A DNA stretch of 63,760 bases, counting the filler, from Hyphochytrium catenoides (taxonomy: Eukaryota > Protista > Hyphochytriomycota): assembly GCA_900088475.1 (NCBI GenBank). It is 11 parts of 11 records of this genome, joined end to end, with 100 filler letters (N's around TTAATTAATTAA, not from the genome) between each part and the next. Parts side by side here need not be neighbours in the genome. Positions count along the whole stretch, not along the records: positions 53,761 to 56,486 come from FLMG01000541.1; 10 more parts are not named here. One strand, 5' to 3'. The position numbers were made by a program, and so were the translations under genes. Below the pieces are notes generated by a model. The model saw only the letters and a list, made by a program, of their open reading frames with translations. It was not told the DNA's origin and made no database searches. Below, piece after piece: positions 1 through 63,760 of the stretch; positions within the stretch are counted from its first letter, which is position 1, and the number at the start of each line of letters is the position of its first letter.

Positions 1-1159
1 TAGAAGCCGAGATATGAACAAGCGAAAGGTCGTCTCTGTTTATATCTATGGCTTATGGCCAGTATCCCGGAATACCTTCAGGACTGACTACTCTGGACAG
101 GGTTATCTCTATGACTGAATATCTTAGGGCTTACTAGGAACAGTTGGCAAAGTCAGAATAGCACTAGATTGTGGGACCCCAGCTGGGCTTATTAGTACAG
201 CATTTTGATCTAAATAACATTGTCCAATCATCCCATGTAATCCAACATATCTCTCTCTCTTTTTCTCTCTCTCTGTTTTTTCTCTCTCAATTTCTCTCTC
301 TCTCCTCTCCTCCTGCTGCCAGATTTCATCTGATCCGCTTCCCTGTTCCAACGGCCACCACCTTTCCGCTTCCTCGTCTACTCTTCAGTCATCCTCCTCC
401 GGCACACCACTCCAAACAATAGGAACATAATCTGCGATGGCCGTAGACAATCTCGTGGTCTCGGTTGCAGTCGATTATGTCTGTCGGTTAGCTCGTACCA
501 CAGAGAGCTTAAGGTACCTGTTAGTTGTCCCAACCCTCGCCGACGATGGGGTTGCTGAACCCACCGACGCTGGTCAAAACAACCTGCCTGAGAGTAGAAC
601 TGCTGTTGGCCCTGGGGTGGAGGATGTCGCTAGCCCCGTGTAATATGCGAAGATTCCTGAGATCTTCGACTAACGGTACACTATCAGTCTCCTATCAGGA
701 TAGCCAAGGAGAACAAGCGTCTTTCCTTTTGCGAGTATGCCTCTCCTCAATTAGGGAGCGCGTCTCGCTTCGACCAGATTAGAGGAGCGGCAAACTCGGA
801 AGGGCAAGGCAAACAAGCTCGCCAAGAAGGAGCTGCTGAAGGTATTATGACGATAGAAGTGAGACCGCGATCCGTGGCTGTTAGTATAGACCATTTAATC
901 GGTATAGTTTAACTCTCTTCTTTCCAAGTCCATGTCAAACATACATATATGGCGGAAGTCGACAAGATCCATTGATTCTCCTTCTTTGCTCTTGCCATCT
1001 TCTCTCTCTCTGCCTCGCTTTCTTGCTCGTTATCTTCTTCCTCTAATCTCTATCTTTTGTTCTCTCCATCTCCGTCTCCCTCTCTTTTGCTCTTCCAAGT
1101 CAGAAAAGATCATTGACGGACGGGGAGAAGAGCGATCGATGCTGGTCCTCTGGTCTTGC

Positions 1160-3271
1160 TTGCTCTTCTTCTCTCTATTTCCTGTCTTAAGGAGCTGCTC
1201 CCTTGTGGCTCAGCGCTGGGCTTTAGAAGCTCCTCGGCGTGAGTTTAGGTACGAAGGGATTGGTTCCGAACAGCATCCACTGCTGGGCCGCCAAGAAACC
1301 TTCCACAGCCTTGGGACTGCTGGCCTTGAAGGGGATACTTTGCTCCTAGAGCTTGAGCGACCACCAGCCCGCTCAGCACTGCTGACTCTTGAATGTTCGC
1401 GATCATCATCTCCGCCCCGGCGTACTAAATGGTCCCTTGTCCCTGGGTTTTATGCATGTTACGGCCTGCGAGGGAAGAAGTTGTGATCGTGGGTGGTAGT
1501 AGAGAATTTATGGTGCGGATGGCGAGAGAAAGAAGGAGACAACGCAGTTGAAGCAGAAGAAGAGTTGGTAGAGCCGACTTTTTCAACAATCAGCTGGTCA
1601 ATGGCTGAAGAAACATTCGGCTGAAGAAACATTCGGTTCCATTGTAGGGTGGTGCTCCGGGGAAAGAGAGAGAGAATGATGGTGGCAGTGGGACTGATGC
1701 TGCTCCTTCTTGTCTGACTGCTGGATAGAGGAGATTGGTCTGTTCCAGGAAGACGCAGGCTTCCCTGCTGCTTTTGTCTTGCCTCACAGGATCTGCTCCT
1801 AATATCACATTAGCTGATGCGTTGCCTTGTTGCCTTGGCTGAAAGCGAGGGAGAGGAAAGTAGGAGGGCAACGGGAGAGGTGAGGGCTCCTCGTCCTCCT
1901 TCATTTACTCCGAGGACCACCGATGAAGTCTCTCTCTCACCGTGACGTTCTCTGGGTTGCACAGTCGTCGAGGTATATCCAGCGCGGAGAAGGACTCAGG
2001 GCTGGCCTGGAGGAGAGCCATCATTTGTGGGATGAGAAGGGCGAGAATGACGTGATCGAATACTTTGTCTTCTTCTTCCTTCTCCTCTGTCCCCGTCTCT
2101 GAGTCTATCCCTTGTCCTCCTTCTTTACTTCTGCGAGACAGGAGCGACAGTGTGGTCTGCGGAGAGCTGAAGGGAGACTTTGACGTTGAGGAACGGAGCC
2201 TTGTGACGGCAGTTCCCGTCCTCACGTTGACTCCGTTCTTCTGGATGTCGCCCATAAGTCTCTCCACGAAGACCTTGCACCCAAGGCGAAAAGACTGGGT
2301 GATGACTCTTCCTTCCACAGAGCTGCAGCCGGGCAGCCGACTCTCAAAGAACAGGAAGAGGGCCAGCGGAGTGTTGAAAGACGCTCCTGCTTGGCCAAGA
2401 TAGACGGATAGACAAGGGCGCATGTGGAGCTCTTTGAAGGACGCAGTGAAGCCATGAAGACTGAGAAATTCTCCCACGGTCTCAGTCATAAGGCGCTCCT
2501 CCGAGTAGTGTCGGGCAGCTTCGTCCAGCTTGTCCTTAAGCCGTACTCTTTCCTAGGCAAAGGAAGAAGACGAAGAGGAAGAGGACGACTAAGTACTTTC
2601 GCCGCTCCCATTGTTGCTGCTCCCTTGCTGCTTGAAAATAGGTCACTGAGTATCCAGTGGAGGATATCTTCATGTCCTTCTCGGTTGCCTCGATGCCCAG
2701 CTGTCTGAGGAGCTGTTCGAAGTTTGGTTTGCCGAAGAAGCTCTTGAACCCAAGATCCACCGCGATTTTTCCTTCATCCTTCTTCCCTTCTCCGGCGCCA
2801 TACTCATAGGTAAAGTCAGCGCCTCCGAGCCTGTCTTCCCTCTCAAACTGGGTGAATAACATGAGGCGTTCAGAGAGAGAGAGCGCACGCTGCTGTCAAG
2901 CCGCTCACACCTCCTCCCACGATGGCAATGCGCTTCAAAGGAACCGAGTGCACCTCACAAGAGCATGGAATCCAAATGAAGAGAACAGAGAAAAGGGAGA
3001 CAACAACGAGGAACAGCAGCAACAGTCGCTTGTATGGGAGGCGGAGATATCCCACGAGACTGTCTCCTTCCTTCCATTCTTCATTCGCTTTGTCTATCTG
3101 CTCTTCTCTCTCATTCAGTAGTCGCTCCTGACCAGACCGAGCACAAGCTCCGACAAGAAGAGTAAGGTCCGCCAGCACGTTGCTGCTGACAGTTCTTCCC
3201 TTCATGTTGTCAGCGACCGGGCTCTCCAGTTCCAAGAGGCGCGCTATACCTTTCTCGTCCTCTTCTGTCAT
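1160..3271 (-). pseudogene. FAD-dependent oxidoreductase (amine oxidase/COG2907-like) with an N-terminal TM anchor, frameshifted
   Basis: Rossmann motif KRIAIVGGGVSGLTAA (ORF 2870-3400) continues in other frames as FEREDRLGG..AVDLGF..PNFEQLLRQLGIE (2536-2862) and VFDHVILA (1905-2489). Frame breaks have no obvious introns. The 3' extent is approximate. Confidence 0.6.
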
Positions 3272-3291
3272 TCTCGGGGGGGCTAGAAGAC

Positions 3292-4479
3292 TCAGCTCAA
3301 AGGAGCTGGGCTCTCTTTGCTGGCGCTGCCTCGCAATCTTAGCCCTTCGATCTGTAGCTGCACGCCAACAAGAAGCAGAATGAATCCAGATACAAACCAT
3401 CGAAGGAAGAGATCCCAGGAGGTGAACAGCCTATCGTTCAGCCAGGTTGTTTCCACGTACAAGTACATGGCAAGACCATTGAGAGCCACCCTCAAGGAAA
3501 AGGTGTACACAGCGCAGACCGCCAAGAAGCGACTGACGAGCCCGTCGTTGGAGCAGAGTCTGTACAAGAGGATAGCGACGAAGCACGGAAGCTCCAATCC
3601 AATATGTAGAAAAAAGACGTAAGCCAGAGAGAAGTACTGCAGCTGCAAGCACTGAAAGATTGGAGGTATGAAGATCGTAAAGCATACGAGGGCCAACACG
3701 TGATGAATAGAAATTAACAAGACGCTGCGACCGAGAGCCTGCACCTCGCTATTACAACGGCGGGTGCCTGCGGTTGCCTCTCCAGATGAAGAAGAATGCT
3801 GCATCGCCGCTCTCTCCTTTGCGAGAAAAGAAGCGACATCGGCGATCCGGATCGGAGCTTGGTCATCTAGCAACATGAAGGGGTTACGTGGTGTGCCCGT
3901 GGAGGTCGGCCCAGGGTAAGCAGTAGTGGCCTCAGGGCTCCTTGCTGCTGCCTTCGGGGTGAGAGAGAGAGCGAGAGTGACGCCCGCAATCTCCATCAGG
4001 TAGAGCACGTAAACAGGAGTAGTGCAATAGCCGCTGAGGATCAGCAGTGTCCTTGTTCGTCTCACCAAGGAGGGAGCAGAGTCCCAGTTATCCGTAGAGA
4101 AAGAAGACGGATCGCTCTGGTGAGTCAGGCTTCCGATGTAAAGAGCGGCCCACAAGTTGTCCTCCCCTGCGAGGGTCCATATTAGCACTCCCAATAAAAG
4201 AAGGCTAGCCAACAAATTCAGCATCTGGAAAATCATTTGGACGCGGCGGAAGCCTGTCATCTTGCTTGCTAACGGCCCAAAGAATTGCCCTCGTCGCCAC
4301 GCCGCGTCCAGAATGATATACAGGCCGGACCAGACGGTCGTCCAAAATAAGTACTGGGGACCGAAGGAGGTAAGGGCCGCGGACTCTAGCTCGGCGGCAA
4401 GGAACGTCATCACCTCACTTTTGCTCGAGAGGACCGGACCGGAGTAGGTCTCGTCCGGGTTGAGCCAGTTTACAGTCAT
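3292..4479 (-). CDS. Intronless multi-pass membrane protein, TLC (TRAM/LAG1/CLN8)-like
   Basis: 395-aa ORF with about 6-7 hydrophobic segments, an IHHVLAL (HH) motif and a downstream LELP motif typical of TLC domains. Confidence 0.6.
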   Translation of the reverse strand: MTVNWLNPDETYSGPVLSSKSEVMTFLAAELESAALTSFGPQYLFWTTVWSGLYIILDAAWRRGQFFGPLASKMTGFRRVQMIFQMLNLLASLLLLGVLIWTLAGEDNLWAALYIGSLTHQSDPSSFSTDNWDSAPSLVRRTRTLLILSGYCTTPVYVLYLMEIAGVTLALSLTPKAAARSPEATTAYPGPTSTGTPRNPFMLLDDQAPIRIADVASFLAKERAAMQHSSSSGEATAGTRRCNSEVQALGRSVLLISIHHVLALVCFTIFIPPIFQCLQLQYFSLAYVFFLHIGLELPCFVAILLYRLCSNDGLVSRFLAVCAVYTFSLRVALNGLAMYLYVETTWLNDRLFTSWDLFLRWFVSGFILLLVGVQLQIEGLRLRGSASKESPAPLS

Positions 4480-6189
4480 CTTTGCTGCGGTAGCTGTTGC
4501 GGCTCCTTGGTTACCTCAGGACGCCGGATACCATGGAGAAGAGGAGGTAGATGGGAAAATTCGAAATGAGATGGCGGCTGGAAGGGAGGAGAAGAAAGGC
4601 AGACCACCACCCGACGAGCACGGGGAGCGGCGGCGTTATTTGTAAAAAGATAGAGGAACATTCTCATCAGACGATGAGAGAGTAGAACGAGCTGCATTAT
4701 CGTTCAACCCCATTTTATCCTAATAGTAAATCTTGATGAGAAGTTTCTTCCTCTTCTCCTTCTCTCTAACAGATGGAAAAGCCTACGACGTAGGACCCGC
4801 TGCATCATCTCTTTCGCAACGCTGAGGAGACTGACTGTGGAGAAACTCGTCTACAAAGAGATGATCACTAGCTTGTACAGCAGTAGCAGCAGGCCAGAAG
4901 AAGAAAGGACAAACAACAATAGATGAGGCCCACACCACCATCATCAGAAGCCAGTCTGTAGGCTTGGTTCTCTCCACAGCTCTCGGTATATATTTACCTC
5001 CTACGCTCTCCGAACTCGCCTCGAGCCTTATACTTTAGAGCTGTAAAGGCACAGAGCTGACAGAAGACAGCTTGTAAGAAGGACATGAGCACGCACTACC
5101 TATCGTTATTCTTTATTATTAAAACCAGATGAGAGGTAGAACTATTCAGTGCACCTGCTGTCCAACATCCAGCGGTGCAAGGAGCAAATGGTGGTGGTGG
5201 TCACCAGCACCCACCTCTCACCTTTCCTGCTGCACCGCTCCCCAAGCCGTCTCTCCCTCCAAGAAGAGATTCCCAGAGGAGGAGCATGCAGACATCTTCT
5301 GGAGCCTTATCTGCTGACTGCTGGAGCTGTGGCGGCGGCTGGTGATAGCGGTAATAGTAGTAAACGGCAGTAGAAAGCTGGTACTTGGACGTTGGCTGTC
5401 GAATGATACCGTCACAGGGAGAACAGCGACGACTAGAGCTACCGGGCCCGTAAAGGAGGAACTAATAAGTAACAGTGGTTCTACAGGGCTGCTGATGCTA
5501 GGAGAAAACCTCTCTAGCCTTCGTGCTTCCTCTTATTCTTTGTCTTCTTCTTTTCTCTCTTTCTTCTACACCCCGTCTATCACCTGCCTACAAGCCTGCT
5601 GGATTATAAAGAGAAAGAACAGCTAGGGGACGGAACGAGAACGCCATGAAGCAACGCCGAAGAAGCACCCTACGTTGGCAAGGGTAGTAGTTCTACTGGA
5701 TGCGCCAGGGAGACGGTGCCTTTGTTGCCGCACGTCTTTCGTTCTTTAGGCATCTTAGCCTAAGATGCCGGTTTATCTAGTTACTCTATCTATGATGATG
5801 ATGAAGAAATAGATCCGGTGCATCTGTCTAAGTCGAGCGGTGCAGCCAAGAAGAAAATGGGCACCAGCCCCGCTCCCTCCTGCCTCCGGCTCTCCCTCCT
5901 GCCCCAGGCTCTCCTAAAAGATTCTCCATGTAAATCTTACCTTTTTTTTATTTCGTGGAGCGACGTCCTCCTGCTGGAAGCAGGCAGTCTCGGTGACGTA
6001 CTGCATTGTTCTAGGGAGGCAGAGACGAGAAGAGGCGAAAGCGTCGTTCTTCACTGTTCCATTATTATTCACTCTCTCTCTTCCGCATCCTCTTCTATAT
6101 AGTGGTGTCCCGCTGCTGTCAACTACTAACCTAGTAGAAGAAGAGGTGCGAGGATGAGCGGCGGCGCTGCTATCCTACTTCCATCAGGA

Positions 6190-6770
6190 GTGCCAAACGA
6201 GGTGGGCATCAGCCTCCGTGATGAAAAAGCAGTCCATTGAAGGCCCGCGACAATAAGTCGAGGCTGCAGCGATGGCTGGATTTTCTAGCTAACGATATCG
6301 CCCTCACATCTTGCTTTACTACTCCTGCGGCGTGCAAGGCATATTCAAGCTCTACCATAACGTCGGCGTGAGCTGGTACTTGCATCGATCCCAGATCGTC
6401 ATCACCGGACGATGAAAGGCCATACACTGCTCACCTTCCCAGGTACTCAATGGCATGAGAAAAAGATGGTTGATGGTGTAAGACTGAGGTTACTAGCAGC
6501 GAGCTCCGCAGCTCGCTAGCCCAGGTTGACATAAGCCCGGTGCATGCCTGATCTTGTCCCTGTCAAGTGGCCTATTTGATTGAGGGGAAGCGCCGACACC
6601 TTCCTTCTTACATTCCGGCTTTCATATGCCTAACCTCCGTGTAGCGGTACCATCATATACGCCTCTGAACGACGAGCTCTGGCTTTGTTAGCTCTTGGAG
6701 AAGCAAGCGCTATGTACGACCAGCTGGATAGGGGAAGGCGCTCACGATGAGGATGCCCCTCACCGGAATT
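6190..6770 (-). mobile_element. Highly degenerate non-LTR (CRE-like) retrotransposon RT/thumb remnant
   Basis: Fragmentary translation ...QDVRAISLARKS...AFNGLLFHHGG resembles the LPxxxGGLG region. Multiple stops. Confidence 0.3.
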
Positions 6771-8552
6771 AACGAGGAGGACCGGGAGTCCTGAATTTTC
6801 CCTGAGCCAGCTCCTGGCAATCAGTGTAGCTCCTAGGATGGAGGCTGTTAACCATCTCTCTTTCTATCCCCTCGACTTTCCTGTCTCTCTCTTGATTGTT
6901 GATGGAGCTATAGTTCTTCTGCCTCTTTCGCTCTCTGCTCCCTATCGTCAATGGTCCGTATTCATAAGGTTACGCAGTCCATAAAGGTCGTCTACCATAA
7001 AGTTCCTCAGGATCACCTTGGTCGGCGGAGGCCAGTCCAACTGGAACAGAGACTTAGCTAACCGTTCACTCTCTGGTCCCCTAAATCAATAGCGAGGTGC
7101 ATCTTCCTCCCGCCGACTGAAGAGCGGCCAGACAGACTGACTTTTCGATGAGCTTCTGCAGACCTACCACCTATGATAGTAAGGAGAATGTTTAGAAGAA
7201 ACAGACGGATGCTCTTCACATCAAAGTCATCTGTTGTGCTTTGTGAGGGAAAAGTTAGGGAGGAAACATGGGATCAACGGTATCTTCCTTCTCCCGGAAG
7301 CGGAGATGCCGAGCCTACGAGCGAGCGGCGGTAGATCGATTAGCTGTTGCCAGATCTGTTCTATCCTGACTGCTGCCATGAACAGATAACCTGATGGTAG
7401 GCCTAAGAGGAATCTGGCTAAGGAGAAGAAGAAAGAGGAAGAAGATACGAAAAACAAGGAAGGGACGGAAGTTAGGCAGGGAAAGGAGGGAGGAGGAGTG
7501 CAAAGGAAAGAAAGAACAACTCTTCTTGGAGCAGGAGAAGAGAGGAGATTTTGGGGGAAGAGAGACGGAGATAAAGAGTTTTGGTCTAGAGACAGAGGGC
7601 AGATACACAGAATCCTGAAGAATGCCAATGTCGCTTAGGCAGAAAAAACGGACACATAGCTTCTGCAGAAGAAGACGTGCTATCTCACTCTTTTGGACTC
7701 TAAGACATGCAGATGGGCCTCGTCCCTCCCTCCCATCTTCCGTTCTCAGTAGCCATTGCTTGCGCCTCTCACTGCTCAGTCTTCCGTTTCACTCTTGGAC
7801 ATCCTTTTCTTATCTCACTTCATTCACTTGTTTGAGCCTGGGTCCCACCGTCGGGGCTGGAGAGATGAGAAATTTTTAAGAAGAAACAGAACGTGTCGAC
7901 AACACTCCGTGCGCCCATCATGTTGATGATCTCGTTCTGATTTTGATAACGCCGAGCAGCAAACAAGGGACCAAGTTGGGAGGATGCCAGCGGCCGCTCT
8001 CCTCCGCGACGAAGTGGACGAGAGAACGGAGCAAGGGAAGAAGCCAACCCGACGAGACTCTGTGGACAACAAGGGAGTGCAGGCGGAAGTGCATTGGGTG
8101 TGAGGAAGGAGGAGAGAGAGAGCGAGGGCCAGCGAGGAGAAGAAAGAAAGGAAGGGAGAGACGGAGAGAAGATTAGAGCAGCACGAGCGAGCCGGCGCAC
8201 GCGGGAGGCCAGGCGAGGCGAGGCGAGGCGAGAGAGACAGAGCAAGATGTGTAAGGGTCAGTAGGAGAGTTGGTAATATGGCCGAGTCTAATGAGGACCC
8301 AACCTGAATTGTTCAACGGAAGGGCTGATGGCTAACTCTGGAAGCTGCTGAATGGTGATTTACTCCACGAGAAGCTAACTGAAAACGAAACTAGTGACTG
8401 GGCAACCGAACCTTAGTAAATCCTCCGCAAATAACGAAAAGACACAAAACGTTTGACAAGAACTGCCACTCGGACTTCAAGCTGAAGAGTGAACCAACAG
8501 GAAGAAAGGGAGCGAAAGAGACACACACACACACACGAGAGAGAGAGACATA

Positions 8553-8603
<51 letters not shown>

Positions 8604-9311
8604 CAACAAGCAGTCAGTGAGGATCCGCTGCCATTGTGATGCTAGCTCGTTCGGGTCTCCCTTAGCTTACTCGGACGGTGAAGCTTTCTTAGCGGTGTGA
8701 CAGGCAGGTAGGGCGGCGAAGTAAGGCTGGACAGAGTGGAAGAGAGAGGCAGCCATACTTCCTCCTCCTCTAGAGGGCCAGTCAACAGTGCGGGGCAGCA
8801 GACCACCTTCGCTTCCTCGGCCTCTCCCCGTCAGCCAGCAGCTGACAAGAAAAAAGATCTGGAACGTGTCCCCTTTATGGGCTGACTCTCTGCCCTGGAG
8901 AGTGTCGCTAAGAATAGAGGAGGTGAGCCTCCCGGACCGCCTATCCAGCAAGTTTCCCCCATTGCTCTTGGTGACCCTGCTGCTCTTCCCATGTCTCCAT
9001 GGCGGCCTTCCTTTTGGGCTCCTCCGGCCTGCTCGCGCATGCTGCCGTTGACTCTGCACCTCTTCCTAGCCCTGGGAGGGTGTGCGGCAACCTTCTCCTC
9101 CTAAAAAAGAATCTTAGACCTCCCAGACATATTAAGCTCTCTCTCTCCATCCACTGCGCCCCAAGTAGGTTATTTCCACGCTACCTGTCGCTTCCCGTCT
9201 GAAGAGAGAGAGAACAAACAGAATCTGGGCAGTCCGCAGGGCGTCTCACTATACTCAGCTTGCCCGGTGTGCTCTTTCTCAAGCGGCACGGAGGGGCCAC
9301 GTAGGCTTAGC

Positions 9312-9509
9312 ATGCCGGTAAGTAGGCCCCAGACTATTGGGCCTATGAAGGTGGATGGCGACAGCAGCAGCAGCAGCAGCACGAATGTGAAGACTGTCCC
9401 AACCACTGATGAAGAACTAAATCAGCGCTATGCGGCACTGCTGGTAAGGGACAATGACCAAGAAGTAAAGAAAGGATGGAAGGCATAGATTTCGAATCAG
9501 ACACAGAAA

Positions 9510-9556
<47 letters not shown>

Positions 9557-9606
9557 ACACAAAAAGAGAGAGAGAAAGACACACCGACACTCACACACGC
9601 AGAGAA

Positions 9607-9655
<49 letters not shown>

Positions 9656-12600
9656 AAGAAGAGAGAGAGAGACAGGAGGAGGAGCAGTGATCTTGCTGTC
9701 TCTCTCTCTCTTCTTTCCTGACTTCTCTCTGCCTGGTTTCAGGACGATCTTGCTGTGCCGGAGAAGAGTCGTCAGAAGATGATAGCTGACACCACTCGAC
9801 ACGCGAAAGTGCTGCTGCTGACCCAGCATTTACAGACAAGCCAGGTAAACAAACACCCGTGATTGTCGAGCATCTTTCCTTTCCCGTCTCTTTTTCTGCC
9901 TGGAGGGACTCATGACTGATCAAACTAGTTCTACTCGCCATTTGCAGACAAACGAGCCGAAGAATGGGAAAGCGGCGCTTGTCTATGTGGAATGCTTGAG
10001 AGGCAGCCCCGATGCAGCGCAGGTCCGCCAGTTGCGGATCGCGGTGGCAGGTGCCGGCAAAGGTTGGCTTGGGGAGTTCTTTCAATTGGGCGGGCTGGCT
10101 CTGCTCCTTGAGCGACTCCAACGCCTCGGACTGAGTGAGAGGTAGGACTTCTTATTCGTCTCTCTATGAGCCCAATCACGTCTCTAACAGCGCCATAATG
10201 TCGGGCCTATATCAAGCTCTTCCTTGAGCGACCTATGCGTAGCTTTGGAATGCTACAACTGTCTGAAAGCAGCCATGAACAATCAGGTTTGAATGCCTTG
10301 AGCTCTGCCTCTGTCGCGTCGACTCTCTTCTCTCTCCCTCTTCTGGTCCTCATCTACATTGTAAGCAGCTTGCTGGCACGGGTGGGCAGCACTGTGCTAA
10401 CACTTCTCTTGGTGTTCTAGTTTGGCTTGGAGGCTGTGGTGAAAACAGAGGGTGGAATCAAGGGCTTAACGGCAGGTCTGGCCTCGTCAGACAGCGCGAT
10501 CGCCATTCTGGCGCTCGAGCTCTTGGCCGTAGTGGCGGCGTACTCATCTCAGGGACACGAGTAGGTACAACTATTCTTAGAGCTCCACGCTTTTCTGTCT
10601 AAGACTATTTGCCTATCCTCGTGGGGCTGTCTGGCGCGCTCGCCGTGGTACACTCGCTTTCTCCTTTGCTATGAAGCCTGGTGTTGGAAGCGATGGACCA
10701 CTTTCGAGACGGACACGGGGAGCCGGTACGGTACTATACCCTCGTCCAAGCGCTGAAGAGCCCCCTGCAAGGCACCGCAGAGGACAAGGCGTCACAGGTC
10801 GAGTACCAGGTGAGAGAATAGTGGTGTGGTGCTTGCGGGAATAAGAAGCAGAGGGAGGCGTGGGAGGTTCTAAGAAGCAGAAGAGAAGGGAGAGAGATGT
10901 AGGAAGTGCGAAGGATCGCCCTGAGGACTGACAGAGCTCGCAGTGCTGCTTGATGACCTTCCTGAACACTCTGGTGAACGCGTCGATTGATATAGACGAG
11001 AGGATGGAGATACGGAGCGACCTGATGTACCTCGACTTCTTGCGTGTCCTCCAGGTACAGAGCCCTCAGTATTTGTCTTTATTCCTTGATCTTGAGTCTG
11101 CTTTTGCCCCTTTCCCTAACCTTGTATACTCTAGATCCTGCAGGATCGGGTGGAGAATGAGGGACAGGAAGTGGATGCAGAAGCTGTGGCGGCGCTGAAG
11201 ACGCAGCTCGAAGTGTTCCAGAGCATGATGAGCTCCGACGTTGCGGAATGCCTTAGAGGAGACATGAACCTCACGTCAGTCAAAGCTCTTATGACAGAGC
11301 CTTAGAGGGGATTATAGATAGAGAGCCAGTGCTATCGGCAGTCAAGAGATTGTCGTGAGAGGAGAGACCTGTGCTTTAGTCTGAGGTAGTATGGGGACAG
11401 GAAGTAAAGAGTGGGAAGTATGGATGGGGAGCAGAGTCGAGAACAGGGAGGAGAGAGCCTTGCTCAGAGCTCACCTGCCTTCCCTGCAGAGATCTGGACA
11501 GCATCTTCAAGGTCGTTTCGACTACGGCGTCGGAGACTGGCTGCCGACGGAACCTGCTGGGCCTAGTTCAGAGGCTGCTAGTCATACCCCAGGACCGTGT
11601 CTACGGGTCAGTAACCCTTAATACACAGGCGTAGAGAGATCAATACATAGGAAAGCCTTTCCATTAGCGATGTCAGTTGTTCTCAAGGCTGACTGTTCAC
11701 CGCAGGAGAGCGCTATGGGAAGCTATCGAGGACGCCGTCCACCTGATCATTACCAATGAGTTTCCGGGTATTGTTATCTCAATCTTATCCCAGAGAAAGT
11801 CTGCTTAGTTGAGCTCGCTCCCGCTAAATGCTGAGTCTTCCTTCTGGCGCCGACAGGCTCCTCCTTTAGCAGTTCACAGTTGAGAGAATTGCTGGATCTA
11901 AAAGAGGAAGTGGAGCGACTGAACAGAGTGGTGACGGCCCAAGTTGCCGAGATCAAAGCGTTGACAGCTCAGAACCAGAAGATTGGTGAGTGGATACACT
12001 TGAAGTCTCTTCTGCATTCATCTAGAGGCTTAGAAGGAACGAGGCAGGTGGTAAGAGAGAGTAAAGAAGTAGGCTGAGGAAGAAAGGAGAGAGGATTGAC
12101 TCAAGACAGACCCACACCAAGGGCGCTACGCCTCTAACTTCTTTTGCTGCGTGTCCCACAGATTCTCTTCGACCTGGTGCTTCGACCGCACCGCCTCCAC
12201 AGAAACCTCAGGCACCACCCGCACTACAGAAATACTTGCAGCTGCAGAAGCTAGGAATGCCGCTAGAGGCTTTGAAGCTGAAGATGAAGGCTGAGGGCCT
12301 CAATCCAGACCTGCTGGACGTATCAGCTACTAGTCAGTCCTCTGCCACCGCTGGCAGCGAGGGGTTGCTCCCCGCTAAGGAAGTATCTGCAAGTGTAAAA
12401 GCTGCGTCAGACCCTCGTCTTGCAAAGTTTGAGAAGCTGAGGGCGTTAGGGATGCCTACGGAACAGATAGAAATGAAGATGAGGTCGGAGGGGCTGGATC
12501 CTGCTGCTCTCAAGGGCCAGCTTGCGACGGCTGCGACTGCCAGTTGTGGTCAAGAACGGGGAGGAGAGGGAGACAAGTCGAAGCAGCTGCAAAAGTATCA

Positions 12601-15600
12601 AAAGCTTCTGAGCTTGGGTTTACCGATCGAGCAGGTGAAGCTGAAGATGAAGGCCGACGGCCTAAACTCCAACCAACTGGACGCAATCCTTTGCCCTCCT
12701 CAGCCCTCTCTCTCCCCAACTGCAGCCGCTCAGCTCTCGAAGTACCAGAAGTTAAAGCGCGTTGGGCTCACTCTCGAGCAGTTGGAGCTCAGAATGGTCT
12801 CAGACGGCTTAGACAGTGTCAGGATATCGAAACTCATACCGGAGCTGGCTGACAGCCCCAGCACTCTTCCTTCCGCCTTGAGGCCACCTGGAAAGCCCGG
12901 GAGCGAGAAGGATGGAGGGATGCATGGAAAGGAAGCGGAAGGGGAGGCGCCAAGAGGCCCCAAACCTTCAGTTCCCGTCCGAAGCTTTTTCTGGACCAAG
13001 ATTCCCGAGCGGCAGGTGGGCGGGACCATCTGGAGCGACATGCACATAGAGGACGAGGTGAGGCAGAGGCAACAACATCTTAAGCAATAATTTTTGCCGT
13101 GTCTTATCCCTAACTCTCTCCCTATGATCGCTATCCCCAGAAGCTGCTCGATCCCAAAGAGATTGAGCAGCTGTTTAGCAAGAAGGAGGCACCACCAAAG
13201 GCCGCAAAGAAGTCCGTCCCTTCGATAGAGGCGACGGTAAGAGCTTCCTCCTGGATATCCCTTTCCTATCCCTCTCACTTCCTGCTACCTTTCCTCTCAC
13301 ATAATCCCTCGCTGTCTGGGTGAGAGTGATGCGTCTGACCCTGCACTGGCCCTGAAGGTGCGGACCGTCTCTCTCTTGGACTCAAAGAAGCAGCAGAACG
13401 CTGGCATCGCCCTGGCCAAGTTCCGTCTTGATCCTCCAACACTCCGCACGTCACTCCTGCAATTGGACAGAGAGAAACTCGGTGAGAAAAGGACCGAGAT
13501 ATGCAGGGAGACTTTTTTGGATCCTAAGAGTTTGGACCCTTACCTTTTTCAGTCAGCTACTCTTTCGTCTCTAACTTCTCCCCGGTTTCATATAATTTCC
13601 TCTCCGTTGTCCACCTGCTACTCTTCATTCCTTAGACATGGATAAGCTCCAGTGCCTTCTGAACCTCGCGCCTTCTCCGGAGGAGGTGGAGCTGCTGCGG
13701 TCATACAGCGGAGATCCGTCAGTTCTGAGCCCTGTAGACGCTTTCTACCGCGAGATGATCGCCATCCCGCGCTACCAGCAGCGCCTGGAAGTCTTTCTCT
13801 TCTCCCTCCGCTTTGACTCTCAGGTTAGAGGAACGGAGCATCGTTTTCTTCTCCTCACTTCTTCAACATTCTCCCCTCTCCGCCACCAATGGACATGATA
13901 TTGATGCTTCTCCCCCGTCTAATCTCTCTCTCTCTCTCTCTGGCCCGCAGGTGGAGGAGCTGAGCAGCAATGTGAAGCTCGTGGGCCGGGCAGTATCTTC
14001 CGTGGGCCGGAGTCAGAAGTTCAAGGGGCTGCTACGCGTCGTGCTGGCTGTCGGAAACTTCATGAACGCGACAAATTCGAGAGGCGCAGCCCGTGGGTTC
14101 CGCTTAGAGTCTCTCCTCAAGCTCGCGACTGTGAAGTCTGCGGACAGCAAGCTCACACTCCTTTCCTACTTGTACGTCGCCCTTTCGTTTCTTTAGCTCT
14201 AAATGTCACTTAAACCTTCTCTCTCTCACGGTTTTCGTGGTAGTTACCGACTTGAGACCTTTCCATGACAGACAGTTCTCTCTTTCTTTCAATCCCATGG
14301 AGTCTTAGTTCCTCATTTGGCCCTCTTTCCGTCCCCACGTCCTCTTCTAGGGAGAAGCTGGTGCGAAGGCTACACCCAGAGCTCCACGAGTTTGAGGCAG
14401 AGTTTGACGCTGTGACAGAGGCGAGTCGCCTTTCTCTCTCTCAGCTTACAGCCGAGGTGGGCGGGCTACAGCGGGGGCTGGAGATGGCGGAGAGAGAAGT
14501 GAAGGCCTTCCAGAGGTGAATAGCCATATATTTCCCATCTATCTTACGTCCTTCTGTGGCTGTTTCTTACCCTGTTCAATCCTGTCTCTCTCTCTCTCTC
14601 TTTCAACCACTTTCTCTCCTTCTTCAGTGCTGGGCAGGGTGATCGCTTTCTTGATGTTCTACGGCCCTTCCAAGCGCGAGCAGGTGTCTCTCTTTCTGCG
14701 GCGATAGCGGAGCTGGAGCAAGTGCGGCAGGAGTATGAGCGGCTAGCACTGTCCTTTGGCGAGGATCCTATTAAGATAAACTATGGGAAACTGAGCGGCT
14801 CAGAGGCCTTCTTCGCCATCTTGAGAGACTTCAGAGCAGACTTTAAGGTCGGAAGATAAATGTTTCTCTCTCTTGCCCACGAGACAGAGCGCTCAGAGGT
14901 CACTCATCCCTTACTTGCTCTTCTGTGTGCAGAAAGCTGGCCGGGATAACCGCCGAATGGAGGCTTCAGAGGAGAAGAAGTTGAGGGAGAGCCAAAGCGC
15001 CGCGTCGGGAGCGATCTCTCAGGTCTTGGCAGACCCACAGCGATCCTTTAGCGATCCTTTGAGCCTAACATTCGCGTCCTCTTCTCTCTCTCTCTCTCTC
15101 TCTCTCGGCTGTTCCCTATGAAACTCTTCGATTCGCGTTAATATCTTCACATGTCTCACGGTCCCTTGCTCCTGTTTTCTCTTTCTTTTTCTCTCTTTCT
15201 CTCTCGCCTCTCTCTTCCCCTCTCGCGTGGCCGAAACAAGGGCGGGCAGGGACGGCGGAGCAACAGTTTGGTGGACCAGATGTTTGACCAGCTGCGGAGT
15301 GGGAATGCTGAGGAGATAGTGGAGCGGCTAATGGCAGCGCGAGGCCGGGAGGACGGGTCTCGAGGTGTGAGCGTCTTCAGGAATCTCTTTCCTCCTTAGC
15401 TCTTCCCTGCGGGCGGCAGTGGCTCGCTCTGTCCAGCATCTTTCTCTCTCCTCTCCTCTTGACCGCCACATCCATCTCTCGAAGCTAGTTTGTCTCTTCC
15501 CCTCTCTCATCATTCCTTACTCATAATTCTCTCTCGTCTTCTTCTTCTCCCAATCCCTGTGTCCGATGCCTATCTCCTGCGCCTGCTGCGGCCTTGACAG

Positions 15601-15731
15601 GGAAGCGACGGAGCAGCACCTTCAACGCGTCTCAGCGGTCCATGGAGGACACACCTGAGCTGCCGCGCAGCTTGTTGCCGGCCCGCCGCGCTGCCCTTCC
15701 TGCGCCCGCCGCGCCTTCTAATAAGTCCTAA
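9312..15731 (+). CDS. Diaphanous-related formin (GBD/FH3, repeat region, FH2, DAD), about 18 exons
   Basis: GT-AG exons give DDLAVPEKSRQKM (9743-), ECYNCLKAAMNN, MTFLNTLVN..DIDERMEIRSDL (FH3), RSFFWTKIP..GTIW, SLLDSKKQQNAGIAL, VLAVGNFMNATNSRGAARGFRLESLLKL..KSADSKLTLLSY (FH2) and LVDQMFDQLRSG (DAD). Stop TAA at 15729-15731. The start could be the ATG at 9312 or at about 9345. Confidence 0.93.
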
Positions 15732-15960
15732 TAAGGATTCTCAGAGGTCGGCTTGCGCATCAGAAAGGGCGGAAGAGGAAGAAGTGAGGAGAGGAGAGTG
15801 CCGACTGGTTGAAGATCCAGATCTGCCCGTTTTTAGGCGACATGGAGACGTTATTATTCCATATGGAGAGAGAGAGAGGGGGAAGAGAGAGAGAGAGAAA
15901 GAGAAAGAGAGAAGAGAGACAGGAGGGGATAGACTGAGAGAGAGAGAGAGAAAGAAAGAA

Positions 15961-15998
<38 letters not shown>

Positions 15999-16185
15999 AA
16001 AGGTCTGCATGATCCCATCTTCATCTTCAATTCTTCAACCTTCGCATCCTAGAGATCAGCCGCCAATGGCCATCTAAGCCTAGGATAGTACACTAGATGA
16101 CCAGTAGATTCTCCGCCTTGGAAGAGGAGCTTTTGGGTAATGAAAGTTCTGCATTGAAGGAAGTGGTAATACATCAGTAAAGAGG

Positions 16186-16285
16186 NNNNNNNNNNNNNNN
16201 NNNNNNNNNNNNNNNNNNNNNNNNNNNNNTTAATTAATTAANNNNNNNNNNNNNNNNNNNNNNNNNNNNNNNNNNNNNNNNNNNN
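16186..16285. other. Assembly spacer (N44-TTAATTAATTAA-N44); also at 22083, 26619, 34195, 39879, 41211, 53661, 56487, 58179 and 59859
   Basis: Identical 100-bp blocks carrying a six-frame stop linker. A plain N gap also lies at 34704-34751. Confidence 0.98.
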
Positions 16286-17546
16286 ATACAGAAGGTAGGT
16301 TGGGCTTGTTATTACTATTCGCTTTCCTTTGTCCGATGCCCATTGGAGAGGACAGACCTCCTTCTGCCGTCCCAATTACCTGCTTGCAGGATTCTTGCCG
16401 AAGATGTCTCTGCGAAGCTTTCCTCCCTCCTTTCGTCCCCCTCATTCTTCTCGGATGCAAGGGCATTAACCTAAAATGCTAATAAGCTCCAGTCAAAATT
16501 TTCCGTAGAACAGAAAGGACGCCGAATTGAGGGAGGATAGCATGAGAAGCAGAGCACAATAGCTATATGAGCTGGAATATAAAGCTACCATGAGTTCAAG
16601 GAGGAAGAGGTGTTCAGGAAAACATCACCTTGTTGCTCGAAAAGCGGTGTAAAGAAAGAGACTCGGAAATGCTACGGGAGTAATACCTTGGGACGAACGG
16701 TGGGTACGACCACGACATACTTTAAAATTTGCCTATAGGGTATAGTATCAGCCCATAACGCCGGAAGAGCTGCGCTTTCCGTACACCTTGGCTACGTAAA
16801 CCTATTATTCCCTGATCCTTTATCTTTCTGCCGCTACCGCTTTCCCTCCCCTCAGCTTTTCAGCTTGCAACAGGTTCCTAGTTGCAGAGCTTTCTGTTTG
16901 CTGCTCTCGTTCTTCCGTCTCTGAGTCAGTCTATGCAATTCTTTGACGCAACTCTTGACCATCCGAGTAACAATAGTCAGAGATAAACTTTACTAACGAC
17001 GATGTGGATTGCAGATGAGACTGAGAGTTGTGCTCTTTCAGAGATGAAGGAGACTGAGGAATGCTAGAACCTAGCACTAAGACCCTGTACATAGGAGAGA
17101 AGACAAAAAGAGAGCTGTATCGGAAGCCGCTGCAAAGAGTAAGATGAAGAAAACGAGAATGATGGAGTTAGAGGCAATTATGGAAGTTAGGTACGCTTGG
17201 GAATTTAGCTGGGGAAGGGTAGAAAAGTAGGGTAGAATAGAGAAGAAGGCTGCGACTTGAAAATGGGATACAGAATCACAGAGAGAGAAGAGGTACATAA
17301 ATTGAAGGTTCGTTCTTAGACAGTATAAGAATAGGATAGATAGAGAGATTGTCTAGAAAAACAAAGGACAGAGTGAGAGCATGAGAAAGACGGAAAGAAG
17401 AGAGGGAATGCTTGGAGCAAGAAGTAAATAATGAATATCAATGAAAAAGGGAGACGGTATTCATTATTTACTTCTTATGGTACGTATATGGAGAGAGAGA
17501 GAGAGAGAGGCAGAGAGAGAAAGAGAGAGAAAAAGAGAGAGAGAGA

Positions 17547-17702
17547 GCAGGGTGGAAAAAGTGAAGAAGAGTGATGAAGGGGAGAGGTGAGAGAGAGAGA
17601 GAGAGAGAGCAAAAGAGAGAGAGGGCAGGGTGGATAAAGTGAAGAAGAGTGATGGAGGGGAGAGGTGAGAGAGAGAGAGAGAGAGCAAAAGAGAGAGAGC
17701 AG
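17547..17702 (+). repeat. Tandem duplication, about 78-bp unit x2, with embedded (GA)n
   Basis: gcagggtgga(a/t)aaagtgaagaagagtgatg..ggggagaggtgagaga occurs at 17547 and 17625. Confidence 0.8.
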
Positions 17703-18009
17703 AGATGAACTAGGGAAGAACATTGATGGAGGGAGAGGATGAATAAGGTGGGAGTGAAGGAAAGAGATGGTAAATGGAAGTTGGTGAATCATCTAAGGGG
17801 CGACTAGGGCTCACGGAAAGACGGAAGAGATAGGGTATGCTAAGTATACGACAGAAAGCTTGCCGGGAACGAAGAGGAGGAGACAAAGAGCTATCTCGCC
17901 ATTGGCAAGAGGGAACACAATAAGAAGGGTTACGAGACCAGGAGAGGGCAAGATGAGGAGACACGCAGATGGGAGACTCAACCAGTCTTCATAGAGGTCT
18001 ACGTGCTTA

Positions 18010-19290
18010 CATGAGTACCAGCAAGGTGCCAGTAGTGGTGCCTGCCATATGCCAGTTTAGGTGTCACCCGAGGAGCCAGCCTCGCTCTACCCCCTAGGTA
18101 CCAGTTAGCAGAATCCTGGATTCCAGCCTCAGGAGCCGCCTACATACATTTACCAGCTCTGTCAAGCACGTCCTGATGCAAGTCACAGGTCGCCCTATTT
18201 AGCTTCTAGCCTATCAGAGGCGTCAGATGAGGCCTCAACCTAGTAGGCACCAGCTCAGTATCAGCCCTGATACCAGCTTGGGAATTGCCTTTTATGCAGA
18301 CCTTAGGCGCGGCCTAGATACCAACTCTGAGGTGCCAGTCTTGGTGCGACGAACCATAGTAGGTGCCACCCTAGCTCCCAGAATAGGGGCCAGAGCCAGC
18401 TTAGGTAACAACCTAGATATTGTATGAGTCCAGCGTCAACTTCAAGTGCCAGTCTAATTGCCCATGTTTGTGCCATTCTTTGTCCCAGCGGCCTTCATGC
18501 CAGCCTTATGCGCCGGTTGTAGGTGGCAGCGTAGGTGCTCGGATGGGTGCCAACAACCTAGTACTACTTTTACTGCCGAATTCTCCGCATGAGAAGCATT
18601 GAAATCAGTCTAGAACCAGCCTTAGGTGTCACACATATACATTACTTTAGATCACTAAACCCGACGATGAGCAGCCTACGTGCCATAACCCTGCACGCGA
18701 GCGCTACTCATTAGCTATTGTGCAGCTTATATGTCAGTCTTCGTTGCCAGCCTAATGACAGAGATAAGGAGGCCGAGGTACGCCTAGGTGCCAACCAAAC
18801 GGTGCTATTCTTCCTGAGGCCATCCGAAGTCCCATCCTTAGGTGTAAGCATATTGCGACCCCTGCTACCGGCTAGATGATATTCTGTTTCACCAAGTTAG
18901 GTGAAAGCCTACTAGGTGCCAGCCTGGGTTGCCATCAGAGTTGTCATGGTAAGATATGACCTGCTAATTTTGCTGCCAGTCTACGTCGTGCCCAGGATGC
19001 AAACTTAATTTACCTGGCTAAAAGCCATCCTATTACTGCCCCTCATCCTGCTTGGTGGAACACCAGGTGGCCGATATAATTGCCAGCTTAGTTAAATCGG
19101 TTACGAGGTGCTGGTAGCGTAGGTGTGAGCATAGGTCCCAGCTTTAGAAATAGCCTTTACCGCCTTAGAAACCAACAAGCCGTCAGCCTCAAACTTGATA
19201 ACCCAGCTGCTGCCATCCTCGGAGCCTTCCTGGCAGCCGCCAGCTTCATACCCACCTAAAGTGCCACCCGAATATGCCACCTGAGTAGGT
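18010..19290. repeat. Decayed ~12-bp minisatellite (consensus about TAGGTGCCAGCY)
   Basis: Dozens of degenerate aggtgccagc/aggtgccacc/gataccagc units over about 1.3 kb. Confidence 0.5.
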
Positions 19291-19879
19291 CCACGCCTGA
19301 TAAGGATTGTAACCCACGGAAAAAAGAAGGTTTTCGTGGGGTCCGTTAGCCTAATAGCTTGAGTGACCACGACCGAAAAGGGCAAACAAGCAGAAAAAGA
19401 CTTTCGCGGAAACTACTCAAAGCGACTTTCCTTCAGAGAGAATGCTTTACCTAGATAATTAGAGAATTCTTTAAACAGCAAGGGCAATCTGATGGAAAAG
19501 GGAAAGAGAGAAGAAGAAGAGCGTAAGGGGTGAAGAGAAAGTGTAGATCGTAAGACTCTCTTTAGGTTAGCGCTTTTCTCTGGAACTTGAATTAGTTGTG
19601 AGCAAAATTGCTCTTAGCTTGAGCTCTAACTACTCGGAGCTTCACTACTTTCCCTTCCCTTCATCATCACCACCAAACCTACCTAAGCTTAGTATCGATC
19701 TCCTCGTTGTCCTCAGAGTGGTCCCATCGTAAGAGAGAGAGAGAGAGAGACAAGAGGAGAGCAGTAGGAGGTAGGAAAGACAGAAGCACCCCAAAGAGAA
19801 CTACCTCCCATCCACTACCTCAGTCAGACATAGGGCCAGTTCCTCTGTCGTGTCCACCCGCTTGCAGCCACAGGTCTTC

Positions 19880-22082
19880 AAGAGACGCTGATTAGCACCA
19901 CCACCGCGACGACAGACGATACCATGATCTCCAAAGACATCCATAGGGCAAGAGCAGTTTTCGGTAATTTGGTTTTTTTTTATATCACTACTACTTAGCA
20001 GACTAATCTAGGAGAGGAAGAAAGTGAAGAAGAAGAAGAGAAAGAGAAGAAAAGCTAGGAAGCCATAGGCTCTTCCACCTCAACTCGATCTGCACCCTGC
20101 TCATCATCAGTAAAGGAAATTACATAGTGGATTTCCTCAGTAATGATAAGCGGAGAAGGAGGAGAGGGAGGAGTTGAACCACTAGCGGCCATGTCAACAC
20201 CATCGAGCTCAGCTGTCGCGCGACAAGCAAGAGAAGGGTCCAGCTGTTCAAGAGGAATGCGCTTCACGATTTGAAGTGCATTTTCTTCGTGAATGGCTAA
20301 AGATATTCGCGTATGAAGGCGTAAGCCCATAGCTAAGCGAGACCAATGATGACCAAGATGCCGAGAAGCATCAAGAGCAGAGCGGTCACATTGAAGCTTC
20401 ACCAGGTGACCCACACAATCCACGACGCCTTGCATAGCTCCCCCAAACGACGCCCAAACTAGCGGAATAAACTGCAGCCCTACAACCACAAGGAACCTCA
20501 TACTTCTTGAGCTTCGCTTTCTCTAACAAACGACCTTGATAGCTGGCATGGACTGCTGCATAAGGAAGGGTTATTGTTAGCTTATTGCTAGTACTATCGC
20601 TACTAACAGACTAATTCTAGAAGAAGAAGAAAGTGAAGAAGAAGAAGAGGAAGAAGAAGAGGAAGAAGAAGAGAAGAAAAGCTAAGAAGCCTTAGGCTCT
20701 TCCATCAACTCAGCTCGAACCTGCTCCCTGCTCATCATCAGTAAAAGAAGAATCATAGTTGATTTCCTCAGTAATGATGAGCGGAGAAGAAGGAGGAGGA
20801 GGAGGTGAACCATCAGCAACCATGTCATCATCAGCAACCATGTCATCACCAGCAACCATGTCAACACCGTCGAGTTCAGCCGTCGCGAGACAAGCAAGAG
20901 AAGGGTCCAGCTGTTCAGGAGGAACGCGCTTCACGATTTGAAGTGCATTTTCTTCGTGAATGGCCAAAGACACTCGCGTATGAAGGCGTAGGCCCATAGC
21001 TAAGCGAGACCAAGGACCAAGATGCCGAGAACCATCAAGAGCGGAGCGGTCACATTTTTTTATAAAAAAAATGAGAAGAAGAATTATATCACTACTTAGC
21101 AAACTAATCTAGGAGAAGAAGAAAGTGAAGAAGAAGAAGAGAAAGAGAAGAAAAGCTAAGAAGCCATAGGCTCCTCCACCTCAACTCGATCTGCACCCTG
21201 CTCATCATCAGTAAAGGAAGAATCATAGTGGATTTCCTCAGTAATGGTAAGCGGAGAAGAAGGAGGAGAGGGAGGAGTTGAACCACTAGCGGCCATGTCA
21301 ACACCATCGAGCTCAGCTGTCGCGAGACAAGCAAGAGAAGGGTCCAGCTGTTCCAGAGGAATGCGCTTCAAGATTTGAAGTGCATCTTCTTCGTGAATGG
21401 CTAAAGATATTCGCGTATGAAGGCGTAAGCCCATAGCTAAGCGAGACCAATGATGACCAAGATGCCGAGAAGCATCAAGAGCAGAGCGGTCACATTGAAG
21501 CTTCACCAGGTGACCCACACAATCCACGACGCCTTGCATAGCTCCCCCAAACGACGCCCAAACTAGCGGAATAAACTGCAGCCCTACAGCCTTACAAGGA
21601 ACCTCATACTTCTTGAGCTTCGCTTTCTCTAACAAACGACCTTGATAGCCGGCATGGACTGCTGCATAAGGAAGGGTTCTGGATTGCAGCGAGTCCGTGA
21701 TGGACACGAAAGCCGTATGTTGATAAGAGTCCGAGAAGCCACGAACCAACAGGTCTCCCGGTTTTAGGTTTGACCCCGGAAGGAGGTGACGGGGTTCACG
21801 AGAAACTTTGAGGCCAGAGTCCCGAAAAGCATGAAATAGAAGGTCTTGAACACGACGATGACGCTGATTAGCACCACCATCGCGACGACAGACGACACCA
21901 TGATCTCCGAAGACATCCATAGGGCGAGAGCAGTTCTGACATGAAAGGGAGACAGAAGATCGCGCAAGAGGGATTCCTAAGAAGCGCCACATTCTTTTTC
22001 TCCTTCTCTTCTCTCTTCTTCTTTCCCTTCGTCTTCTACATCCGGCGCAGCGATAAAGCCAGGGTAAGGTCGATGGCATCTT
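19880..22082 (-). mobile_element. Head-to-tail array of 5'-truncated RLE non-LTR retrotransposon (CRE-like) copies, family 1
   Basis: ORF 21156-22079 has a CxxC..H..C knuckle (CQNC..DHGVVC), RH..VQD, REP..KPGDLLV, K..KY and FIPLVWASFG. Near-identical 3' ends lie at about 19970-20571, 20572-21055 and 21056-22082, with a further fragment at 19880-19965. The tails are A-rich or (TAG)n. Confidence 0.88.
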
Positions 22083-25000
22083 NNNNNNNNNNNNNNNNNN
22101 NNNNNNNNNNNNNNNNNNNNNNNNNNTTAATTAATTAANNNNNNNNNNNNNNNNNNNNNNNNNNNNNNNNNNNNNNNNNNNNCAGACGCTTTCTCCTCCT
22201 CCGTTAGCATCCTCTTCTCCACCCATCGAAAGCGAGGGTGGCTCCAGTGAACAGTTGTGGTGGTCACTGCTTCTTCCTTCTCTCCTTCTAGCGCTACCTT
22301 CTTCGTTCCACCCTGGTGACCCCCGCTGCCAGGGCGCGCTTCCCGCAGTTCCATTGAGACTACCCAATGGAAGCTCTAGCCACAAAGAGGACCACGCTTG
22401 AAGGTGGTCACTCCTTCCATGCCGTCCAGGAGAAAGATGCACGTTATTCTCTTAGACGCGAAGTACCAGAAGGGAGCCACGTCTGGAGGGGGCGGTATAC
22501 CCGGGAAAATGATCTTGACCGCGAAATCCGCAGTCTTCACAGTTACTGCTGGGGACTGAAAGCATTGGTCCTCCTCTTTCTCTGCGGTTTGGTCCCTACC
22601 TCTCCGGTCTTCTGTTGAAAGAGATGCAGCCATATCTCACACAGGATAACACGTCCCCCAAAAAGAAGACACACTAATACTAACAGACAAATTAGTAGAC
22701 AGTAAAGAGAAGATTAAGTAAGGAGAAGCCGATACTGCCAGAAACTCGTGTTGGTCGTTTAGTGCCCTTGTCTGGAGGAGATGTTGGCGTTCGTTCGTGG
22801 AGTGACGAGTGCTATGGACCTCCCTCCCTCCTTGTTGTCTGAGAAAAGTGAAAATGAGCCCTCCTGTCGCTTTGCCTTCCTGCCTGGCTGTTGGTGATGC
22901 CTTACTAACACCTAGTAGCTCGGGCTGTCCTCCTTCTGTTGCGCTCGTTCCCGCTCTGCCCTCTCTCTCCTTCCTTCCTCCTCCCGCCTCTCCCTTTCTT
23001 GTCTCTTCCTAATCCCGCCATCATACCTTTTCCCTAATCTTACTATCACTGTCACTGTCACCGTCTGAGCAGCTTTCCTTCTATATCGTTTGTTTCTTTC
23101 TTCTGTCATCGTCCTCCACCTTCGCCTTCTTCTTTTACTTTGTAGTAGTTATATTATTACTATTCTTACTTTGGGTGACGATGGATGAATAATGGACGAT
23201 CTGGTTTGGGCTTTGCTAGTAGTCAAGAGCAGGAGGGGAAGGAAAGAAGAGTGTGAAGAATACGATGGATCTAAGGACGTGCCTAAAGTATTATTATAGA
23301 TTATTAGGAGCAGGATCAAAACTCAAGACTGGGATGAGGATGACGACAGCAATGGAAGACAAAGGCAGAAGAAGAGGTCAAGCAGGAGTCGGTCTAACCT
23401 TATTGGAGTCTGTAGCCCCTAGGGTCTACAAGATCGTCTTAACATTAAGTTAGGCTAATGCTACCGGACGAAGTAAGAAAGCAAGCAAACCCGCTTCCTG
23501 TAATGGTGAGCATTACACTGTCTGAATCTTAGGGTGAAGGATGTTGTGCTTGGCAAACTCAATAATAATCCCTGCAGTGATCAGTCCTTCCGTAGCTCAA
23601 ACAGTGCTCTCCATCATCGCGTGACAAAAGAACTAGATTTATTGGCGCCGCAAAAAAGATGAGGGAGTCAGAAGAAGCGAGAAGACACAGACCAATAATG
23701 ATGACGACGCAGTCGAGGGGTACTAAAACTCGAGTACAAGGAGATGCAAGAGTGACGAGCAGCAGGGCCGGCAGCAGGGCTAGCTAGCCTGCGTCGGCGA
23801 AGAGCTCCTGAGTGAAGAATGTCGATAATAATGAGAATGACTTGAAGGATAATCGCCGGAACAAGAGTCCAAGAGGAGGAGCTTAGCAAGAGAATATCAA
23901 CCTCCATCACTGACCACTACGAATGACAATCTTAGCAGCGGTGAGATTTGAAAAAACTCTTCATCTGCTTCTTCCTCTATTTACGCAGCTGTGGAACATA
24001 GCCACTTACTAGAGTCTACAACAAGATCTAATCAGGGGAACTCACTCCTTGTAGGGAAAAGTTGTTGGTGCGAATCAGTGGCCTTTTCCTTGTAGGGGTA
24101 TTGTTCGTTTAGGAGCACTAAAGATCATTGAGAGCAATGTTCGCACGATAGGCGTCATAGGAGAGACAGAGAAGGAGAGAGACAGAAGATAAGGAGAGGA
24201 AGAGAGGGCACGAATAGATAGAAAAAGAAAGTGAGAGAAGGGGTAGAGGGAGAGTGTAAGGGACAACGAAAGAGAGGGAGCGGAAGGCCAAAAGGGACAG
24301 GGAGAAGAGGGGTATAATCCATCATCATCGGGATTGAGCTTGAACTGTTGGTTGGCGGCTCTCTCTTACCAGGACAGGCCTAGGCCTACGATGTCGTATT
24401 TGAGGTCATCGACCATGTTTTCTCAAGGGGCTGCCAACAAACAATGGAGCGGGAGAGACAAAGACCAAATGTTGACAAATTTAGAAGCAAGAGTGACAAG
24501 CACGCAAGAGTTGGTTGCGGTTAATGGTGGCATGAGGTGGCGGACTGCTGAGTGAATAATGTTGATGATTGCTGCTGCCAGGGCTGATTGTGGGCCAAGC
24601 CTGGAGCAGCTGCCTCACAGATCATAGTGGATCCTGAGACAGGACTGGGCCCAGTGTCCTGGTTTTATAAGAATGGAGCTAGTCCTCCATCACCGCCCAG
24701 GGACGACAATGGTCGTAGTGACTCTGATTATCTGATGGGTCTCTTGTTCCTATCCCTGCTAGCTGCAAATGTAATCCATTACTAATACCTTGAGAACACT
24801 TTCCTTGGCACCCAAGAAATTCACTTTTTCCTCCTTGAGACGAAACGTAACGCGACAAAGAAGGGGGGGTTGAGTTCCTTAGCGCTCTATGTCGGCAGAA
24901 GTGTATCATTGGTCTCGAGCAGGAGAATCCAGAGCACTACATTTTGTCTCTCTCCTCCTTCACACTTCTTTGCTGTGACGGCAAGCAGGGAAATGACAAC

Positions 25001-27034
25001 ACCAACAAACCTGAGGAACTGATGTCCTACTTGTACAGCTTCTCAGATCTCTCACACTCTCGGCCTGGCTGCGCTGCCTCGCCTGTGCCATGCGCCTCCT
25101 GCTGTTTTGTGCTACTGCGCCGTGTCGGTCGCCGCTCATCATATTCAGTTGGGCCAGAACGCTCAGGCCCCTTCCTAATTCCAATCATCTCATCCTCTCT
25201 GTAGGTGAATCATCAGTCGAGGAGTAAACCCACTCATCATCGCTCTTCCTGCTGCAGAAGTAAAGTGGACGATGAAGCTTATGCAACGGCTACGGTAGAA
25301 GTTGCTTCCATTAACGAGCCAAATGCTTAGCAAGCTCCTGGTGCCGCGGCATTCCACAGGTCATTAGGTGTTGTGAAAGGAGAGACGTTCTCCCGCTGCT
25401 GCTCTGTGCTCTTCATTATTTCATTCTTGATCGCTTTTGAAAAAGCCTTTATGCCGTCTGATAGGTGGTTCAATTTTCTCCGTTTGACAGAATTGTTTAG
25501 ATTGTAGAAAGTGGGCTGGGCCATTGAGAGATTGTTGTCTATGATGTCCCTGGTAGTGTAAGTAGTGCGGCCGTGTCCTCACACTTCTGCGCCTTACCCC
25601 TACGGCTAGTGCTGCTAATAAATCCTTAGTGGATTTCTGAATCTATCCGTCAGCCGCTCACATTTACTCTTCTTCTTCTAATGATGGACCTGTTGATTAT
25701 TATAGTTCTCGCATCGCATTCATGATCCATAATAACGCACGTCCTTGGAGCCTCCTGAACGTAGGTAATTGGAGCGTCGGTAATGGGACCTTCAATTTAG
25801 ACTGCGACCTCGCCTCCTATGTAACCCTGGTGCTCTACATGATAACATTTCTCTTCTGATCTTCCCCTCACCACATTAAGTACCCTTGGGCTGCTCGGGT
25901 CAAGTCGACCTTGGCATTGAAATCAAATTCTCTACTCATTGACCTATGCACCTACAGCGGGTAACCATTTAGGCCCTTCCCCGCCGTTGTAACCATTTAG
26001 GCCCGTCCCCGCCGTAGTGGAGTAAGGAAGATATTCCAATACTTTTGTCCATTATCTGTTCTCTATTCCATGTTGTTTGCCATCCGAATAGGGCAATCAA
26101 AGCTCTTCGTCGGGACAGCCAACATCTTGTATGGTAAGGAGGAGACAGAGAGAGAGAGAGGGTTGATTGCCGAGGAGAAGTGGAGAATGTGCAGGTGAAA
26201 AGGTTGGCACCACGAAGCAGACATAATAAGCGGGACGGTCTTATGGTCCATTAAATAGTTCTTTGTTCCCTAAGCTGCTAGATCAAGTAAAGAGGGGAGT
26301 AAACAGGGATGCTATGATCAACAACGGATAAGATTAAAAAGAGAAATACTCGGCGATGGAAAGAGAGAAGAGGAAAGAAGGAATGGGGCAGTAAGAGAAT
26401 GAGAGCGGCCAGTAAAAGAAGTGTAGGTACGAAGAGAAAAGGTTAGGACTTAGACGAAGAAAGAGCCGCAGAGCATGTAACAGCGACGCGGTGTGATAAC
26501 AAGAATGCTCGGATAGGAAATGTCCATAGGAAAGAAGAGGATGATTCTGGAAGTAAAGGCCTAAGCCGCTTATGCCATATGACTGTTGGTTCGATCTTCC
26601 GTATTAGATGCAGCAATGNNNNNNNNNNNNNNNNNNNNNNNNNNNNNNNNNNNNNNNNNNNNTTAATTAATTAANNNNNNNNNNNNNNNNNNNNNNNNNN
26701 NNNNNNNNNNNNNNNNNNGCAGCAATATGACCAGTATATATTCCTCTTCGCATTGCGGCAATTGCCTCACTTTCCACGCTCGTTCTAGAATATAGAAGTT
26801 TCTACTACTGTTTCGTGAACGAAGCGCTACTGTATGTAGAGCTGCTCAAGAAGCTAGATCACAACTATTGATGGAAGATCTTCGTCGTCTTCAATAATCA
26901 CCTCCCCTCCTTTCTTTCGCTTTCCTCGTCGCAGCGCAAACGATGAATTATCAAGCTGTGTCAGCAGTCTCTCAGAGGTCTTCTTCTGTCTTCTCTGAGC
27001 AACGTGTGAGAGCCTGCAAGCCTCCTGCTGCACG

Positions 27035-30000
27035 ATGATGCCCCATCATCAGGAGAACAACAATAATAGTAGGAGCCAGCAGAAAACTCCTCTAGCGCCA
27101 GTAGGAGCTGCCTGGAGCACCGAGCTTAAGGACCAACACTACAACCTAGAGTATGATTCTGAAGGGGCTTATCTCACCTGCGCTGTCTGTAAGGTTGGCG
27201 GTAAGGCATCTCGAATAAAAAGCCGGAGACCTTACGGCGCGGAGCGTTGGAACGAGCATGTCAAGCTCCAAAGCCACAAGGACAACGCAAACGCCAGGAG
27301 TGCAGCGAGCAGTGCAAAACTTACTTCATTCTTCCAGGTTTTGGAAGGTCCCGCCATCATCATCATTGACGACGACTCTATTCCACCCAACGGTCACGGG
27401 TGGCAACATGTCCTGGGATCTTTCGAGGCAATGATGGCGTATCAGGTGATTTCCTTGATCTGATTTGTAAGTATAGTATACTCTGACCTCTCGGTGAGGT
27501 TTAAGATCTCAGCTGCCGGCGTTTACACTCTCCATTCTCTCGAATGCGATGACACGTATGTCTTCCGTAGCGGCAATGGAGCGCCAACTCTACCCGAGTC
27601 GGGAATGTGCTTGAAAAGCGCGTTGGACGAATGGAATCGGTGCAGCGAGCACTTCAAATTCTAAACTCTGAGGAGGTAAGCGAGAGCGATTACTTTTTTT
27701 TGAGGAAATTTCGGCACAACAACCAGTCTTCAACCGAAATGAGAAAGGACCTAAATAAATCTATTGGCCGTTTGCTAGACCACGTGGAGTGGTACAAGGA
27801 GCATAAGAAGCTAGCGGAGGCAGTGGGGATCAGGGTTCCAGGAGCTAAGAGAAAGGGGGCAGCCACGCCTAACAGCTTCTTGAGGGACCTTGCCGAAGCT
27901 TATTTGGAAAGTGATGAATTCAAGAGCTCATTGTTGGTCGGCCTCGCGAAGGCCTTTGTAGCCAAGTACCAGGGGAAATTGAACACTCCCTACGCCACGA
28001 AGGTTATGAATCTCTGTCAGATCGTGCGGCTAAAGAGTCCCAAGGCATATGAGGTCCTGCAAGCCAACCTCCTTACGGCCAGCCTTCGCCATTTGAAACG
28101 CCAGGCGACCCTTGACAGCTTGGGTTCCCCTGTAGTGGATATCTCTCCTGCAGCAATTCGGTCTCGGCTTGCTGAATGGGCGACCCCGCTCACCGATACC
28201 TTGTTGGGCGATAGCCCATTAATAGTATCCTTAGCTATTGATGCCACCAAGGTCCCAAAGCGCTACGAGTTCAATAGCACGTACAAAGTTTTTGTTGGAG
28301 GTTGCTATCCCAACCACCTTGTGGAGCCATCGGAGGACACAGTGATGAAAGATAGCCCTTCTGAACAGAACTTAGCCAGCGAGGTCAAATGTGCGGTCCT
28401 CTCTGCACAGAATGGACCTATCAATTTTTCTCCTATGAAGCTTTTGGCCGCAAGGCCACAATCTAGCAATGAAGTTTCTACCGACCTCAACAGACTTCTT
28501 CTCGTGGAATCTGTCCAGTCTAACCCTGGTCTGCGGCTGCTTAGTGTGGCCTTTGATGGTCTATCGTCGGAGTCAGACTTCATTAGAGATATCATCATCG
28601 ACTTCTTGCTTGGTAAAAGTGAGCTTCTCGCGTTGGTTGACCCCAATCATTGTGCGAAAGCGATGAGATCTCAGCTTATCCTGGGCGCTGATATTGTCTT
28701 GGCCGGTCATCTTCTAGTGGATCTTGCTCTTTTGGCCATGGCTGGGAGTTATATCAGGTCACTGACTATACCTCAGACGGATTGGTCCTAAGGCTCTGTT
28801 CTTTGAGTATTATTTCTAAGCTACTGGAGCACCAAGATGATACTTCGTCCGCTGCGGTTTTAGGACTCTCCCTCTTCTCCATTCGTGTGTTCTTGCTTGG
28901 GGTCAACTCCGACACGCTCAGCAAAGAGGAGCAAATTTGCTTCATGTGGGCCAGCCTGCTCTGGATGACATCCTTGAAGGGGGTCCATATAACGTCAAAA
29001 AGGAATATGGTGATGGCGGTGATCCCAATGATATGCTTGGCGATGAGAGAGGACGTGGAGAAGAACCGCCTAATAACTAGCGAACCTGCAGAGCACCACT
29101 TTGGAACGATGACGCAGTGGAGTCGGGGATTCACTGTATCCGAGCTGCTTACCTATGTCAAGAAGATCGAGGTGCTAATGAAGAGCACCTTTAGATCGGA
29201 ATTGAAGAGCGGTGGAGATGGACAGAAGGGTTATCAGACCTCCTTTGAAGGCTTTCGAAGATTAGTGGAGGTTATGTTGAAATCTCGAGCAGAGGAGCAG
29301 AAGGAAGAAGACGAAGGTAGGCGGGCTACTGGGAGCAGAAGTTCTAAGCCATCTTCCTCACAGTTCAAGGGAATCAATGTCAAGATTGGGACTCCTGCTG
29401 CTGTTCAGATCGAGGGAGAGCTCCTTCGACTTATCAACGGAGTAACTCAGCAGGTAGAGTCACTTCTTCTTACGATCGGGATGCAGGAAGATGAGCTTTC
29501 CCCCTTCGTCAAGAGGTTTGACAGCCTTCAGGGACTCTGCGAGACGTTTATTGACTATATGCCTGGAGCTGCCCAAAGAAAGTCAAGGATAACCGCGGTG
29601 GCCACAGCAGAGGTGCAAGCTGCTGATAACAATGATGGCGCTGAGAAGGACCAACGCTCTCAGCAGAGAGAGGCCGACGAGCTCAGAATCCTGTCAATCG
29701 CCCGTTCCCTTCAAGAATTTCTAGTGAGAGTGGTAACGACGAAGAACCGCAGGTGGAGGGTGACGCTGGTGCAGACATTTCAAAGCCCATTCAGGCCGGG
29801 TCATCCCCAGAAGAAGAGAGCACTGTTGTAGCTGTGGAGGATCTCAAGGTGATGCTTTCATCAACTTGCTCTGCCGCCACCAAGGAAGATCTCCAAAACA
29901 GTTACTGGAAATGGCGAGAGACTGCATGACTGAGCTCGTCGGAACAACCGAAAGAGGCTCATCGGACGATAAGCAGAAGGCCAAGAGCTTGCAGGGCAGA

Positions 30001-30345
30001 TGGTGGGGAGGACGACGACAAGAAGAGGATGTTGCGACCCAGAACGTACCGTCTACTGAAAGCCAACCTCACGGCCAATGCCAAGCTTCCTCTCTCTCAA
30101 CTCAACTTTCGAGAGGGAACATATTCTTCATTTCTCCTAATGGCTATTACCGCGTGAGGTCAATATTCGCCAAATCTTATAACGAATGGAGACTCACAAC
30201 TCAAGCCCCAGCGACTTCTAGCACAAGAGTATTTGCCTCCAAGGTGGAGCAGACCGTGGCATCCAGCGGCTTTAGCTTTATTTCTCCTTCTTCACCAGTG
30301 CCTTATTTATCATCATGTCCTCTTCCGGGGTGATCAAGTCAGATA
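27035..30345 (+). mobile_element. P-element/THAP9-like DDE transposase, frameshifted
   Basis: N-terminal CAVC..H..H Zn finger (27035-27463), SPKAYEVL..SLRHLKR, LAIDATKV, VAFDG, VDPNHCAKAMR (DxxH) and SEPAEHHFG. Frameshifts near 27400-27600, 28755 and 29700-29870. No TIRs were seen. Confidence 0.75.
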
Positions 30346-30349
30346 CGGC

Positions 30350-31720
30350 CTTGTCCCCGCCGGCCGCTGGCTAGGTGGAGGTATTTGGGCCTCCCTCTCT
30401 TGGACCAGCCTGACAAATGTAAGTTGTGTCTAGGTTTTTTTGACATCCCATGGTTTGCAGAGCGGGCAGAGACAAGACCATGCGACATGACGGCTTGCGT
30501 AAGTATTGGTAGCTATTGCTAGGTCTGCTGCCATGGTTGCTCGCCCTGAGCCACCTGATCGGGTTTGGCTGATTTGGAAGACGGCCTGGGGATATAACCA
30601 TTGAGGCTTATCAACCTGGCCTGACGTCCACGTGTTTTGACGTAACCGTACGAGAGCCGCTGCAACACACCTACCTTAACAATGCAGCGCTCCAGGCAGG
30701 TTACGTCGCTCGTATTGGCCATGCTGCTAAGCTCGCTCGTTATGCGGATGGCTGTGCTGCAGCAGGATATGGCTTTGTTCCGCTTGGATGATGGGAAACG
30801 TTCCGCTTGGATGGGAAACGTTTGGTGGTGCAACGGAGGAAGTCCATAGCACTCTACGTCTCTGGATCCGGGCGATACATGATAGATGCGGAGGGGGAGT
30901 AGTATCTTTGTCTTCCCTTTTCAATTCTATCTATGGCAGAATCATATCTGTTCATATCCAGCGGTCCAATGCGCAGATGGTTTCTGCACGTCTTCCTCTC
31001 CCACGAGCCCTCCAGGAAGTAATCCTGCAGCAGGTTCCTGGAGCAGTCCTTGGCGGGTTGGTTTAGGGAGAAGAGTAGTAGTTGTACTAAATCTCTAGGA
31101 GTAGTAAGCAGTAAGTTGTCCATAGTTCCAGATAGCTAGTTAGTTACTGTTTTTCATGTTCCCTCAGTGGGTTCTATACTGTTCTCTTTTAAAGTCAGTA
31201 ATAAAATAGTAGTGAGGGCTACGAACCGGGCAAGATATCGACATGTTTCGACGTGACCATCCGCGAGCCGCTGCAACACACATACATTCACCATGCAGCG
31301 CTCGAGGCTGGCTACGTTGCTAGATTAAGTCATGATGCCAAGCTCGCTCGTTACGCGGAGGAATGTGCGGCAGCAGGATATGGTTTCGTCCCGCTGGTCT
31401 GGGAGACATTTGGTGGAGCTACCACGGAAGTCCACGCAACGCTCCGCCACTGGATTAGAGCAGTTCGCGACAGGTGCGGAGGAGGGGGTTTGTCTTCTTC
31501 TTCTCTCTTCAGTTCCATTTATGAGAGGATATCAACACATATTCAGCGCTGTAATGCACAAATGGTGCGCAGTCGCCTTCCTTTGCCACGGGCAATTCGC
31601 GAGGATGTTCTACAGCAACAACTGCAGCAAATCCGACGATGGAGGAGAGGTGGAGCCGCAGTCCAGAGGTAGAGCTTCCTAAAAGTGATCAATAAAAGTA
31701 GTTGTACTAAAATGATCCAG
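30350..31720 (+). mobile_element. Two tandem 3' fragments of an RLE non-LTR retrotransposon (CRE-like), family 2
   Basis: YLGLPL..CKLC..HPMVC..RHDGLR..RRPGDI..FDVTVREPL..KLARY..FVPL.WETFGG. The second copy starts at about 31220. Both copies end near agtagttgtactaaa. Confidence 0.85.
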
Positions 31721-31858
31721 AAAGTACTGGTTTAATTAGCACTGCCGTCTGCTGTAGCGTTGGTAGCGTAACTTTTTACACTACTACGTAGAACTACTCC
31801 ACGTCTGGCCTTTTCAGCCTCTCTTCAGCCAGTTCGTCGCTCCATCATCCACCCCAAG

Positions 31859-31860
<2 letters not shown>

Positions 31861-31925
<65 letters not shown>

Positions 31926-32070
31926 TTTCTCTCTCTCTCTTTCTCTCTCTCTCTTTCTCTCTCTCTCTTCCCCTCTCTCTCTTCCCCTCTCTCTCTTCTC
32001 TGTCTTCTTCTCCCCTCCTCTCTCTCTCTCTCTCGCTTCTCTCTCTTCCCCCTTCTCTCCCTCTCTCTCT
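31861..32070. repeat. (CT)n/(GA)n microsatellite tract, one example of many (about 8560, 9510, 35120, 37960, 57130, 60200-61050, 63690)
   Basis: Directly visible dinucleotide runs. Confidence 0.97.
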
Positions 32071-33296
32071 GTGCTGAAAGACTAGGTCAGGCAGAAGTAC
32101 AGCTAGGTGACAGATGACGCGCGCGAGAGAGAGAGACAAAGAGAGACAGAGGAAAAAAAGAGAGAGAGAGACAGAGAGAGAGACGGAAAAGAGACAGAGA
32201 GAGGAAAGAGACAGAAAGCATGAGACAGAGTGTGTGAGAGAGAGAGCAATGAGAGAGAATAGTTCCATGCAATTTTATAAAATAGCCAAAAACAGAGGGA
32301 CATGAGAGTATGAGACAGTAACAAAGAGAGAAGGAGGGAGGGACAAGCAGGGAAAGAGACGGAAAGAGATAGCATGAACAGAAAGGCGCAGAAAATTGGT
32401 GGACTTCTGGTCCATAGCTGCCTTGTTGGCTTGCTCTTCTCCTCTCTCTTTCTGTCCTCCGTGTCTCTCCCTGTGTCCTTTCTACTCTTGCCAATCACTT
32501 ATCTGGCGCTCTTCCTTGCACTCGCTCACTCGCTTACTTCAACTTTCCTCTCTTTCTGCCTCGCGGTATTTCCCCAAAAGGTGACGGACGAATTCACAGA
32601 TGGGTTTGGAGCTTGGTTGTCTTGCCTTCCCCTTGCCTTCTTCTCAGCCAACCTTTTCTTATCTCTCATCTTCTCCCCTCCTCCTTATTACGGTTATCGA
32701 ATCCCCGAGGAGAGAGAGAGGGAGAGAGAGAGAAGAAAGAAAGAGAGAGAGAGAGAGAGAGAACGAGAGAGACAGACAGATGGAAGATCTGGATCTGAGA
32801 GAGAGAGAAAAAAGAAAAGTCAGGAAAGAAGACGTCCGACGAGGTTCCAGACCCTTTTATGATGAATACTAGCTCCAACGGTAGTCCCTTTCTTTTTCTC
32901 TCTGCTCGCTGCTGCTGTATCGCTGCCAATGACGAGGGTCCTCCCAGACGGTTATCTTCTTCCTAGCTTTTTCTCTTGTTGTTACCTGCTCTCTCTCTCT
33001 CTCCTGTCACTCTCTCTTTCTCTCTGTTGTTCATCGTTTACCCTCTCTCTCCGTCCTAGTCCCAGCGGACATCCTTCCATCGTCATCCTCAATCTTCATT
33101 TTTCGCGGAGGGTCGTACATCTCCCTTCTGCCACGACGCGAGTTCTCTCAGGGTGCGCAGCCCCTCATCAGGCAATATAGGAACTCTGTTACCTCTCTTT
33201 GTCTGCCATTTCCTGTCCGCTGAATCCAGAGAAAAGAGGAAGGCAGAGCCAGGCATCACGTTAAAAGAAGAAGAAAAAGGGAACAGAAGAAGAAGG

Positions 33297-34194
33297 ATGG
33301 CGACCCTCAAACAGAGACGCTCACCCTCCTTGGCGGCGGGACGGCTGTTGCAGCTCTCTCTCCTTATCGCTCTTCTCTCCCTTCTTATGATCTCCTTCTC
33401 TTCTATTCCTGTCGTCCAGTCTCTAGGGTCAGGGGGCCTTCAAAGGGCTCCCCGAACTCGGGCTAGCGGTGGAGAGCGGGCGCCTGGACAGAGGAATACT
33501 GTCCAGGGCACGAGAGGCGGAGCGAGGAATAAGAGAAGACCCAAGAACACAGATGCTGCTACGCGGCCAGGTAGCAAACAGTTTCTTACACCCGAGGAAA
33601 TAACCACCCTCAGAGGAAGAGCTGATGACATTAAAAGTGAACTGGTTGCGGACCTCATCCCTGCTAATAAGGCGGCGGCCTTTAAGAACGTTCCACTAAG
33701 TGACATACAGAAGAAGCTAAAGGCAGAGACACTGTACAGCACGGGGATGCTGAATAAGCTTGAGGCGTCCCGGTTGGTCAAGGAAGCCGAAACAACATTG
33801 GCAGAAGCCCGTACATGGAGAGAACGTAACGATCTAAATGAACTAGAAAAGGAGCAGGCAGCTGCCATGGAAAAAAAATACGAAGAAGGCTACTTGCAGG
33901 CTTTACGAAGATTTAAGAGGATAGATAGTGCACTCGAGCTTGTAAGGCAAGCAAGTGACCCTGCTGGTCGCCCAGCACTTTCACTACTAAAGGCAAAGAC
34001 ACGGTACGGCACGGGGATGCTGAATAAGCTTGAGGCGTCCCGGTTGGTCAAGGAGGCGGAAACGAAATTGGCGGAAGCCCGTGAATGGAGAAATCGTAAC
34101 GATCTAAATGAACTAGAAAAGAAGCAGGCAGCTGCCATGGAAAAGGAATACGAAGAAGGCTACTTGCAGGCTTTACGAAGATTTAAGAGGATAG
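33297..34194 (+). CDS. Putative secreted or signal-anchored protein with 90-aa helical tandem repeats; 3'-truncated at the gap
   Basis: MATLKQRR..LLQLSLLIALLSLLMISFSSIPVVQS N-terminus. A 270-bp repeat starts at 33717 and 33987 (LKA.T.Y.TGMLNKLEASRLVKEAET.LAEAR.WR.RNDLNELEK). Confidence 0.7.
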
Positions 34195-34752
34195 NNNNNN
34201 NNNNNNNNNNNNNNNNNNNNNNNNNNNNNNNNNNNNNNTTAATTAATTAANNNNNNNNNNNNNNNNNNNNNNNNNNNNNNNNNNNNNNNNNNNNACCTTG
34301 ATTGGCCTTGGTGGAGAGGATGTCTCCGATCGTCTTCTCGGCCAGCGCGGCTCTCAAAGGGTTTGACATGGTGTGGGCTGAGGCTACGTGGAGCTGCTGC
34401 TTAGTGGTTGCTGGCTTCGTGCTTGATCTGTGCTTGGTCTTTCTTAATAAAGTGATGGGCTTGTTGACTATGAAGATTGTTTGATAATGAGGTCGAGGAG
34501 AGAGAAGGTTGTGCTTCGTCCTCTCTCCTGGAAGAGGGAGAAAGAGATAGAGCCGCCAGCGCCTCTGGGAGAGAGAGAGAGAGGTATCTTCCCCAAAGAT
34601 CCGCTGGGCTGAGCTTCAAAGACACGGCCGAGTCCCCCACCAGGAAAGAGCGGCGATTCTTGTTAACAGACGGTAGTTCCTCCTCTCTCTCTCTCTCTCT
34701 CTCNNNNNNNNNNNNNNNNNNNNNNNNNNNNNNNNNNNNNNNNNNNNNNNNC

Positions 34753-34784
<32 letters not shown>

Positions 34785-35119
34785 GCCCTCCTGCTTGAAG
34801 TTCACTATGAGGTTTGAGGAAACTTCTGCAACCGAAGTAGTGCGGCTAATGGTTCGTTGTGTTTGTAATACTAATACAAGTTGTGTCTGAAGCTGTGGGT
34901 TTGTATTCTCATCTGTGTGAGTTAGGAGCTTGATGGCTTCTGAAGTTTATTGGGATTGTTTCCACTTCCTATTGAATGATTCAGAAACGAAGTAACAATA
35001 TAGGGAACATTCCATAGGATAGCTTACACATTTGTTTCCAGACCTTTCCGAACGTTTCAAGGCGACAAAAAACAGGGCCTCTCGCGATCTTGGGGACATT
35101 GGAGAGCAGAAACAGGACG

Positions 35120-35175
<56 letters not shown>

Positions 35176-36330
35176 CTATCTTAATCTATCAATCTTTCTC
35201 GTCACCTTCTCTGTCACCTTTTTGCTCTGTATCTTTCCTAGATTCTCGGTTCTCTCTCCTTTCTCTCCTAGGTCTCCCCATCAAAAGAGGCCCTCCTCCT
35301 CCTGATGTATGACGGGCTCGCTGCAGAGACGCTGTAAGGCTGTCAAGCCTGTATGTTCCTTGTACAAGTGAGGGAGAGAGAGACAGAAGGAGAAGATAGA
35401 AACACAAAGAGAGAGTCGAAGACAGAGGGAAACAGACGGAGGAGGAAGAGAGAGAAAGAGATCTTCAAGAAGCAGTCTCTGCTTGAAAGCCGTTTGTTGA
35501 AGTTTTTCTGATAAGTCGCCAAGGAAAGGAGACAGAGCGCGACTGCAGACTGAAGCCGGCAGGGTGGAGCTGGAGCGGATCTGCATAGAAACTCGCTGCC
35601 ACGGACGCGGGCGGCTCTGTCTCTTGCTGATCGCAAAAGGCTAGGCCTGTTCTAGGAGTAGTTGGTCTCTTTATAATAGCGTGGCAGTGGTAGGGAAGTG
35701 AGCAACAGTGGTCGACTGGGACAGGGACCGACCCTGTTCTCTCGCAAGAAATTGACTCCGTGGTCATGATGGTGATCCTCACATCCTCAGTGAATCTGCG
35801 GGTCCCTTGCCACTGGCCCGCTAGGAACTTTGCCTGTTCCTCTATCGCTTGCTTTTTCTGCGTCTAACTTGCCGCTGTTCGACTTGTTCATCTGCCATTC
35901 CTTAGGTGTTTCCATCATAAGCTTACAAGCTTTACTTCTTTGTAGAACTATCTCTCTCCCTCTCTTGCTTAGTTCATGGCTTCCGACTGACATCCGTTAA
36001 GCTACTGACGATGAGGAAGAGAGAGAAGTCTTGAATGGTTCTCATCATCCTTTCAAAACGTTTCTATTTATCTTTGAACATTGGCGCACCTGCACACTTT
36101 TACACAGCTCATCTCAGTAGCTCCCTCTTATCTCTCTTCTCCTAAAGAAGAAAGACAAGATTCGCCACCGTCGCGTCTCTCTTTCTCTCTCTCCCCTCCC
36201 TCCGTCTTTCCCGACCCTATAAATAAATCCTGATAGCTAATCTACAACCGACTCGAGGAACTTCTTTCCACCTTGCCAATAAATAGATTTCTCCATACAT
36301 CCTGAGACAGCTTCCTCTCACACAGCACCG

Positions 36331-37473
36331 CTACGCCGTAATAGTGCTGGTCCTTGCCCTTCGCAGGTCTACTATGTCATCCCCACGAAAGCTTCGATAG
36401 CGCCTACTCGCTGGCTGGCTCGCTCTTGGGTTTGGTCGCATGTCTATCACTTCGTGACCTCTGTAGGACCGTCTTTGATTGTTGAAGCTATGTCTTGATG
36501 CCGTCATCTGCGCCTCTGCTAACCGCTGAGTCCTGCTGCTCGTCTTCAAAGTCTGAAGAGTCTGTCGCGCAGCAAAGCTGCTGCTGTTCATATTGGGAGT
36601 AGAGTACGTCCGCTTGTACTCCTCTGCTGCTATAGGACGGATGAACTTGGGCCTTCGGGCATCGAAGAAGAAGAGAAGTCGGTTGAGCTCAATAGGGTTA
36701 AGAACAAGCTCCTCTGCCAGCATTAGAAGATCTTCTCTCAGTCCATAGCCGCCCAAGAAGCTATTCAGCTTGAGAGCAAAGAACACTGACCCATTGAAAG
36801 TGCCGCCTTTACTTCTATCTTGCAGCTTCTTATCGCCCCAGTTCGTCCTTTGAAAATACTGCTTCTGCTCGCTCTTTCGTCCGATGATGAAGCAGTGAGG
36901 CTTGCTGTCTGGCGTGATGCTGATCGAGTGGGAATAGAACTTGATGTCCTCTAGCGTTGTGAGGTCGCGATCATACGCAGCTCTGACTATGGCTTTCCCC
37001 TTGTGTTCAGGGCATTTGCACTTCCCCACCTGGGTCTCTAGCACTCCATAGACGGCGCCAAGAGCTGCTTCTCCTGCCATGGCAGAGTTAAAGAGGACAA
37101 GACAATAGCCTTTGTCCGTCTCTTCTGCTATCTCTCGGACGGAGGCAGGTGAGGCGAAGGCATCTAAGGCGATAGAGATGCGTGTGCTCTCTCTCTCCGG
37201 CATTATATCGTCCAGATAGATAGAGTTCCTAGTAAAGCTATTGCCTCCTCCGTTGTCTTCAAAGTAAGAGCTTCTATAATTGGTCAAGCCTTCATCTGAG
37301 AAAGAGAGTACTTCTTCTGTCTCTGTAAGAGAGAAACCTCCAGCTGACGAGAGAGAGCGCGAGTAGATCATGTCCATCTCCTCATTGGATATGATATCGT
37401 CCACCACAAGCGTCGAAGATTTCCAAACTCTGCCCACAGCCGGCGCCCGTATAATGTCCGAATGCCGTGTCAT
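36331..37473 (-). CDS. Hypothetical protein, 380 aa, intronless
   Basis: Long ATG-initiated ORF of normal composition with a globular-looking core and low-complexity ends. No family recognised. Confidence 0.65.
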   Translation of the reverse strand: MTRHSDIIRAPAVGRVWKSSTLVVDDIISNEEMDMIYSRSLSSAGGFSLTETEEVLSFSDEGLTNYRSSYFEDNGGGNSFTRNSIYLDDIMPERESTRISIALDAFASPASVREIAEETDKGYCLVLFNSAMAGEAALGAVYGVLETQVGKCKCPEHKGKAIVRAAYDRDLTTLEDIKFYSHSISITPDSKPHCFIIGRKSEQKQYFQRTNWGDKKLQDRSKGGTFNGSVFFALKLNSFLGGYGLREDLLMLAEELVLNPIELNRLLFFFDARRPKFIRPIAAEEYKRTYSTPNMNSSSFAARQTLQTLKTSSRTQRLAEAQMTASRHSFNNQRRSYRGHEVIDMRPNPRASQPASRRYRSFRGDDIVDLRRARTSTITA

Positions 37474-37987
37474 CTTTCCTCACAGCTTTCTTGCCTCTAC
37501 GTTTTCTCTTTTATCTCGTCTCTCCCAATATCTCGTCTCTGCTGTTTCCAATTCTAGAGCTTACCAGAGAGCGGGGAATAACGTGGATTGCCTTTAGGAG
37601 AAAGAAGGAAGATGAAGAGGACTAGAGATACCTTGCAGAAAGAGAGAGACAAGCAGAGATCAAAAGCTTTTTGAAATATGGGGCTTTGCCATATAAGAAA
37701 CACGGCTTTTCTCTGTTGACGAAGCTTCAGAACTTGAGCTTTCTGGTTCTATTGAAGGCGAAAGAAGACGGATTGCGGATGAAGTGGCGCCAGGCGGCCA
37801 GACTCGCAGACTTGCCGATAAAGGCCAAGACGTCGTCAAGAGGTTCAAGTGTGGATGTTGACGGGAGACAGAGAGCGGGAGCGAGGGACGGAAACATAAG
37901 GAGAATGCTCAAGTCAGAGAGGAGACGGAAAGAGAGAGACAGGAAAGGAGAGAGACTGAGACTGCGAGAGAGAGAGAGAGAGAGAGA

Positions 37988-38041
<54 letters not shown>

Positions 38042-41000
38042 AAGAGGAGAGAGAGAGAGAAAGAGAGAGAGAGAGAAAGCAGAAGACAGGGATGGAAGAG
38101 ACACGAGAACCACAGGAAGTGCCATAAAGGACGAGACGAATAAGAAGAGTGTGAGAGAGAGAGCAAGGGCTGTAGAGAAGGAAGACAGAGTGAGGCAAGA
38201 GATACAAAAAATAGCAGCTGACGAAGAACAGAACACAGAATAAGAGTGAGACAGAGATGCTGATAGAAGAGCCTCCGTAGGCAGTGGGAGAGAGAGACAG
38301 AGAGAAAGAGAGAAAGAAAGAGAGAGAGAGACAGAAAGAACCAGCTGCTGTGAGGACTCAAAAGTGACCAAGAAATCAAAGAGTCAGCAAGAGAGCGGTT
38401 TAGGATTGAGTAGTACCTCAAGACAGAGTCAGTAACGGTGGTAAATATAATAGCATTAGTCAAAGAGAGATTACTGTACAGACTTTGATCGGCTAAGGAT
38501 CTGGTACGAGGTACAGTCATGACGTGAGGAGATGATGTTTTCTTAGGCTGTCCAACAGTGACTAGAGGATGAGAAGAGAGACGAAGGGTCACAGAGACAG
38601 AGGCGCTGTGAGCGCTAGACAGAATGAAACAGATCCTATTGTTATAAATTTGGAGAGATGAACGATTACCGGTAGTGAGAGACTAAGAACAAGCGAGACA
38701 GACCAAATAGATAAAAGAGAGAGATGAATAAGGGAGAAAATAGGTTGTGAAGGGCCAGTCCCTGGTCGATCCTCACTTGTGGTCCCTCGCACTACCATGA
38801 GAACGACGAGACAGAGCAAGAAGCAACAGGAGGAGAAATAGACACAGAAGCAAGCCTTCTCAATTTTTCCAGCCAAGCCCCTCATAGAGACCGTAAAATT
38901 CGTATTTGAAAGATTTAGCGTAGGTTTCCAGAAGACGGTATATGGATCTTCATAAGATAAAATCTTTCTTTATTCCTTTTATTTCATCCAAAGGTTTCCA
39001 TATAAATCGCTCTCGACCCCAACTCAACCTCAACCCTCTATTCTGTACAAGGCACAGCTCGTGTGTTAGCGAATCTAGTGTATTGACATACGGATAAGAT
39101 TTGATTCTATGTGTGTTTGGAATCAGACGCAGATAAGCGGTGATGAGTGCAAATATCTCTGTGATCTCTGTCTGAGGTTAGGGGCGCGGCGCAGTGGCGT
39201 CCGTGCGCTGAGCACAATGAAGAGCGACATGGACGCCCAAAAGATAATTTCTGTATGCTCTGGCTTCTTCGTCCCAGTCTTTCTTTCTCTCTCCATCGTC
39301 CTCCCACACTCTCATACAGATCTGTGTGTCGTCCAGAGTGTATGCCCTTCTTTGTGATGGAAGGCAGAGGCCGTGACCGATGGGGAAAGGTCAATGAAGC
39401 CAGATAAAGAACGCGAGGGAGGGTGGTAGCTCGGCGCCTGTTGGTGGTGAGGATTCAGTGTGAGGATGCAATTGGGGCATTGCATAGTAGAAGAGTGATG
39501 GGTGATGACGTGCAAGAAAGATCAAGCGTTGATGGCATGCAGCATCTGAGAAGAACAAAGGGTAGTCTGAGTGTCGCCTTGTTGTCTGACATTTGCTGGG
39601 ACTGATGAGGGACGGGGGTTAACGCAGTCACCCGCGAAAGGTCAAAGAGATCATTGAACAGTTTTATAATAAAAGAAGTAGAGTGTTGTTCACCTTTCTC
39701 GCAAGATAGTTCAAACGACTGAAGCCGGTCAGTGGCTCGATCTGCCTGTGTTTCCTAGCGCGTGATTCAGAACTTGCTGGTGCCATCGTCATCAGGCAAC
39801 TCCGACTCGTTTGCTCTATCCCGCCAGAAGTTATAGAGGAGTGGTCCTGGTACAATGAGGACAACGCGTCTGCTTTTGNNNNNNNNNNNNNNNNNNNNNN
39901 NNNNNNNNNNNNNNNNNNNNNNTTAATTAATTAANNNNNNNNNNNNNNNNNNNNNNNNNNNNNNNNNNNNNNNNNNNNTGATAAATTTTTGTGCAGGCCT
40001 ATCCATATTTAAGGAGTGCAGCCCTGGGGCTCATTCGGAGAACAGTAAAGCTTGCTCATGCGCTCCTCTTCACGAAATAAACCGATAGCTGAAGGGATTC
40101 TGATTGGGCAAAAAGAGCTTCATCAACAACAAGGGTCGGAAGAGAGAGAGAAAGATATTATACGAAGACCGCTTCACGCAAGTTTTCTGACACTGCACCG
40201 TCACCGTTTCTGTTGACCGTTCACTCAGGAAGAAGACGAAGAAGAAAGGGAGATTTACAATCACGGAGATTGACCCAGTTTCACCAGACACTGCAGACTC
40301 CGGAGCTCAGGGGACTTATTCTCATGATGATGCCTCCGAAATAGTTGAGAGTCCTAGTAGCTGGATGGGTAGCAAGGTACGCATAAATAGATCTAAGAGA
40401 TAGACCCAGGTGCACGATTCTAGCGCAAGAGGGTATTTGACCTGGTGAAAGCTGGAACAAGCAACTTTCCATATATTCCTTGCTATAGCAGTACCGCTGG
40501 TTTGAACAAAGAGTTCTGGGAAGACAAGCACGGACAGCAGCAGATGATCTGCGGCAAAGATAAAGGGCTTATTCCAACTCAGTCGCTGCCTTTGCGCTTC
40601 TTAATAGGATCAACGTAATCGGGTTCGAAGCGTTGCAGTCTCGGTTGAGGGTAAAGATGCTCGCAGCAGGATAAGAGGAATTCCAGCTTCCCCGCTCCTA
40701 AAGTCAGAGACAAGAGATTCTGTCTCTTTCATTCCTGCTACCGCATCGCCTGTTTTTTTCTTCGAGGCGATGGATGTGCTTGAGAATGAAGTGAAGTCTG
40801 TCAGGAACCAGCTTGCTTTCCTCTCAGGTGCTTACTCGCCGAGATAGGAAGTGTTTCTTATTATCTGTCTGCTTACAACTCAGTCTATTTCTCTCTCTTG
40901 TTACTTTGCAGCTCAGCAGTTGCACACGCAAGGAATTTTGGAGCAGATGTCAGCAATCCTCCATTCAAGGACAGCTGAACGCAACCGTGGGGCTACGAAA

Positions 41001-41894
41001 GAAGAAGATAAAGAGCCAGATGGCCAAGAAGAAAAGCCTGCTCCCGCGGCGGCTTGCAGCGTAGTCCTCCCTGTTCCAGGGCGTACCTCCTTGGAAGCTG
41101 TTAAAACAACAATCGTAAGTGCGAAGAGAAAGGCGAGCCCGAATGAGACTCTTGGCTAAAGAGCATGGCTGATGTCAGTCTGGGATTGCTCCATTTTCTC
41201 TTTGTGTTTGNNNNNNNNNNNNNNNNNNNNNNNNNNNNNNNNNNNNNNNNNNNNTTAATTAATTAANNNNNNNNNNNNNNNNNNNNNNNNNNNNNNNNNN
41301 NNNNNNNNNNAGAGAGAGAGAGAGAGGATTGAGAGAAGAGAGATGGACAGAGAGAGAGAAGAGAAAGAGAGACGAAAGAAGAGAGAGCATAAGAGAGCGA
41401 GTGTATGTGTGAGAGAGAGAGAGCACTAAAGAAGGCACAGCGGGCCAGCAATAAGAAAGACCCGAGAGAAGAGAGCAGGAAGGAGGAGACCAAAGACAAG
41501 ATCCAGACGAAGAGATGGCAACCGAGAGAGAGAGGGAGAGAGAGAGAGAGACAAAGACAAAGGAGGAGAAGAGAGGTAGACTACCTTCCCTGTACATAGG
41601 GCCTGCGACCAAGGGAGCTTCACTCTCAGAAGCTTCCGTCTCATCTCCAAAACTTGGAAGCCCAGCAATCTGTGACGCAGGCCTTGCGCAGATTGACGGA
41701 CAGGAGGACTCAACACGTCCATCACCAGCAACAAGAGACGCTTATTATTAGAGTGATAGACGCTGTCATAGGAGAGCCGCTGTCAGAAAGAGAGACTCGT
41801 CCTTGAGGAAAGAGAGAGAGAGAGAGCCGATACAGACTTTCTGTTGAAGCTCAAGTGAAGGTCTTCAACAGTGGCAGACTTCAGGAAAGCCAGA

Positions 41895-44800
41895 ATGATT
41901 GATGACAGGGAGTCCAAAGTTCCCTTGATAGGAGGTAAGCACGAGAAGCATAGCACGTGCTCGAATACCGAGAAGGGGGAAGTGGCAGAAGGAGCGCTTG
42001 GCCTTACGGCACTTCTCTCCTTTGCTTTTTGGTATACTCTTTGCTCGCACTAACCAACCTTTTTTTGGTGCCCGTCTTATCGCGGTCAACGCATCACCTC
42101 TGTCTATGAAGCGGAAGACAAGGAGGAGGAAAGAGCGGAGAGAGAGTATGGAGGCGATTACTATGAGAACCAGCTCCTGCTCCAGCGGCAGCAGAAGGAG
42201 GCCACCGTGAGAGGCACCAAGAGAAAATGGCTTAGACGGACTGTGATAGCTGTGGGCGCTCTGCTCTTCTTTACAGGCAGGAGTGCTTTCATCCTTTCTG
42301 TCATCGGCACAGCTCTCTCCTCCTTCTGTTTGTTAGCACTTGCTGCTTATGCTTCGATTTCCTTTTGTGAAGCGTCATCTCTTGGCATCTTCGCGTTATT
42401 TGCTCTTTGCTTAAGAATGGCAGATTGTAGTTGCCGTCGTATGTCCTCGCAGCCGTAGATGCTGTCTCTGCCTGCTTTTGTAAGATTGCTTGCTAACTCT
42501 CAACTTGTCTCGTGCCCCGTCTTCGCTCTTGCATGGATCCTTGCTGGTGGTACAGCCGTTGCTTTGCTGGCGATACAGTTGATAGGCCCCATCATAGCCA
42601 AAGCGGTAGGACGCCAAGCCAAGTGCAGTCTCCTCGATTGAGCGTCCTCTGCGATCCTTTCTTCCACCAGATTCAAAGTCTATGGCTGCTGTTATGCTTT
42701 TTCCGTACCCTAGATCTTATCCCCTCACTTCTTCCCTCCCTAACTCCCGTATCTGTGTGTTACACTCTTTGCTTACCCGCACAGGAGTTGGAACGCACCG
42801 AGATTCAGATCTTGGAATTCACAGTCAGCTCTCCCGCCCAATATGGATTCTTATCAAGCGCCAAGATGAAGATCAAAAATGTGAATCCTCTGAGCGGCAG
42901 CATTGCTCCAATGGTAAGCTGTGCTAGGTAAAGACGGATAGTGAAGAGGCGACCGGGATAGGAGGTAGCAGTAGTCCTGAGGGAGGACCAGAGTACAAGC
43001 ACATGCATCCTCCTTGAGAATGTCGGACCTGTTCTTTCTTCTTCCTTTCTCTTCCCTCTCTCTCTTTTTTTCTCTCTGTGTCTTTTCCTCTCTTTTCTCT
43101 CGAGACCTATCTCTCTCTTCTCTCTGCGCCTTCGTTGGCAGGAGAAACTAACTTACCTTGCAGCAAAGCCAAATATCCTACCAAGGCGTCGTCTTTGGCG
43201 AGTTTATGATGCCGGCGATGGGGATCAAAGCCGGTGTTGATAACTATATCAATTTCACCGCGAACCCATTCAAAGTCGTTAACATCTCGGCTTGGGGAGA
43301 GAGTGCTAGGGCACTGATGAGGGCAGATAAGGTCGTTTGGAAAATCACGGGAAGGTTAGGTCATAGCTGCTTATTCTCTCGTTTCGTCTTCTAGCCTTGC
43401 TACTCCAAGCCTGAGTATTCAGTCTGAAGACAAGGCGACATCTTACACCTATATCGCTCCCATGCTACATGCGGGGCTATTATCTTGGGACTTTGTCTCT
43501 TCCTCCCCGTATTGGTTCTTGCGTTGGCTATGCTTTTCGGGGTCTGCTATACTCCTTCTGACTGTTTTATGTCTATCCCATAGCGCTTCCATTACCGGGA
43601 GTGTACTGGGCATCTCCCATACCTTTCGGGGTGTGGAGTTTCAGAAAGAAATCGTAGTGGAAGGAATGCGTGGCATGGAGAATGTCTCTATTGACAGCTT
43701 TTCGATGCCTCGGGATGCCCCTGGAGGACACGGCATAGTCGTGGAGACTACATCTTCATTTTTTAACCCGTCTAAGGTCGAAATGGAGATAGGTGCGTAG
43801 GCTCCCGTTGTTACTTCCTAAAAAGCGGCGCCATATGTTGGTCTTGGTAGAAGTTCTAGACGATACAGGACCTTTCAGCTCCGAAGTCAACGACCCGCTA
43901 TTAAGTCATTCTGATGCTACCTCGGCTTATGTACCTCTTACTGTGAAGGCTCTCCTAAGTCAGCCTACTCGCAGGCGGTTGTTTCGACTTCTGCATACTG
44001 CTCTGCTGTTTGTGGGGGTTTATAGATTTGGACCTTGGGCCCTGATATTATGATGGCTGTAGGCAATCTAAGTCTGGGGCTTCATATGGTGGACGGCACG
44101 CGCATCGGTACGCTCAATAGTAGCCTCTTCTCCATGAAAAGAGGGTGGAATAAGGTATTAGAAGCGTTTTATCTATCTCTTCTCCTCCCGGCAACAATCT
44201 TCTCCTTTGCTTGTGCGCATCTAGATTATGGCGTAACTCTATGTACCACAGACCAGCATCGTTTTGTACTAGTGCCCATCTTGTCGCCTCATCACCAGTG
44301 GTGCTTATTTTCTTCACTTCAAGTGCGTCCTTGTCCCTTGACATCACCCTTTTAGCTGTTGTTAGTTGGAGTTCTTAGCCCTCCGTTGGACCCAGATGGT
44401 GCGGTGCTACCAAGCGTGGCAAACTTCTTCTCCTTGTATCTTCGAAACATTGACTCTCCCATTCGAGTCGAAGGACAGCAGTCGTCTCGTCCCTTTCCAT
44501 GGCTGGAAGAGACGGTAAAAAATATCCAACTGAATACTACTTTCCCAGGTCAGTGTTGTCTTTTAGTTCCTAGGATGAATCTGCAGGTTCTGGTGTGTCT
44601 CTACATTGTGCTACGTTTCTTCATCTCCTAGACATCGCTGCCGTGGCTGATCCCCTTCACAATCAATCTCTCATCTTTTCAACTGGTTCCCTTGGTCGGC
44701 TCCAGGGGTTCGTCGTGGAACATCTTGTGTTTGAAGTCTACCTGCCATACATAACTATCTCTGCGCGTTCCCTGTTGATATCTAATCGTCACCCCTCGCT

Positions 44801-47561
44801 CTGTCTCTCCTGCGTTGAAGGCGTCGGTGCTGGGTTTAAGCTCATGTCTGGTCTCGTACTTGAGAAAGTGTCAGTGAAGATGCTTCCGGGAGAGGCTTCT
44901 CCTCTAATCACTACAGCGATGCATGCCAAGCTGGAGCTGCCAGTGGCTTTCGGCTTCCCAATTAATGTAAGAGGCTGTGCCTTGTAAGGCTGTCTGTTCC
45001 TTTCTAACGTTTGTGGTCTTTTGTCCCGGCTTCTTTTCCTATGATACCCTCGTGATGCTGTCACTCTAACTCCCTCAGTTGAAACGATTTATTTGACGTC
45101 CTGCTATCCTAATCACCGAGCTTGGGTTTATAGATCTCGAAGGTAGCGATGTCCTTCAACATGACAGATGAGGCACACAGGCTGGTAGGCTCAGTTAAGA
45201 CTGGTCAGTGCTCTTCCCCCCCTAACCTCTAGTTGTACACCCCTTGCGCTCGGTGGAGTCATAGAAAAAAAATGACCTTTCCCCTTTGCCTGGCGCTTGT
45301 GCTGCCCCCGTTTACTTTCTGCCGGTCCCCTCCGGACTCTTTGTTAAGGGTAATGGGCGATATCATCTCCTTGGATTTGCTGCCTTCACCACTTCCTATC
45401 TTGTCTAGCCTCTTCACTGCATTGTCGTATCCAAACTCTTTTTGAATTATCTGACTTGAACCGGTCTCACTCTTAGCCGCTTTTTGCCCTCTCCTGCACT
45501 CTCACCCTTTCTGCTCGTTTGTATCAAGGACGTGAACCCTGCACCTATGACCCCAAGACTAGACAGATCCACCTGGAGCTTTCCCGTGCTTATCCTCTAC
45601 GACTTCCTCCTTCTTTGGCCGCTGCGTCTGCCTATTTCAAGAAGACCATGCTGGAAAAGAGTGTTATGGTTAACATAGAGGCAACGAGGGGATCAGGAGG
45701 AGCTCAAGAGGGAGTCGCCCCAATAGTTTCCACTGCGATGGGTCTCCTGCCTCTAAGTGGATTGCCCATCAATAACTCTATCACTATGCAGGTGATCTTT
45801 CGTCGGTCTAACTTTTGGCGTTCTTCATTCACCCACCCTGCTACGAGCTAATCCTCTATTTTGTGGGTGATCCACCGTCACATCCCTTCTCTGCATCTCT
45901 CAACACACATTTCCTAGATCTAAGTGCCCGCGTCTAAAGCAGTGCCACTGCTCTGAAACCATCGCTGTTGCCAATCTCCTAGGCTCTCTGACTCCCTCTG
46001 TTTTCTTCTTCTCTGTATATTGCCAACAGGGAATGGATGGCTTCCGCGATCCGCCGATCAAAGTACTGGACGTGGATATCATCTCGGGGTCTCCAAGGGC
46101 CCTTTTCCTCTCAACGTCCTTTGCCCTCGTTAACCCTTCCCCTACTGAGACTGATGCTGGAGAGCTCCAACTCTACATGAAGGGAGAGAGCGGAGGCAGG
46201 CTGGCCACTGTCAGAATTCTGGACTTTTCTCTCTCTTGCTGCGGGAAAACCACCATCATCAATGCCCTGACCTTCTACGCCCCTGAGAACGTTGAAGAAG
46301 GCGAGAGGTTCATGTCCAATTTTCTCTGTGGCTACTATACAGGAGGAAGTGAGTGGTGCCCTAACCTGTCTCGCTCCTTTATTGACATTCGGTCCTCTAG
46401 ATCGTTCCCTTATTTGGCCGTATACTCCTGTCTCATCTTTTCCTCTATTAGGCCCACGTTCTTCTACCTTGATAACCTGACACTCAGTGTCTTGGTTTTG
46501 CCTTGGGTTATCCCACTATGAGTGCACGTTCCCTCCGCGACCTCAGCCCCTTCTTGGCTTTCAGTACCTTCTATCCTCTCTTTCTCTCACTCTTGTACTC
46601 AACTTTACCCTGTTGTCGTTTGTCATATTGGCCAGAGCCTCAGACCGTGACTGTGTTTGGCGATGACAAGAGTACGGATGTTGCAGTCCTGAAGCCTGCA
46701 GTCTCCCAACTATCAACTCCTACCTCTCTTCCTCCTTTATCCCTCATTCGCCCGTCAAGCAGCCACCTCCTCCTCTTCTCCCGCATGTATCTCCCTTCAT
46801 CTCTTCTGCATCTCAAGACTTTTCCAACGCTCATTATGGCCGCCAACCCATTCTCAGCACCCATATCAGTGCGAAAATCCAACATTACCATCTTTGCATG
46901 TGCGAAGTACGATGATGATAACGTAAGTCTGCGCCGTCACTTAGATCACTCCTGGTGTTCTTTATTGCTTCTCTTTCAATCTCAGGTTCATATTATGCCA
47001 TGGTTCTTCCACAATCCTCTGCAACCTGCCCTTCTGTAAAAACTGATACCATCGCCTCTCATGCGCGATCTCTCCTTCTCTGAGCGAAATGCTTGCTGCC
47101 TCCTTGTAGAAGACCTAGACTCTCCTTTGTTTATTCTCCCGCACGACTACTACCCTGACTAATTCCGTCTTTTGAAGGGCTGTGCGAGCTATTCTGCCTC
47201 GCCGCTGGCGTCCTTTGCCTCCTCTTCTCCAATGAAACTCCCTGCAAAAGAAGAAGGCTGTGCTTCCTGCTGTATGCATGAAGACTGTTACCGCCTGAAG
47301 CTTTGTCCTGACGCTAAGAACGGCACTTGCCCTGAGGCGTCCATGTTGGGCTTCCAGTGGGATGTGGTGGCACGTATTTTGAGAGTGGGAGAGATCCTCA
47401 TCCTCATAGATGGTGATTTGGAGATTGATATACAAGGCTTTAGAAGCTCAATGAAGATCAGACAGGCTGGACTGCGCTCTGAGATGTACAAGGGAAAGAA
47501 GAGCGATCAAGAGACTACGAAGCCATTTGGGACAGGAGAAGCGGGAGAACCCATGCCTTAA
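41895..47561 (+). CDS. DUF3712/Tag1-like single-pass membrane protein (repeated LEA_2-like beta domains), multi-exon
   Basis: Exons: MIDDRESKVPLIG|gt, TM segment RRTVIAVGALLFF, GVEFQKEIVVEGMRGM..FFNPSKVEMEIG, GNLSLGLH..RIGTL, GMDGF..LVNPSPTETDAGEL and ANPFSAPISV. The repeated GMxG/NPS/GxL pattern is typical of DUF3712. Stop at 47559-47561. Confidence 0.75.
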
Positions 47562-48733
47562 GGCCAGAAACTCAGCGATCTGTAGCTAGCGCTCCTAAGA
47601 ACTGTAGATAGCCAATGTATGTCTATTTGTCTTAGAGAATAAATGAGATTGTAGATACGAAGCAAAGAAGTTCATCTCTCTACTAACTATTGCGCAAGTG
47701 GCCGCCTCTTCTATCTCTGCTAATCCGTCCCACGTTCATTATGAGTACTTGATGACAGAGTCCGGCAACCATTTTGTGGCTGAAGAACGGAGTTCAATGC
47801 TAGCCTTATAAGCCAGGGGGGATCTGTATCTTCCTCTTCATCATTGCCCTTTCAGAGAAGCTCCGTAGAAATTTCCATCTATGAAGGCCAAAGCTAGAGG
47901 TAACAACCAGCAGACACATCTTAAGGTTGTCAAGACAGATCATCACTCATAAGTAGCGATGTACGGCAGTACCCATCCACGACAAAAGCAGCTCAGCGAG
48001 CCTCTCTGTTTCTGTGCGTTGCCCACGAAGAAGGGAAGAATGATGAGCAATCCACTCGCTGTCACCTTGACCAAAAGTAGGAGGGTAAAGCTGCTGGCTC
48101 CTGACAAGGCGAAAGCCTCGCCTACACTACAGAGACGTGCCTTTTCAAAACTGTCCAAGACGTCACTATCCCCCGCGCTGTTTGCAGCTTTGAAGAGACT
48201 GTGTAGATGGAGAAGGTTCGCCAAGCAGCCGCAGACATAGGGTCTCAGGCAGACATGAGACGGATGGTCGCTTTGCCCGAGTCAAGGCTTCAAGGTTGTC
48301 GGTCTACCAGCCCTTCAAAGGCATAAGAAATCCTCCACTGTCCGTTACGAAGCGCAACTGATTATCAAAGGGATGGTGGTCTTTGATCTCTACAGTGGCC
48401 TAATACGGTAACTGGAGGGCGGCATCTTCAGTGATCTGATTTATTGGGATCAGAAGCCGAGGAGTGATTTTATTGGTGAAGCTCACGAGGCAACAGAAAG
48501 AGATCATCTGCAGATTCTGATGGAGAGATTGTCTTAGTGGGCAGCTCCGCCTATTATGAAGCTCTACTCAGAGCATCGCAGCCAAGCGATAGGGTCTGAA
48601 GAGACTCTATAGAGATCTCTAGGCTACGGTACAAATTCAGGGTCAGTTTATTGAGTAGAAGGGTTCAATATTTCTGACTAGGGAAGGACGGAGCATTGCC
48701 CGGAACGAAGGGGGAGGAGCAGCAGCAGCAACA

Positions 48734-51700
48734 ATGGCGAAGGGAAAGAAGAAGGAGTCCAAGGAGAAAAAGGAAGCAAAAAAGCAGCGACAGCTTGAGA
48801 AGCAAGCTAAGCAGGGCAAGAAAAAAGCAGCGAAAGATGCGAAGGTATCACAAGAGCGAGTTATAAACGAATTCTGGTACTTTCTAAGAACTAAGAATCA
48901 TTTGGTCTCAGGACGCGGGAGAGGAAGACATCGAAGCCATTCTTGCCGAAATCCTAAAAAAAGAAGCGCAGAAGACTGCCGTACAGGTCATCGACTGCGC
49001 TGGTCCTCCTCCACCTAGAGCTAACTTCACACTTACGGGGGTACCTTCAGGGGACATGATCATGTTTGGAGGTGCGTCCAAGACACTCCTGCCTCTCCAT
49101 CTTCGTCTTCCTTGTGCTATCCCTTCCAACAGTCTTCTCTTTGCCATTGTTCAGTTATGTCACGGTTTGCCTCCCTCTTGCTTTCTGTTTACCATCAACT
49201 AGTCCCTTACATATTCAAACGTCGCCCAAGTGCTGATGTCTTCCTGGTCCAACAGGCGAGTATTATGATGGGGAGTGCAACACTGTGTACAATGAAGTTT
49301 ACCGCTGGAACATAGAGAAAAATGAATGGAAGATGATCAGCTCGCCAAACACACCAGGACCTAGATGCAGTCATCAGGTTTGTCTCTCCGCTTCCCATTC
49401 ATTCTCTTCTCCTCTCAGGCGATATGAGGCTTCTTCAAACGGAAGGAGCCATGGCTGCCTTGGCTCCGGCCACCTACTCTACTTTGCTCAAGTGTGTGAC
49501 CGCCTTTCCTTGTGCATCGCAGGCGGTAGCCTATCGGGACCATCTCTATATCTTCGGAGGAGAGTTTGCAACGGTAGATCAGTTCTATCACTACAGGGTA
49601 AGTCCGTCGCAGCTTCTTTGCCTGTAGCCCGCCTTGTTCCATCTATTCTTCTGCTCCAATCCCCCATCGATGGATTGCTACCTCTGCGCTACGTAGCCGA
49701 GAAAATCCCTATACCATTCGGATACGGCGCCACAGTCTCCGTTCTGGCCATTGCCTTCATCTCTGTTGACCTTCACCTCTCAAACGGATGCAGGATCTAT
49801 GGCGCCTTGATCTAAAGACAAATGCGTGGGAGTGCATTGAGAGCAAGGGAGGGCCGTCGCCACGCAGTGGACATAGAATGGTGGTCTGGAGGAACTATTT
49901 AGTGCTGTTCGGTGGTTTCTATGAGGCATTCAGGGAGACAAAGTGAGTGGCAGCTCCACTGACCATGAAGCCAACCAGATCGTTATGTCCTTGATCTTCC
50001 ATACCACTGCTACCGTCCCCTGTTCCTTAAAAGGTTTCCAGAAAGTTTCCTTCCTTGACCTTTCCCATACTTACGCCCCACAAACAATGTTTTAGGTGGT
50101 TCAATGATCTGTACTTGTTTAGCCTGACGGACCTGAAGTGGAAGAAGATTGAATTTCCTACGCACAGACAGCAACCTTCCCCTCGTAGTGGCTGCCAAGT
50201 AAGTAGGAGAGAAGATTGTGAGAGACAGGGACCGTGGGTGTTGCCCTCCCATCCCGATCGACATCTCTTTACACTTCTTTACTATAACGTTTTGGGGATG
50301 AGTAGATCTGTTTCTTTTCTTAACTATGTGAGGACCATGGCTCCTCGTCAGCACTCTTTACTGAGCTCTTACAGGCTAACCCCAAAGCTTAGAATTGACG
50401 ACTTGAGGTCTTGGTTTCGATGACAAGATGCTTGTCGTTACTCTTATCCTGGGCTCCACTTGCCGTCGTTCGTGTCTTTCCATGCACATATCTCCCATCT
50501 AAGATATCTCTGGTGCGTATGTAGCTGGCACTGCACCATTCCGACGACAGTGTATTCTTGTATGGCGGCTACGCGAAGGTGAAGGTGGCAGGCGAAAAAG
50601 CTGAGGGCAAGGTTTACAGCGACTGTTGGCAGCTCAATTTGGCACCAGTGCTCAAAGGAGGGCAACCCACCTGGGAGAAGGTGCCGGACACCTGGATGCT
50701 GCTTTTCCACGACTGTTGGCTCCTTGTTCTTCTATCTCCTGCTCTCAAAATCTACTCCGTTGACATCCTCTTCTTCCGCAATCTTTGCTTTCTCCCTCTG
50801 TCTCTCCTCTCATTTCGTTGTTCTCGTCGTCAAGATTCGAGGAAAGGGTTCGGCACCGACGCCCCGCAGTGGCGGTACAATGACAGTGTTTAAAAACAGG
50901 GCTCTGCTATTTGGGGGAGTTACAGACGAAGAAGGTACCTCTAGCTACTGCCTTGATCTTGAGTGTCCTTCCCACAACTTGCCTTTGTCGCCGTAATATC
51001 CCATGAGGGATGGCTGAGCCTTTCCAATTGTTTGTTGCTTTGATGTGCTCAGTCTTCCCACAAACAGTTTCTGGTTGCCGCTTTGCTAATGCAAATGCAA
51101 ACATTTGCCCCATCCGGGCTTGCTCGCGCGCAGGTCCACGTCATACGATCCGTAGCACCTTTTACAACGAGCTATATGCCTTCGATATGGACAGGAAGAG
51201 ATGGTTCCAGCTTGGTCTAAGGAAGAAAAAAGCGGGAGGGCGAAGAAGGAAGAGAGGAAAGAAGGAAGGGAAGGCTGAAGCCGATGAGCAAGAAGACTAC
51301 TCGGATGACGAGGATATGGCAGAGGGCGAAGAGGAGGAACAAGATGAAGAGGTAACTGCATAGAGAGAGTAGGCAGTTAGCAAACCGTGGTTGCGCACGG
51401 TCCTTAGCAATCATCGCCTCCACCGTGCGGCGCTTTTGCCGGAGAGCAGCAATGCATGTCTTGTCTTACTAACGTTGGATTCAATCCATGCTCAGCTCCC
51501 TTCGGTTCCTCACAACCGTATTATGCACTTACAACCTCCCTTCTGGTCTTGATCTGCATGTAGGAAGATGCAATCGATGAGGCGGACAAGAAATTTGCAT
51601 ACGTAGATCATCAAGGCCAGCTCATCTACGTAGATGATGAGGAGGAAGAAGAAGAAAAGAAGGAGGAAGAGGAAGAGAAGAAAGAAGAGGATGATGAGAT

Positions 51701-53467
51701 AAGTGCTAGTAGCACAAGAGATTCAATGGCAGAAGGTAGCACATGAACCTAGCCGTATGTGCGTTGGAGTCTCCGCCACGTCTCACGATTGCTTTCTCTG
51801 CGTAATTATCCTTTGTTTATCTTCAATTGTTTTATCTTTTGACTATCCTCGATGTACCTAGTCAGCTCTTCTAAGATCTATCATAACTACCTCCAAGGAT
51901 TAGAAGGCTCGACAGTGGAGAAGAATGTGTTATCTAATCGGCTGCTAGTCGATGCGCCCCAATCTAGTGCAGAGAACGATTTGCAGGCTGTAGACGACAT
52001 TGCGGATGGCCCGGTGGTGCAGGTAGATCACTCTTACCCTCTGGGGAATGACCGCAGAAGTCCGACTACGAGCCATCGTTAACTGGTCCGTGGCGTCGAG
52101 AGAGCTGCAACAGGGGTCTCAAACCTGCTTTTCCGCGTTTATCTTTACCTCAGATTGAAGAGACTCCAGCGCCGCTACCTCGCATTAATCCTGCCCTAAT
52201 TATCAGAGGCAACGACTTGTATGTCTATGGCGGAGTGCTGGAGGTAAGACTGATAGAAGAGTATACGGAATGACCCACAGAGCTTCGGAAGGCGCCTGCT
52301 GTCGAATATATAATCGTGAAAGGACAGTAGTGTTTCAAAAGCCCTGTAGCTAAGTGTTCTCTCTCCAGGACGGAGATCGGGAGATCACGTTGGACGACTG
52401 CTGGCGTTTAAATCTGAACAAGTTGGAGAGCTGGGACACTATCTTGGAAGGCACTATGAGCGAACAGGTTTCTTTCGAGCTTCCTATCTCTCTTCGAACT
52501 CCTCACATCCCTTTCCCTTCTTGCTGTTTGTTAGCCTGTTGCCTCGCCCTTTCACAGTCTCTACCTCCTCCTTGCAAAGTACAACATCCATTCTAAGTCG
52601 AGAACCTTTGTTTAATCTCAGCAATGGAAGGGTGAGTTGGATGACGGCAGCTCTATGGCCTCTGATGACGAGGGTGAGGGCGAAGAGGATGACGAAGATG
52701 AGGATGACGATGAAGAGGAGCTTTACCGAAATCTTGAGGTGTGTATAAAGTTTCTGTGTCAATACGAAACGATCTTCTTTTTAGGCTTTGTGCTTTCTAC
52801 CTTGGGTACACTTATTGTCTTCCCTGTCCCCCGAAGGAGCAACAAGAGGAAGACTTCAGTGAAGGAGCGACGGCAGAAATGGAGAAGGCGGCGTTTGAAG
52901 AGGAGGAGAGAACAGAGAAGAAGAAGAAAAAGGAAAAGGGAATCGCTGCAGCCATGGCTGCGTTGGGACTTGAGGGAGCCGAAGATGGCGAAGACGAAGA
53001 GGAAGATCAGGAAGGCAAAGACCTATCAAAAGCAAAAAAGAAGAAGAAGAGCTCGAAAGGAAAATCGTCTAAGAGTGACAGGTACAGAGCTAAGATCCAC
53101 AACCTTGACGCTCAAACATCCTTGTCCAACTTTGGATGGCAGTGCTGAGCTTGTCATAGGCATTGCTCTATAACTTGATCGCTTATGGTTGGCTCTTCTT
53201 CTGGGCCAGTATCCTTTATCTTGGTTACATATTCTCCAACGCTCAGCAACAACAGCTAGGCAGTACCTGTCACTCGTGTCTGATTCCTATGCTGTCGGGC
53301 TTCCTATCAATACTCCCCACTAAAAAGGTATTCCAGGCACACTCGAAGAGCGGAGATTGAAACCCTGCGAGCTCAGTTGGACATTGATGATTCTAATAGA
53401 ACGCCGCAAATAGGGGAGAACCTGAGAGATTTTTTTGCTAGAACTTCGGCCTATTGGTCCGCAGAGG
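48734..53467 (+). CDS. KLHDC4: Kelch domain-containing protein 4 homolog with C-terminal DUF4110; about 16 exons, 3' end lost in the gap
   Basis: MAKGKKK..EEDIEAILAE..PPPRANFT..FGGEYYDG..PGPRCSHQ..FGGEFATVDQFYHY..PSPRSGHRM..DREITLDDCW..TPQIGENLRDFFARTSAYW, spliced at GT-AG. Confidence 0.93.
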
Positions 53468-53760
53468 TAGGGGTTTCACCAATAGCTTAAAGGGTTAATG
53501 GTGCCCGATTTCTTGCTAAGATGGGAAAGTGGTTTCTTTTCCCTGTTTGCTTAATGCTGCTGTTCGCCTTGTCATAACAAGCTGTACCTTGAATGGGTTA
53601 CCGAGTTCGGGCTGCGCTTTAAGTGCTATGCGAGCTTAGATCCGCTGTCTAGTTCGACCTNNNNNNNNNNNNNNNNNNNNNNNNNNNNNNNNNNNNNNNN
53701 NNNNTTAATTAATTAANNNNNNNNNNNNNNNNNNNNNNNNNNNNNNNNNNNNNNNNNNNN

Positions 53761-54030
53761 TAGTGCGGGGTGTCTGGATATACCGGAGAAAAGTTTTGTA
53801 CGCTCCGGGATTTGAACCCAGGACCTCTGTCTTTGATGCCGACACCCTAACCACCAGTATGCACCATACACCAAACGTACTCTTGATTAATCTCCGTTTT
53901 TGTTTATATACCAGGGATTATCCCCTCTGCGTCGTCCGCTGTACACTCTTTGGTTTCAGCGTCGATCACAGTTCAACACTCCCCCGGAATCTAGAGAACT
54001 CTGTAAGCTCTAGATTCAAATGAAACTGAT
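53761..54030 (-). mobile_element. TRIM copy 1: 3' LTR (starts TGTTG at 53978, truncated by the gap), PPT and hairpin
   Basis: The reverse complement is about 90% similar by eye to LTR 54585-54800. PPT at 53979-53985 and hairpin at 53987-54017. Confidence 0.85.
53797..53880 (-). ncRNA. tRNA-like Pol III gene inside the TRIM LTR (copy 1)
   Basis: Acceptor stem GTACGTT/AGCGTAC plus discriminator A, A-box TGGTGTATGG, T-arm CTGGG-TTCAAAT-CCCGG, TATATAAA at -30 (53903-53910) and TTTT at 53789-53792. The anticodon arm is non-canonical. Confidence 0.8.
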
Positions 54031-54036
54031 CTTAAA

Positions 54037-54584
54037 TGTTGACGTGTGGGGGGTACTTGGGAAATTGGAAAGTGAGATTAGAATGACGTGGCGGCCGGAC
54101 CAGAAGATGCGGCCTTATCCTCACAGCCACCCATTTAGATGGTGGTCTAATTGCAATAGATATTACTAGCAGCTAACTATGCTATCTTGTAATGGCGATA
54201 TCTCAGCAACTAGAAAGAGTTAGAAGCTGAGATTTGGATAGTATAAGGACTGCCGTCCGTACTACCGGACCCTACATCCAATACTTCCCCGCAGTATGAA
54301 CAATCTAGCGAGTACTGGAGTTCTTAGAATCACCACGAGCGCCCAATGCAACACGAAACTCACGAAAACGAGGCCAAGGAAGACCCTTGGTCAGAACATC
54401 AGCCGTCATATCACACGATTTCGTAAATGTCAGCCTGATACTCCCGGATGATGTTACCTTCTCTCGGATAACACAGTGCTTCACATCCATGTGCTTGGAC
54501 TTGGGTCGAGCCATCTCGCAACCGTGATCGTGCTCTTGTTATCCTGGAAGAAGAAAAAATCGGTCCCTTCTGAGGACATCCTAG
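54037..54584 (-). mobile_element. Copia remnant: RNase H C-terminus, PPT and 3' LTR (about 54037-54283)
   Basis: FQDNKSTI..KSKHMDVKHCVIREKV..DMTADVLTKGL..F. PPT ctgcggggaag at about 54284-54294. LTR runs TATTGG (mutated TG)...TCAACA. Confidence 0.8.
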
Positions 54585-54998
54585 TGTTGGACTGTGATTG
54601 ACGCTGAAACCAAAAAGTGTACAGCGGACGACGCAGAGGGGAAGAACCCCTGGCATATTAACAAAGACGGAGATTAGTCAAGTGTACGTTTGGTGTATGG
54701 TGCATACTGGTTATGGTGTCGGCATCGAAGACAGAGGTCCTGGGTTCGAACCCGGAGCGTACAAACCTTTTTTCCGGTATATCCAGACACCCCCCAATAT
54801 TAATTCAAAGTGCTCACCATCCACAATGATAAAACCTAACATGGTGTACGCTCCGAACGATTTAACTCGGGCCATTCGCTTCTGTGACCACGGATGACCA
54901 TCACAATTCCATTTGAATCTAGAGCTTACAGAGTTCTCTAGATTCCGGGGGAGTGTTGGACTGTGATGGACGCTGAAACCAAAAAGTGTACAGCGGAC
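54585..54998 (+). mobile_element. TRIM copy 2: 257-bp 5' LTR (54585-54841), PBS 54842-54855, 112-bp internal region, PPT 54947-54953, 3' LTR from 54954 interrupted at 54998
   Basis: LTR termini are TGTTGG...CTAACA. TGG follows the LTR immediately. GGGGGAG precedes a direct repeat of the first 45 LTR bases. No ORF. Confidence 0.88.
54684..54763 (+). ncRNA. tRNA-like Pol III gene inside the TRIM LTR (copy 2)
   Basis: Acceptor stem 54684-54690 pairs with 54756-54762, discriminator A at 54763. A-box 54691-54700, B-box GGTTCGAACCC, TTTTTT at 54768-54773. Confidence 0.8.
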
Positions 54999-56141
54999 TG
55001 TTGAGAGCAGAAGCTGACAAGAGCTCTAAAAGGATCACAGTTCCAGACTCTATCTGACAAGAGGAAGAAGGCACAAAACAAAAAAGTTTCAGAGTTATGA
55101 TAACTAGATTATTATCATCAGGTAAGTCATCATATGACGTCAAGAAGTAGTAACTGGGTCTAGTAGTTTATACGAGACACAGTTACTCTCCAGAGCAACT
55201 AGACAACGTGATAACTAGGAAACAGGGTCCCATAAGCTCTTCATACTCACTTCGAGTATATCAGTAGACCACATAACCTAACAAAGAGTGTCTTCAAATC
55301 CCATACATTATAACAGGTTATCGGCCCACGCCCCCTCCAGGACTTCAGCGAGCTCTCTGGACCAACCAAACCAAGACTAAGAACAAGACTAACCCCTGGA
55401 GTAACCAGCTCTCCTCCAGGATCAAGACCAACACCACCCCTGGAGTATCCAACTCTCCTCCGGATCGGAACCCGAAGACCATTGCCGTTACCATCCCCAG
55501 TTGTGAATTCACACTCAACGAGTGAATTTACCAGCTTTGTGTCAATTATTGCCAATCTTCTGTCAATTATTCCGATATTTGACAGGATATTTGACAGTAA
55601 TTGACCATACTTGACACTTTTGTGAATTGACAGCCAAAGGTCTTATTCCACAAAAAGTGTCAATTATACCAGTGTGCCGTGTAAAATATACCCTTTTGGA
55701 CATTTTGTCAAACTCCCGTATCCCCTCTACTTCCAGAGAAAATGGACTCTCGAACCTCAGGAACTCTATCCGTCAACAAGCTTTAGGGACGAGACGACTA
55801 CCCTATCTGGAGTGTCAAAATGGAAGCCTATCTGGACGAGCTAGGTCTACTGGTCCACATTACGGATCCGGAACCCTCTGGAGCCTCTACAGCGGACACT
55901 AAAAAAGGGGGACAAGAAAACCGCAGGACGTGAACACGACTCAGAATGGCTCAGGGATGACAAGAAAGCCTAAAACAAGATTGTCCTTGCCGTGTCCGAC
56001 AACCTCGTGCGCTTTTACCAAGGAAGAAGGGAACTGCCAGGGAGGCATGGTTGAAATTGCAAGAGGAGTTCGAGAGCCGCAATGTCAACAATATTCTGAC
56101 AACCCTCATCTCTTCCCTTACCAACAAACATAGGGATGGAG
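54999..56141 (+). mobile_element. Copia element 5' part: LTR-B (54999-55315), PBS (55316-55329), degenerate gag (about 55740-56130)
   Basis: LTR TGTTGAG...ATAACA, then GGTTATCGGCCCAC, then GRDDYPIWSVKMEAYLDELGLLVHI, which resembles the gag at 58716-59258. Confidence 0.85.
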
Positions 56142-56470
56142 TGTTATAATGTATGGGATTTGAAGACACTCTTATTTAGGTTATGTGGTCTACTGATATG
56201 CTCGAAGTGAGTATGAAGAGCTTATGGGACCCTGTTTCCTAGTTATCACGTTGTCTAGTTGCTCTGGAGAGTAACTGTGTCTCGTATAAACTACTAGACC
56301 CAGTTACTACTTCTTGTCGTCGTGTGATGACTTACCTAATGATAATAATCTAGTTATTATCATAACTCCGAAACACTTTGTTTTGTGTCTTCTTCCTCTT
56401 GTCAGATAGAGTCTGGAACTGTGAGCCTTTTAGAGCTCTTGCAGCTTCTGCTCTCAACACCTCCCCGCAG
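56142..56470 (-). mobile_element. Copia 3' LTR-B (56142-56459) with PPT, opposite orientation
   Basis: Near-identical reverse complement of 54999-55315, preceded on the minus strand by ctgcggggagg. Confidence 0.88.
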
Positions 56471-57219
56471 GTCCAGACTTCCTGAGNNNNNNNNNNNNNN
56501 NNNNNNNNNNNNNNNNNNNNNNNNNNNNNNTTAATTAATTAANNNNNNNNNNNNNNNNNNNNNNNNNNNNNNNNNNNNNNNNNNNNTCTCTCTCTCTCTC
56601 TCTCTCTCTTTCCTTCTGAGTGTGCCTCGTTCCTCTTAGGTCTTCTAAGATAAGCTAGCCTCTTTTTTCCCTTTCGCCCCTTTCTCTCTTGTTTGGTATC
56701 TTGTCTCTCCTTTGCCTACTCGCGTCCTGAGGCTTCTACAGATAGGAAGACCTACTCCGCTGCTTCAGAAAGGTGGAGACGAGTTAGCTGGGTCAGCAGA
56801 AGAAGAGAGAGCAGCGCCTGGGAGGAGGGAAGAGAGAGGAGACTCACGGACCCATAGCATCGCCCTTTTGAGTGATGATGAGCACTCCCGCTGACTCTGT
56901 GTTGAAAGCTCTGAATAGATCTCTCTCTCCCTCTCTCTCTCCTCGAAGTCTCCTGTTCTTTAACTGTTGTGTCTATCTTTCCCCTTCCTCCATCCTCCTT
57001 TTTCATCTCTCCGTCTTTCCTTTCACTTTCCTCTCTCTTCCTTCTCTCCTTCTCTTCCGCTGGGTCTCGAAGACACGTTTTGCCCTCTATTTCACTCTTC
57101 TCTCTTCTTGTCTCTCCTTTTCTCTCATCCACTCTCTCCTCTCTCTCTCTCTCTGTCTCTCTCTCTCTCTGTGTCTGTCTGTCGCTCTCTCTCTCTCTGT
57201 ATCTCTGTCTCTCTGCCTC

Positions 57220-57268
<49 letters not shown>

Positions 57269-57854
57269 GTCTCTCTCTCTCTCTGTCTCTCTCTCTGTCT
57301 CTGTCTCTCTGTCTCTCTCTCTCTCTATTTCAAGAGGAGTCAGAAGTCCTGTAACGCCCAAACTGCTGATATGCTTGGCAGTCTGCTGTCTGATAACTAC
57401 AAAACCAGACAAAGCGTAATCAACGCAGAGAATCAATAATTGATATGGCGTTATTGCGCCGCTTCACATTTGTTTCCTTCTTTGTCCTCTCGACGAAAAG
57501 CTCTGGAGCTTCATCAAGCCCGGAGATTATTGCGGATCAGAGCTCTTAGTTCGGAGGACAAGAGTTGATACTTAGTAGAAGACTAAAAAGGGAAGCAGAG
57601 GAAGGAAGAGAACCGGAGTGGCATCTTGTAGGACATTCAGGACCTACCATTTTACAGTCTGAGGACTTCCGCAGGCAGAGCTGTTGCTGCTTTTTGGTTT
57701 CGTAGACTTGTGGGCGTTCTCGATTGAGCTTAGAACCTTGGACTGCTAACATTGGGATTTCCATTTGAAGCATAGTTTCAAAATGGCTCAGGTCTGTCAA
57801 ACACACTTCTGTTTGGTGGATTTGGGTTAGGGTGAGCTAAAATAATTTTCTGTG

Positions 57855-57945
57855 ATGCAGAATGCTACGAATGAGGTGGATGAGGTGATCAAGCAGCTGA
57901 AGCAGAACAAGGGCTTCAGTACTTACATTATTATGAACAATGACG
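57855..57945 (+). CDS. Dynein light chain roadblock/LC7-like, 5' exon only
   Basis: NEVDEVIKQLKQNKGFSTYIIMNNDG followed by the donor gtacgg. This matches the EVEE..KR....KGV...I.MN.DG family pattern. The rest is lost in the gap. Confidence 0.7.
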
Positions 57946-58278
57946 GTACGGCTACGGAAGATCCAAGGGTTATCTGTTGCTTGTCATTCGCTAATCTAAG
58001 TGCCCAATCCACTATGGCTGTGAGAGTCTTCCTATATGTGATGCTACGGTGCCGCTGTCACATTGTGCGCTAGATTAATTCGCATGAAAACCTCTCGTCT
58101 GTAGTTTTCTCTGTCTATCTCTGTCTCCATCTCTTTCCGCACCTTGTTCCCTTCTCTCTCTCTCTCTCTCTCTCTTTCNNNNNNNNNNNNNNNNNNNNNN
58201 NNNNNNNNNNNNNNNNNNNNNNTTAATTAATTAANNNNNNNNNNNNNNNNNNNNNNNNNNNNNNNNNNNNNNNNNNNN

Positions 58279-59668
58279 TAACAAGGCACTAAGTTGCTCA
58301 TGGCCTACTGTTGACAGTTGTGACACCGGCAGCTTGTGCAAGTGGAAGCGAGGCTTCCATCCTGATGGCCTGCGCGCAGCATTCTCTGGAAGCTCGAAGC
58401 AGTCTGCGCTGATATGTCCCTTTTTCCTGCAGATCCCGCACCGCCTGCTACCACGCGCAGGTCTCCTGTCTTCGCTGATCTGGGGGGATCTTCCCTTCTC
58501 CTTTCCCCCCTGGTGTAGAGAGAGCATTTATCTCTGAAAAAGGTAGAGTATCCGGGAAGTGCACAGAGCTAAACACTCTTCTCTGTTCATCAGCCATAAT
58601 ACGGTTGATGACCTCATTTGCAGGAAGAGAGGAAGTCCCTAGGACGTACAGGTGGCTCACTATAGAGCCAAAGGACGGAGGGAGGCTCTGGAGAATTGAA
58701 GAGATCAGGATTGTCTCATAGATGTCCTGCTGGTTCTCTTTCTTCTTTCTCTTTTCGAAGATATCCTTTATTTAGAGCCTCTGTCCTCTGTTTCAGCAGG
58801 GTGGTCAGGTGGGATCTCAGAGAGGTGGTGCCTCCAGAATCAAACCTGGAGTTGGTGATCTCCTGAAGACGCCTGAGGACGTTGTCCCCTTCCTTTCCAT
58901 CCATCTGCTCCTGTAGTTTGAGCCATCCCGCGTACGCTGATTCTTGCCCTACCAGCAGCGACAGGAGCTCATCAGAGACTAGGGGAACCAGTTTGTTGAT
59001 CGTCTTCCGATCATTCTTCTTCCAGTTCTTCTTGCTTGTCTCTGTGAAATCCCTACTGGTGAGCGGGTCTTTGCCATCAGCCAGCAGTGTCTGACTCTCA
59101 TCCTCGACGTGGACGAGAAGGTCTAACTCATCCAGGAAACTTCGAACCCGGCTTGACCAGATAGAATACTGGTCCTTGCTGTGTAGAACAGCGATATTGT
59201 TGTGCGGATGAACTCCGCCTTCCTTTGATGTCATTGTTGGATGTGACAGGATCGTCACTCTAGCAGCTCAAGTGAGAAGAGGAGAAGCAACAGTCACGAC
59301 CAACTGCGAGTGTGGGCCTAACATAACCTGATGAAGTTTACAGAGCTGGTGGCAATGCCTGAAGCTTCTGTATGAGCACAATCTAGATGCAATGATAACA
59401 AAGGGACTTGGTATTGATGTGTGTGGAGATTTTCTGAAAATGATCACTGGGTGCTGAGAGCCTGGTCGGGGACTCGAGATCTTTTGCTCGGCCCAGCTTC
59501 CCTCATCATCTCTCTCTCCTCTGCTGCTCCTGTGTTCTTCTGGAAATTCTTCTCACATCCCTCTTTCGCATAACACAGGTGTACCCGTAACGTCTATGTC
59601 CCTGAGAGCTAGGTGTGTATAGAGAGTGACTACTGTACTACTGACAACGAACATAGTAGCACTCAACA
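58279..59668 (-). mobile_element. Copia element 5' part: LTR-C (59329-59668), PBS (59312-59328), frameshifted gag
   Basis: LTR TGTTGAG...CATCA and PBS GGTTATGTTAGGCCCAC. Gag QYSIWSSRVRSFLDELDLL..WKKNDRK..SAYAGWLKL, and Zn knuckle CGICRKKGHISADC. Confidence 0.88.
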
Positions 59669-59808
59669 CAATGTTGCTGCCTTTTTGCCTGTTTGAGTAG
59701 AAAGGCCCCAGAGCGAGACTCGTCGATAACCACATCACGCCGCACAGAGGGTCCTTGCCCAAAGCTTCTACCATTCCTCTTTCTGATGATGGCGCTGACC
59801 GGTTGGCT

Positions 59809-59858
59809 TGTTATAATGTATGGGATTTGAAGACACTCTTATTTAGGTTATGTGTTCT
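59809..59858 (-). mobile_element. Third LTR-B copy (3' end, truncated by the gap)
   Basis: tgttataatgtatgggatttgaagacactcttatttaggttatgtg is identical to 56142-56187. Confidence 0.85.
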
Positions 59859-60538
59859 NNNNNNNNNNNNNNNNNNNNNNNNNNNNNNNNNNNNNNNNNN
59901 NNTTAATTAATTAANNNNNNNNNNNNNNNNNNNNNNNNNNNNNNNNNNNNNNNNNNNNGGCGGGGGCGCAGCCTCAGCCACCGCCGCGATACTTTGCGGT
60001 GGGCGCCTGTATGTGCACTCCGCCGCCATCTCTCTCTCTTTCTTTCTCTCTCTCTCTCTCGTTCGTTCTCTTTCTGTTATGCTTTTGCTCTCCGTCTCTC
60101 TCTCCTCTCCGAAGCAAGGCTGGCGTTGAGTAGGTGCTGCGCCAAGATCCCGAGGAGAGCTAGCTTCTCTCTTTGCTATTCATTTACAGTTCTTCTTCTC
60201 TCTCTCTCCTCTCTCTGTTCTCTCTCTCTTCTCTCTCTCTTTTCTCTCTCTTCTCTCTCTCTTCTCTCTCTCCTCTCTCTCTTGAAGATGATTCTCTTAT
60301 TATCACGCTTTGTCCGTCAATCCTTTTCTCTCCCCTGTTCTTCTCTTTGCGTTGGCGGTGGAGCTTACGATCTGTCCCGTGCTAGTGCGCTTCCTCTTCT
60401 CTCTCATTGTCGTTCCTCTCTTTCTTTCTATCTCTCCCTCTCTTTTTTTCTCTTCCTCACTCTCTTTCCTCTTCCTCCCCTTCTCTCTCTTCGTCCTCTC
60501 TCTCTCTTTCTTCCCCTTCCTTTCTTTCTCTCTCTCTC

Positions 60539-60587
<49 letters not shown>

Positions 60588-63500
60588 CTCTTTCATCTCG
60601 ACTGATGTGGTTGATGAAGAGATGTTAACAATCTCCTATGGATACTTTCCATTTTTTGTTTACACGCAATATTTCAGCGCCGTCGTCTAGTATGCTGTTT
60701 TATTATTTCCTCTAAAGGTTCATTCCCTGTGAAAGATTCACACCAGATCCTTACTTCCTTTTGCCTTCCGTCCTCCTTTCGTGCTGCTCCCTTCTTCTTC
60801 CCTCTCTCTCTCTCTCTCTCTCTCGCACTCTCTCTCTCTCTCTTATTACTCTCTCTCTCTCTTTCTCTCCCTCTCTCTCTCTCTCCCTCTCACACACAGC
60901 AATCACTCTTTCTCTCTTCCTGCCCCTGCTGCTGGTATGGCCTTCATCAGTTCCTCTTCTTCGAGCAGAGCGGCACCAGCCAGCATGATCCAGTTCTATC
61001 TTCTCTCTCTCTTTTTCTTTTCTCCCCTCAATCTCTCTCTCTCTCCTCCTCTCTCACGGCAATCACTATTGCTCTCTTCCTTCTTCTTCTGCTGCTGGTG
61101 TGGCCTTCAGTTTCTCTTCTTTGAAGCGGAGCAGCCGACATGACTTACCTTCTCTCCCTCTCTCTCTCTCTCTCCTTTGGTGCAAACCAGGAACGGGGAG
61201 ACCGTGAAGGAAAGCGCCAGCATGATTCTACTACTACTATTTATAAAAAGGAAGAAGAAGAAAGAAGAAAAAGAAGACGAGACAAGAAGAGCGACAAGGC
61301 CAGCAGCCTTGGTCTTCTCCTCTTCGTCGTCATCGAGTCTCTCCTCCTCCGCTCCACTCTCGCAGTCATAAGAAGGGGAGGATAATCATCATAGTTGGCT
61401 TTCTCCTTGAGAAGAAGAAGAGGAGAGGGAGGACGGAGGAGTTTAGAGGAAGCGCCGCCATTGTCATCATCATTCTCCTTCGACCAGGCAAGCAAGCAAG
61501 AGAAGAAGAGTCCAGCTGCGGAAGAGGAATGCGCCTCATCGATCAGGATCTGAGTGGATCGTCTAAAGATACCGGCGACCCGCCGCGGGCTCGCCCATCG
61601 TAAGGGGCAATGTGCTGACTGTACCTGATGGACCAAGTGGTGCTTGAGTTCTACCAGAAGAGTAGATAAGGAAAGGATGAGACCATAGAATCAACTTGGT
61701 TGGGAACGCAGTCAGACCAGAATGCATGTCCCTATGCTGAGTCCGGCCGGCGGTCATGAAGGCTTGTACTCTCAACAGTTTATGAGTCCTACGTGTTAGG
61801 CTTGTGATCGAGCGGGGATCTCTCCTCCAGGCCATGCTTTGCCTCTCATACATCCATGATCTCTGCACCAAAGTTGTGAGGCACGTGTTATCGTTGAGAC
61901 GTTTATTGGCGTGACAGAATGATGATGGAGACACTCGTTGACTCTCATCATAAGCACGGTTTGAACCGGATAATTGTCAGAAAGGAAGAGGAAGACTCGT
62001 ATAGCACTGAATCGGCCCAGACATTGTGTGACAGAGTGACAAACAGTGTTGGACCAGACACACAGACAGGCAGTCGGCTCGTGATGAGGCTCAAACGTAT
62101 GGCCGCTCCCTTTCCGTGTGCGTCAGCCTGTTGCCTACCTGGGCTAGCTCACCTTAGGTGGGCTCGCACGCAAACTCTAAGAGCATCTTCTTCACTAGGA
62201 GTCTCTACTACTGCCGCTATCTCTATCGCCATCTAACTCTTCATGGGACCAACTTGCTCTCCTGCTCGTTTCTGATCTCTTCATCCTGATGGTTGGTGGT
62301 TGCTCGCAGGTAGAACCCATCGCCTTGACCCTTGGCATCAAACAATACCACTTCCTCCATCTCTTATTGCTTGTTAAGAACCGAATAGTTGTGCTCTGTT
62401 GGCCTCGTGAGTAGAGAAGAGCGGGAGTCCATCCACGATCCTGATGAGAGGCGCAAGCAAGCGCCACGTGGCGTGTACCGCTCCCTACTGCTCCACAGCT
62501 TCGAAGTGCTGAAATAGCTCAATCGGCTCATCTCGTTAAACTAGAGATCGCTAGCAGTGCTCGTTCCTGAAGTTTGATAGACAGCACCTGAGAATTTGCT
62601 CTACTCGTCATGGGCTAACATCTCTCCTACTTTCTAGTCGTCTGTGGAGAAGCGTTGGAATGCTGTCCTCCACCCATGCTTGCCCTTCTAGAAGAGCTCC
62701 TCCATTCTATCTGAGCAGCATTATCAGCAGTCGTACCGTGGGAAAGTTGTTGCCTTACCGGAGACTCGCCAGACGTCAGTCCACTCGCTTGAAGGCAGCA
62801 CTGCTTTAGCGAATCTCTTGATCCATCAGTGGTAACGATACCATCATCCCTGATCGCTCTCTCTTCTCTCGTAGCTCGTGCTCCACTCCGTGAATGACAC
62901 CAGGCACCACGCGAGGCGCATGCTGGCGCTGAAGGTGTATACCTTTTTCTACCTTTTAAAAAAGATCTCTCAGCTCCCTCGCCCATCATCGAGACGTAAG
63001 GAGGAGGATCCCCGGTGGCAAACAGCCCCTCGCCAGGGTCTAGAACGAGTACACGCCACGTACTCTCTAATGTCTTTCCTTGCTGAACGGAGTAGTCCTA
63101 AGAAGAGGATGATGCGTCGGTACCGTCGTTGTAGAGAATGTATTTAGCTGCTCTAGACCTCAGATCTAGACATCAATGTCCAAGGAAACATTGAGCAAGG
63201 TGCGCGCAGAACATGAACTCTCGAGCTTCTCGGTGAAGGAGGAATCCTCTCTGTCGCCAGAAACCTAATAAAAAGTGAAAAGGAGAGAGACCTTCTTCCG
63301 CCGTTCCCCATCGTTAGTTGCTATCGCCGTGGGCGCGCTTTAAACCTTTGACACGTTGGTTCTGTCACTTTATCGCTAGGTAAGAGGTTGAAGAGAGCAG
63401 CTCTATGGGTGGCAAAGGTCGGTGTCACTCACTCCAGAGGTGGCGTTCCTCCCGTTCATTAACTGCCATCTGTCGCCCAGGGAACCGTCTCCGTCCCAGG

Positions 63501-63709
63501 GAGAGAACCTCAGTCAGCGTCTCTTCAGAGATCTGTCTGCAGCTTCTGGGCTGAGGGAGGCGGCCTCAGGAGAAAGAGCAAGAAGAAGAGTATTGAAGCT
63601 CTATAATAACTCGATTGCTGACTATCTATCAGCAGAGAGGAGTCTCTGGATAGAGATGATGTATGGCAATCTGCTGCTCTAACTAGAGCAAGAGAGGGAG
63701 GGAGAGAGA

Positions 63710-63748
<39 letters not shown>

Positions 63749-63760
63749 GAGCGAGCGAGC

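What the first reader, a model, noticed from the sequence alone, without database searches (positions are those of the whole stretch)
54585..54998. Miniature LTR retroelement that appears to encode its own tRNA-like RT primer
Seen: the LTR holds a tRNA-like unit ending ...CGGAGCGTACA (54753-54763). Directly after the LTR's terminal CA lies PBS TGGTGTACGCTCCG (54842-54855), whose reverse complement CGGAGCGTACA-CCA is a 14/14 match to that RNA plus CCA. The CCA is not genomic (the next bases are AAC), so the match requires tRNA-type 3' processing and CCA addition. Known: LTR elements normally use host tRNAs as primers, and TRIMs with small-RNA-derived LTRs exist (Cassandra with 5S; Helenus with a tRNA-like LTR, from memory), where the unit is read as a promoter. 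Inference: this roughly 630-bp element supplies a private primer. I do not know this as a described mechanism.
Basis: partly seen in the sequence, partly recalled or inferred. Interest (0 to 1): 0.93.

Follow-up and report, generated by a model that had tools for sequence, protein, structure and literature searches.

The report
Mini retroelement matching its own tRNA-like RNA
A tiny, very abundant LTR retroelement carries a tRNA-like gene in its repeats whose end, once given the usual CCA tail, fits the element's own reverse-transcription start site exactly, so it may supply its own primer instead of borrowing a host tRNA; this is not yet proven.

Summary
Positions 54585-54998 hold a Helenus-type TRIM: a 257-bp 5' LTR (TG..CA), a PBS, a 112-bp non-coding interior, a PPT, and a 3' LTR cut after 45 bp by a nested Copia LTR. 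The LTR carries a tRNA-like unit (54684-54763) with an intact acceptor stem and T arm but a decayed lower half. Its last 11 nt plus a non-templated CCA are a 14/14 complement of the PBS (54842-54855). No such match occurred in 20,000 LTR shuffles.

The family has hundreds to thousands of copies in the source organism. No variant reaches 10% in either matching segment. LTR ends in other copies confirm that the PBS starts directly after CA.

The only paper on Helenus (Kojima 2024) looked for this complementarity and found none in any described family. This family is not in that paper's data set.

The interpretation, a self-encoded primer, is plausible but unproven (about 0.45). The host's tRNA set could not be reached, so a host tRNA with the same 3' end (about 0.35) remains open. 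No RNA data were available.

Verdict: a real and unusual variant of a known element type, worth a direct test.

The parts
54585..54841 (+). 5' LTR of TRIM copy B, 257 bp, TGTT...AACA termini
   Evidence: Direct repeat with 54954-54998. In other copies the flanks diverge before 54585 and after ...CTAACA (loose ends).
54654..54661 (+). TATA-box position, 30 nt upstream of the unit. It reads TATATAAA in the family consensus and in copy A, and is mutated in this copy (CATATTAA).
   Evidence: Consensus changes 54654 C>T and 54659 T>A. Copy A sequence in the alignment.
54684..54763 (+). tRNA-like unit. Acceptor 5' strand 54684-54690, A-box-like TGGTGTATGG 54691-54700, B box and T arm 54740-54755, acceptor 3' strand 54756-54762, discriminator A at 54763. 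This copy has a 3-nt and a 1-nt deletion relative to copy A.
   Evidence: ARAGORN at relaxed threshold, fold, no Rfam hit.
54753..54763 (+). The unit's 3' terminal 11 nt, CGGAGCGTACA, which together with an added CCA complement the PBS.
   Evidence: No variant at 10% or more across family contigs.
54768..54773 (+). T run 5 nt after the unit, a candidate RNA polymerase III terminator. T6 here, TTTTCT in the consensus.
   Evidence: 54772 T>C in nearly all contigs.
54842..54855 (+). Primer-binding site TGGTGTACGCTCCG, directly after the LTR's CA.
   Evidence: Invariant at the 10% level in the family.
54856..54953 (+). Rest of the 112-bp non-coding interior. It includes a weak T-arm-like stretch next to the PBS, a 10-bp hairpin (54915-54924 / 54936-54945) and the PPT CGGGGGAG (54946-54953).
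54954..54998 (+). First 45 bp of the 3' LTR, cut by the insertion of a Copia-type LTR that starts at 54999.
53761..54028 (-). Second copy of the same TRIM (copy A): tail of the interior, PPT (53979-53987) and 3' LTR from 53978 down to the piece edge. Its tRNA-like unit lies at 53797-53880.
   Evidence: Inverted repeats I2, I3, I5-I7, ARAGORN tRNA-Leu(tag), alignment.

Best explanation
[quoted passage not shown] Its primer-binding site has come to match the element's own tRNA-like RNA.

Proposed mechanism; every step here is inferred:
1. The unit has a TATA box at -30, an A-box-like motif, a perfect B box and a T run 5 nt downstream. It is transcribed, most likely by RNA polymerase III, from the many LTR copies.
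2. Its intact acceptor/T-arm half is what RNase P, RNase Z and the CCA-adding enzyme recognise. It is therefore trimmed after the discriminator A (54763) and receives CCA.
3. The resulting RNA, about 84 nt plus CCA, anneals to the 14-nt PBS of full-length TRIM RNA.
4. It then primes minus-strand synthesis by the reverse transcriptase of an autonomous, presumably Copia-type, partner.

Shown here: the anatomy, the exact CCA-dependent complementarity, its constancy across the family, and the LTR boundary that places the primer's 3' end at T54842.

Not shown: transcription, processing, CCA addition, packaging and priming.
For: 1. There is a 14/14 complement that includes the non-genomic CCA, located exactly at the unit's 3' end. 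None of 20,000 shuffles reached it.

2. Across hundreds of contigs of the source organism and one rhizosphere-metagenome copy, no variant reaches 10% in 54753-54763, 54684-54690 or 54842-54855. The U3 part of the LTR, by contrast, carries several intermediate-frequency variants. About 15-20 distinct contigs in run X2 cross the LTR/PBS junction zone.

3. The LTR ends at ...CTAACA in 3'/solo-LTR contexts. The primer must therefore pair from T54842 onward, which means it ends in CCA.

4. The unit keeps a 7-bp acceptor stem, a 5-bp T stem and a 7-nt T loop while its lower half has decayed (no Rfam tRNA hit). The only polymorphism in the T loop is purine to purine at position 57 (54748 G/A). This suggests selection on the RNA's top half.

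5. The T run right after the unit fits a short tRNA-like transcript better than a promoter that must read through the whole element.

6. A scan of 241 million metagenome contigs for any canonical T loop followed by CGGAGCGTACA found no tRNA gene with this end. The 8 hits were all bacterial coding DNA.

7. From general knowledge: acceptor stems that start with GUACG are unusual among eukaryotic tRNAs; tRNA-like RNAs such as mascRNA are known to be CCA-tailed; and in Ty1, primer use follows PBS complementarity.
Against: - There is no expression or CCA-tail evidence. No RNA run or raw-read run was offered.
- The host genome's own tRNA genes could not be searched. A host tRNA with the same 3' end would explain the PBS in the ordinary way.
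- No covariation was seen, only joint conservation in a fairly young family. With about six polymorphic sites in 370 nt, that is weak evidence.
- The match stops at 14 nt. The next bases match the unit poorly (extension p about 0.03).
- The consensus terminator is only T4 (TTTTCT).
- More than 110 described fungal Helenus families show no such match (PMC10886601), so the unit clearly does not need to be a primer.
- A self-encoded primer has no precedent in LTR elements.
Confidence: 0.45

Rival explanations
1. Ordinary host-tRNA priming. A normal host tRNA ends in ...CGGAGCGUACA-CCA and primes both this TRIM and its autonomous partner. The unit in the LTR is a captured, decayed copy of that tRNA's gene (or of a SINE derived from it) and still shares its 3' end. 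The unit acts only as a promoter or has no role.
For: - Host tRNA priming is the rule for LTR elements. Fungal Helenus PBS types track those of Copia families in the same genome (PMC10886601).
- The unit has a gene-like trailer and T run, as expected from a captured tRNA gene.
- The PBS-adjacent bases in the consensus (..CTCCGAGCG) do not match the unit but could match a host tRNA with a slightly different T stem. That stretch can form a T-arm-like hairpin, CCGAG/CTCGG, with changes that are compensatory relative to the unit's CTGGG/CCCGG.
- The PBS bin has about twice the contig depth of neighbouring interior bins, which might mean that other elements share the PBS.
Against: - It needs a coincidence: the captured tRNA species would have to be the primer species, roughly 1 in 45. 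It also needs 11/11 identity to survive although the unit's D and anticodon arms have decayed so far that Rfam does not recognise it.
- No tRNA with this end was found in 241 million metagenome contigs.
- None of the primer types listed for rust Copia/Helenus (iMet, Tyr, Ile, Asp, Asn) gives this PBS. The four TGG-type families read have TGGTAGCG...
Confidence: 0.35
2. The complementarity serves an RNA structure or regulation rather than priming by the unit. One possibility is a long-range stem between the unit's 3' strand and the PBS in the full-length RNA that closes the U5 loop. Another is unit-derived 3' CCA fragments that mask the PBS and limit transposition. In either case the real primer is something else.
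For: The leader RNA's predicted minimum-energy fold pairs 54753-54762 with the PBS in cis. U5-PBS stems and PBS-targeting 3' tRNA fragments are known in other retroelements (general knowledge).
Against: - The fold is no more stable than shuffles (z about 0).
- A structural stem does not explain why the TGG matches a CCA tail and why the match ends exactly at the discriminator base.
- A real primer that ends in ...ACCA would still be needed, which leads back to one of the first two explanations.
Confidence: 0.08
3. Tf1/Tj1-like self-priming in cis. The full-length RNA folds back, the genome-encoded 11 nt pair with the PBS, and a nuclease cut after A54763 makes the primer without any CCA.
For: The 11-nt genome-encoded complement is the same length as the Tf1 self-primer. 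Self-priming is established in fungi (PMC4600332). The cis pairing is predicted.
Against: - In Tf1/Tj1 the complement is the 5' end of the mRNA. Here it lies 70-80 nt into the probable transcript, given the TATA box at -30 from the unit.
- A CCA-less primer would place TGG inside the LTR, but LTRs end at CA in other copies. This holds unless integrase trims 3 nt.
- TGG between CA and the 11-mer would then be a 1/64 coincidence.
- Tf1-type elements are Ty3/Gypsy-like, whereas the neighbours and fungal Helenus partners here are Copia-like.
Confidence: 0.05

Closest known systems
Helenus TRIMs of Pucciniales and some Agaricomycetes (Kojima 2024, PMC10886601)
   Same: Two roughly 250-bp LTRs with a tRNA-derived unit near the LTR's 3' part followed by a short T run. 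A roughly 110-bp non-coding interior with PBS and PPT. TGTT..AACA termini, high copy number, and Copia elements as neighbours.
   Different: No sequence similarity to any consensus in that paper's Data S1. The PBS is not of the iMet, Tyr, Ile, Asp or Asn types. The PBS is a perfect complement of the element's own unit plus CCA, which that paper states it could not find in any family.
Cassandra (5S rRNA-bearing TRIM of plants) and Ajax
   Same: A TRIM with a small-RNA gene-derived, RNA polymerase III-type unit in each LTR.
   Different: There the unit is 5S-derived and is read as a promoter. The PBS matches host tRNAs (tRNA-Leu for Ajax), not the unit.
Tf1/Tf2/Tj1 self-priming retrotransposons (Levin 1995-1998; PMC4600332)
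   Same: The element supplies its own primer, and the PBS is complementary to a sequence in its own LTR.
   Different: Tf1 uses the first 11 nt of its own mRNA in cis, cut by RNase H, with no CCA. Here the complement is the 3' end of a tRNA-like unit and needs a non-templated CCA, which implies a trans-acting, tRNA-style processed RNA.
mascRNA/MEN-beta tRNA-like small RNAs (recalled from memory, not checked here)
   Same: A non-tRNA with an acceptor/T-arm top half that is cut by RNase P and RNase Z and then CCA-tailed.
   Different: These are host lncRNA by-products with no role in reverse transcription.
Ty1 / copia priming by initiator tRNA-Met
   Same: A short (10-14 nt) PBS directly after the LTR's CA. 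Primer choice is set by complementarity. Extra contacts to the primer's T arm exist in Ty1.
   Different: The primer is a host tRNA. The Copia-type LTR nested at 54999-55316 in this very piece uses the usual anticodon-stem iMet-type PBS (GGTTATCGGCCC, 55317-55328).

Membership tests
Helenus (TRIM with tRNA-derived sequence in the LTR) | Two LTRs flanking a short non-coding interior (TRIM size) | tested here: met
   The 5' LTR is 257 bp and the interior 112 bp. The 3' LTR's first 45 bp match at 43 of 45 positions, then are cut by a nested insertion. A rhizosphere-metagenome contig shows the LTR-interior-LTR order (joint 54951 to 54583).
Helenus (TRIM with tRNA-derived sequence in the LTR) | tRNA-derived sequence with box A and box B in the LTR | tested here: met
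   ARAGORN calls copy A at the default threshold and copy B at a relaxed one. The B box GGTTCRA..CC is present, and TGGTG..TGG is present in box A. Rfam's tRNA model gives no hit, so it is tRNA-like and not a tRNA.
Helenus (TRIM with tRNA-derived sequence in the LTR) | PBS just after the 5' LTR and PPT just before the 3' LTR | tested here: met
   TGG-type PBS at 54842-54855 and PPT CGGGGGAG at 54946-54953.
Helenus (TRIM with tRNA-derived sequence in the LTR) | 5-bp target-site duplication (fungal Helenus) | tested here: inconclusive
   The 5' flank is CCTAG (54580-54584). The element's 3' end is lost to the nested insertion, and copy A runs off the piece.
Helenus (TRIM with tRNA-derived sequence in the LTR) | Sequence similarity to a described Helenus family | tested here: not met
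   Twelve motifs of 8-16 nt from the LTR, unit and PBS were searched in Data S1. None matched, apart from an unrelated TGGTGTAC. It is therefore an undescribed family. The older Repbase entries (LTR-1_PGr and others) were not all available to check.
Host-tRNA-primed LTR retrotransposon | PBS complementary to the 3' end (with CCA) of a host tRNA | not testable with these tools
A scan of metagenome contigs found no tRNA with this end, which is only weak evidence.
Tf1/Tj1-type self-priming element | PBS complementary to the 5' end of the element's own mRNA; primer without CCA | tested here: not met
   The complement lies at the 3' end of the unit, about 70-80 nt after the probable start. The first 3 nt of the PBS (TGG) are matched only by a non-templated CCA. 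LTRs end at CA.
Functional tRNA gene | Canonical cloverleaf with sound D and anticodon arms and an isotype-consistent anticodon | tested here: not met
   The anticodon stem is almost all G-U and the D stem has 3 weak pairs. There is no Rfam hit. The thermodynamic fold keeps only the acceptor stem and the T arm.

The most novel reading that the evidence does not exclude
This is an LTR retroelement that encodes its own tRNA-style primer. Each LTR carries a small RNA polymerase III gene, and its processed, CCA-tailed product primes reverse transcription at the element's own PBS. Primer and PBS are then a private pair that can evolve together, independent of the host tRNA pool. That would be a third way of priming LTR elements, beside host tRNAs and Tf1-type cis self-priming.
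Probability: 0.45. Interest if true: 0.9.

Novelty: new variant of a known kind. Interest (0 to 1): 0.72.

Why it matters
LTR retrotransposons and retroviruses are known to start reverse transcription in two ways. Most use a host tRNA. The Tf1 group uses a piece of its own mRNA. An element that carries a gene for its own tRNA-like primer would be a new solution.

It would give the conserved tRNA-like units of Helenus-type TRIMs a function beyond "promoter". It would also show how a parasite of a parasite can reduce its dependence on host factors.

The only published study of these elements looked for exactly this and reported its absence. This family is therefore the test case, and the idea can be checked with one tRNA scan of the genome and one tRNA-seq experiment.

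If a host tRNA with the same end exists, the finding becomes a curiosity: the captured tRNA happens to be the primer species.

Tried and rejected
- Chance match: rejected. No match in 20,000 shuffles.
- Rfam: no tRNA or other meaningful family in the piece. There were only two sub-threshold miRNA look-alikes in the Copia leader.
- More copies or relatives from JGI metagenome contigs: a 20-mer of the unit gave 0 hits.
- IMG/VR scans for the LTR-end+PBS 17-mer and the T-arm+acceptor 22-mer: 0 hits each.
- Any tRNA with this 3' end in metagenome contigs: 8 hits, all chance matches in bacterial coding DNA, none a tRNA.
- Routes to more host DNA through proteins: an exact look-up of the 69-aa Copia pol tail found nothing. 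A homologue search with the 99-aa ORF that spans the TRIM found nothing. The pol tail found one 104-aa ENA metagenome fragment on a 955-bp scaffold, of no use.
- Sequencing runs: only Logan contigs of DNA runs were offered, with no RNA and no raw reads. Expression, RNA ends and CCA tails could not be examined.
- Covariation between the PBS and the acceptor stem: not testable, because neither varies at 10% or more.
- Extended complementarity beyond 14 nt: only marginal (p about 0.03 anchored, about 0.3 unanchored). It is not used as evidence.
- Tf1-like cis self-priming: considered and largely rejected because of the TGG/CCA match and the LTR end at CA.
- Origin of the unit by read-through copying of the primer tRNA: rejected. 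That would put an antisense tRNA copy next to the PBS, not a sense copy with a gene-like trailer inside the LTR.

Full report
**What is there.** The piece (53761-56486) is a nest of retroelements.

- At 54585-54998 on the + strand lies a miniature LTR element, copy B.
  - Its 5' LTR spans 54585-54841 (257 bp, TGTTGG...CTAACA).
  - The primer-binding site TGGTGTACGCTCCG lies at 54842-54855, directly after the LTR's CA.
  - The non-coding interior is 112 bp and ends in a 10-bp hairpin (54915-54945) and the polypurine tract CGGGGGAG (54946-54953).
  - The first 45 bp of the 3' LTR (54954-54998) match the 5' LTR at 43 of 45 positions.
  - The 3' LTR is cut at 54998/54999 by the LTR of a Copia-type element.
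- A second copy (copy A) lies inverted at 53761-54028. It comprises the interior tail, the PPT and a 3' LTR that runs off the piece edge.
- Between the two copies lies the 3' end of another Copia-type element on the minus strand: pol tail, PPT and LTR.
- The inferred nesting order is copy A, then a Copia inserted into it, then copy B inserted into that Copia, then a second Copia inserted into copy B.
- Weak Pfam matches (DUF4219, Retrotran_gag_2) in the stop-ridden gag at 55787-56140 confirm that the second element is Copia-type.

**The tRNA-like unit.**

- ARAGORN calls the unit of copy A (53797-53880, minus strand) as an 84-nt tRNA-Leu(tag).
- The unit of copy B (54684-54763) has a 3-nt and a 1-nt deletion and is called only at a relaxed threshold.
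- Rfam's tRNA model does not hit either copy at E<=1.
- The drawn cloverleaf and the thermodynamic fold agree. The 7-bp acceptor stem (GTACGTT/AGCGTAC, discriminator A) is intact. So is the T arm (CTGGG-TTCAAAT-CCCGG). The D stem has 3 weak pairs and the anticodon stem is nearly all G-U.
- The unit therefore keeps the top half of a tRNA, which holds the B box. From general knowledge, that half is also what RNase P, RNase Z and the CCA-adding enzyme recognise. It cannot be a working tRNA.
- In the family consensus a TATATAAA box lies 30 nt upstream (54654-54661; mutated in copy B).
- A T run lies 5 nt downstream. It is T6 in copy B and TTTTCT in the consensus.

**The observation.**

- The unit's last 11 nt (54753-54763, CGGAGCGTACA) followed by CCA are the exact reverse complement of the 14-nt PBS.
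- The genome has AAC (consensus AAA) after the unit, so the CCA is not encoded.
- None of 20,000 shuffles of the LTR produced an 11-nt match anchored at the primer's 3' end anywhere in the LTR. Here the match lies exactly at the discriminator base.
- Beyond 14 nt the similarity to the unit's T arm is only marginal (p about 0.03 anchored, about 0.3 unanchored). I do not rely on it.

**Family-wide check.** Logan contigs of three DNA runs of the (coded) source organism and one rhizosphere metagenome were laid on 54500-55050 at 80% likeness or more.

- 96, 564 and 236 contigs of the organism mapped.
- A junction-specific contig with depth about 230, against summed LTR depths of up to about 410,000 in run X2, suggests on the order of a thousand or more LTR copies. 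LTR depth is 2-4 times interior depth, which fits many solo LTRs.
- Many positions of copy B differ from the family majority. Several U3 positions are polymorphic (54644, 54647, 54662, 54683).
- No variant reaches 10% in the acceptor 5' strand, the 3' terminal 11 nt or the PBS.
- The one polymorphism in the T loop is G/A at tRNA position 57, where tRNAs always carry a purine.
- The metagenome copy has the same PBS and the same unit end.
- Upstream flanks diverge just before 54585. In 3'/solo-LTR contexts, diverse flanks follow ...CTAACA. The LTR therefore ends at CA, and a standard primer must pair from T54842, so it ends in CCA.
- Because nothing varies, covariation could not be tested. In a young family, joint conservation alone is weak evidence.

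**What is known.**

- The element fits Helenus, the TRIM group with tRNA-derived LTR sequences that Kojima described in 2024 from rust fungi, a few Agaricomycetes, animals and Selaginella (PMC10886601).
- Architecture and sizes match that group. Several Puccinia families there have LTRs of 254-262 bp and interiors of 115-120 bp.
- None of twelve motifs from this element occurs in that paper's consensus file, apart from an unrelated octamer. This is an undescribed family.
[quoted passage not shown] - I read four of its TGG-type families myself. They have iMet-type PBSs (TGGTAGCG...) that do not match their own units.
- No later paper on the subject was found.
- The present family is therefore the first Helenus-type element in which the tested-and-rejected idea is at least sequence-compatible.

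**How it most likely works.** The primer must be an RNA that ends in ...CGGAGCGUACACCA. Only two sources are realistic.

*(a) The unit itself.* It would be transcribed from the many LTR copies, trimmed after A54763 and CCA-tailed.

For:
- The unit's top half is intact while the rest has decayed.
- A T run directly behind the unit suits a short transcript better than a read-through promoter.
- A GUACG acceptor is unusual (my own knowledge).
- No tRNA gene with a canonical T loop and this 3' end exists in 241 million metagenome contigs. The 8 hits were all bacterial coding DNA.
- 11/11 identity would be hard to keep between a host tRNA and a pseudo-tRNA that is otherwise this diverged.

Against:
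- There are no RNA data at all.
- The consensus terminator is only T4.
- The match ends at 14 nt.
- There is no precedent.
- More than 110 Helenus families keep such units without any PBS match.

*(b) A host tRNA with the same end.* The unit would then be a captured copy of its gene.

For:
- This is the default mechanism.
- The bases next to the PBS (consensus CTCCGAGCG...) could fit a slightly different T stem.
- The PBS bin has about double the contig depth of its neighbours, which could mean that other elements share the PBS.

Against:
- It needs the captured tRNA species and the primer species to coincide.

I put (a) at about 0.45 and (b) at about 0.35.

*Minor rivals.*
- Tf1/Tj1-type cis self-priming (PMC4600332) is unlikely, about 0.05. 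The complement is not at the mRNA's 5' end. TGG would be a 1/64 coincidence. LTRs end at CA.
- A purely structural or regulatory role for the pairing is possible, about 0.08. Cis pairing is predicted, but the fold is no more stable than shuffles. This reading still needs a CCA-ended primer from (a) or (b).

**Limits.**
- The organism's name is coded. I infer a TE-rich fungus from the Helenus architecture, the Copia neighbours with an iMet anticodon-stem-type PBS, and the presence of the family in soil and rhizosphere metagenomes. It was not identified.
- Attempts to reach more host DNA through proteins failed.

**Verdict.** The self-primer reading is mechanistically coherent but untested, and one ordinary rival remains open. 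It is a new variant of a known element type. A genome-wide tRNA scan and a CCA-specific tRNA-seq run would settle it.

Noticed in passing
window 53761-56486: Four-layer nesting. TRIM copy A (minus strand) is interrupted in its interior by a Copia element's 3' LTR (54037-54289, minus strand). That Copia's pol tail (54305-54584) is cut by TRIM copy B. Copy B's 3' LTR is cut by a second Copia LTR at 54999. The TRIM family was therefore active both before and after the first Copia insertion.
   Followed up: partly
window 54999-55316 and 56143-56459: Two copies of one 317-bp Copia-type LTR lie in inverted orientation (96-100% complementary). The first is a 5' LTR followed by a PBS of the iMet anticodon-stem type (GGTTATCGGCCC, 55317-55328). 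The second is a minus-strand 3' LTR preceded by its PPT (56460-56470). These are two copies head to head, not one element.
   Followed up: partly
window 55741-56140: The Copia gag remnant has several in-frame stops and frame changes. Pfam hits are weak: DUF4219 (E 2.9e-05) and Retrotran_gag_2 (E 0.017), both below the curated cut-offs.
   Followed up: partly
window 54852-54871: The bases just after the PBS can form a hairpin (consensus CCGAG-CGATTTAA-CTCGG). Its reverse complement resembles a T arm whose stem differs from the unit's by compensatory changes. The similarity is only marginally above chance (p about 0.03). It might record the real primer's T arm or be a Ty1-like extra primer contact.
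   Followed up: partly
window 54842-54860: In all three organism runs the bin that holds the PBS has about 1.5-2.8 times the summed contig depth of the next interior bin. This might mean that other element families share this PBS, or it may be unitig noise.
   Followed up: no
window 54915-54945: A perfect 10-bp inverted repeat (GAATCTAGAG / CTCTAGATTC, 11-nt loop) lies directly before the PPT. It is identical in both TRIM copies.
   Followed up: no
window 54870: A subfamily carries a 12-nt insertion (GCAATATAGTGA) behind 54870. It is seen in one organism run and in the rhizosphere-metagenome copy. The family, or a close relative's, is present in soil and rhizosphere metagenomes.
   Followed up: no
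window 55528-55670: The leader of the second Copia element holds repeated TGTCAATTA-type motifs and small hairpins. These gave two sub-threshold Rfam miRNA look-alikes (mir-153, mir-1265; E 0.27 and 0.82), most likely chance.
   Followed up: no
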